Assembly (NCBI RefSeq): GCF_009914755.1
Contig: NC_060926.1
From: the human T2T-CHM13v2.0 reference genome, Homo sapiens
DNA: 64,000 nt
Strand: one strand, 5' to 3'
The notes beneath the pieces are model-generated. The model was given only the letters and a program-made list of their open reading frames with translations, was not told where the DNA came from and searched no databases. Each line of letters begins with the position of its first letter. Within the stretch, counting starts at the first letter, position 1. A program made the position numbers and the translations under genes. Of this stretch, positions 1-64,000 are shown piece after piece.

Positions 1-222
1 AGGCTCCGCCCCCGGCGGTTCACGCCATTCTCCTGCCTCAGCCTCCCGAGTAGCCGGGACTACAGGCGCCCGCCACCTCGCCCAGCTAATTTTTTGTATT
101 TTTAGTAGAGACGGGGTTTCACCGTGTTAGCCAGGATGGTCTCGATCTCCTGACCTCGTGATCCACCCGCCTCGGCCTCCCAAAGTGCTGGGATTACAGG
201 CGTGAGCCACCGTGCCCGGCCC
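1..222 (-). mobile_element. AluY-like SINE (cut by window start)
   Basis: Reverse-complement Alu, CpG-rich, ends cgtgcccggcc. Confidence 0.95.
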
Positions 223-224
223 AT

Positions 225-410
225 GATTTTAAAAAAACCTCTCAGAAATAGAAACAGAGGGAACTTCCTGAATTTGATTAAAAATACCTGCAAAATCCTA
301 GAGCTAATATTATACTTAATGGTGAAAGACTGAATGGTTTTCCCCTAAGATGCAGAACAAGGCACGGATGTCCTTGCTCACCACTCCTATTCAACAAAGG
401 ACTGGAAACC
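225..410 (+). mobile_element. Old L1 ORF2 (RT region) fragment
   Basis: aatggtgaaagactgaatggttttcccctaag...caccactcctattcaaca resembles L1M ORF2. Confidence 0.7.
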
Positions 411-929
411 AGAAATAACTTTAATTTTTTTTTTTTCTCAAGTGATAGGTTCACAGAGAAAAAGCTTTACTGGATGAACTTTTAGATTACTACTTTTATA
501 GAGCAGCAGAGATAAAAGCCAGGTCGAAAAGTGCATGTGGAGTAAGGAAATGGACCTAGTTCGACAAAAGGGCTCAGAACGACTGCCCAGATGAGATTGT
601 AGACGCAGCTGTAGTTTACTTTCTATCTGGAAGAAACTTCAAGTTATCCTTAATTTTCCAAGGAGACAGTCACTTACCTTTTAAAAAACATTATTAGAGA
701 AGCACCGGGCGGGAGCATATCTAGCATTAAAAATGTGGGATGAATACCATCTCTGCTTGGTAAAGGTGGTTGGGAATCCTGAGAGAGGGCACCTAGTGTG
801 GCTTCTGCATTTTTCACAGTGCCTGGACCACGGCTGAAAGTAACTCTTGCATGACATTTGACAGAAGAGGAAACCGAAGCTCAGATTAAATTCCCTGTCC
901 ACAGCGGGATCATTCGGCACGAGTTCCTC

Positions 930-1205
930 CCTGTCTGGAATGCTCTTCCCCAGCAATAGATCCTGCGGCTCTTCCGTGTCTCAGTCTAATGTCATTCCGT
1001 TCCAGGATTCCCGACTTCTTAAAGCATAAATAATCCCTCCCCACCCTCTCATTGTACTGTTATGTAAGTTATTACAATATGTCATTATATATTTAGTCAT
1101 ACTGCTTTAGGTAATGTCTTCTCCACTGAACTGTAAGCTCCATGAGGGCAAGAGTTCAGTCGGTTTTACTTAATAATTAGCACCTAGTACAGTACTAGCA
1201 TAGAA
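930..1205 (+). mobile_element. L2 3'-end fragment
   Basis: ctggaatgctcttcccc...ctgtaagctccatgagggcaag...cacctagtacag, typical L2 tail. Confidence 0.6.
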
Positions 1206-1219
1206 TGAAGGCCTCGCAA

Positions 1220-1517
1220 TTTTTTTTAAATTTATTTTTAGACAGGGTCTTGCGCTGTCGCCCAGGCTGGAGTGCAGTGGTGCAACCTCGGCTCACGGCA
1301 GCCTCGACCTTTCGGCTCCAGCGATCCTCCCGCGTCGGCCTCCGGGGTAGCTGGGACTGCAGGCGCGCACCACCATGACTGGCTAATTTTTTTTTTTTTT
1401 TTTTTGTAGACATGGGGTCTCGCCATGTTGCCCAGGCTGGTTCCTGAGCTCAAGTGATCCTCCTGCCTCGGCCTCCCAAAGTGCTGGGATTACAGGCGTG
1501 AGCCTCAGCGCCCAGCC
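1220..1517 (-). mobile_element. AluJ-like SINE
   Basis: Full dimeric Alu, antisense. Confidence 0.9.
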
Positions 1518-1867
1518 AAGTTAGCCTTTTTTAAACGTCCTGTCTCCGGAGGTTGCCGAAGTTGGTTTTCTTCGGCCTCCTTCTCTCTCCCAGGCCCAGG
1601 GCTGGGACGAGGCCGGTTCCCGCCTGCAACCTGCACTGAAGACGGGAACCTTGGGAGCCGGTACCGGAACGCTCGGAAACGGCACCAAAGTACGAATCCT
1701 AGGGCGGAAAAGCGTTACCAAGACACTCGTCCCCAGAGCCGCTTCCTGGGACTCTCTAGCCTCCTACCGCTTCTCAGTGATGTTCCGGTTTCCGCCCTCC
1801 TCCTCGCGCTGTTTCCGCCTCTTGCCTTCGGACGCCGGATTTTGACGTGCTCTCGCGAGATTTGTGT

Positions 1868-1893
1868 CTCTTCCTAAGCCGGCGCTCGGCAAG
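1868..1893 (+). other. RPS7: RPS7 non-coding exon 1 (5'TOP start approximate)
   Basis: ctcttcctaagccggcgctcggcaag followed by donor GTAGGT at 1894. Confidence 0.8.
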
Positions 1894-2119
1894 GTAGGTT
1901 GGCGGCCTGCTCTCCGACAGAACTTTTCTTCTTGGGTTGAGGAAAACGCCTTTTGGAGTCAGGCCCTGGAGGGGCGAGCCTTGCTCACAGGGTGGGGATA
2001 CAGCCGATTACCCGCCCTGTGCTTTCCGATGGCTTCTGCGGGGCGAGCGGGGCCTGGCCGGGGGGTGCGGGCGGGAGGGCGAGCCAGCGGCGCCTGCAGC
2101 CCGGGCCGCGTAACGCTGA

Positions 2120-2356
<237 letters not shown>

Positions 2357-2359
2357 TAG

Positions 2360-2542
<183 letters not shown>

Positions 2543-3029
2543 TAACCTGAACTCAGGTTCGGCCGTGTTGTTTGGGAGTGATACCGCCCAGGTGCGGGGA
2601 GTGGGGTTGCAGGTACCCTGCGGCTTAAGCTGTCCACATGCGGGCGGTGGAGAAACGTGGAGTAGGGAGGGCCTGGGCCCATTTCGGACCTTATTTGCCC
2701 TTACTTAGTTATAGATACGGCAAAGAGCTGTGGGGAGCTCAGGATGAGATTCTCTCTACCCTTAGCCCGGAGTTGCCGCAAGTGGGGGTGCAGAAGTGGT
2801 AGTGATTGGCCTCCTGGCCTGAACAGTCTCCCTTCTTGGAATAAGGAAATGTGAAGGTTGGAGAGAGATGAGAACATTTCCGAAGGATGCACTTATGATT
2901 AACTCAAAACTAGTATTAGTTTGTAGTGCAGCTACGGTGTTAGTGATAAGGTCTTCTTATCCTCTAATTTGACCACAACGTTTACTTTCTGAAGCAGTTA
3001 ACAAAGTGGATTTTTGTTTTTTTCTTTAG

Positions 3030-3218
<189 letters not shown>

Positions 3219-3306
3219 TAAAATTGCTTGTATTTAGACTGCATTGGTAGTTGGAATCATGAAAACAATCCTTTTATGAATCCAATTGGGTAGAAAGATA
3301 AAGTAC

Positions 3307-3443
3307 AGGCAGAGCGCCGTGGCTTAGGCCTGTAATCCCAGCACGGGGAGGTGGAGGCGGGTGGATCACTGTAGAGACCAGCCTGGGCAACATGGTAAGA
3401 CCCTGTCTACAAAAAATAGAAAAAATAAGTTTTAAAAAGAAAG
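3307..3443 (+). mobile_element. Degenerate Alu monomer (FLAM-like)
   Basis: cctgtaatcccagc...gagaccagcctgggcaacatgg plus A-rich tail. Confidence 0.75.
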
Positions 3444-3596
3444 ATAAAGTACGTTCTTTAATTAAGAGTCGAAACAAGAAGTCTGTAAAGTGACAGACTG
3501 CTGTGTTTTGAGTTATGAAAATGATTTCCCATATTTAAATTTCCACAAGTCTAGTGGGTTGCTTACACAGATGATCAAACTAAGAAACCTGTTACA

Positions 3597-4033
<437 letters not shown>

Positions 4034-4252
4034 TTAGTAGAGGCTGTGGATTCTGAATGATTTATTCAAGAATCAGGAAGTAACTCCATAGAAGGGTTTC
4101 CTCAGTCAATTGTTCGTCTAAGTTGTTTAGCCTTCTCGAACTTTGAACTTACCCTGCCATTCTTCTTGCTTTTAAAGCAGTATGGCAGTTACAGCTTTTT
4201 GTCAATTTAAAGTCTTTTTTCATTTTGTTACATGATAATTTTTACCTTACAG

Positions 4253-4317
4253 AGGAGAATTCTGCCTAAGCCAACTCGAAAAAGCCGTACAAAAAATAAG
4301 CAAAAGCGTCCCAGGAG
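4253..4317 (+). CDS. RPS7: RPS7 exon 5
   Basis: AG|[21 protein letters not shown](S)|GTGAGT, 65 nt. Confidence 0.98.
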
Positions 4318-6623
4318 GTGAGTATTTTAGTAGTTTCAGAAATGTGTGTACCCCTCTTATTAACAACTCTTAATTTGTTTAAGTTGTAGTTTATGAAAAC
4401 AGATGTTCAAGTGGGAATTTTTGAGTAGCAGCATTTGGTTTCCTGTATAGTTGCACATGATACGTTTTAGAATTCTAGATGTAAAACATACATGTATTCA
4501 TGTAGCCATTGTTTGCCTACTAGGTCAGTGCTGTCACAAGATGAGATGATTTCCTCCGATTATTTGTGCACAGGATAGGAATGATGAGAAGGAAATCATT
4601 ACTTTAATTCTGTGATATAGCATGCTAGACACAGTTGACATGGGCTTGGATTTATCTTTGATTTTTATTTTTGCTGTGGATTGGAGGTAAAAAAATGTAG
4701 GTGGATTTTGGTGATAACATCACAGGTTAAAATATCACTGCAGTTGAAGATGCTGATGGAAAATGATTTATGAACTTGATTGACTTACAGGTTATCTGGC
4801 ATAAACTCAAATATTGGTAGTTGTCTTCTTGAACTAGATCTTTTGGTATTTTGTTAGTCTCTGATTAGTATGTTGTTTTACAAATGTGAACTATTAAATC
4901 CCTGTGGACTCTTCCCTAAGGATGAGTTGAAGAAAAAAAAAATCCTAGTGTTGCCTGTGCCCTCTAACATGTATAATTTGTATTGTTACTCTCAGTGGAT
5001 GAGGAAACTGATCCAAGGCTGGGATAATTTGCTGATTGCAGCTAGTACTAGTAGTGCTAAGAATGTTTTTTTTTTAACTCGGTCTTGTTCTGAAAACCAC
5101 TAGAACACAGTGTTGGGAGTCTGGTAATGTGTTATTGTGTCGAGCTGTGGTATGTGGAAAGGTAGGTGCCAGCTTTTCTAGAACTTGAATTCTATGGCTT
5201 AGTACTTTGAAAAACTTTTAAAGGCAGAGTGGCATAAGAATTTAGGATTTTTTTCCCCTAAATCATGACACTTAAAGAGGGTTTTGGAAACTCAGTTCTG
5301 AGAACCTCAGTTAGGAAATGAGTATAAGAACAGTCCCAGAGGACTGTCCCTCAAATCCATAGCTTTAGTTCCCCTCAGTACAAACCTCTGTTGTCCAAAT
5401 TTTCTCAGACAATGGCTTCAGTGTTTCTAGTGGGACCTAGTCTGTACATTGAAAGCCTTCACACTAAGCCTAGCTGGTAGGTCATAGTGATTCTACCACT
5501 TTTCCAATCCGGCTTCCTGCTTTCAGATTTATTTTCCCTATTCAGTAGAGCTATCTTTATCTAACTCAGGTTAAATGCTGAAATTGATAGTTTTTGGGTA
5601 TAGCAGGGTTTTTCCTCTAAAGCGCTCCAGTCCCTGTGGTTTGTGATGATTGAGTTATGGTGCCATTGCTCCCCATTTTAAAAGATTGTAGATGACATTG
5701 GAATCTAATTTCCGTATTTGGGTGCTTTCCTAGTATTGTAAGAATATGCTTAATTAATGAGTCGCAATGAATAATCCGTTTGTCTTGATTTGCTTTCTGA
5801 AAGGTGATGAGGGTTTTGGGAAATGGACTTTGTTCAGGCTTTTGCCCTTTGTGGCTGTGACATATTAAGATGTTGGCAGTAAAATTGAGAGCCACCAGAA
5901 GATGTTAACTGTGTATATGGGCGCTGCCAGATAGGAAATCCAAATGAGTAGACTATAGTGTTATTGTTAGCTACTATGGGGTGAGACGTAGACAGATAAC
6001 CATATGTAAGGCAGCTCCCTAAATGCTGAAACAAAGAACCGTCTCTTGACTTACTCCTGATGTCTCATGGTACATGGTAGCTGCCCCAAAAGCTTGCAAT
6101 TAATTGAAACTTCTCATTTGTTAGGTGGCAGGTAGGTAGGTTTTGAACTTGGTAGTGATATTCAGACGAGGAGCAAGATTCCACTGGCAGTTCTGTGATG
6201 CTAAGTAAATGATGTGATCATATCCGTGCTTTAGAAAGATTATCTTGACATTGGTAGGGGGTGGTTTTGGAGATGAGCAAGAGTGTTAAAGGTTATTGTA
6301 GTGATTTAGTTGAGAAATAATACAAGTGAAAATAAAGATGTATAAAAGTCCTCTAATCTCACATTCCCTAGAGATGGTCACTCATTGCCTTGGTGAGTTT
6401 GTAGTTTATCCCAGAGTAACATTTAAAATTGACTGAGCTTTTGAAATAAATCAGTAAGCTATTACCCTATTCTAGGTAGGCAAAGGCTTTAGTTTGGTAC
6501 GTGAAATATAACAAGCTTATTTGAAAATGAGTGTTAATTTGACTTCAGGAACCTGGGATTTGCATTTTCATTTTGACTTAAAGAGGTGCCCTCTGGAGTT
6601 CCCCAGAGGGCAGGCGTTGCTAG

Positions 6624-6857
<234 letters not shown>

Positions 6858-7112
6858 TAGTGTAACCAGTCTCCATGCGCCACCATAGCAATGACTGTAG
6901 TAAACTCAGGACTAGTTCTTTTACCCGCACTTCAGCCTGCTCTCCTTTGGATTATGTGTCAGGTGTTAAATGGAGATGTTTCAAGAATTGAACACTTGAA
7001 ATTCTCTGTACCTTTTGGAAGTAGACTCTTTCTGTGGTCTTTTAGTTAGGCTGTATATTCTTGGTGAGTTAGGGGTGGGTGGTGATGGGATCAGTGTCTT
7101 GGGGGGACATAA

Positions 7113-7275
7113 CCATGTGGGTGACTGCTGGGGTCCCCTGATGGCTTCCCCGGTGCAGTGGTGTACAGTTCTGTCCCACAGCATTGGAGAAGAGCTTGTC
7201 CCCGGTCGTGAAGACTGCTGCAGACATGTTGTGTGTACTTAGTTGCTGAGGAGAAAAACAATACAGGGCACAATT
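7113..7275 (+). ncRNA. Degenerate U17/SNORA73-like H/ACA snoRNA relic in RPS7 intron 6
   Basis: 5' stem ccatgtggg pairs with cccacagcattgg (7175-7187); H box AGAAGA 7188-7193; 3' end gttgctgaggagaaaaacaatacagggcACAatt resembles recalled U17 3' end; ends about 72 nt before the acceptor. Confidence 0.6.
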
Positions 7276-7347
7276 TCACGAAACTATTAGGTTTTAAGCT
7301 GAGTGTGTATTTCAAAGTTCTGTGATGAATTCTTTCTTTTCTTGTAG

Positions 7348-7425
7348 GTTGAAACTTTTTCTGGTGTCTATAAGAAGCTCACGGGCAAGGATGTTAATTT
7401 TGAATTCCCAGAGTTTCAATTGTAA
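7348..7425 (+). CDS. RPS7: RPS7 exon 7 (last coding exon)
   Basis: AG|VETFSGVYKKLTGKDVNFEFPEFQL*; all exons sum to 585 nt. Confidence 0.98.
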   Translation, partial: VETFSGVYKKLTGKDVNFEFPEFQL

Positions 7426-7438
7426 ACAAAAATGACTA

Positions 7439-7444
7439 AATAAA
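7439..7444 (+). terminator. RPS7: RPS7 polyadenylation signal
   Basis: AATAAA 13 nt after the stop, followed by a GT/T-rich element. Confidence 0.9.
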
Positions 7445-8878
7445 AAGTATATATTCACAGTACTCTGTTTCAGTTATGTTTTTCAAAATTCCAAATTCAC
7501 GGATGCGCAGCTGTCTTCATTATCAGTGGCGTCCTGTGTGGGCCAGAGGATTTCAGTAGGAGGGGTGTCTGTGCCAGAAAGCTTGATGCCTGTGAGGTTC
7601 TGCTTGTATTCAGGGGTACAAGTGTCATCACGTGATGCTGCAGAAATGGCTGAATATTGGCACTTTTGCATGGTTCAAACTAAAAATATAGCAGGTACTT
7701 TTTTTATTGTGCTATACGTAAAATTTACCATATTACCCATTTGTAACTTTACAGCTCAGTAGCCTTAAGTGTATCTACAAAGTTGGGAAACGGAACTCTG
7801 AACTTTTTTATTCATCTTGTAGAACTCAAATTACCCATGAAACCAGCACCTCCACTTCTCATTCTGTCAGATTTGTTGAATTTTTTATACATAAACTCAT
7901 GTTAGGTGTTAAACGGACTTTCACAAGTTAAATGTCAGAGTCTGATTAAGATTTTAGTAGATGCTAAGTGGTGTGTAAACTTGGGTATTCCAATTCCTCA
8001 CTTCCTTAGTTTTCCACTTCATCAAACGAAGGCTCTGGGTGAAATGAAAGCCTGAAGTGAGGACCCTGGTGTGGTGTCAGGTGACTGGAGTTGGACCAGG
8101 TCTTTGTAGGGTGGAGCAGATGTCTTCTTAGAGAATTATTTCCTCAGTTTTGGCTTTGTGCCAGATTGCTTTCAGGTATTGATAAGCCTTAAAATGACCT
8201 GTAAAATTTACCTTCCTGCTTCTATAGGGTGAAGAGACAATCTTACTGAACAACCCCCCAAATAACATGTTTTACAACAAATTATTCCCACAGATAGACT
8301 CATTCCAGGAAGCCTCTGAGGCGACACAATAGTATTTTCCCATTTTGCAGGTGAGGGTCAGGCCTCTTAGGAGTAGAACTACTGTCAGGCTCCTGAGGCT
8401 GTTGTCCAGGCAGAATTCACATGGCGGTGCAGGCACACGGGATGTTTTCAAAGCTTTGCCAAGCGCTCTTGATGGTACTTGGCTGAGGCCTTTGTGGATG
8501 AGTGGGTAGTGAGGAAGATTCCCGTTAAGCAGTCAGTTACCAAGGCTGGACCTTTATCCTCAGTAGTCCGTAGGTCCCTAACCCATTTCCGCTGTCTTCA
8601 CCCTGTCCCTGTCGGGGTCGCCCTGGTTTCTCTGGAATGAGGTATTTACTTAGGCCCAGGGTGCTGCAAACCTATTCTCACCCTTCTCCAGCACGAAGCA
8701 CCCTTCTCCCCCCACCCCCCATTTCCTGGCGACCTGTTTAGTGGCTTTTTGGGAGGCTTCATCTGTGTCATCTCAAACATTTAGTGTATTGGAATTCACA
8801 GATTGACTGGTTTGGGAAACAAGATTTACACAGGCTGTCCTAGAATGTTATGCATTTTCCTTTTAAAAAAATGTTCCA

Positions 8879-9178
8879 GGCGGGGCATGGTGGCTCACTC
8901 AGGTCTGTAATCCCAGCACTTGGGGAGGCTGAGGTGGGCGGATCACCTGAGGTCAGGAGTTCGAGACCAGCCTGGCCAACATGGTAAAACCCCGTCTCTA
9001 CTAAAAATACAAAAATTAGCCAGGCGTGGTGGTGGGTGCCTGTAATCCCAGCTACTCAGGAGGCTGAGGAGGAGAATTGCTTGAGCCCAGGAGGTGGAGT
9101 TTGCAGTGAGCCAAGATGTCACCATTGCACTCCAGCCTGGGCAATAAGAGCGAGACTCCGTATCAAAAAAAAAAAAAA
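8879..9178 (+). mobile_element. AluS-like SINE
   Basis: Full dimer with A tail. Confidence 0.93.
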
Positions 9179-11291
9179 GTTCTGAATTTCTTGATTTTCC
9201 TACGATGCCAGTGGCTATCAGTAGCATACCTAGAAGACATTAAAGAACCCATCTCCAGGAAAAGAAGAAACTTTAACATGTGAGAAAACAATTGTTTTTT
9301 GAAATTAGTGTAAGGAATGAGCTTACTTTAGGATGTCCATTGGGATATGCTTCCATTTTAGGTGAAAGCTACATTGACCTGTAAGGTATCAATAACATAA
9401 AAACTCGGAAATAGAATATTCTTACCTATTTAAGATGCTTGTGAAGAGTCTCAGTTGGCTTTGAATCTATTTGTTAATAATCCCTTCTAATTACTTGGCA
9501 AGAACAAAAGATGACCAGAATACCAAGAAAGATGGAAAATTTTGGTTGATTTTTCAACAAAAACTTCACATTTGCTAGATGGGAAGCATAGCCAAAGATA
9601 TGCTTCTGTCCGCATCTATCTTTGTAAGGGGTCTTTAAAAAAAAAACCCTCATAGTGGAAGTTTTCTGTCATACTCAAAAGTATAACAGAATCAGTAGTG
9701 GGCCTCTGTCCCATCACCCAGCTTGAGCTAGTACTGACACGTTGCTAATCTTGTTTCATCTATTCTCACCCTTTTTTCGCTGGAGATTTTTGAAGCAAAT
9801 TCTAAACATATCATTTAGGAATCTTTTAGCTGTGATAAGTATTAAAATCAAGTGCCAAACTTAAAACTAGATTTTAAATTGTTATATCAAAGTATAACAA
9901 TCATTGCTTTCTCTAAAATTAATACCTTGGTGAACAAAAAGACTTAGGTATCATTACTGTGGTTACTCATTTAAACCTTCTGTGTTTTTATAACGTACAT
10001 ACCCTATTAGTACCGTGGTGCGTTCTGTATTAACTACGCATTGGAGGTACTCAAAAGTTTCACTTGGAGTGCACAATGGAAGAGTTTGGGGCCTAGCGTG
10101 CTAAGCACGCACAATTTTCATCGGTAAACTTTGTCAAGAAAACTTAAGTTATCTTTTTTTGTCAAGAAAGCTTAAATATATCAAATATTTTTGAAAGGTA
10201 AATATAAACTTTTTCATGATTTTGTTGAACAAAGATTAGATAGTAAACCTTCAGGCATGAATGTATGCATTTGCTATGGGAAGTAATAGTGGTTTTAAAA
10301 AATCCTTTTCCCTTCTAGGTACATTAGTGCAGCCTTTTCTCCGTGATTCATACAACACAGTAAAGGAACTAGTGAAGGTATACAAAGTCACACAGTTCTT
10401 TAGTACAGCATCTTGAATGTTTTCAGGCACTGAGATGATACTAGACCTGTAAAGCAGGTATTAGACTTGATATTTATTAAAACTTATAACAGGACAATGC
10501 AAACACAGCCTAGTGAAAGAGACATTTCAATGACTGGAGATGGGCCTGGTTCCTAAGATTCCTGTTATTGCTAGATGAGCTGTTGGAAATGCTTTAACTC
10601 CATCGAATTTTCTCACTATAATCAATAGCAGCAACAGTGGGTGAGTGACTGTAATGAAGTTTAGTCTGAATGCCTCTAGCAATCACATTTTACTCAAAAT
10701 GCTATACAGATAACATCAGAGCCGTGCTCTGTAATAACACACTTAATGAGGCCACCATTAAAGTCAGCGTGCTGTTAATTATCTGGATCTAAAATGGCCT
10801 AAGCTTCCTCTTGAAAGTAGAGCAAATCACTCCTTACTTAGCTTTTAAATCATTATCTGACAGAACTCCCTTAGCATTCTGCCAGTTTTATTCCCGACTG
10901 TGATCTCTGGCATGCTGCAAGCTTGTGATAGTACCTGACCGTTTCACTCAGGGACCCTGAAAGCAGCGCTGACCACATCTTAACCTGACATGGCTAAATC
11001 TTCGCCCAAAGCTCTTGGGGAGTTTGATGTGGTGGGTGGGGAGTCCCTCCCTGTGTTTGGTGGCCTGAAGATGAGCTGCATCATTCCTTCGTGGACCTCA
11101 GGTTTCCCACTGGGAAATGAAAGAGCATGGGCTAGCTGAGTCTGAGGGTCCCTCTAATTCTAAAAGCCACTGACTTTAAGTACTACAAGTTTAAAGTATC
11201 AGTAAATACAGACAAGTTCTCAGAGTATTTGGCACTTAGTAAAGATGAATGAATGTGTTTTCCTGTCCTTGAAAACCAAACCAGTTACAGA

Positions 11292-11589
11292 TTTTATCTT
11301 TTTAAGACAAGAGTCTTGCACTGTCACCCAGGCTGGAATGCAGAGGTGTGATCATGGCTCAGTGCAGCCTCAAACTCCCCAGCTCAAGCGATCCTCCTGC
11401 CTCAGCCTCCTGAGTAGCTGGTACTACAGGTGCACACCCAGCTAATTAAAAAAAAAAAATTTTTTTTTGTAAAGATGGGGGTCTTGCTAGGTTACCCAGG
11501 CTGATTTTGAACTCCTGGGTTCAAGTGAGCCTCCCTTCTTGGCCTCCCAAGGTGCTGGAATTACAGGCATGAGCCAGCATGCCTGGCCT
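11292..11589 (-). mobile_element. AluJ-like SINE
   Basis: Diverged antisense dimer. Confidence 0.9.
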
Positions 11590-12018
11590 GGGGTTAACTT
11601 GATTTTCAGTTTTAAGGCCTGTGCTGGAGCAGGAGTGTCTAGTGTGGCAGACAGTTGGGGGTGAGTAGGATGGTGTTTGGGGACACCAGAACAGCTCCTA
11701 TGTCTTCACTGAGTGTCGGTCCATGTGGGTCAGGCACCAGGGTAGACTCTTGAAGGATTAGCTCAAATCCTTCCAAGGACCCTGGGAGGTAGGCAGTGGT
11801 TTCCAATGCTTGGAAAGTTTTAAAAACGAGAACACTGAGGTCCCACCGGCAGCATATCTCATCGGCAGCTTTAGGGTGGGGCCCAGCCATGTGTTTTAAG
11901 AAGTTTTCCAGTCGATTCTGATGCAAGCTCAAGTTTGAGGACCTCTGATAGTTGACTCCCTAATAGTCTCTGATGAGACAGTGGTGGGGCCCCGCCCTCA
12001 TGCGCCCAGGCAGGGAGG

Positions 12019-12167
12019 CTGTGCTCCAGATCTCATGCCTGTGCTCCAGATCTCATGCCTGTGCTCCGGATCTCATGCCTGTGCTCCAAATCTCATGCCT
12101 GTGCTCCGGATCTCATGCCTGTGCTCCGGATCTCATGCCTGTGCTCCGGATCTCATGCCTGTGCTCC
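12019..12167. repeat. Minisatellite, 20-bp unit CTGTGCTCCRRATCTCATGC x about 7.4
   Basis: Directly visible tandem copies. Confidence 0.97.
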
Positions 12168-13322
12168 TGGACAGCTGTGCGCTGCCGGACTGGCACGGTC
12201 AGAGGGAAGCGCCGGGGAGAAGATGGAGGCCCAGCCCCACACTGCTGAGGCAGGAGGCCAGCGGGGCTCCACTCTGTCCGGGAACTTAAGGACGGGGAGA
12301 GGTGGCTGCCGTTAATGTCCTCATGGACAATGTCCCAGAGATTTGGCAGCATGCACTGTGTGATCCCAGTGAGAATTCCCATCCGGAGACAAGCGGGGTT
12401 TTCATCCGGCTCCTGCTGTCCAGATTTCTGAGTTATCTCTGAGAAATGTAAATACGATTTGGGATTTGCGCCAGAGTCTTTTCCTGGCCCCCTGGCGTGG
12501 ACTCGTTCCATGAGAGGGTCAGGGTTCACGAGGCAAAAGGCTGTTCCCAGCAGCCACGACTTCAACACTTTCAAGAAAAAGCTGCGGGGAGGAGAGGAAA
12601 AAGGAGGAGGGGGAAGGCCTCCTGGCCCTTCTGTTCCCAGTGCAGGTGTGAACACGGTTTATAGTCTAACTGTGCTTCCAATACAGTGTACTCGAAATAG
12701 GAAGTTGAATGATCACTTATTTATATAACTGAGAGTAATTATCGGCTTATTGGCATTTTTTTTTTTTTTAATTTTTAAAAAGCCCTTAACGTTTCAGGAA
12801 CACAAAAACAAACGGAAAACACCCACATCAGCTGTGAAACAGACGCTGGGCGCTTGGGTCTTGGGGGGTCCTGTGGGCCTTGCTGGCTTGCTCGGTGACA
12901 AGTGCAGCTTTAGTGTGACGGGCCCAGACTCCGACTGGCACGTTCTTTGTGAACTGTGATCTTGGGCAAGGTCTCTCATTCTTGAACTCTGAAACAGGGG
13001 CGACAACTCCTCCTTGCTATGAGGGTAGCTGTGAGGCCTCCATGAGCGAGCGGTCGTGAATGATCCTAGCTGGCACCGGGTTCTACACACGTTCCGTTCT
13101 CTTCACCCCAGTTTGCGTCCTCCACGGGCAGAGGGGATGGCTGCCCAAAGGACATGATGTGATGGGCCTGGCCTGGGCACACTGTGCTCCACACCCCACT
13201 TCAGACAATAGAGGCAGATTCACCATGAGGCCAATAAAGATCCGGCTGGAGAGGCCTTAGCATTGAGTTCTGTGGTCATATATTTGTATAAAATTAGCAC
13301 AAATAAAATATTAAGCACAATG

Positions 13323-13927
<605 letters not shown>

Positions 13928-14344
13928 GGTTATATTATTTTGGATTTCAGCTGGATATGCTGGGTGGTTCATGGTGCAGGAGGAGGTCATGAGCTACAAA
14001 TTGGTCAGTGGTGTGGTCATTTCAAAGACTAGGATTACTCTGAACAAAACAAACCAAAACCCAATCGTTGAGATGCCTGAAATCAAACACCTAGTATATG
14101 AAAGAAAACTGATAGAGGTTTCCCCAGACTTGACAGCTATCCAAAAACTGTTCATGGCGTCACTGATAAAGGCTTGTGGAGCTGAAGTAAACTGTTTTGA
14201 AGCTACCAATAAGAAGATATTTAAATAACCATGCAAGAAAGAGCAAATACTGAGTCATCTTCTGTTCTCTTTGTAGAAATTTGTGTTCACGGGAGCAGGC
14301 AATGAAAGAATATACGGCCAAATAATATAAAAACGTAAGGGCTG

Positions 14345-14734
<390 letters not shown>

Positions 14735-15216
14735 TTATAGGTTCACATGCAGTTGTAAGAGAGGCTGTGTACTTAATATCCCCAAGGGCAGCACCTTGTG
14801 AAACTGCAGGACAGTCTCCCAGCCAGATACAGGGACGTGCCTCGCTGCAGTCACCACGGGGACCCCGCACGGCACCCTCCTACAGCACCCCCTTCCCTCT
14901 GCCCCGCTTCCTCCTGGATCCCTGGCAACCGTGAGTCTCTTCTCAGTTTCTGTAGTTTGGCCATCTCAGGAGTGTTGTATAAAGACAATCATACAGTAAG
15001 GAGCATTTTGGGGCTGGTATTTTTCAGTGAGTAGAGTCCCTAGTTCCTACAAGGTGCTGCGTGGGTCTATGGTGGGTTCCTCTTTGTGACAGGGCCGCGT
15101 TCCATGGCGGGCATGTGCCACAGTCTGTTTAACCATTCACCTGTTGAAGGATGTCCAGGCTGATTATCCTGTTTTGGGATATTATAGGTAAAGCTGCTGT
15201 AAACCTTGGTGTACAG

Positions 15217-15424
15217 CAAGCTTGTCCAACCCACAGCCCTGGGGCTGCATGTGGCCCAGGATGGCTTGAACGTGGCCCTACACAAATTCGTAAGCTTTCT
15301 TAAAACATCGTGAGATTTTTTTTTTTTTTTTGCTCACCAACTATTGTTAGTGTATTTTATGTGTGGCCCAAGGCAATTCTTCTTCCAATGTGGCCCAGGG
15401 AAGCCAAAAGACTGGACGGCCCCG
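15217..15424 (-). mobile_element. MER30-like hAT MITE
   Basis: caagcttgtccaaccc...gtggcccagggaagccaaaagactggac. Confidence 0.85.
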
Positions 15425-15506
15425 GTGCGTGTGAACACAGCTTTCCACTTCTCTGGAATAATTCCTAGAGTGCAGCTGCTGGGTGGTAGTGTGGTTGTAC
15501 GTTTAG

Positions 15507-15856
<350 letters not shown>

Positions 15857-16636
15857 TGGCTGCACCATTTCACATTGCCCCCTGTTTCCCCTCATGCCAG
15901 CATTTGGTGTTGGGATTTTGTTTTAGCCACCTTGATAGACAAGTCGTGATAGTTCACTGTGGGTTTTGTTTGCATTTCTCTAATGGCTAATGGCGTTGAA
16001 CATCTTTTCATGTGCTTATTTGCCGACTGTATATCCTCTTTAGTGAAATGTCTCTTCATGTTTTTGCCCATTTGCTACTTGGGCAGTTTGTTATTTTCCT
16101 GTTAAGTTCGGAGAGTTCTTTCTATATTCCCGACACTCTCCTTTGCTGGATTTGTGGCTGACAGATGCTTCCTCCCATCCTGTAGCTTGTCTTTGCATTT
16201 TCTTCACGGGGTCTTCTGCAGAGCAAAAGGTTTTAATTTTGGTGAAGTTCCATTGATCAGTTATTGCTCTTATAGATTGTACTTTGATGTTAGAATATCA
16301 AAGAATGATTTGCCTAGCCTTAGATCCTGAAGATTTTTCTTCCATTTTTTCTAAAAGTTTTGTAAGTTTACATTTTACATTGAAGCCCATGATCTATTTT
16401 GAGATAGTTTTTGTATGAGGTGTGGGGCTTATATTGGGGTTCATCTTTTTTGCCTATGGACGTCCTGTTGCTCCACACCGTTCATGGCACATGCTGTCTT
16501 CCCTCCACTGAATCGCTTTTGTACTTTTGTGAGAAAGCAGTTGAGTGTATCGGTGTAGATCTAGTTTCGGGTTCTCTGTTCTGTTCCATTGTATAATGTC
16601 TTAGAATTGGGTAGATTGATTCCTCCTATTTTATTC

Positions 16637-16675
16637 TTTTTTTTTTTTCTTTTTTTTTTTTTATTTTTTTATTTT

Positions 16676-16708
<33 letters not shown>

Positions 16709-19082
16709 GATCATTCTTGGGTGTTTCTCGCAGAGGGGGATTTGGCAGGGTCATAGGACAATAGTGGAGGGAAGGTCAGCAGATAAACAAGTGAACAAAG
16801 GTCTCTGGTTTTCCTAGGCAGAGGACCCTGCGGCCTTCCGCAGTGTTTGTGTCCCTGGGTACTTAAGATTAGGGAGTGGTGATGACTCTTAACGAGCATG
16901 CTGCCTTCAAGCAGGGCAGAGGGGCTCCTCACTTCCCAGTAGGGGCGGCCGGGCAGAGGCGCCCCTCACCTCCCGGACGGGGCGGCTGGCCAGGCGGGGG
17001 GCTGATCCCCCCACCTCCCTCCCGGATGGGGCGGCTGGTCGGGCGGGGGGCTGACCCCCCCCACCTCCCTCCCGGACGGGGCGGCTGGTCGGGCGGGGGG
17101 CTGACCCCCCCACCTCCCTCCCGGACGGGGCGGCTGGCCGGGCAGAGGGGCTCCTCACTTCCCAGTAGGGGCGGCCGGGCAGAGGCGCCCCTCACCTCCC
17201 GGACGGGGCGGCTGGCCAGGCGGGGGGCTGATCCCCCCACCTCCCTCCCGGACGGGGCGGCTGGCCGGGCGGGGGGCTGACCCCCCCCACCTCCCTCCCG
17301 GACGGGGCGGCTGGCCAGGTGGGGGGCTGACCCCCCACCTCCCTCCCGGATGGGGCGGCTGGCCAGGCGGGGGGCTGACCCCCCCACCTCCCTCCCGGAC
17401 GGGGCGGCTGGCCGAGCGGGGGGCTGATCCCCCCACCTCCCTCCCGGACTGGGCGGCTGGCCGGGCGGGGGGCTGACCCCCCCACCTCCCTCCCGGACGG
17501 GGCGGCTGGCCGGGCGGGGGGCTGATCCCCCCACCTCCCTCCCGGACTGGGCGGCTGGCCGGGCGGGGGGCTGACCCCCCCACCTCCCTCCCGGACGGGG
17601 CGGCTGGCTGGGCAGAGGGGTCCTCACTTCCCAGTAGGGGCGGCGGGGCAGAGGCGCCCCTCACCTCCCGGACGGGGCGGCCGGCCGGGCGGGGGGCTGA
17701 CCCCCCCACCTCCCTCCCGGACGGGGCGGCTGGCCGCGCAGAGGGGCTCCTCACTTCCCAGTAGGGGCGGCCGGGCAGAGGCACCCCTCACCTCCCGGAC
17801 GGGGCGGCTGGCCGGGCGGGGGGCTGACCCCCACCACCTCCCTCCCGGACGGGGCGGCTGGCCGGGCAGGGGGCTGACCCCCCCTCCCCCCTCCCGGACG
17901 GGGCGGCTGGCCGGGCAGAGGGGCTCCTCACTTCCCAGTAGGGGCGGCCGGGCAGAGGCGCCCCTCACCTCCCGGACTGGGCGGCTGGCCGGGCGGGGGG
18001 CTGACCCCCCCACCTCCCTCCTGGACGGGGCGACTGGCCAGGCAGAGGGGCTCCTCACTTCCCAGTAGGGGCGGCCGGGCAGAGGAGCCCCTCACCTCCC
18101 GGATGGGGCGGCTGGCCGGGCGGGGGGCTGACCCCCCCCACCTCCCTCCCGGACGGGGTGGCTGCCGGGCGGAGACGCTCCTCACTTCCCAGACGGGGTG
18201 GCTGCCGGACGGAGGGGCTCCTCACTTCTCAGACGGGGCGGTTGCCAGGCAGAGGGTTTCCTCACTTCTCAGACGGGGCGGCCGGGCAGAGACGCTCCTC
18301 ACCTCCCAGATAGGGTTGCGGCCAGCAGAGGCGCTCCTCACATCCCAGACAGGGCGGCGGGGCAGAGGTGCTCCCCACATCTCAGACGATGGGCGGCCGG
18401 GCAGAGACGCTCCTCACTTCCTAGATGGGAAGGCGGCGGGGAAGAGGCGCTCCTCGCTTCCTAGATGGGATGGCGGCCGGGCAGAGACGCTCCTCACTTT
18501 CCAGACTGGGCAGCCAGGCAGAGAGGCTCCTCATATCCCAGACGATGGGTGGCCAAGCAGAGACGCTCCTCACTTCCCAGACGGGGTGGCGGCTGGGCAG
18601 AGGCTGCAATCTCGGCACTTTGGGGGGCCAAGGCAGGCGGCTGGGAGGTGGAGGCTGTAGCGAGCCGAGATCACGCCACTGCACTCCAGCCTGGGCACCA
18701 CTGAGCACTGAGTGAACGAGACTCCGTCCGCAATCCCGGCACCCCGGGAGGCCGAGGCTGGCGGATCACTCGCGGCTAGGAGCTGGAGACCAGCCCGGCC
18801 AACACAGCAAAACCCCGTCTCCACCAAAAAAAAAAACGAAAACCAGTGAGGCGTGGCGGCGTGCGCCTGCAATCGCAGGCACTCAGCAGGCTGAGGCAGG
18901 AGAATCAGGCAGGGAGGCTGCAGTGAGCCGAGATGGCAGCAGCACCGTCCAGCCTTGGCTCGGCATCAGAGGGAGACCGTGGAAGGAGACCATGGAGGGA
19001 GAGGGAGACGGAGACGGAGACGGAGACGGAGACGGAGAGGGAGAGGGAGAGGGAGAGGGAGAGGGAGAGGGAGAGGGAGAGC
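16637..19082 (-). mobile_element. SVA retrotransposon (SVA_D-like), both ends present, internal SINE-R deletion
   Basis: Poly(T), SINE-R end, GC-rich VNTR about 16914-18590, Alu-like domain, CCCTCT hexamers; TSD tgattcctcctattttattc at 16617-16636 and 19083-19102. Confidence 0.97.
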
Positions 19083-19283
19083 TGATTCCTCCTATTTTAT
19101 TCTTTTTCAAAATTGTTTTAGCTATTCTAGTTCCTTTCTCTTTTCATATACACTTTAGAATAGCCGTGTCTATATCTACAAAAATTATTGTTATGATTTT
19201 GATAGAAATTGTGTTAAGCTTGTACTGTATATTAACTTGGGGGAGAATCAACATTTTTACTCTGTTGAGTCTCCCAATCTATA

Positions 19284-19603
<320 letters not shown>

Positions 19604-19754
19604 TGAAGACGACGTGTTTCTCTGTTTATTCAGATCTTTTTTGAGGTTTTCAGCAGCATTTTGTAGTTTTCAGCATGTAAGTTCTATATATGTTTTGTTA
19701 GATTTACACCTAAGTATTCCTTTTTTAAAGCAATTGTAAATGATATTATTTTGA

Positions 19755-20108
<354 letters not shown>

Positions 20109-21649
20109 ACTTGGTTTTTTAAATGTTTGCCTTGTATCCTGTCACCTGTCACACTGATTTAATAGTTTCCAGGAGCTCTTTTGTAGACTCTGGGATTTTC
20201 TAAGTAGACAACCATGTCATCTGCAACAAGGGACAGAGTTATTTTATTTTTCGAATCTACATGCTGTTTATTTCCTTTTCGGGCCCTGCTGGTGTGCCTA
20301 GAACTTTAGCACTGCATTGAGTAAGAGGTAAGAGTGGACACCCTTGCCTTGTCTTGATCTCAGGAAGGAAACATTCCATTTTTGCCCATGAAGTATGATG
20401 TTAGCTGTGGCTTTGCCTTTGACAGATGCTCTTTATCAAGTTGAGGAAGGTCCCCTGCACCTATTTTTCTGAGAGTTTTTATCATGAAAGGTGTTGGTTT
20501 ATGCCAAATGCTGTTTCTATATAAATTGAGATATTCATTTGATTTTCTTTGTTAGCTTGTTAATGGGTTTTTATCAAAGGAGCTTTGAATATTGACATAG
20601 CCTCACATTCCTGGATGAAACCCCATTTGGTCATAGTTGATAAATCTTTTTCTATATTGCTGAATTCTGTCTGTTAATATTTTATTAAGGATTTTCTCAT
20701 CTATATTCATGAGGGTTATTGGTCTATAGTGTTTTTGTTCTGTCTTTGTCTGGTTTTGGTATCAGGGTAATAATCAACTTTATAAAATGAATTGGTAAAT
20801 ATTCCCTCCTCTTCTATTTTCTGGAAGAGGATGTGTAGAATTGGTGTTAATTTTTCTTTAAACGTTTTGTAGACCCTCCTGTGAAACCATCTGGCCCTGA
20901 AATGTCTTTCTGGGGAGCGTTTAAATTGCAAGTTCAATTCCCTTCCTTGGCATAGGGCTGTTGAATTATCTGTTTCATGCTGGGCATGTTGTAGTTCGTG
21001 TTTTCAAGAAGTGGTTCATTTTGTCTAAGTTGTCAAATTTATGTATAACTTCAATAATACGTTTTAAATAAAGAATCCATTATTTTTCCTTAATTTTATT
21101 ATGTGTGTGGAATTTGTGTTTTTACAGTTTTATTTTATGATTTCTCAGTCTAAATAAATATTCACCTTTGAACCTAGCTTCTTATGATTGTAATTTTATA
21201 TGTATCTTTTTCTTAAAGAAGGTTCCGCTATCCCCCAAAACATGCAAGATTCGGGCTGCATAGAAGCTGGATCTGTCCAGCCCCTGACTAACATTTGTTT
21301 CTGGCATTAAATGAAACTTGCCTTTAAATGAAACTTAAATGCGTAGAGTGAGTTTCCGGACTCACGTGTGGCCAGGTCTCCACAGGCCGTGGTCAAGCTC
21401 TTGCTGACTTTTGAAGCGAAATCCCATATGAACAAAGGAAAGGAGATCAGTCAGCTGCCCTCGTTTCTGTCTGATTGGTGCCAGGTGATGAGCTTCCCTC
21501 CTCTTTATGCTCTTCTGAATTTCCACAGTAGTCATGCTTATTTTTTCAAAAAACGAAAAGAAAGAAGAGAAAGCCAAAAAAGAAACAAAATTGGGATGTT
21601 CGGGTTGGAGAGTTAGCAGGGGCATCTCCAGGAGGGTCCTGCCCCCCAC

Positions 21650-21855
21650 CCCAAAGCCGGCCTCAGGGAGTTCCAGGCGTTCCCACACTCCCCAGGCAGG
21701 ACGGTGGACGCAGCGCAGACAGGAAGCTCCCCGAGATAACGCTGCGGCCGGGCGGCCTGATTTGCTGGGCTGTCTGATGGCCCGGGCCGAGGCTTCTCCC
21801 TGCGCCTGGGACTGCGGCCGCCTCTCTAAATAGCAGCCATGAGGCGCCTGGGGGC
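21650..21855 (+). promoter_or_regulatory. COLEC11: COLEC11 main promoter (CpG-rich, TATA-like TAAATA 21827-21832)
   Basis: CpG cluster; TAAATA about 29 nt before the inferred TSS. Confidence 0.7.
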
Positions 21856-21912
21856 AGTGTCCTCGCGGGCCAGCGACGGGCAGGACGCCCCGTTCGCCTA
21901 GCGCGTGCTCAG
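21856..21912 (+). other. COLEC11: COLEC11 non-coding exon 1 (start approximate)
   Basis: ...cgcctagcgcgtgctcag|GTAGGA donor at 21913; agrees with recalled mRNA 5'UTR. Confidence 0.75.
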
Positions 21913-23022
21913 GTAGGAGACTCTGCCCGGGGCTGCAGCTGAGGGTTTCACGGGGCTATGACAGTGCAGAGGGGAGGCAGGCAGGCTTCCAAACTGGGCG
22001 CGAGGTGGGCTCCTGCTGAGCGAGGAGGATGGGAATCTGTCCCTAGATCCAGGCAAAAGATTGAGTCTCAATAAATCTGGCACCAGAGTTCCAAAGTTTG
22101 ATTAGTTCATGGCGGAAATTCGTGGAGCCTATTGATGAGATGGGATCCGACCCATGAGAGGTGCTGGATGATGGAGTCACCCTCTTGGGTGGCAGATTTC
22201 AAACAGCCCAAGGCCCAGGGGGCTAAACAGTCTTCGCTAATTCCAAACCGCAGTGCAGTACCTGGTCTCACAACCTGACGATTGTTCCTGAGCCTGAGCA
22301 GCGTCTGACGGGCCAGGCGGACAGCAGCCACGACTGCCCCCAGGGACCAGTGGCTCTGTGTTGGGCTCAGGAACGGGGATCAGAGAGGTGGGGGAAAGGT
22401 GGGCCTTGCTTTGGCAACTTTCCAGGGAAAGACTTTGAGTTCAGATGGGGTCATCTAAAACCAAGTGGGGTCATCTTGTCTCCAAAATTGGAAAGGAGGA
22501 AAGTTTCCTAGGGCCGCTGCCTCCTACCTGGATGCCTTGCGCTAGGAACTGGCGGTCTTTTTAGAGCTGAGGTGATGTGGTCGTTCTCAATTTAAAGATG
22601 AACGTTTAAAGCCATCTCATGTGCATAGCTGGAATTTTGGTTTGATGGGAAGCACTTTGCCTGTGGTAGGCAGAGCACTGCCCCAATCTTTCACAGCTAT
22701 TCGATTTTGTTTACAATTTTGAAAAATCCATGTACCGTAGAAGAGAGCACACCGGTAATGTGCTGACCGCTGGGGGAAGATAAGAGAGGATAGGTGCCTT
22801 CTTACTCTGTGCTCTTGGTAAGAAGCTAAGAGGAGCGTGTGCTGTTGTGGGTGGAATCCAGGCTGCCCCAGAAGGTGCTCTGTCACTGTAGGGAGGGAAA
22901 CACCGCGGTGGGGCTGGGGCAGTCCCCAGTGAGAGGAACCTCCTCATGCTTCAGGGATGTGGTTCTTAGGAGGTATTTGTGGTGCCTGTAAGATGCTGGG
23001 CCTTGCTGTAGATACTTAATGA

Positions 23023-23381
<359 letters not shown>

Positions 23382-23787
23382 CCATTGTTTATTTCATTCA
23401 TAACATGTATTTCCTCTCAGGATTCCACGTTTAACCCCCTCTCCCCTGCTTGTCAAGTCTGCCCCTTCCATTGATGGGAGGGCCCTGAGCGTCTTGGGCC
23501 CTGGCTGGGAGATAAGGATGTTGTTCTTAAAGAGGTCCTGGGGGTAGCTGTGGCTTCTCCGTTTACAAAATGGAATTCCTCTTCTAAGAAGGCAGTCAGA
23601 GGGCGAGACCTCTGGGAAGCAGAGACTCCTTCGGGCGCCTGGGTGCCCTCACCCTGTGCCTACCTGCCCTGGTTCCTGCTGTGCGTCTGAGAGCGCCCCG
23701 CTGCAGGGCCTGTGCCTCCTTTGTGCCCATAGGCCTAGCTGGGGCCCCTCGCAGGAAAGTGGACAGAAACTCTGTGAATGGGCAGCG

Positions 23788-24237
23788 GGGTCAGTGAATG
23801 AGTGGAGCGAGTGAAGGCATGAGAAATCCCAGCCTGGGCTGTTCCGGGGATCAGTGGATGAGTGAAGTGAGGGAAGGCACAAGAAATCCCAGCCTGTGCT
23901 GCTCCGGGGTCAGTGAATGAATGGAGTGAAGGCACAAGAAATCCCGGCCTGGGCTGCTCCGGGGTCAGTGAATGAATGGAGTGAAGGCACGAGAAATCCC
24001 AGCCTGGGCTGCTCCGGGATCAGCAGATGAGTGTGAGTGAAGGCACGAGAAATCCCACCTGGGCTGCTCTGGTGTCAGTGAATGAATGGAGTGAAGGCAT
24101 GAGAAATCCCACCTGGGCTGCTCCGGGGTCAGCGGATGAATGGAGTGAAGGCACGAGAAATCCCGCCTGGGCTGCTCTGGGATCAGCAGATGAGTGTGAG
24201 TGAAGGCACGAGAAATCCTGCCTGGGCTGCTCTGGGT
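23788..24237. repeat. Minisatellite, about 55-bp unit x 8
   Basis: Core gtgaaggcacgagaaatcccagcctgggctgct repeated 8 times. Confidence 0.95.
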
Positions 24238-24649
24238 TTCTCTGCTCACTACTCACCCCTTTTCTTGGGAGACGGAGCCTGATCTTTGTTGAAGCCACTC
24301 CTGGGACATATGCGGAGTGAGGGCAGTAAAAGCCTTGCTGAACACCTGGTTATACCTGAACAGAATCACTTCTAGCTAGAGGGGAAATTCCCATGTCAGC
24401 CTTTGATTCCTGAGACATTAAAAAAAAAAAAAACTAAACCCAGTTTGCATCCAGCAAACACTGAGAAGTGAGGTTCGACTTGCGTACTGAGTGGGTGGGG
24501 AGGAAGAGTTTACTATTGCTTTCAGAAGCCACATACCACAAGGAGCCAAAATACTGCTGCTGAGGCAGGAGCCGGGGAGACTATGGTTATGAGCCCAGTG
24601 GACCAGCACGTCTGGCTACAAACCTTGTGGTGCCCCTTGTTTTGACATT

Positions 24650-25011
<362 letters not shown>

Positions 25012-25419
25012 TGACAGCAGGGCAGTAACCCACGTCTGCAGACTGCCTGCCCTGGAAATACTGTGTAGACATTAGATATAATAAAGATTTGGAAACACGG
25101 AAACACCACGAGGAGAAGAGCAGAAGGCTCTATTTGCGATGCAATTGTGAACTTTCGTTCTGTTGTTTGTTCCTTTATTTACTCATTCACTTGTTCACTC
25201 AGTTTGGTGCCTGCTAAACTGCAGGCTTCTGCGTGCCCAGAGACCTTTACGAAGCTGTAGCTTGCACAGATCACTTGCATGTGGACCCAAGCCTGGCAGG
25301 GAACAAGGAAGGTGGGAGGAGTGAAGTCAGCTGGTGGGGTCCTGGGTTTCCGCTTTTCGGTTGCCCTTATTGTTCTAATACCCGCGTGAGCACAGGGGAG
25401 AAGGGTGTGGGCACAGGCA

Positions 25420-25530
25420 GCGGGTGAGGGGTGTGGAGAGGAGGCTGGAGGCGGACCGTGGGTGAGGGGTGTGGAGAGGAGGCTGGAGGCGGGCCGTGGG
25501 TGCGGGGTGTGGAGAGGAGGCTGCAGGCGG
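25420..25530. repeat. G-rich tandem repeat, about 38 bp x 3
   Basis: gggtgaggggtgtggagaggaggctggaggcgg repeated. Confidence 0.85.
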
Positions 25531-26699
25531 AGTGCCCAGCTGCGTGGCCTGGTGGTGGAGTTGGGGCCGATTGTTCAACTTTCCATATTGCATTGTCTTT
25601 AGAGTGAGGAACTGTAATAAGGTACAAGGTTGTTTTGGGAATTAAATCAGATATGTGTCCACATTTGGTATACAACGTATATTGGCTCCTTGTTCTCTCC
25701 ATCAAAAACCTATTTTTAAAAATCCCTTACATCGTGACTGAAGGAGGAAGGTGAGCCCTTCCTTTGATGCATGGGGAGAGGGTAGTCGGGCAGAAAGAGG
25801 AAAGCAGCCAACAGTGCTGGGAAGCCCTGGATTTCAGTCCCACCCTCACCACACACTGGTTACGCAATGCTGGGAAGCGTTCTTAATTTTTCTTTTCTTT
25901 GGCTTCCTCATCTGTGACGAGTGCGTGATGGTGCTGATCTCTGTGCAGTGTATGGGAGTTATTTTCCTCCAACCCAGTGGACGTTCTGTACCCCTGTCCT
26001 TTACAAAGTCATTTCTGTAAGGGGCTCTGCAGGAAGAAGCCAGGTCCTCATCTGGTGCGCGATGACCCACACCACAGGACGGCACTGAATGGAAACGGGT
26101 TTCCCTGTACCCATTCTGCGGGAGAATTGACTGACACAGAGGCACTGTGCGGGGGACAGGCATTCTCAGATGAGGAACCCTGGCTTCTAGCCCTTTCCCT
26201 GGACTGGGAGCCCATGCATGTGATCACAGTAGGATCAGGAGCTGCCATTTGGTGAGCATTTGCTATGTGCCACACTGGGTCACGGTGCCACACGCATTAA
26301 TTACCGCTGCAATCCCTTCAAATAGCCTATCTCCATATTAAGAGAAGGGGAGGGGCTTGCAAACGGCATGTGGTGTGGCCAAGGTGCTGGTAAGTGGTTC
26401 AGTGGATTTGTAGCTGTCCCTCACCCACTGCCCTCAGGATGCCAAGTCCCGGGAGGTCTCTGGGCAGTGCCATGGCCCCTCCATGGCCCAGGGAGGCAAG
26501 CACTGGCCTACTGGCCCCACAGTCATGAGGGTGAGCTCCACGCCACCAGCTGTGCCCTTCCTCTCCCAGCACCCGTCAGTGGCATGCAGTCTGCCTTAAT
26601 AAGATTAGATAATCCATAAGCTACAACTACATAAAGTTGAATATAAAGACACTGAAGACTATGGATACTGTGCTGTGATATCTTATAAAACTCAAAAGC

Positions 26700-27300
<601 letters not shown>

Positions 27301-28044
27301 CGTGACAGAATATGGTTTAAGAACGCATAATGTGTAGGAATGCTGCTTAAACCCCGCCAGAGGAGAAGTTCGCATTCAGGATGGCGTCCCCCAGGGGAGG
27401 GCGCGTGGATGGGAGCGGGGCTGGGGCTTTGGGGCCGGTGAGGCAGGTGCACTCACCAGTGTCTGCTGTGTGGTTAGACCTCGTCATTGTGTAGTTGTAT
27501 ACACACATTAACTCCTAATGAACTAGAAAGTGAACATCAAAAATGACACCTCGAGGTATTAATAATTGTTGAAGCTGGGCAATGGGTATATGGAAGTTCA
27601 TGGTACTGCTTTTGTGTGTATCTGACATTTTCCATTATAAATGTTAAGAATGATGAGAGCCTCAGCAGGACAATGCCCGGCCCCGTGATGGCTGTGTCAC
27701 TGCACGGGGCGGGCTCCCATCCACGCCCCTTCTCAGAAGAGTCGGGAGCCCCCACTTTCCTCTTGGCCTTTCCACTCCTGTGCTTTGTGAAGTCATCTCT
27801 ACTTCTGATTCCTCGTGGATTCTTGTAGGATGTTTGAAGAAAGGGGGATGTGGGCAGTTTCTGAATTAACCCCTTTTTCCACCACCCTTCCCACACGGGC
27901 AGGGGGCCTCGGAGTGGTGGCAGTGGAGCCGGGATTTGAGTAGGGTCGCCGTGGACAGGGTGGTGTGCGGACCATGTAGACCATCATAGTGTAGCCAAAG
28001 CTCATGGGTTTACTTTTTGTGACTTTGAGCTTTTGGATTTTTCT

Positions 28045-28333
<289 letters not shown>

Positions 28334-29099
28334 CTTTGTGCTTTATAGTACCTTTTTTCCCCCGAGCCATTCTTGGACATCCGGGATGAGAGACGGGTTC
28401 AGCTTTAAGGTCTGTAGGTTTTCACAGAGGTAGGATTTAAGTTCTGTCATCTTCGGCAAGTGAAGCTCTCCCACCCGCATGCCCAAGCCCTGGCTCCGCC
28501 CTAACTCTAATCCTCTCTCCCTTCCCGCCCCGCCCCTTCATCAACCCTTGCCTCAGTGGAAACGGACATTTAACATGGAATGTTCATGGCAGTAACCCTA
28601 GCCGTCTCCACGTCATCTTTTTGTCTGTGACCATTGGAGGCGATTTTTTTCAGATTTGGGAGAAGGATTTCAAATGACTTCCCTTCGAGCTGCAGGGCTA
28701 TCTTGGGCATCTTGACCTCCACACATTTCTGGGAGAACTCCTCGTGCAGCAGGACATCAGGTGGCAAAGGTGGGCTCTCGCCAGCCAGAGGCGGGGTCTC
28801 TGTAGACTCCATGGGGCCCTGGCTTTCGGGATCTGTCCGGACCACCCTCCCCTGGCTTTTGTAGCAGGGCTCTCACGGGGCTGTTGATGTGGGAAGCCCC
28901 CCACCACAGATGGCCTTTCTCTAGCAGCTAAGGTGACCTTCATTTTGGACCTGAGAGGGCCAGCTGGCTTGGAATTGTGGGAGAGAAAATGGAGGGTACC
29001 CTGACCCCCAAGCCTTGCAAACCGAACCATTGCTCCACCCACTGGGTCACATAGGAGTCTATAGTGTCTCAGACTCGGAAAGTTGAACCCGAGCCCCTG

Positions 29100-29800
29100 A
29101 CTTCACTTCACCTCCTCAGTTCTGTTTCTCAGCAGCTGGCTGCACTGTTCACCTGGCTGCTCAGAACAAAAGCTTTAATCTTTGATTTCTCTCTGTCATT
29201 TCCCACATAACTGATCAGCAAAACCTGTCAGCTTTGCTTCCAGACTGCATCCCATACCTCTGTCATCACCTCCACCCACACGTGGGGTCCAGCTGCCATC
29301 CTCGCCCGCTGTGCTGTTGTGGTCACCCTGGCTTGGTCTCCTTGCTTCCGTTGCTGTTCCCCTAAGTCCCGTCTCAAGAGCAGGGAGACCCTTTTGTAAA
29401 GCCGCTCGCTGATCCAGACCCTCTGTCTCATACAGAGCAACCCCCAAAGCTGCTGGGCGCCGGCTCCTGTCTCCTGTCCTCTGTGCCCACCAGGCCAGCC
29501 CACCTCTCCCCGCACTGTCCGGCATGCACTGCCTCAAGGCTTTCTCTGAGCCGCCCTCACCCACCTGTCAGCGAGGCTTCCCTGGCAACCATCCTGAACA
29601 GCAGCATGTGTCCCGGCCACTGGACTCTGCCTCACTCTTCCCCACGGCGCTTACCCCTGCCTCTGTCTGTCTCTGTCTGTCTGTCTGTCTGTCTCTTCCA
29701 ATAGGAATAAAAACATAAATGTTCTTGCTCTACTCCTGGTGCCTAGAGCTGTGCCTGACATTTGGTCGGCATCCACAAATGTTTCTGAACGAATGATTAA
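29100..29800 (+). mobile_element. Diverged L2 fragments with a (TCTG)n tract at 29661-29695
   Basis: cctggtgcctagagctgtgcctgac...aaatgtttctgaacgaatga L2 tail. Confidence 0.6.
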
Positions 29801-30049
29801 CCAAACGAAAGGCTGCCAGGAAGTATCCGGAAGCATGGCCTTTGGGATGGACAGATGCTCCTGTGGCTTCCATGCTCTGCGGAGCCCCAGTCCCAGCTCG
29901 CCACGGCTCTTTATCAGCTGTGCTCCAGGGCTGCTGTCCGCACTCTGCCCTTCTGGCCTGTCCCTCTCTCCCCTCCTGTCCCTTTCCCTCTGTTTCCCGG
30001 GCCTCTCCCTTCAAGTTGAGTAGTTTCCATTGCCCTCTTTGTTTTCCGA

Positions 30050-30361
30050 GTTTTATTTATTTATTATATTTTATTTTTTTTTGGGACGGAGTCTCGCTGT
30101 CATGCAGGCTGGAGTGTAGTGGCGTGATCTCAGGTCACTGCAACCTCCGCCTCCTGGGTTCAAGCAGTTCTCCTGCCTCAGCCTCCCAAGTAGCTGGGAT
30201 TAGAGGTGCCCGCCACCACACCCAGCTAATTTTTGTATTTTTAGAAGACATGCGGTTTCACCATGTTGTCCAGACTGGTCTCGAACTCCCGACTTTAGGT
30301 GATCTGCCCACCTCAGCCTCCCAAAGTGCTGGAATTACAGGTGTGAGCCACTGCGCCTGGT
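30050..30361 (-). mobile_element. AluS-like SINE
   Basis: Antisense dimer. Confidence 0.92.
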
Positions 30362-30391
30362 CTTGTTTTCCAAGTTGTAACGCCCTTCACG

Positions 30392-30407
30392 ATGAAGAAA
30401 CAAAGAG
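30392..30407 (+). CDS. COLEC11: Candidate COLEC11 alternative exon, coding part (MKKQR-G), N-terminal extension
   Basis: ATG AAG AAA CAA AGA G|GTCAGC; joined to 31061 it reads [14 protein letters not shown] in frame with the main ATG. Confidence 0.5.
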
Positions 30408-30918
30408 GTCAGCACGTACCCGCCCCTCCTGGGATGGTCAGATGTCCATGACACCCCTCTTCCTATGGGCTCGGCCCCCACCTCCCCAGGCCCCTGGGTT
30501 CCTAAGGCCGGGGCTCCTCTCTCCTTACTGATCTCACCGAGGAAGGCCAGGTGCCTGTCTCCTGCCACCTAAGGAGATGTGGGGGCGTGGATTCCTTGTC
30601 TGTGAATGGAGCCGCTAAGCTTGGGGCTCCTCAGGCGCCTTGGCTGTTTCCTTTAGCTGTATCTCAGCCTCCCTCCGCTGTGCCCAGCTCTGCAGAGGCT
30701 CCATGTCTGTGGCTGGCTATGCTGTGTGGAGACCCCTACTCCACTCTGTGTAGGAATCGTTTGTCCCAGAGATCAGATCGAACTCCTTGGGGTGGGCGAG
30801 CCGTAGGCCTTCAATCAAGGCTCACTGACCAGGGCTGGCATGCACTTGGTGCCTGGTGCTGACCCTGGGGCTGCTGTGGAAGCTTCTCAGTGGAGGCTCA
30901 TGATTGGTGCTTGAGTGA

Positions 30919-31266
<348 letters not shown>

Positions 31267-31667
31267 TGAGAGACTCCCATGCAACTGCGCAGTTCCACGG
31301 AAAAGCACAAAGCCCCAGCAAATCTGCTTACCCCATTGGGTCTCAGTTTCCCCATCTGGAAATCAAGGGTTGGGTGACATGATGTCTAAACTGTCTTCGG
31401 CCATGGAATTCCTAATTCTGAAGATGGCAATTTATTTGCAACTCAGCCCTCTCCGGGGGGACCTTGCTGGAAGGCACCTGGCTTTCCGTCAGACCCTGCA
31501 CACATGGCCTCGTGTGATCCTCCCCATGAGATGATCTCATGTGGACCATTTTACAGATAAGGAAATTTGAGGGTCAGAGAAAATTTGCAACTTGTGTTAA
31601 GTTCCCAAAGTGTGCTTCTACATTGCTTCCTGAGAGCTCTTAATATTTTATTTTAAAAATTAAAAAA

Positions 31668-31690
31668 TCCCTGGTGGTCTAGTGGTTAGG
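31668..31690 (+). pseudogene. Retroposed 5' fragment of tRNA-Glu(CTC), 23 nt
   Basis: TCCCTGGTGGTCTAGTGGTTAGG between A-rich tracts. Confidence 0.8.
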
Positions 31691-31869
31691 GGAAAAAAAA
31701 AAGACAGGAACTTTTTTTTTTCTTGTTGCTTTGTCTGTAATCTGCTCCCGGATAGAGATAGTTCTGCAGGTCAGGCATGGGTGAGAAAGTCCCTGAGGCT
31801 GCGGTATCTGAAGCCTCCAGAGCAGCATCTTCAAGTAAGAAAATGACCAGCTTCTACAAAGCAGAGGCA

Positions 31870-31960
31870 ACAGGTCCCCAAGCCTGGGGGAGCCCGGTGT
31901 GAAATGAAAATGTGGGCCCCTTGTTCAAAATTACAGAACCCAAGAAGGGACAGCAGAGTG
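31870..31960 (-). mobile_element. MER45-like hAT fragment
   Basis: aaatgaaaatgtgggccccttgttcaaaa...gacagcagag. Confidence 0.6.
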
Positions 31961-32023
31961 TGTGCCAGTGTCGGGTGGCAGGGCCGGGGCTGCACCGGCA
32001 GCAGCAGAGTCCAGGCCGCTGCT

Positions 32024-32522
32024 GAGGGGAGTCACGTGGGTGCCGAGGAGGGGGCGGGGGAGTCACGTGGGTGCCGAGGAGGGGGCGGGGGAGTCACGTG
32101 GGTGCCGAGGAGGGGGAGGGGAGTCACGTGGGTGCCGAGGAGGGGCGGGGAGTCATGTGGGTGCTGAGGAGGGGGAGGGGGCAGCCACGTGGGTGCTGAG
32201 GAGGCGGGGGAGGGGAGTCACGTGGGTGCTGAGGAGGGGGAGGGGCGGCCACGTGGGTGCCGAGGAGGCGGGGGAGGGGAGTCACGTGGGTGCCGAGGAG
32301 GGGGAGGGGAGTCATGTGGGTGCCGAGGAGGGGAGGGGAGTCACGTGGGTGCTGAGGAGGGGGAGGAGCGGCCACGTGGGTGCTGAGGAGGCGGGGGAGG
32401 GGAGTCACGTGGTTGGTGAGGAGGGGGAGGGGAGTCACGTGGGTGCCGAGGAGGGGGAGGGGAGTCACGTGGGTGCCGAGGAGGGGAGGGGAGTCACGTG
32501 GGTCCTGAGGAGGGGGAGGGGC
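32024..32522. repeat. G-rich minisatellite, about 29-33 bp x 16, one E-box per unit
   Basis: ggggagtCACGTGggtgccgaggagggggag; 14 CACGTG and 2 CATGTG. Confidence 0.96.
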
Positions 32523-33098
32523 ACATTGACCTTTTGCAACCTGAATCCGGTCCGCCCCCTCCTCATCCGCGGTCCGCTTGGGCCTTCAGCTTCTCTTGTG
32601 GAGCGTCTGCGGCTCTTTTTATTGAAACATTAGAGAAAAGTAGATTCAAACCCATGATCAAAACAGTCACCACGAAAGACAAACCCTGCTCAGCCCGTGT
32701 TGTACAAAATGAAAAGGTCAGCCCTCTCCCGGGGCACAGGGTCCGGACAGCTCGGGGCCACCCTGCCAGGCTGTGCAGCTCTGGCTGGGGGCTTTTTTCC
32801 GGCTGTGTTAGCCCTGCTGTTGGAAACCAAGTGGACTGTCCTGCAGCCCAGACAAGCCCAGTGGCCTTTGTGCTTTTAATTGTGATAAATGTGCCTGCTT
32901 TAGAAAATGTTTAATTATGTTGGAAGCAACTTAAACTGTTGGATGCCTACGGCTCTCTCAGAAGTTTTGGTGAAAGTGGCTTTGGCCCTGACTTTGTGGT
33001 AGCGTGTGTGGGTTTGTGAGTGGAACCTTCAGCTTTAGGTTGGAAACGGTGGCTGTGGAGAGCTGGACTTTTGGCTGTGGAGGTCACGTCCCTGCCCA

Positions 33099-33150
33099 AT
33101 GTGGTGGGTGCCTCCGAGTCCCTACGGTTGTCTTCCCTGCGCCCTGCCAG
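33099..33150 (+). CDS. COLEC11: COLEC11 alternative first exon, coding part (MWWVPPSPYGCLPCALP-G)
   Basis: 52 nt, phase-1 donor CAG|GTCAGT compatible with the collagen exon at 40219; matches a recalled isoform N-terminus. Confidence 0.7.
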
Positions 33151-34344
33151 GTCAGTAGCCCGCACTGGTGGGGGCCGTGGGGTGGGCTCCAGGGTCCTTT
33201 CTGGGCGCCGCCTTTCCCAGGTGCTGTTGGGAGGGTCCTTCCCAGCTGTCCACGTCCTGGGTCCCCTGGATGTGCTGTCATTTCCCACATGGGTAGGGTC
33301 CCTTCTCAACCTTTGCAGGCTGGGAAGTAGGGCAGGTCTGAGGGTGCTGTGGGTCAGCCGTCCTGCGTGACGGGTCACCTGTCCTCCCAAGCCTCGGCCT
33401 CCTGGTCCGTGAGGTTGGGGAGGCGATGCCAGCTTGGGGCTCTGTGGGGATGCAGTGGTGGCACCAGGAGTGGGCACACAGTGACCGGGGACCCAGCCCC
33501 TGCTCCCTGCTCTGGGACAGTGACTTACAAAGCACTAACCCTGTGCAGGCAGCGAGCCCGACCAGGGAGCAGATCAGGTGTCCGTCCAGCACGTGCCCCG
33601 CGAGTCCGCAAGCGAGAGGCGAGCACCAGGGGCAAGGAGCGGTTTAGAAGGATTCAGGATACCCAGCATGTCAGGAATTGGGTTACTCAATGGAGAAAAT
33701 GGTGTGTGCCAGCAGACTTCATCCCTGCCGGCCCCAGCATGTGCCGTAGCCCCCCAGGGTCGCTGGAGGTCAAAGAGGAGAGGCAGCGTGCGGCACAGTG
33801 CCAGCTTCTAAGGAAACAGACACACACGCAGTCACCATTCATTAGACAAGCGTCCGTTGAGAATCCACCAGGCAGGCTCAGGGCTGGGATGAAGAAGCCG
33901 CGGCCTGTCTCCTCACAGTCCCGCCGTTCGGCCCCGGACACGGGGTGGCATCTGGTCTGAGAAACACAGCACGCGCCGCCCCCCCAACCCCCACAACCCC
34001 CTGTGTTTTGGATCCTGAAACCTCTGCCAACTCCACATTTGGCTGGAGAATCTTCCTGAGCACACGAGTCAGGCTGCCGCTGACTGCTGGTGGTGCTTGA
34101 CATGACATTTATTTGCCATTCCAGGCCATTTCAGATAATAATAATATATTATCTTTACATTTAGAGGGAATAATATATTGTCTTTACATTTAGAGAGAAT
34201 GACAACTCCTTTTAATGGGAAAAAAGTCTTTTTTTAATGGTTAAAAAAATGGCTGTAGGTGAGAAAACATTTATCTGTATTAACAAATGTGTTTCCCAGA
34301 AATATGAAAGGTCATAGTTCTTCTTATAGGCTTTATCAAATGAA

Positions 34345-34662
<318 letters not shown>

Positions 34663-35454
34663 TATCAAATTAATTGAAAAATCATTTACTGCCATTCTTT
34701 AAAACAACATTGATAAAACCAGTAATGGGGCCTGAATAACATGCGCTGTGGGAGGTTTGCTCTTCTGACACCTGACGGCCTGTCTGTGCCGTCTCCCCTT
34801 GTGTAGAACAAGCCAGGCAGGCTGAGGTCCCGGCTTTCTCCTCTCTGACTTCCCATGGCCCTGGGGTGCCGTGGCACTTGTTGTGGCCAGCAGGGATGTG
34901 AAGTCGCTGGCACACGAGTTTGTTCAGCTTGTAAGCAGGTGGCGTGACAGTCAAGCACTGTCCACGGATCTTCCTCAACTGGCTATAAATATGTCGAAGT
35001 ATCTTAGGTTCTCAATAAAATAACTGACATGCGCCTTCCTAGCTGGGTTGGAAATGACCCCAAATATGATCTAGGTAAAAGCTTTTTGTTCGTAGATTTG
35101 TACATGATTTGCAGGGAAGCCAAGCAAATAGTAAATGTCAGCCACATTTTGTTTCTTTGAGCGAGGAGAGAGCTGCGTAGTGGTGATGGTGGAAGTGAGC
35201 CAGCAGTTGAAATGTTAGCCTCTCCTGGTAGAGAAATAACTTGTCATTAGAACTTTATGTAGTCAATCATCCTGAAAATGAAAAGGATGTGGGAAAAATG
35301 TCATTGTGCTCGCTGGGTCTACATTACAAAATGCATGGAGTGTTGAGTGGGGACGTGTATAGAAATCCTGCTCTGGAGTCATTACCTGCAGGGACATACA
35401 TCTTTATGACCCCTGGGACCAGTGGACAATGAACACTTCAAACCTTGCCAAATT

Positions 35455-35610
35455 GGCCAGGTGCAGTGGGTCACGCCTGTGATCCCGGCACTTTGGGAAG
35501 CCGAGGTGGGAGGATGACTTGAGCCCAGGAGTTTGAGTCTACCCAGGGCAACAGAGTAAGACCCCATCTCTGGAAAACAAAAAACAAAAACAAAACAAAA
35601 CAAAAAAACA
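35455..35610 (+). mobile_element. FLAM Alu monomer
   Basis: Single arm, (CAAAA)n tail, TSD aaccYtgccaaatt. Confidence 0.88.
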
Positions 35611-36254
35611 ACCCTGCCAAATTGTGAACAGTGCTTGAAAACAGCCTTGGTTCTTAAGATGCGTGGACAGGGCAAGTCTACAAGGCGGAGGCGACGGGGA
35701 CCGTGGAGAAACCAGGGCAGCCCCGCCGTGGATGGGAGGCCTCTGTACTCTCTGGTCCTCAGTGCTGTTGGTCCTGAACCAGGGATTAAAATACTTTTTC
35801 TCGTGACAACCAGCACGGTGTCTTCCAGGGCATATTTTGTTCAATCCCCATCAGAGCTGAGGAGGACCAGGCTGGGAGGGCTTACGCTGGGTTTTGCACA
35901 GGAAGGAAAGCAGTTTCTGACTCCAGGTTTGGGTTCCCCACACTGCAGGCACAGCCGTGAGGCATTTGGGGTGCCTGCTGCCCAGCACTGGCTGAAATGC
36001 GCCTGGCCCTGTACAACTACAGACACAGGTCCATTAAGCAGAGCCCTTGGGAGATGGCATGTAAGTGGATTTTGTGATTAGCTGAGAGATATAAAGAAAA
36101 CGTGTGTTAAATCCTCTTCTTTAGAAAGTCTTGCTGTTTTTAATGACTTATGATTCTTTCTCTCCTGCTTTAGTAACGAGAGTTTGTGGGACACAGTGTA
36201 ATGTGTGGTGCTTTTCAGGGTCTTTCCGTGCCTCCAGTTGTTACTATGAACTAT

Positions 36255-36875
<621 letters not shown>

Positions 36876-38771
36876 AACCAGTTTTTAAAAATCAGATTAG
36901 AGACAGGCAGACGGATGCAGGTGGAGGTTGGTCAGAAGCTATCATAACAAACTTGTCCTTACTGCTTTATCTTTAGCAGGAGAGGAGACGAGGGTGAGTA
37001 GTCATGCTGGTTAGTGAGTCTCGCTCTGAGGTTTTGAAGCCTGAGCAAGGCGCGGTAAAGACACACTGGCGTGCCAGCACATCCCAGCTTGGACATGTCA
37101 CTTGATTCTCGTAGCTGTGTCTTCACCTCTAGAGTGGACATAGTGCCCGCCCCATGTAGGGGGAGAGGTGAAATTATTATGCAAATAAGTGAATGCCGTG
37201 TACAAACTCCAGGAGCTTTCTTAAGCGGTATGAGAAGAGCTGGCAGACCTGCTTAGTGTTAATTCTTTACGAGTACTGATGGAGCACCTGCCTTCTTCCT
37301 GGTGCTCTGGGGGACCGAGGGTTGGGTGAGATGGAGCTGTGTCTTCTCAGAGCCTTCAGCCAGTGGGAGAAAGAGCAGACTGCTGTCATGTAGGCGGTGT
37401 GAAATGCTTTATGAAGGAAACATTCTTCCGCCCTCATCTCAGCCACAATCACTGTTGGCCTGGACCGTGGCATGGGTGGTCAGGTTATCCCCATGAGCTC
37501 CAGGCATGAAGTCCCTGGGCTGCCTACTGCCTCGGGCTCGTGGCTCGCTCTGCCCAACCACCTGGCTTCCCGTCATCCCCTCCAGCCCTTCCCCCTTGTC
37601 TGTGCACCTGCTGACCCTGTCCTCAGAACACTTCTTACTCTGTGCCTGGCTACCCCTGCTCAGCAGCTTAGCCTGAGAACCACCCCTCAGAGGGGCTTTT
37701 CGGATCTTGCCGTCTAAATTATGGCTCCTTTGTTGAGGTTATTGCCTCATTTTATTCTTGCGTCCGGTGTTGCTAATGAGAATTCTTATGTCCATCTGAT
37801 TCTCATTCACAGGTATGCAGTCTTTAAACCTGTTTTTCCCTCTTGGGTAGCTGACAGCATTTTCTCTTTATTCTTGGTGTTCTGCGATATTGCTCTGACA
37901 TGTCTGAGTTACTTTTCTCTGATTTTCCCCGTGTGGTTCTCCGCAGGCCCTTTCACAGAGTTCTTTCATGGCTTTCCTTAGCACTGGGAAATCGCGGCTA
38001 CTAAATCTTCGCAGCCACGAAGGCTTTGTTCCTCTCTTTCCGGAATTGCTGTCAGAGCGACATTGGCATTTGTGAGTTTTTCCTTCAACTCTCAACTTCG
38101 TAACTTCAAAACAAACAAAGCCTGCATTTCTTATTAGTGCTGCCCTGTGAACAATGCTTCCTCCTCACCGCTGGCTCCACGAGGCCTCTTCATCCTGGGC
38201 CACCGGGGACTCGCCTTTCTGCGGAGTGGCTCCCGCACAGCGTCTCTGCTCGGCTCTTTCCGCTGCAGTGTGCTGTTGTTCCCGGACTGGCCTCTCCCAT
38301 GTTATGAGGACCTCCATTCACCGATTGCACAGTCAGCGTCCGGCTGCTCCACTGTTCCGTCTTCTCTGTTCTTTCTTCTGCACGATGCTGGTGCCCCTGA
38401 AACCTCTGGGGATTCTTAATGCTGAGTTTATCTTGTTAGTGGATATTTCTTGCTAAACTGTCAATACTTCTCTTTTCTTCTTACAAGATAAGAAAGCAAA
38501 CTTGAGAACTACTTGGAGCCTCAGAGCAGCATGTGGGTGTTGATCGTGGGTCAGCCCAGGGGCAGCCCACAGGCTTTTCAGTAGGTGGCCCTGCGGGGCT
38601 GGGGCTGTGGCACGGGGATGATGTGGGGATGGGCCTGCCACCATCGCTGTGCTTTTCTCTTTGTTACTTGGATTTAAATGGAAAGTCCCCTCCGTGAGGC
38701 CAGATAATCAGCTTTGGGGATTTTGTGGAGGGATCTGTAATCTCAACTGAGCCTCTCTCCAAGACAAGGTG

Positions 38772-38987
38772 TGTGGGCCACAACGTGTGTGGGCGGCAAG
38801 CCGTCCAGGTGCCGAGGCAAGAGACCGAGGGCACGAGCTGGTCCAGTATGATAAAATATATAAAACAACAAGAGTTATACTATATATGCTCTCTCTATAT
38901 ATAGGGTTGTTTTGTATATTTTATCATACTGGAACAGCTCGTGCCCTCGGTCTCTTGCCTCGGCACCTGGATGGCTGGCTGCCCACA
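38772..38987. mobile_element. Palindromic element made of two inverted LTR13-like (ERVK) 5' ends
   Basis: 82-bp arms 38788-38869 and 38906-38987 (77/82 identical), TG...CA ends, AAGGTG on both flanks. Confidence 0.8.
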
Positions 38988-39077
38988 AAGGTGCAAATGG
39001 AGAGTTATAGAGAAGTAAAGTTTACGTGAACGCTGGCACAATTGTGCAGAGAGGGAAGGTGAACTTGTAGCATATCA

Positions 39078-39193
39078 GCGCACACACGCGCACACATACA
39101 CGTGCACACCTATGCACATGCGGACACACGCACCCACATGCACACACGCACCCACCCACACGCATGCACACATGCACACACATGCACACACAC
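39078..39193. repeat. Degenerate (CA)n/(GCAC)n microsatellite
   Basis: Visible alternating purine-pyrimidine tract. Confidence 0.9.
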
Positions 39194-40218
39194 TCCCTGT
39201 CTGCAACCATTCAGAGGAGGGATAGTGCAACAGGTAAGAAATACGGCCTTATAAAAATGACTACAGAGCCGAGTCCCAGCCAGCAGAGTGGCCCTGTTGA
39301 GAGAATCCGGAAGAGCCTCCCAGAGAACCAGGTGAGAAGGCGGACCCTGGACAGGAGCCGGCTGACCAGGCAGGCTGGGCAGAGGGCACAGAGTAGGGAA
39401 AGACCGGGGTCCGATGTAGAGACCACACTGAGGAGAGGCTCAAGTACTGCACGTCATTTATAGCTGAATCTAGAGACATAATAGAATTCCATTTGTTTCA
39501 GGACAGTCATTTTGGTGTGGATTAGGGTGGGGGGAGAAGACTGGAGTGGAGGTGTTGGTGTCCACAGGCCTTCCTGAGGCCCCTGGCCTCACTGCGCACA
39601 TCTCTGAACTGTGCCTTGTAGGGTGTCTCCACCAGTGATTCACCCTCTGTCTCCTGCACCTGCTGAGCCTTGGAAGTGGGTGGACGTGCCCACCTGGTCA
39701 CAGGCAGCCCCCGTGGTGGAGGCCCTGGCTGAGCAGGAGCCTGTGCCCTGGGGGGCTCACACTGATGGGGCCAGGGGGATGCTGACATAGTTCATCCTTC
39801 CCTGAGTACCAAGCAGATGAAGCTCAGGGAGAGGTCGGGGTGACGCTTCCCATGGGGGCGCCTGGAGACGCTGCCGCCCTTCTCATTGGTGTTAGGGTTG
39901 GGGAGAGCCGGCGTTTAGACGCGGCACTGTGCACCCAGGGACAGACTAGGAGCCCGCCAAGAGGGGTAACTGGTGAGAGAAACACAGGCCCTTTCTAAGA
40001 GAGAAGGTAGGGCAGGGAGACAAATAGCCCTAAAAGCAGAATCAGGGGCACCCAGAGTAGCGGCTGGGCCGCAGGCGGGGAGGGAGGTAGGGAGAGAAGG
40101 GGCTTGGCCACCTGCAGGGACCCGGGGAGAACGCTTCTAACTGTTCTTCCTCCACAAATCACTCTGAGACGCTGTGCTGGCCAGACGAGCTGCTAAATGG
40201 ATGTGACTTCTTCCACAG

Positions 40219-40290
40219 GGGATGCGGGAGAGAAGGGAGACAAAGGCGCCCCCGGACGGCCTGGAAGAGTCGGCCCCACGGGAGAAAAAG
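40219..40290 (+). CDS. COLEC11: COLEC11 exon 3, collagen Gly-X-Y x 8
   Basis: ccacAG|(G)[23 protein letters not shown](G)|GTACCT, 72 nt, phase 1-1. Confidence 0.96.
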
Positions 40291-40861
40291 GTACCTGCAG
40301 CCCTGGGCCGGCCCTCAGAGCTCTGAGGATGGAGGCACCGCTCCTGCTAGAGCCGGGTGGGGAGGTGGGGGTGGTGGTTCCAGAGAGGACAGGCCCTGCC
40401 CTCTGGGTCCCAGGGAGGCAGACGGCATGGGACTTGGGTCGGGAGCAGGGAGGGGAGAGTGGTCCTTCAGCACTGCTCCTTGTGCTGACCTGTGGGGCCC
40501 TAGGAAAGAAAGTGTGTCCTGGAACTCAGCAGAGGCTCCTGGCCCCTTTAAGCCTCATCTGTAAGACGGGAATAACAGCTTCCAGATCATTTGTGAGCGC
40601 TAAGTGAATCAGTGTCGTTATGAAGGCGGCGTGGCAGAGTACACAGATAGGACCCTCATCACTTTGCGTCTGTCTCCTCCTTCGTAAAGTCGTGTGATTC
40701 TGCCTGCCTCGTGGGACTGTGCCGAGGCTCATGGGAGCTAGATCATACGTGTAAAGGAAATGTATCATGTGTAAAGTAGCTGCACAGTGCATGGCAGGGG
40801 TTAAATATATGGTGGCTATTATCTTTATATACTCCTTGTTACTGCTTAAAATTTTTTTAAG

Positions 40862-41126
40862 TGTTTTTTCTTTTTCTTTCTTTCTTTCTTTTTTTTTTTT
40901 TTTGAGACTGAGTCTTGCTCTGTTGCCCAGGCTGGAGTGCAATGGCACAGTCTTGGCTCACTGTAACCTTCTCCTCCCAGGTTCAAGCTATTCTCCTGCC
41001 TCAACCTGTTGAGTAGCTGGCATGTGCTATCACACCCAGCTAATTTTTTTTTGGGGGGGTATTTTTAGTAGAGACTAGGTTTCACCATGTTGGCCAGGCT
41101 GGTCTCGAACTCCTGGCCTCAAGTAA
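40862..41126 (-). mobile_element. AluS-like SINE lacking its 5' end
   Basis: Antisense Alu stops at cctcaagtaat. Confidence 0.88.
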
Positions 41127-41447
41127 TACATTTTTTCCAAGTCATTAAAGATTGTCTCTAGAAATGCTTTCTCAGTATGTACACATCATTCTATGAGAAC
41201 ATATACTACAGTTAGCCAACCCCCCAACCAATCTTTTAACATTGGAGAGTTAAGTTGTTTCCAATTAAAAAAAATTATTATAACAACACAAAGATAATTA
41301 AATATATATTTAAGCCCATACACTGTTTTTTGAAACGTTTTTGAGGTATAATTTATGGTCATTCTCATTTTGAGATTACTGTGCAATCAGTTTTGACCAT
41401 TGCCCTCGCCCGTACCCCTCATCCTAAGCAAGAGCTGGAACATTCTT

Positions 41448-42009
41448 TTTTTTTCTTTTTTTTAAATCAGCTTTCCATTTATTAAGTTTAGAGAGGAACA
41501 ATTCTAAGTAAAGCTTTAAAAAATCTTCAACACAGATATTTTTTATAGGCAATACAGAAGGACAGGATGACCAATAAGGGTGCTCAGAGTAAAACTCCTA
41601 AAGTTGCACAAGTTGTAGAAGAAAATTTCTTATAATGAAAGGACATGAGTATCTAGATTGAACAGAACTACCAGAAACCTGGCAAAGTAAACGAAAAAAA
41701 GTTTCATACCAAGACAACTGACTTTGAAATTTCAGAACACAAAGATAAAAACAAAATCCAAAATTTTCCAGACACTAAATATCACATACAAAGAATTAGG
41801 AATCCGAATAACATCAGTCTTCCCAATATTAGCAGTTGAAGAAAGAACAGTACCTTTAAAATCCTGAGGGAAACTTATTTCCATTCAAGAATTCTACACC
41901 CAGCTAAACTATCCATCAAGGCTGAGAGCAGAATAAAATATTTTCATGTATTTCAGTTCACAACAATGTACCTCATATGCACCCTTTCTCAGGAATCCAC
42001 TGAGAAATA
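41448..42009 (-). mobile_element. 3' transduction carried by the adjacent SVA (old L1 ORF1-derived DNA) plus terminal poly(A)
   Basis: Lies inside the SVA TSDs; AATAAA (minus) at 41478-41483, poly(T) to 41463. Confidence 0.85.
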
Positions 42010-43694
42010 TTTTCTTTCTTTTTTTTTTTAAAGGGATTTTATTTTATTTATTTATTTTTAGTATTTATTGATCACTCTTGGGTATTTCTCGCAGAGGGGG
42101 ATTTGGCAGGGTCATAGGACAACAGTGGAGGGAAGGTCAGCAGACAAACAAGTGAACAAGGGTCTCTGGTTTTCCTAGGCAGAGGACCCTGCGGCCATCC
42201 GCAGTGTTTGTGTCCCTGGGTACTTGAGATTAGGGAGTGGTGATGACTCTTAACGAGCATGCTGCCTTCAAGCATCTGTTTAACAAAGCACATCTTGCAC
42301 CGCCCTTAATCCATTTAACCCTGAGTGGACACAGCACATGTTTCAGAGAGCAGGGAGTTGGGGGTAAGGTCAAAGATTAACAGCATCCCAAGGCAGAAGA
42401 ATTTTTCTTAGTACAGAACAAAATGGAGTCTCCCATGTCTACTTCTTTCTACACAGACACAGCAAGAATCTGATTTCTCTATCCTTTCCCCACATTTCCC
42501 CCTTTTCTATTTGACAAAACCGCCATCGTCATCATGGCCCATTCTCAATGAGCTGTGGGGTACACCTCCCAGACGGGGTGGCGGCCGGGCAGAGGGGCTC
42601 CTCACTTCCCAGAAGGGGGCGGCTGGGCAGAGGCGCCCCCCACCTCGCGGACAGGGCGGTGGCCGGGCAGAGGCTCCCCCCACCTCCCAGACGGGGCGGC
42701 TGGCCAGGCAGGGGCTGCCCCCCACCTCCCTCCCGGACGCGGCGGCTGGCCGGGCGGGGGCTGCCCCCCACCTCCCTCCCGGACGGGGGGGCTGCCGGGT
42801 GGAGATGCTCACTTCCCAGACGGGGCGGCTGCTGGGTGGAGGGGCTCCTCACTTCTCAGACGGGGCGGCTGCCCGGCGGAGGGGCTCCTCACCTCTGAGG
42901 CGGGGCGGCCGGGCAGAGACGCTCCTCACCTCCCAGACGGGGTGGCGGTCGGGCAGAGACACTCCTCAGATCCCAGACGGGGTCGTGGCTGGGCAGAGGC
43001 GCTCCTCACATCCCAGACAGGGCGGCGGGGCAGAGGCGCTCCCCACATCTCAGACGATGGGTGGCCGGGCAGAGACGCTCCTCACTTCCCAGACAGGATG
43101 GCGGCCGGGAAGAGGCGCTCCTCACTTCCCAGACTGGGCAGCCGGGCAGAGGGGCTCCTCACATCCGAGACTATGGGCGGCCAGGCAGAGACACTCCTCA
43201 CTTCCCAGACGGGGTGGCGGCCGGGCAGAGGCTGCAATCTCGGCACTTTGGGAGGCCAAGGCAGGCGGCTGGGAGGTGGAGGTTGTAGCAAGCCGAGATC
43301 ACGCCACTGCACTCCAGCCTGGGCAACATTGAGCACTGAGTGAACGAGACTCCGTCTGCAATCCGGGCACCTCGGGAGGCCGAGGCTGGCAGATCACTCC
43401 CGGTTAGGAGCTGGAGACCAGCCCGGCCAACACAGCGAAACCCCGTCTCCACCAAAAAAATACGAAAACCAGTCAGGCATGGCGGCGCACGCCTGCAATC
43501 CCAGGCACTCTGCAGGCTGAGGCAGGAGAACCAGGCAGGGAGGTTGCAGTGAGCCGAGATGGCAGCAGTACAGTCCAGCTTCGGCTCGGCATCAAGAGGG
43601 AGATCGTGGAAAGAGAGGGAGAGGGAGACCGTGGGGAGAGGGAGAGGGAGACCGTGGGGAGAGGGAGAGGGAGACTGTGGGGAGAGGGAGAGGA
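42010..43694 (-). mobile_element. SVA retrotransposon (older, SVA_B/C-like)
   Basis: SINE-R ending AATAAATACTAAA, short VNTR, Alu-like domain, short hexamer region; TSD ctggaacattctt at 41435-41447 and 43695-43707. Confidence 0.95.
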
Positions 43695-43991
43695 CTGGAA
43701 CATTCTTATTTCACTTAGCGTAATGCCCTCCAGGTTCGTCCAGGTCACAAATGCTGGGATTTTCTTATATTTCAAGACTGAATAATATTCCGTTATATAT
43801 GTGCCATGTTTTCTTTATCCACTGATTGGTCAACAGACGCGTAGGTTGTTTTCATGTGATGGCTGTTGTGAATAATGCTGCAGTCAGCATGAAACTGTAG
43901 GGATCTCTTCAAGATCCGATTTCATTCCTTTGGCTATGGACCCAGTAGTGACATTGTTGGATCATGTGGTAGTTCTGCTTTTGATTTTTTC

Positions 43992-44850
<859 letters not shown>

Positions 44851-46006
44851 TTAGAAAAATATCTATTCAGATTCTTTGCCCATTTTTAAATTGGGTTATT
44901 TGTTTTTCGGCTATTGAGTTGTATGAATTCCTTACATATTTTGGATATTAACCTCTTATCAGATATATGGTTTGCAAATACTGTCTTCCATTCCATAGGT
45001 ACCTTTCTGTTTTGTTGATTTCTTTCTTTGCTATGCAGAAACTTGTTAGTTGGATAGGTTAGTACCACTTATTTATTTTTGCTTTTGTTGCATGTGCTTT
45101 TGGGGTCATATCCCAAAAAATCATTGCCAAGACCAATGTCAAGGAACTTTTCCCTTACATTTTCTTTTAGGAGTTCTGTGATTTCAGGTATTACATTTAA
45201 GTCTTCTATTTTGAGCTGATTTTTATGTATGGTATAAGACAAGGATTCACTTTTGTTTTTTTGCATGTGAATATTCAGTTTTCCCAATAGCATTGTGAAT
45301 TCTTTGTGCCTTTGTTGAAGGTTAGTTGACTGTATATGCACTCATGGGCTTATTTCTGTGCTTTCTTCTCTGCTCTATTGTCTATGTGTCTGTTTTTATG
45401 CCAGTGCTTGTTTGAGCAAGTATACTGGTTTGATTACCATCTATCTGTAATATAATTTGAAATCAGGAAGTGTGATGCCTTCAGCTTTGTTTTTCTTGCT
45501 TAAGGCTGCTTTGGCTATACATGACCTTTTATGGTTTTACATGAATTTTAGGATTTTTTTTTCCATTTCTCTGAAAAGTGCCTTTGGAATTTTGATAGAG
45601 ATTGCACCGAATCTGTAGATTGCATTGGGTAGTATGGACATTTTGAAATATTAATTCTTTTGATCCACGAACAGATATTTTTTCCATTTATTTGTGTCTT
45701 CAATGTTTCATAGTTCTCAGTGTACAGGTACACAACACTTCCTTGGTTAAATTTATTCCTAAATATGTCATTCTGTTTGGTGCTACAGTCAAGGAGATTG
45801 TTTCCTTAATTTTTTTCAGGTGGCTCATTGTTAGTGTATAGAAATGCTGCTGATTTTCGTGTGTTGATTTTGTATCCTGCAACTTTACTGAATTTGTTTA
45901 TTAGTGCTAACCAGTTTTTAGTGGAGTCTTTAGGGTTTTATTTATATAAGATTATGCCATCTGCAAACAGAGCCAGCTTTACCTCTCCCTTTCCAATTTG
46001 GATGGA

Positions 46007-46130
46007 TCCCTCCCTCCTTCTTTCCCGCCTCCCTCCCTCCCTCTCCCTTTCTCTTCCTTTCTTTCTCTCTTTCCTTTTCTTTCCTTTCCCCTTTCCTTTT
46101 CTCTCCTTTCCACTTTCCTTTTTTCTTTCT
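46007..46130. repeat. Polypyrimidine (CCTT/CCCT) tract
   Basis: About 120 nt almost pure C/T, inside L1 ORF2. Confidence 0.9.
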
Positions 46131-46391
46131 TGCCTAATTGTTCTGGCTAGGACTTCCAGCACTATATTGAATACAAGAGGCGAGAATGGGCATCCTTGCC
46201 TTGTTTCTGATTTTAGAGTAAAGCTTTCAGCTTTTCACCAGTGAGTATGATGTTAGCTGTGGACTTCTCATACATGGCCTTTATTGTGTTGAGGTGCATT
46301 CTTTGTATATGTGCTTTCTTGAGAGCTTTTATCATGAAACAACACTGAGTTTTGTCAAACGTTCTTTCAGCATCTACTGATGATAATATGA

Positions 46392-46809
<418 letters not shown>

Positions 46810-48755
46810 TAAATTTGGTTTGCTAGCATTGTGTTGAAGATTTTTGCATCTGTGTTCATCAGGGATATTGGCCTGTAATCTTTTTTTCTTGTATTGTTCT
46901 TGTCTGGCTTTGGTATCAGGGTAATGCTGGCTTTTAAAAATTAGTTCAGAAGTATTCTCTCCTCTTCAATTTTTTGTAAGATTTTAGAAGGATTGGTATT
47001 AATTCCTATTTAAATTTTTGGTAAAGTTTGGCATGAGGCTACCAGGTCCTGGGCCTTTCTTCGATTGGAGATTTTTGACTACAGAATCAGTCTCATTACA
47101 GATCTGTTCAAATTTAGTATTTTTTCATTATTCAGTCTTGGTGGGTTGTATGTTTCTAGGAATTTATCCATTTCTTCTAGGTTATTCAAATTTTTGATGT
47201 ATAATTATTCGTATTACTCTCTTATGACCCTTCATATTTCTGTGGTATCAGTTGTAATTTCTCCGTTGCATTTCTGATTTTATTTGAGTTACCTCTTTTT
47301 TCTTCGTCTAGCTAAAGGTTCGTCAATTTTTTTTTTTGCCTTTTCAAAAAGCAACTCTTAGTTTTGTCGCTTTGCTACAGCTTTTCTAGTCTCTATTTGA
47401 TTATTTCTGCTCTGATCTTCGTTATTTCCTTACTTCTGCTAACTTTGGGCTTCATTTGCTTGTTTTTTTCTAGTCCCTTATGGTGTAAAGTTAGATTGTT
47501 TATTTGTAATCTTTATTTTCCCTCCATGTAGGTATTTATTGTTATAAAATTTCCTCTTAGAATATCTTTTTGCTGTAGCCCATAAGTTTTTGTATGTTGT
47601 GTTTTCATTTTCATTTGTTTCAAGATATTTTTTGATTTCTTTTTTGACTCATGGATTGTTCAGGAATGTGTTGTTTAATTTTCTCGTATTTGTGAATTTT
47701 CGTTTTCCTCCTCTTGCTGATTCCTAGTTTTATCCTGTTGTGGTTAGAAGAGACGCTTGATATGATTTCAGTCTCCTTGAATTTGTTAAGACTTGTTTTG
47801 TGGCCTAACGTATGAGCTATCTCAAAGAATGTTCCGTGTGCACTGGAGAGGAATGTGTTTTCTGCTGCTGTTGGATGGAATGTTCTCTGTTAGCTCCATT
47901 CGGTCTAAAGTGTAGTTTATGTACACTGTTTTCTTACTGATTTTCTGTCTGGGTGATCTTTCCATTGTTGAAAGTGAGGTATTGAAGTCCCCTACTATTA
48001 GTGTATTCTATCTGTTTGCCCTTCAGATCTGTTAATATTTGCTTTACATATTTAGGTGCTCCAATGTTGAATGTGTGTATATTTGTAATGATTATGTTTT
48101 CTTGATGAATTGACCTTTTATCATTATATAAAAACCCTTTTTTACTCTTGGCTACAGTTTTTGACATAGTCTATTTTGTCTGATATAAAATAAATATAGC
48201 TACGCCTATTCTGTTTTGGTTTCAATTTGTGTGGAATATCTTTTTCCATCCCTTCATTTTTAGTCTATGTGTGATCTTAAAGCTGAAGTGTGTCTTTTGT
48301 AGGCAGTGTATATAGTTGGGTCTTCTTTTTATTTATTTATTTTTATTAAGCTACTCTGTGTCTTTTGATTGGATAATTTAATCTATTTACATTTAAAGTA
48401 ATTATTGATAGTTAAGGATTTGCCATTGCCATTTTGTTAATTGTTTTCTGGTCACTTGGTAGATCCTTTGTTTCCTTCTTCCTCTCTTGCTGTTTTCCTT
48501 TGTGGTTTGATAATTTTCTGTAGTAGTATGCATTGATTCCTTTTTCTTTCTTTTGTGTATGTACTAGGTTTTTTATTTGTGGTTACCACAAGGCTTATAT
48601 AAAACATTTTATAGTTATAACAGTCTATGCTAAACTAATAACAACTTAACTTTGATCACACACAAAATTCTACACTTTTACACCCACCCCCCATTTTATG
48701 TTTTTGATATCACAATTTACATCTTTTTTATTGTACATCTATTAACAAATTATTG

Positions 48756-49207
<452 letters not shown>

Positions 49208-49323
49208 AACAAATTATTGTGGCTATAGTTATTTTAATATCTTTGTCTTTTAACCTTTATACTAGAGTTATATATGATTTACACATAACCATTACACCAT
49301 CAGAGTATTCTGAATTTGACTAT

Positions 49324-49727
49324 TGCTATCATTTGAATGTTTGCCCCCTCCAAAACTCACGTTGAAACTTGATCTTTAATGTAATAGTATTGAGAGAGTG
49401 GGCCTTTAGGAGGTGACTGGATCATGAGTTCTCTGACATTATGAATGGATTGATCCATTTATGAGTTAATAGATTAATGGGTTATTACAGGAGTGGGTTA
49501 GTTATCATGAGAGTGGGACTATTATAAAAGCCAGGTGGCCTCTCTCGTGGGCCTCCTTACTGTGTGATGCCCTGTGCTACCTCAAGACTCTGTGGAGAGT
49601 TCTCATCAGATGTGGCCTCTTGACCTTGGATTTCCCAGCCTCTAGAACTGTAAAAAAGAATTTCTTTTCTTTATAAATTACCCAGTCACAGATATTCAGT
49701 AATGGCAACAGAAAACAGACTAAGGCA
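49324..49727 (+). mobile_element. MST-like MaLR solo LTR
   Basis: tgctatcatttgaatgtttgccccctccaaaactc...aacagactaaggca; flanks actat/agtat. Confidence 0.85.
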
Positions 49728-52466
49728 AGTATATAGTTTTATCAGTTATCTCTACACTTTTAAATGTTTTCATGTTACTAATTAGCATCCTTTTGTTTCA
49801 GCTTGAAGAACTTTCCTTTACATTTCTTGTAAGGGAAGTCTAGTGGGAACTTCTTTAGCTTTTGTGTATCTGGGAGACTCTTAATGTTTCCTTTATTTTT
49901 GAAGGATGGCTTTGTGAGTACATAATCTTATTGCCAGTTTTTTTCTTTCAGTACTTTGAATATATGATCCCACTTTCTCCTGGCCTGCAAGTTTTCTGCT
50001 GAGAAGTCTGCTGATAGCCTTATGAGGGTTCTCTTGGATGTGATGAGTTTCTTTTCTCTTTCTGCTTTCAAAATTCTCTTCTCGTCTTTGATTTATGGTA
50101 GTTTGATTATAATGTATCTTGGTGAAGTTTTCTGTGGGTTGAACCTATTTGGAGACTTTAAGCTTCATGTACCTTGATGTCCACATCACTCCCAAGTTTG
50201 GAAAGTTTTTTAGGCATTAATTCTTTAAATAAGCTTTCTATTAGCTTCTCTCTATATTCTCCTAATACAACTTCCATAATGTGAATGTTAGCTTTCTTGA
50301 TGGTGTCCTTTAGATCTCACAGGCTTTCTTAATTTCTTTTAATGCCTTTTTTCTTTTCTCTTCTCTGATTGAATATTTTTAAATGACCTGTCATCAAGCT
50401 CACATATTCTTTCTTTTCTTTTGTTTGATCAATTCTGCTCTTGATGCTGTCTGCTGTATTTTAAATTTTATTCATTCTGTTCTTCAGCTTTAGAGTTTCT
50501 GTTTGGTTCTTTTTTTTTAAAAAAATCTCTATCTCTTCATTGAATTCCTCATTTTTAATGTATTGTTTTTCTGATTTTGTTGAGTTGTGTGTCTATGTTC
50601 TCTTGTATCTCATTGAGCTTCCTTAAAATGATTATTTTGAGTTCTTTGTTAGGCAATTTGTAGATCTCCATTTCTTTGGGCTTGGTTTACTAGAGTATTA
50701 TTGTGTTCCTTTGGTAATGTCATGTTTCCTTGATACTTTATATTCCTTGAAGTCTTGCATTGCTGTTTTCTCATTTGCAAAAGCAGTCACCTCCTCTAGT
50801 CTTTATGGACTTTTTTTGGGAGAGAGATTTCTTTACAAAACAGCCTGGCTAGGGATTCTGAGGCTCTCTCAGACCATTTCTGTGGATGCACCTGCTCCAC
50901 ACCTTTTGCTTCTCTTGGAGAGGGGTGAATTTTTAAAGAGTATATGCCTTTTCTTGATCCCACAAAGGCAGTCTAGGTGCTACTAGCCTCTCATTAGTTT
51001 CCCCTAGGGCAGTGCTCTGAAATGCTCAAGTTCTTGTGCCTTCTCCCTCCCCATCCCACACAGTCAAGCTATCTGTCTGTGTGAGATGCTGGCACTTGCC
51101 ATCTGTGGGGGTGCCTTTGGGGAGCTGGCAGAGTGTTGGGTGAAGCATGTGAGCATTTGGGTGCCCGTGGTCCAGTTGGGATGGTTCACAGGAAAGGCGT
51201 CTCCATCAGCTTGTTGGGGGGCTTCCTAATAAAATCTGCAGAGCAATTATTAGGGTCCATAGCCTTTCTTCCTAGCTCCCAGTCTCTCCCAACTTCTCCT
51301 CCATGTCAGTCACCTCAGTATTGGAGGTGAGACAAGAAAGAAGCAGACTTTTTTTGGGCAGCATCCTGCATGGCTGGGGGAGCTGGAAGCTCACTTACTA
51401 CACTTTCACTTACTCCAGTGGGAAAAAACATGGGCCAAGGGGGTTTCCCTGGGCACTGAGCTGTGTTGCTCAGCTCACAGTTGCTCAGCTTACAGTTGTG
51501 GGAAACGGTCACACGGGTAAAGTGAAACTGTTCTTACCCTCATCAGTGCATCTATTCTTGGATTTTTTTCTCTAACAGTGTGCTGGAACTTCTCCACTGG
51601 ACTTCCAGACTCCTACAAAGACACTTTTGTTCATGGGGAGTTGTCAACATGGAAGCTTCTTTGGGGGGACTATGGTAGAAAGCTCCTCTTCTGCCATCCT
51701 CCTAACATCACCCATGTGTGCATGTCTTGTCTTCCTAATTAGATTATACATTCCTCAAGGGTAGGGATTTGTGGATCACACTCTGCCATCCTGCGAGTAA
51801 GTGGTTCCAAGTCCCTGATATAGTAGTTATTCCTAAGTATTAGATTGATAGATTTACAGAGGGTCATTAAACATACATTGACTACCCCAGAGATATGGGG
51901 TTAAAGTCTGATAGACTCTTTTCATTTCTACCTCTTAAAGAATCTTAATCAAAGGATCCACAAACACAATGGTTTGCTGATCCAAGGCGGCAAGGATTCT
52001 CTATTAAAACCTCTGAGGAATTCCCTTCTCCCTCCCTCCTTTCTTCCTTCCTTCTCCCACTTAGAAGTGGCAGCAGGCTTTTTCAGGCTCCGAGGCCTGT
52101 CCCCACTGATGTTCAGGTGTAGGTCAGGCTTCCGTGCTCAAGCAGGCCTCAGGTCCCTGCTGAGGGGTGGGCACGGATGGAGGGTGAGCCTGAGGCAGGA
52201 TGTGCAGGACAGCGACTGCTGAGACAGCGTTCTTGGCTGCCTTGTGGTGGGTGGGGGGCCATGGACCCAGCCCAGGGCGGGGGTTAGGGAAGGCACTCGG
52301 GAGGCTACTCGTAATTCAGGGTTTCTGAAATCTGGAGACAGGGAGGGCTAGGAGTCCATAAAGGGATGTGGCATTTGGCATCCCAGGGAGTCAGCTTAGG
52401 GGAGGGGCGTTTAGCACTCAGGGGTCTACTCTGTGCCTCAGCTTGGACCCATGAGTTTGGAAAGTT

Positions 52467-52958
<492 letters not shown>

Positions 52959-54112
52959 GTAATGGATCTGGAAATCCCACCTTCACACTTAAGTTGGACC
53001 CTGAGATGCAGAGAATAGGCAACCACTCTTCCCATGGCCACATGGCTTGGACAGAACTGGAGCAGAAGCCCCATTTCTAGATGGACGTGGTTTGCTGGGA
53101 GGGAGGAATATTGTTAGGCACAATGCGGTCCCAGCCTCAGCTGAGCAGTGCAGAGACCACAGACGTGGAACCAGACAGTCCTGGGCTCGCTGGGCCTGTC
53201 TGTATCGTGGCTCCACCACCTGTCAGTTATGTCAGCTTCTGGAATCAGCTTCGTCTTCCCAAGCCCCCTTTTTCTGTACCTGTAAAATGGGGGGTGGGGG
53301 GTGGGGATCTACCTCCCATGACTCCCAGAAGGGTTAAATGGAAGGATAGACGCACAATGTCTTGGATGCGGCAGTTGCCTGGTGCCTGGTGGCCTGGTGG
53401 TTGCTGTTATTATTCTCCGTTTGCACAGAAGAAAGTCTGAGCCCTGGTGCTTTTGTTCATGGGAACTCACTAGGGAATGAGCATGACTTCCGGCCTCTGC
53501 AATAACCAACTGACATTCTTTCTGATAATCGTGGCTGTTTCCGTCAGCTGTAAGTGCTCTGTTCTGGATAATGTTTATTCTCAAGGACATTAGGTCAAAG
53601 AGAGAATGGAATATGTTTACAAGGACATTAGGTCAAAGAGAGAATGGAATAAACTTAGGACTTTTTATACACAACCTGGGATGAATCTCCTCCCTGAGAC
53701 CTAGGACACCCTGGGCGCTCTGCCTGTGTGGTAGGCAGTGCCCGGGCCCCAGGGGGCGCAGATGTGCTGGGAACCAGGACCTCAGCCGCCACCACCCTCC
53801 ACACCCTCCCTGGAGTCTCACTTTCCAGTGGGACACAGCCCTGCCAACTCCCCTGGCCCACTGGCTCTTCTGCCCGTGGGCTTGCTAGCTGGGTGCTAGT
53901 GGATAGCTTTCTAGCTCGTTGCAGCGGGGGCACAGTGGCAGTTCCCTGATGACCGGTCACGAACATCTGTGGCTTCCATGGCATTATGCTGTGGAGACTC
54001 ACCTGGAGAAAAACAGTGACCTCTGCGGGAACTTGGGGGCCAAGACTTCCTGGTTTCTAGGGTCCTGGGAACCACTGCAGTCCTGGGCAAACTGGGGGCT
54101 GCAACTCAACTT

Positions 54113-54712
54113 CGCCTGGGCACGATGACGCTGGTCACGATGCTGTGCATGACGACACTGGGCACGATGATGGGGGGCATGATGACGGGGGGCATGATGA
54201 TGGGGTGGATCTGGGCATGATGATGCTGGGCAAGATGATGGCATGGTGATGCTGGGCACAACGCTGGGCACGACGATGGGCACAACGATGAGCATGATGG
54301 GGTGGATCTGGGCACAATGACACTGGGCATGATGATGGAGGGCACGATGAGCACGACGATGGGGTGGATCTGGGCATAATGACGGTAGATCGGGGCATGA
54401 TGATGCTGGGCATGACACTGGGCATGATGATGGTCTGCATCTGGGCATGATGGCTCTGGGCACAACGATGCTGGGCATGAAGATGGGACACGATGATGGG
54501 GTGGATCTGGGCATAATGACTCTGGGCACGATGACGCTGAGCACAGTGACGCTGGGCACGATGACGGTGGATCTAGGTATGACGATGCTGGGCATGATGA
54601 TGGTAGATCTAGGTATGACGATGCTGGGCATGACAACAGCGTGAATCTGGGCACGACGATGCTGGGCACAATGCTGCACACGATGATGCTGGGCATAACA
54701 CTGGGCGTGATG
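54113..54712. repeat. Degenerate CTGGGCAYGATGATG / GGTGGATCTGGGC minisatellite
   Basis: Dozens of imperfect 12-30-nt units. Confidence 0.9.
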
Positions 54713-56341
54713 ACAAAGTGGGTCTCAGCACCTGTCCCAGTGCTTCTTGAAGGGGCTCCTGAAGGGGAGGAGCATCCCTGGGAAGAGCGGGACCTGGGTG
54801 TGACAGCCCTGCTCCCATGCCAGCCCTGCTGTTGCCCAGCCTGTGGCCACTCCAAACCATTGTTTTCAACTTCTGACATCAAAATCACAGCCTTCACAGG
54901 GCGTTGCTGCCATGAGTGGGCCTGGGGTCTGCAGATCCGCTCTCATCCTTGCGTCTTCAGGTCCTAGCATGAGACCTGACGTTTGGAAGGCCCTCCATCC
55001 ACTGTTGGAAAAATATCCTGAGGTTTCATATCTTCAAATACCTCTGCAATCTGTGGGTGATCCCAGTCTATGGCCAAGGGCCCCCCATCTGTGTCATCCT
55101 CCCTTCCCAGGTGAAGCGGCTGCCCCGCAGGGTTCTAGAGAGCTGGTCTGTGGGACGAGGCTTCCGGCCATGCTGGGCGGGGGCTGTGTTCTCTGCCTAT
55201 CTATGGAGGTGGGGCTCTGCTTCAGGTTTCTCCAGGGGCTCTCATTTAAATGCAGCTGCTGGCCCAGGAGGGCGGCCTGAGACCCTGCACTGGTCTTAAC
55301 AGCACCCAGGTGCTGCTGCTGCCAGCCTGGGCTGTCCCCATTGGTGGGGGTCCAGATGCCTCTGCTTCCGCAAAGTGCATGCTCTGCACATGGGGACCTG
55401 GCTGCAGTGGGGGCTGCCCTGAACAGGCTGGCTGGGTGTGCGCTGGGGCTTTGAGGGAGTGTCCTGTTGGGAAAGTGAGACCCCCCACCCCCGATTCGAG
55501 GAGGTGGTGCGGTTGGATGGCCTATTCTGAGATAAAAAGCCAGGCCATGGCCCAGAGAAAGCCCAGCTGTTAAAAATCACCGAGGAAGCTGAATTTCAAA
55601 TGCTCTTTTTGCCTCTTCTCCACTTCAGAGGACTGTGTGAAGTGTTCATTAAAATTAATAAGAACTCCACACCTGCTTTGAGCTGCCCTCAATCCTCATG
55701 CGTGTCCAGAGGACAGATGGGAGGCGCAGCACTGCTCACAATGGTGATGAGATGTGGGATGGGCTGTGGCGTTCGTGCCCAGTGTGCCGGGTGCCACAGC
55801 CAGAAGCTCCTATGGCAGAGAGGGAAGGGATCCAGGGGCATCAGGTGCTGCATTCCTGTTGTCGCACGCAGCCAGCGGGAGGGGGCGTTGCTTGCCTCTT
55901 GCAAAAAGCTTTCTGTCACTTGGAGGTGCACGAGGCCTTGGGAGAGGGAAAAAGGCGTTAGGGCTCTTGTTCTCATCTGCTGTCCTTAGAGAACCTCTGG
56001 ATCTGTAACCACACTACTGTCCGGCCAAGGGTTAGTTTCCAAGAGAAGTCTTCAAGTTGAAATAAGTCAGCTACAGAAAAGGTTGTGGTATGAAGTAGAG
56101 AATGTGTTGACAATCTCAGTGGATTTCAACGGTTCTCACCTTTTCTTCTTCCTCCAAACACCCCAAAATAGAATATTTCTGTCAGAAACAACAGCTCACA
56201 CCAATAGGTCCCAGTGTGTGTGGCTGGTATGTGGAGGTTGGGGTGTAGTGAGGGTCTCCTGGGTGCTTCTGGGGTTCTCAGTTTAAGCCTAGGTGCTGAC
56301 CAACTGTACAAGCTTGAGCTGTGTGAGGATAAAAGTAGGCT

Positions 56342-57177
56342 TATGTACATGCACTCATGCACACACGTGCACATAGATGTATGTGCATGTATAGTTGTAT
56401 GTATGGATACATACCTATATGTATATATGTGCATGCATGTGTGCATATGTATATGTACCTGTGTGTATGTGCATATGAGCATTTGTGTGTATGTGCATAT
56501 AGCGTGTGTGTGAATAGTATGTATGTGTATGTGTGCTCCTGTAGTATGCATGGGTATGTCATGTGAGTATGCCTTTGTCTATGTATGTGCTGCTGGATGC
56601 CCTGTTTTGAGATAACAAAGCCAGGCCACGGGTCCAGAGAAAGCCCAGCTGTTAAAAATCACTGAGGAAACTGAATTCCAAGTGCTCTTACATATGTATG
56701 TATATGTTTGTATTCATGTATGTATGTTTGTGTACACATGTATCCACGTATGTAGGTTTGTAAGTTTTATGTATGTGTATATGGGCATGTTTATATGTAC
56801 ATATATACGATGTGCAGTTACATGCTATGTGTGGTTGTATTTATACATAAATGCATGAATGTGTGCATGCATCATGCATATGTGTATGTATGTGTGTTTT
56901 TATGTGTGCATATGTTACGTGTTTGCATATTGCATATCTCTGTTAATATGTGTATGTTTGCATGCACATGTATGTATGTGGAGGTGAATGCACATCTCTG
57001 TATGTGTATATGCATGTGCATGTGTGTATGTATGCATATAGATGTCTGTGCATGCATATGTGTATAGTATGTATGTGTGCATATGTATGTGTATGCATAT
57101 CAGGGTAGTACGTATGTGTATGTGTACATGCATGTATGTGTGTATAGTATACGTGCATATGTCTGTATATAATGTGT
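56342..57177. repeat. Degenerate (TG/TA/CA)n microsatellite
   Basis: About 830 nt, interrupted at 56594-56689. Confidence 0.92.
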
Positions 57178-57838
57178 GAGGGGACTTCAAAAAGTTTGTG
57201 GAAAAGTGGAATTAAAAAATAAAAATACAAATATAAACTTTATTTCTCAATATAAGCACCATGAAGTTCAAGACACTTTTGTAAGTAATTACACCAGCCA
57301 TTTAGTCCATCCCTAAAGAACTGAGGGTTCCTCATGGTGAAATTCCCAGGAATTCCCATGTGGTCTTTTTTACATTGTTTACTGAAGAAAAATGAGTGCC
57401 CTTTACAGATTTTTTAAGATGAGGAAACAAGAAGTCAGAAAGAGCCAAACTGGGAAAGTTGGATGCTTAATGATTTCCAATAGAAACTCTTGCAAAATTG
57501 TCCTTGTTTTATAAGGAGAATGAGCAGGAGCATTGTTGGGGTGAGAAGGGCTCTGGTGAAGCTTCCTGGGCATTTTTCTGCTAAGGCTTTGGCCAACTTT
57601 CTCAAAACCCTCTGATAGTAGGTACATGTTATTCTTCTTTGGTCCTCCACAAAGAGAACAAGCAAAATGCCTTGAGCATCCGAAAAGCCTGTTGCCGTGA
57701 CCTTCACTCTCGGCCAGTCTGCTTTGCTTTCCTGGACCACTTCCAACTCTTGGTAGCCATTGCTTTGACTGTTTTGTCATTAAGATTGTACTGGTAAAGC
57801 CACGTTTCGTCTTCTGTTACAATTTTGAAGAAATGCAA
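57177..57838 (-). mobile_element. HSMAR2-like mariner transposon, 3' half
   Basis: TIR gaggggacttcaaaaagtt; decayed transposase QSKQWLPR..SGP / KVTATGFSDAQGILLV..YYQRVLRKLAKALAEKCPG. Confidence 0.85.
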
Positions 57839-57847
57839 TACAATACA

Positions 57848-58128
<281 letters not shown>

Positions 58129-58542
58129 ATGCTTAGGCATTCTTCAAAGAATTTTAACAGTAAAGCAAAGCAGACTGGCCGAGAGCGAAGGTCATGGCAA
58201 CAGGTTTTTTGGATGCTCAAGGCATTTTGCTTGTTCTCTTTGTGGAAGGCCAAAGAACAATAACATCTGCCTACTATCAGGGTGTTTAGACAAAGTTGGC
58301 ACTGGCTCATCCGGTGGAGGGAGTGTTTCTCCACCCCCAGGCCCAGCTGTGCCCAGTGCCTGGCCCTTCCCCCAAAGGCCTCCCTGCAAGGCTGAGGGGA
58401 CTGTGGAAAGGGGTCTGGTGGTCCAAGCTATGGGTTTAGGGCAGAAGGGAATAAGGAGGGACGGGAGGGTTTGGGCCACCTGTAGCCACCCTAACTCCCC
58501 ACCAGCCGGGTATGCTTGGTCACGGCTGACACAGGCGAGAGG

Positions 58543-58638
58543 GCTCGGAGGGGCCCCTGCTCGGAGGGGGCTCTGCTCGGAGGGGGCCCCTACTCGGAGG
58601 GGACTCTGCTCGGAGGGGGCTCTGCTCGGAGGGCTCTG
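58543..58638. repeat. About 16-bp tandem repeat CTCGGAGGGGGCYCTG x 6
   Basis: Visible tandem copies. Confidence 0.85.
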
Positions 58639-59189
58639 CCTGCTGCTTTGCACACTCTGGTCTCTTGGTCTCTGTCTCCTGCCTCCTGGGCTTGGGAGTA
58701 GGGCACTGCTTGTCCTCCCACAGGAACACAATCCTGCGCCATGTGTCCAGCCCCTGGCTCTTAGAAATGCAGGCTTCCCGCAGTTCCTGGCCCGTGGAGG
58801 GTGGCTTTGGCTGTACCCGGGGTGGAAGTCTCACGGGCTGGGGCCTACCCACAGTGGGGGTGCAGGGTTTGGAGCCCTGGACGTGGAGTCAGGAGGCCTT
58901 GGTCTGAGTGAAATCCACGCCATCAGTGTGCGCTCGCGCTCCTGCTCCTGATGCTCGCTGTGACCCGAGGCACGGAATGCCCTGAGGTGCCACTTGACAG
59001 ACAGGGAAACTGAGGCTTACAGAGGGCTGTAACTTGTGCAGGGTTTCATGGGTGGAGCACTGAGATTTGGGGCCAGGCCTGTCTGATGGCAGAGGCTGTG
59101 CTCGGAATCACGGGGCACTGTGTTCTTTCCTGGCTCACTGTATGACCTGTGGTGGTCACCTGACTCTCTGAACTCCTCTTCTGGAGCAG

Positions 59190-59537
59190 AGGGCAGTGTC
59201 TCTGTCTCTCAATACCACACAGCGGGCAGCTTCCAGGACAGAGATGATTTCCTCCCGGCTGTGGAGGCTGGAAGTCAGGGATCCGGGTGCCGGCAGGGCT
59301 GCTGCTCCTGAGGCTGCTGTCCGGGGCTTACAGGCGGTGTCTTCCTGCTGCGTCTCACGCGGCCTTTCCTCCATGCATGCACAATCCCGGCCTCTCTTTC
59401 TCTTCGGTAAAGCCACAGTCCTGTTGGACCAGGGCCCACCTGTGTGACCTCTTTAAAGACCCTGCTTCTAGTAGGACTCACACTGGGGTTAGGGCTCCAT
59501 CGTCAGAATTTTGGAGGATGTAATTCAGCCCTAACAG
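59190..59537 (-). mobile_element. MLT1-like MaLR LTR
   Basis: aataccacac...ggaggctggaagtc...ggggttagggct...aattcagccctaaca. Confidence 0.7.
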
Positions 59538-60889
59538 ATGGTGCTGCTAGGGACGTTGTGAAGCTGAAATCAGCGTGTACGTGTGGATGTGGTTTCCTGG
59601 CACACAGTCTACCTGGGAGTATTCTAATTTATTTCTGAAAGATGGAAAAATGAGCAGAATCCCGGGACCCCCACTGAGTCCCCACTTGGAGAGGGGCAGC
59701 GTCAGAGCACGGGAAAGAAAACCAAAGTCCCAGCCCTAGGAACGTCACCTTCCCATGAAAAAGCACAAACACCACAGGGGCTGAGGAGCGACGTGTCAGA
59801 GGCGGATTGTGGCCCTTCACCTGAACAAAGAGCCAACTATTTGCTAAGAAGCTTCCACCTGGAAAAGATGGGGAGGGCGCGAGGGGCTTCCTCCCCACCT
59901 GGGAGCTGTTTCTCCCTGAGACCCCTGAGAGATGAGATGTGAAGCTGTTCAAGGACAGTGACAGGGAGAGAGAAGCGGCCCACAGGCCCCACTTTCCCGT
60001 CTTCCCACCCACACAGCTCCTCCCTGGAGGACGAGGCCAGGCCCCCAGGCTGACAAGTAGACCAGGACCGGGATGGTGAGGCCCAGGAGACAGTGGAGGA
60101 GAAGCCCCTGGGCACAGATGCACTTGGGGAGGCTCCTCCCATCTTCGGGAAAGACTTATTAGTGGTTCAGTCCATCAGTTGGAGGAGGCACGTGGCCTGC
60201 TGCTGTAGACAAGTTAAAACCTGAGAGTGAGTTGAGAGCATTTGGCCTTTAGCCATCTCTGAATCACACGGCCAGATGTTAAAGCAAATCCAAGGTCATC
60301 GCTCACACTTGGCACCTGTCTCCGGCGAGTAGAGCTCAGCTCCTGCCCTTGGAGAAGTGTGGGACCCAGTCCCTGCCATAGGGGGTTCTGAGAAACCCTT
60401 GCGCTGGCTGCTTGCTGATTGTGAGGGTGCTGTGAGCGCGTCCAGCCTGATCTGGCAGCCTGGACCTCCTCGCGAGGGGACAGAGCGGGGACCACAGCTG
60501 ACCGACGGGGGAGCGGCGTGAAGACGTGGAGGGGGAAATAAGAAGCATAAACATTGAGGCTGTCCCAACCTTCCTCCTGATGGTCAGCACAGAACCTCTG
60601 GAATAGTGCGGTGGAGAGCTGGGCGAGTTTGTCTTTGGACAGAAGGCCCGAGGAAGATGCGTGTTCCCGACCTTCCTCCTCATGGTCAGCACAGAACCTC
60701 AGGACCGGTGCGGTGGAGAGCTGGGTACAGGAGGCCCGAGGAAGACACATGTTTCCTGCGCAGACAGGGCCTGGGACAACACGAAACAGCAGATGTGCAT
60801 TTTCAGGGAATATCAGCTTTTCTGTAGGACCCTCTGCGGGAGGCCGAGCAGAAGCACGGGGCTCACCTTTCAGCTTCAGACCACGGTGA

Positions 60890-61018
60890 GGGACACCTGC
60901 CCTCACAAACTCATCTTGCCCTAACTCTCTCCCAAAGGAACTGTCTCCAAATACCAGCACCTTGGGGTCACGGCTTCAACAGAGGAATTTGGTGGGGGAC
61001 ACAGTTCCATCCACTGCA
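60890..61018 (-). mobile_element. MaLR LTR fragment
   Basis: tctccaaatacc...gcttcaaca..gaatttggtgggggacaca. Confidence 0.6.
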
Positions 61019-63010
61019 GGAGGTGACGGTGCTCAGGCCGTGACTGGGCACTCAGTGTGGGTGGCTGTGTCCATCCTTCCGAGGAACCAAGACACTCCAG
61101 GGTACGTCCTGGGGAAAGGCAGCCAGGATAGGGCAGGGACTGCAGGTTTCTAGCTGGGTGAAGGGAAGATTTCAGACAGATAATAGTTTTTAAATGTTTA
61201 GAGGACTCTTGGAGAAGGTGAATTCAGCTGGCTTTGCATTTCTATGGGCGCAAAACCAGGCTGGCTGGGCGGACCCAGCAGAGCAGCAACTTCCCAGCTC
61301 CTCCAGCCATGAGAACTGACTGTACCGTGCCTCCTCCTGCAGCAAAGCAGGGCCCCTCAGTTATATTCCAGGGAGAACTGCAAATTGCTTCCCTTGCAGC
61401 GAGTTTTGGGCATGTATAATGGGTTGGCTAGTTGATTGAAGCTGTTTGTTCCAGTTGCCCTTCTCTCTCCCTGCTCTGGCATTTTACTGTTACAGAAATC
61501 TTCAGGTTGAAATTGTCATGACTCAGAACAGCAGGAACGGGTACCTGGCATCTGCCATCGGGAAGAGCAGGCCAGTTGGCTCCAGCAGGCGCTGGACTCA
61601 CAGGCTGCCGTGGAGAGGGATTCAGAGGAGGGCAGGGCTGGCCCCCTGACGATGAAGGCAACGCACTGAGCACTCTGGCAGGGCCCCCTCTGGTGTGGGG
61701 GCCCTGCCCCTCCCTCTGTGAGACCTCCTGGCTGTCCACCTGGTCCCGGCCATGCCCATGTCTTGGACCCTGTCCTCACTGGGTGCCCCCAGCGATAGTG
61801 CCTCTCACCGCCTTGCTGTGCCCCTGCCTGCCCCGCTGCCCTTGGGTTCCTCCCCCAGCTCCTCTTCCTCACGTGGGCCCCTGCCTCCCACTGGACACTT
61901 CTCTCAGGTGCCCTCCTGGCCCTTGTCACCGTCCCATGATGATCCCTCTCCCCTGCCTGTCCCCCTCTCCCAACGTGCCCCGTGACATCCCCCTCTGTGC
62001 CTCTCCAGAGCTGTGTCTCCCTGCGCCTACCTTGGGGAGGCTTGGCACTCAGTGCCAGCTGTGCGTGCCTCATCCACACATCCCATCACGCACGAGGTTC
62101 TGCCAACACTGCCTCCTGGGTGTCTCCCCAATCTGGGCGTTTTTCTTATCCTCCCAGAACCCGCCTGCCATGACCCCCTTCACCCCCAGCCTGCTCTGCC
62201 CTTGGTCTCCTTTTGCGCCTTTCAGTCTTTCCAGCAAGTGTTGCCAGATGCTTCCTGAACACAAGTCTGATCTCGCCGCCCTCTTCGCCAACCCTCCACA
62301 TCTCCTGCAGCACGGAGATGCACCACACCCTCTCCGATGCTTTCCTGGGCTCTGAGGACGGACGAGGAAGTGGTGTCCCCGTTGCCCCTTTTCTATTCCC
62401 TTCCCTCGCACGCACTGCAGTTGCTGGGCCGCTGTCCCGACTTACCGGCAAACCCTGAGCTCTGATCCCTGCAGCCAGCGCCCTGCACAGCTGGCAACAC
62501 ACAGCGCCTGGTGTGCGAAGCAGAGTCGCCTCCGTCCTGGCTGTCCAGCTCCAGCCTAGGTGCCATTAGGATCTCCCTCTGCCTCCCTCGTCCCTGCATC
62601 GTCCCCCAGGCTGGATGTGGCCCCCAGCTGCCAGCATCAGGAGAGCAGCCTGGGCCTCAGAGCAGCAGAGTGTGGCTGTTGTCCTGGCTCTGCCATGCCG
62701 GGCCGTGTCATTTTCATAGCCAGATAAGAGAATGCATGTGAACGTGCTTTGTGAATCAAGGCTGCATTTTATTGCAATGTAAACCACTCTCTGCAGGGGC
62801 GTGTGTGGTTTCATTTTAGCAAAGCTCACTGAAGTCTGTGTTCCATCCTCTGGTTTCTATCTATTCTGAATTGGGGGAACGTTACATCTGCTTCGCAAAA
62901 CAAGACTAGGAGTTCCTGGCAGGGAAGTCCTTGGTTCTAAGGAGGCAGGTGGCGTCACTGCGGGACAGAGTGTTATCTGCGTGCGATAGAAAGTCCTTCC
63001 CGCCACCACC

Positions 63011-63363
<353 letters not shown>

Positions 63364-64000
63364 TTAGTTCCTGCAATGGTGGGTTATAACTGATCATGAA
63401 GTCCTAATAGTGTGTAAACATGTCCATGAAAAAGAATTGCTGAGTTAAATCAGGTTGCCTGTTTCTTTTCCCAGTTTTTCCCTATGTACTTGTTTGATGT
63501 CTGCTGGTTGGGTTGGTGGTCAGTGGTGATAACCAGCAGACAGGTAGGAGCAGTTGCTGAGGGCTTAACACTTTGCGGGAGGGAGCACTGAGAAACTCCA
63601 CCCTCTGGCTTAGTTTGTTCTAGGGACTGGGTGACAGCGGCATTCTTCAGGCTTGGTCCAGTGATCAGAGAGACAATCCCGTGGGATCTTGGTGTCCCTC
63701 TTGCTATGAATGAGAGAAGGGTGGGGGACACACACCACCCCACACCACCACTGCACACACCTAAGCTGGGGACAGGGGCCAGCAGGTCACGGGGATCAGG
63801 CATTCTGCTGTAGAGCAGGTCAGGTCGGGAGGCATCTGATGAAGTGTCCTAGGACCCTCCTCCCTGGCTCAAGTTCACACACCCGAGAGGAGCCAGGGGC
63901 TTTTCCACCTGCCACCCACCCACCAGACCGTGTTCCTGACAGTGCCAGTTATGTCCATGCTTACAGAGTTGTGGGTGCGTGGTTTGGTGGGGTGCAGGAG

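What the first reader, a model, noticed from the sequence alone, without database searches (positions are those of the whole stretch)
38766..38993. MITE-like palindrome made of two inverted retroviral LTR 5' ends with a perfect 6-bp TSD
Seen: 82-bp inverted arms (38788-38869 and 38906-38987, 5 mismatches) around a 36-bp AT-rich spacer. A mini-palindrome TGTGG-G-CCACA (38772-38782) plus acgtg precedes them. The whole unit starts TGTGGG, ends CCCACA, and is flanked by identical AAGGTG (38766-38771, 38988-38993). Recalled: the arm TGTGGGCGGCAAGCC..CAGGTGCCGAGGCAAGAGAC is the start of LTR13 (ERVK), and ERVK integrases make 6-bp TSDs at TG...CA ends. A normal solo LTR has different U3 and U5 ends. 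Inference: a U3-U3 foldback DNA integrated as such, possibly one of an overlooked non-autonomous family; alternatively a solo LTR rearranged in place. It would form a long hairpin in COLEC11 pre-mRNA or a DNA cruciform.
Basis: partly seen in the sequence, partly recalled or inferred. Interest (0 to 1): 0.8.

Follow-up and report, generated by a model that had tools for sequence, protein, structure and literature searches.

The report
Integrated snap-back retroviral LTR palindrome
A 200-base hairpin-forming insert in a COLEC11 intron consists of two inverted copies of the start of an ancient HERV-K-type LTR, seemingly pasted in whole as a fold-back by-product of reverse transcription, and two similar inserts lie elsewhere in the genome.

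Summary
There are 82-nt inverted arms with 5 mismatches, a 36-nt spacer and AAGGTG on both sides.

The arms are the first bases of a roughly 1-kb LTR. That LTR has TG...CA ends, 6-bp target-site duplications, a polypurine tract upstream and a tRNA-Lys primer site downstream. It is the sister of an LTR13A named in print near BIK, so it belongs to the LTR13/HML-4 group.

This exact unit has no other copy, so it is not a MITE family.

Two independent loci share the architecture: U3 base 1 at both outer ends, a long arm, a turn-back and a 6-bp duplication.
- chr11: 305 bp, GGAAAC on both sides (6 of 6); the turn lies in a natural inverted repeat of U3.
- chr17: a whole LTR, then 2 nt, then the first 11 nt of the primer site, then the turn-back. 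That is plus-strand strong-stop DNA.

Best reading: nascent plus-strand DNA snapped back or switched strands, ran off at U3 base 1, and was integrated through two U3 ends.

Arm divergence is 5-7%, against about 4.8% for proviral LTR pairs, so the insert dates from the family's active period.

The parts
38764..38779 (+). First unit of a 16-bp tandem duplication of the left junction. It holds the perfect left copy of the target 6-mer AAGGTG (38766-38771), followed by the first 8 nt of the element with one change.
   Evidence: Direct repeat D2, 88% identical; sequence.
38780..38787 (+). Flank part of the second junction unit. AACGTG (38782-38787) directly abuts the element and matches the right-hand AAGGTG at 5 of 6.
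38788..38887 (+). Long arm: LTR13-group LTR (U3) positions 1 to about 100, in + orientation.
   Evidence: 28 of 28 other loci align from base 1 to base 98-100 and have unrelated upstream flanks. 17 of 18 matches to LTR positions 83-100 of L042.
38888..38905 (.). 18 nt of TC/TA-rich filler at the turn; origin unresolved.
   Evidence: No significant match to 5 full LTRs. A gapped extension of the right arm into it gains only about 3 score points.
38906..38987 (-). Short arm: LTR positions 82 to 1, inverted. It ends exactly at U3 base 1.
   Evidence: 5 differences in 82 against the long arm. 72-78 of 82 identical to each of 28 family copies.
38988..38993 (+). Right copy of the 6-bp target-site duplication, AAGGTG.
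   Evidence: It is a direct repeat of the left 6-mer; a host fold-back copying the flank would have given the inverted form.

Best explanation
The element is a dead-end by-product of reverse transcription of an HML-4 (LTR13-group, HERV-K-type) retrovirus that was nevertheless integrated.

Proposed steps:
1. Plus-strand DNA started at the polypurine tract, which defines U3 base 1.
2. It stopped after about 100 nt.
3. Its 3' end then primed on a plus strand, either itself (snap-back) or a sibling strand, and copied back to that strand's 5' end. This created a second, inverted U3 base-1 terminus.
4. Once double-stranded, the molecule had a U3 attachment end at each side.
5. The viral integrase inserted it in one concerted step, duplicating 6 bp of target (AAGGTG).

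Later changes: the left junction was tandemly duplicated (16 bp), the centre acquired or kept an 18-nt asymmetric filler, and the arms drifted apart by 5 substitutions.

What is shown: the anatomy, the family, the duplications and the recurrence at two other loci. What is inferred: the order of events inside the particle, and which polymerase made the second strand.

Today it is an inert intronic 82-bp-stem hairpin or cruciform. I have no evidence that it does anything.
For: 1. Family and polarity.
- All 28 other scored loci begin at the same base as the arm and have unrelated upstream DNA.
- Ten of 12 extended copies are 970-1007 nt; the other two are about 630 nt because of an internal deletion.
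- Flanking 6-mers: 8 of 12 perfect, 3 at 5 of 6, 1 at 4 of 6.
- A purine tract abuts the TGTGGG end of 3' LTRs.
- The 5' LTR of the chr4 provirus is followed by a site matching the complement of the tRNA-Lys(CTT) 3' end at 18 of 21 columns.

2. The insert came in as a unit.
- Both outer ends are U3 base 1.
- The flanking 6-mers are direct repeats.
- Both flanks are single-copy in the genome.

3. Recurrence.
- chr11:74966999-74967303 is LTR 1-206 on one strand joined to inverted 1-~100, flanked by GGAAAC/GGAAAC. The join lies inside a natural U3 inverted repeat: 10 nt exact in this copy, and 8-9 nt exact in 6 of 12 family copies.
- chr17:45012254-45013807 is a complete LTR13A, then TC, then 11 nt that match the tRNA-Lys primer site at 10 of 11, then inverted LTR 252-1 joined with 2 nt of microhomology. 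It is flanked by ATTATA/ATTATG. An LTR followed only by a primer-site tail is the defining content of plus-strand strong-stop DNA (established retrovirology).

4. Age.
- Arms differ by 5/82 (window), 6/118 (chr11) and about 17/250 (chr17).
- Two proviral LTR pairs differ by 47/988 and 22/463 substitutions.
- Arm-private singletons number 1 and 2 in 82 columns, against a family mean of 0.79 with range 0-3.
- The arms therefore became separate copies in the family's active period.
Against: - No orthologous primate locus could be read, so an empty site has not been seen.
- The window's centre does not show a clean turn. 18 nt are unexplained. The link to the natural 10-bp palindrome at LTR 93-102, exact in 14 of 28 copies, is only positional.
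- The left 6-mer directly next to the element is 5 of 6. The perfect copy depends on accepting the junction duplication.
- Minimum-energy folds of the free strands do not predict the chr11 priming stem (z = -0.48 and 0.17).
- A single snap-back hairpin has only one duplex end, so a further step is needed that leaves no trace in the sequence: a second plus strand, or second-strand synthesis.
- The census is incomplete. The BLAST scan (40 of 502 candidates scored) and the hairpin-model scan (150 of about 32,753 scored) both missed the chr11 locus.
Confidence: 0.75

Rival explanations
1. Two-donor integration plus end joining. Two separate short U3-end DNA fragments, about 100 bp and 82 bp, each supplied one end to a concerted integration. 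The host then joined their free inner ends, adding 18 nt of filler. No snap-back took place.
For: The window's centre has unexplained filler and no demonstrable priming stem. This reading gives the same outer ends and the same 6-bp duplication.
Against: At chr11 the join sits in an 18-nt natural complementarity with no filler. At chr17 the long arm runs on without a break through the primer-site tail into the inverted copy, joined with 2 nt of microhomology. Both fit priming better than joining of two independent fragments. This rival still agrees that the DNA was integrated through two U3 ends.
Confidence: 0.1
2. In-place rearrangement. An ordinary LTR13 solo LTR or provirus was inserted at AAGGTG. 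A later host replication template switch or fold-back repair replaced everything beyond LTR position ~100 with an inverted copy of positions 82-1.
For: Host snap-back at short inverted repeats after breaks is documented (PMC7999016, passages). The LTR has a 10-bp palindrome at 93-102. The normal 3' end...CCCTACA, shares 3 nt with the inverted 5' end, so a microhomology switch at the very terminus is conceivable.
Against: - The switch would have to land exactly on the last bases of the element and leave the right 6-mer intact, and this would have to happen at three loci.
- A simple fold-back would copy the left flank in inverted form, and that is not seen.
- Arm divergence equals that of proviral LTR pairs, so any such event was not late.
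- The chr17 break lies within the 18-nt primer site.
Confidence: 0.1
3. A MITE or other non-autonomous DNA transposon whose terminal inverted repeats happen to resemble an LTR end.
For: Small size, terminal inverted repeats and a flanking direct repeat.
Against: - The arms are 94-96% identical over 97-100 nt to the 5' ends of the closest ~1-kb LTR copies (90-96% across all 28), and those LTRs carry a polypurine tract and a primer site.
- No second copy of the unit was found.
- The flanks are unique.
- The chr11 and chr17 loci are not copies of it.
Confidence: 0.02
4. A hairpin RNA gene (microRNA precursor).
For: Rfam hits to long-hairpin plant microRNA models, the best being MIR841 at 95.8 bits, E = 6e-21. 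A very stable RNA fold.
Against: All hits are far below the gathering scores (95.8 against 200; 63.7 against 130) and come from plant families, so they reflect hairpin shape only. No microRNA or functional element is annotated here.
Confidence: 0.02

Closest known systems
Solo LTR of the LTR13/LTR13A group (HERV-K HML-4)
   Same: Sequence of the arms, TG...CA outer dinucleotides, 6-bp target duplication, and age class. In print, HML-4 = LTR13/LTR13A (PMC5142424, passages).
   Different: Only U3 positions 1-~100 are present. There is no R or U5. The right end is an inverted U3 start instead of the U5 end ...CCCTACA.
Plus-strand strong-stop DNA and the second strand transfer of retroviral reverse transcription (established textbook pathway)
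   Same: The long arms start at the base next to the polypurine tract. At chr17 the long arm is the LTR plus the start of the primer-binding site, as in that intermediate.
   Different: The 3' end landed on a plus strand within U3 instead of on the minus-strand primer site. At chr2 and chr11 synthesis had stopped after about 100 and 206 nt.
Self-priming of minus-strand strong-stop DNA at the TAR hairpin in HIV-1
   Same: A nascent strong-stop DNA folds back and primes on itself. I saw only the search listing and abstracts of PMC6088434 and PMC13185573.
   Different: That reaction concerns the minus strand and R, and as far as I recall it is described as a dead end in vitro. Here the strand is plus, the region is U3, and the product is integrated in the germ line.
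Twin-priming inversions of LINE-1 (recalled; not read here)
   Same: An inverted internal structure inside one insertion bounded by one target duplication, made during reverse transcription by a second priming event.
   Different: LINE-1 uses target-primed reverse transcription on the chromosome. Here the palindrome is made before integration, and both ends are integrase attachment ends.
MITEs and foldback transposons
   Same: Short, with terminal inverted repeats and a flanking direct repeat.
   Different: No amplification: this unit has a single copy. The arms are LTR ends, and the duplication length is that of the retroviral family.
Host foldback inversions / snap-back repair at double-strand breaks
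   Same: Priming at short inverted repeats gives inverted duplications (PMC7999016, passages).
   Different: Those events copy flanking host DNA and are not bounded by target duplications at element termini.

Membership tests
ERVK-type (class II, betaretrovirus-like) LTR, LTR13 group / HML-4 | The arms are homologous to the terminus of a dispersed ~1-kb LTR with TG...CA ends. | tested here: met
   28 of 28 loci start at the same base. Ten copies are 970-1007 nt and two are ~630 nt. The ends are TGTGGG...CCCTACA.
ERVK-type (class II, betaretrovirus-like) LTR, LTR13 group / HML-4 | 6-bp target-site duplication. | tested here: met
   Family copies: 8 of 12 perfect, 3 at 5 of 6, 1 at 4 of 6. Window: 6 of 6 through the duplicated junction and 5 of 6 for the adjacent 6-mer.
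ERVK-type (class II, betaretrovirus-like) LTR, LTR13 group / HML-4 | Primer-binding site for tRNA-Lys next to the 5' LTR. | tested here: met
   chr4 provirus: 18 of 21 columns against the complement of the TRK-CTT2-1/2-2 3' end plus CCA, and a lower score against TRK-TTT3-1.
ERVK-type (class II, betaretrovirus-like) LTR, LTR13 group / HML-4 | Carries the curated name LTR13 (Repbase/Dfam). | tested here: inconclusive
   No Dfam tool was available. The only family-related copy in the 110 kb round BIK is full length and 72-73% identical. Print names an LTR13A near BIK (PMC7360734, passages). The arms match that copy at 76% against 90-96% to their own family. Print pairs LTR13 with LTR13A as HML-4. 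One paper instead links them to HERVK9-int (PMC9320126, passage).
ERVK-type (class II, betaretrovirus-like) LTR, LTR13 group / HML-4 | A complete LTR: U3-R-U5 with different ends. | tested here: not met
   Only positions 1-~100 and the inverted 82-1 are present. It is a fragment pair, not an LTR.
MITE / non-autonomous DNA transposon | Many dispersed copies of the same short unit. | tested here: not met
   Only the window matched across the centre among 40 of 502 scored candidates and among 150 of ~32,753 scored with the hairpin model. These scans are partial.
MITE / non-autonomous DNA transposon | Terminal repeats belonging to a DNA transposon. | tested here: not met
   The arms are LTR 5' ends.
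Snap-back plus-strand integrant (the class proposed here) | U3 base 1 at both outer ends, facing outward. | tested here: met
   Window, chr11, chr17.
Snap-back plus-strand integrant (the class proposed here) | One family-length target duplication round the whole composite. | tested here: met
   AAGGTG 6 of 6, GGAAAC 6 of 6, ATTATA/ATTATG 5 of 6.
Snap-back plus-strand integrant (the class proposed here) | The turn lies at a self-complementary site or microhomology, or the long arm ends in the primer site. | tested here: inconclusive
   Met at chr11 (natural inverted repeat) and at chr17 (primer-site tail and 2-nt microhomology). In the window there is 18 nt of filler and only positional proximity to the 10-bp palindrome.
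Snap-back plus-strand integrant (the class proposed here) | An empty site, never an intact LTR, in species that lack it. | not testable with these tools
   No primate genomes were on hand.
Rfam microRNA precursor families | Score at or above the family gathering threshold. | tested here: not met
   Best hit 95.8 bits against 200 (MIR841). All 12 hits are below threshold.

The most novel reading that the evidence does not exclude
Retroviruses leave a so far uncatalogued class of integrants: double-stranded snap-back or strand-switched plus-strand DNAs capped by two U3 ends and inserted by integrase with a normal target duplication. Under this reading the three HML-4 fossils (chr2, chr11, chr17) are the visible part of a set that also exists in other ERV families and species. 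Repeat annotation hides such inserts as two opposed LTR fragments. They would seed long perfect hairpins, and so double-stranded RNA and cruciform sites, inside host genes.
Probability: 0.35. Interest if true: 0.75.

Novelty: new variant of a known kind. Interest (0 to 1): 0.6.

Why it matters
- These loci are germ-line fossils of a specific error of reverse transcription. They show which intermediate went wrong (nascent or complete plus-strand strong-stop DNA), where it turned (natural inverted repeats, microhomology), and that the product could still be integrated through two U3 ends.
- This gives a purely sequence-based way to study the fidelity of plus-strand transfer in extinct viruses.
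- It also gives a search rule: outward-facing LTR 5' ends sharing one target duplication. Repeat annotation currently reports such sites as unrelated fragments.
- For the host, each event creates an 80-250-bp near-perfect palindrome. Here it lies in a COLEC11 intron, and another lies within the span of HROB. Structures of this kind can form double-stranded RNA or stall replication. No such effect has been shown at these loci.

Tried and rejected
- Known RNA family: rejected. Only sub-threshold, shape-driven hits.
- DNA-transposon MITE: rejected.
- Right half of the spacer as degraded LTR 83-108: a gapped alignment gains only about 3 points, and short-word BLAST gives nothing significant. Left unresolved.
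- A perfect palindrome centred on the natural CTAGATCTAG at LTR 93-102: the position is compatible (centre of symmetry near position 100), but the sequence does not prove it.
- My early assumption that another palindromic copy would rank among the best BLAST candidates was wrong. chr11 was missed and by the hairpin-model search. It was found only by the gapped inverted motif.
- AT-rich motif scans gave background only: 194 hits against 133 for the control; 1012 against 1080 per strand; 250 against 237. In one search, 1 of the 14 places with at most 1 mismatch was LTR-like, and that was the window. Only 36 of about 236 two-mismatch places were listed.
- A candidate LTR pair at chr4:55.97 Mb, picked, proved unrelated.
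- The first BLAST round BIK was blank because the tool cut my 20-kb requests to 10 kb. The missing halves gave the hit.
- Minimum-energy folds do not show the chr11 priming stem.
- Literature: searches (listings and abstracts only) turned up no description of U3-U3 or snap-back plus-strand integrants. The library lacks most older subscription virology. I recall, unseen, a 1985 J Virol paper by Olsen and Swanstrom on defective retroviral DNA that may be relevant. Supplementary tables of the ERV papers were closed and might list these loci.
- I did not read the published dimorphic LTR13 site upstream of HLA-DQB1 (PMC8193847, passages) in the reference.
- I fetched no proviral interior and no envelope region on purpose, translated nothing and listed no reading frames.
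Full report
**1. The observation**

- The repeat finder reports inverted arms 38783-38869 and 38906-38992: 87 nt, 92% complementary, 36 nt apart.
- AAGGTG stands at 38766-38771 and at 38988-38993.
- The stretch folds far better than shuffles. As DNA it gives -104.1 kcal/mol, z = -22.4, with 0 of 200 shuffles as good. As RNA it gives -166.1 kcal/mol, z = -22.8.

One reinterpretation follows. 38764-38779 and 38780-38795 are a 16-nt direct repeat, 88% identical. Each unit holds 8 nt of flank plus the first 8 nt of the element. The element proper is 38788-38987 (200 bp). The 6-mer that touches it on the left is AACGTG, which matches AAGGTG at 5 of 6.

**2. What the arms are**

A search of the whole reference with the unit gave 502 first-look candidates, of which 40 were scored. 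Apart from the window itself, every scored locus matched query positions ~23-120 on one strand and the right arm on the other strand at the same place. These are single copies.
- In all 28 loci saved, the similarity starts at the same base as the arm, and the DNA upstream is unrelated. So 38788 is a true terminus of a dispersed repeat.
- Twelve copies were extended. Ten are 970-1007 nt and two are about 630 nt because of an internal deletion. All run from TGTGGG to ...CCCTACA, and pairwise identity is 84-92%.
- Flanking 6-mers are identical in 8 of 12, including the two ends of a chr4 provirus. They are 5 of 6 in 3 copies (one with a one-base offset) and 4 of 6 in 1 copy.
- A purine run abuts the TGTGGG end where the copy is a 3' LTR.
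- The 5' LTR of the chr4 provirus is followed, after 2 nt, by a site matching the complement of the 3' end (plus CCA) of two tRNA-Lys(CTT) genes at 18 of 21 columns. It scores worse against tRNA-Lys(TTT).

The arms are thus the U3 start of a HERV-K-type (class II) LTR.

**3. The name**

I had no Dfam or Repbase tool, so the name rests on print plus homology.
- Print equates HML-4 with Repbase LTR13/LTR13A, 545,702 bp in all (PMC5142424, passages). That total agrees in order of magnitude with the 300-580 candidates per query that I saw.
- Print places an LTR13A near BIK (PMC7360734, passages). In the 110 kb round BIK the only related copy is a full-length LTR at chr22:43,585,096-43,586,034, which is 72-73% identical to my family.
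- A query from that copy also hit chr6:27.06 Mb. Print lists an LTR13A inside an HML-10 provirus at 6p22.1.
- The window's long arm matches the BIK copy at 77 of 101 columns, against 90-96% identity to the 28 copies of its own family.

The arms therefore belong to the sister family of LTR13A, which is LTR13 by the printed pairing. One paper instead assigns LTR13/LTR13A to HERVK9-int (PMC9320126, passage). I did not resolve that conflict.

**4. Anatomy of the window element**

- The left copy is colinear with the LTR from position 1 to about 100, that is 38788-38887. It matches L042 positions 83-100 at 17 of 18.
- The right arm is positions 82-1, inverted.
- The 18 nt between them (38888-38905) are TC/TA-rich and match nothing significantly.
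- The right flank repeats the left target 6-mer directly. A host fold-back that copied the left flank would have produced its reverse complement.
- Both flanks are single-copy in the genome.
- No masked stretch of 100 bases or more and no functional element is listed over the element. Pieces of 100 and 82 bases might simply fall at or below that table's cut-off.

**5. Is it a family of copies?**

No. Nothing else matched across the centre. A covariance model of the hairpin found only the window among 150 scored of about 32,753 rough candidates. These scans are weak, as the next section shows.

**6. Two more loci of the same kind**

*chr11.* A gapped pattern was used: a 16-mer at LTR positions 51-66, a gap of 0-500, then its reverse complement, with at most 3 mismatches. 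It has 2 places in the genome, against 0 for the reversed control: the window and chr11:74967049-74967253.
- The chr11 element (L061:400-704, 305 bp) starts TGTGGG, ends CCCACA, and is flanked by GGAAAC on both sides, 6 of 6.
- Its arms are 108 nt, 95% complementary and 91 nt apart.
- Against four full LTRs it is positions 1-206 on the minus strand and 1-118..134 on the plus strand, overlapping by about 18 nt. There are 6 mismatches and 1 gap in 119 arm columns.
- The overlap exists because LTR positions ~101-118 and ~187-204 are a natural inverted repeat. It is 10 nt exact in this copy, and 8-9 nt exact in 6 of 12 family copies.
- A plus strand that stopped near position 204 could therefore prime on positions ~101-118 and copy back to base 1. 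That gives 206 + ~99 = 305 nt, as observed.

*chr17.* A query with the first 120 nt of the BIK LTR13A gave 308 candidates, 40 scored, and one opposite-strand pair on chr17. In L060:
- A complete LTR13A (positions 1-939) lies on the minus strand, interrupted by an Alu.
- Read on that strand, it is followed by TC and then 11 nt that match the tRNA-Lys(CTT) primer site at 10 of 11.
- Then, with 2 nt of microhomology, comes the reverse complement of LTR positions 252-1.
- Both outer ends are U3 base 1. The flanks are ATTATA and ATTATG, 5 of 6.
- The arms differ at about 17 of about 250 aligned positions, plus 7 gap columns.

An LTR that continues only into the start of the primer site is the content of plus-strand strong-stop DNA (established knowledge).

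A second motif variant and a chr11-arm query found no further locus. Gaps above 500 were not accepted. chr11 lies 9.5 kb downstream of NEU3, and chr17 lies within the span of HROB.

**7. Mechanism**

All three loci read as follows: U3 base 1 ... X, a turn, the reverse complement of Y ... 1, with one family-length target duplication round the whole.

| Locus | X | Y |
|---|---|---|
| chr2 (window) | ~100 | 82 |
| chr11 | 206 | ~100 |
| chr17 | LTR + 2 + 11 nt | 252 |

- Base 1 of U3 is set by the polypurine-tract primer.
- An inverted arm that ends exactly at base 1 is what run-off synthesis on the 5' end of a plus strand gives.
- I therefore infer that nascent (chr2, chr11) or complete (chr17) plus-strand DNA primed on a plus strand, either itself or a sibling. 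The product became fully double-stranded, most simply if two plus strands extend on each other. Integrase then joined its two U3 ends to the target.
- The anatomy is shown. The intraparticle steps are inference.
- A variant for the window alone cannot be excluded: two separate U3-end fragments, each giving one end, with host joining of the inner ends.
- An in-place rearrangement of a normal LTR would need a break exactly at the element's last base with the target 6-mer kept, three times over.

**8. Age**

Raw substitution differences are:
- Arms: 5/82 = 6.1% (window), 6/118 = 5.1% (chr11), about 6.7% (chr17).
- Two proviral LTR pairs of the family: 47/988 and 22/463, both 4.8%.
- Arm-private singletons number 1 and 2 in 82 columns, against a family mean of 0.79 with range 0-3.

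The arms thus separated in the same period as the family's proviral LTRs.
- At 2.2e-9 per site per year, the rate quoted in PMC4056453 (passage), my own arithmetic gives roughly 11-17 million years. With 5 events the Poisson range is about 4-32 million years.
- Print dates HML-4 to about 35 million years (PMC5142424, passage citing earlier work). It places LTR13A in the common ancestor of hominoids and Old World monkeys (PMC7360734, passage).
- I cannot reconcile the factor of two or three without orthologues.
- Both arms share a G at LTR position 63, where 28 of 28 copies have A. This is as expected if the arms were copied from one source.

**9. Function**

None is shown.
- The Rfam matches are shape-only and below threshold.
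- No annotation overlaps the element.
- The element lies in the COLEC11 intron between the exons at 32959-33150 and 40219-40290 (gene table). It would form an 82-bp stem in the pre-mRNA.
- A review states that spacers lower the tendency of palindromes to form hairpins (PMC7999016, passages). That fits the survival of a 36-nt asymmetric centre, but it is no proof.

**10. Novelty and limits**

- Eight literature searches (listings and abstracts only) gave no description of such integrants. The held library omits much older virology, and supplements were closed.
- The census is partial. Only turns within 500 nt whose motif is nearly intact could be scanned, and only 39-40 candidates were scored per BLAST query, so more loci may exist.
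- No primate orthologue was available.

I rate this as a new variant of a known kind: an aberrant retroviral integrant supported by three independent fossils.

Noticed in passing
L061:400-704 (G000:C11:74966999-74967303): A second LTR13-group palindrome of 305 bp: LTR 1-206 joined to inverted 1-~100. It has a perfect 6-bp duplication GGAAAC, and the turn lies in a natural inverted repeat of U3. It sits 9.5 kb downstream of NEU3.
   Followed up: yes
L060:501-2054 (G000:C17:45012254-45013807): An LTR13A composite inside the span of HROB: a whole LTR (carrying an Alu), then 2 nt, then 11 nt of the tRNA-Lys primer site, then inverted LTR 252-1. The flanks are ATTATA/ATTATG.
   Followed up: yes
window 38755-38761 and 38998-39004: CTCTCCA and TGGAGAG are a 7-nt inverted repeat, each lying 4 nt from the AAGGTG target copies. 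The pre-insertion target would therefore have been symmetric about the duplicated 6-mer. This may be chance, or it may reflect the weak palindromic preference reported for integration sites (PMC1905944, abstract in the listing only).
   Followed up: no
window 39080-39193: A degenerate CA/CG-rich microsatellite-like tract (GCACACAC... units) about 90 bp downstream of the element (family D1). Weak sub-threshold Rfam hits fall on it.
   Followed up: no
LTR positions 93-102 of family copies (e.g. L004:595-604): A perfect 10-bp palindrome, CTAGATCTAG, in 14 of 28 copies. It lies at about the point where the window's long arm stops being colinear with the LTR.
   Followed up: partly
L031 and L034 (chr16:96.02 Mb, chr12:111.79 Mb): Two LTR copies share the same ~370-bp internal deletion (LTR about 630 nt) and are 93% identical to each other. 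They may form a deletion subfamily.
   Followed up: no
G000:C16:2681370-2690742 (- strand): Two same-strand LTR 5' ends lie 9.25 kb apart and are 97% identical to the chr11 arm. This is probably a full-length provirus of the family. It was not fetched.
   Followed up: no
window 38428-38439 / 38480-38491: A small 12-nt inverted repeat, 92% complementary and 40 nt apart, upstream of the element. It is probably chance.
   Followed up: no
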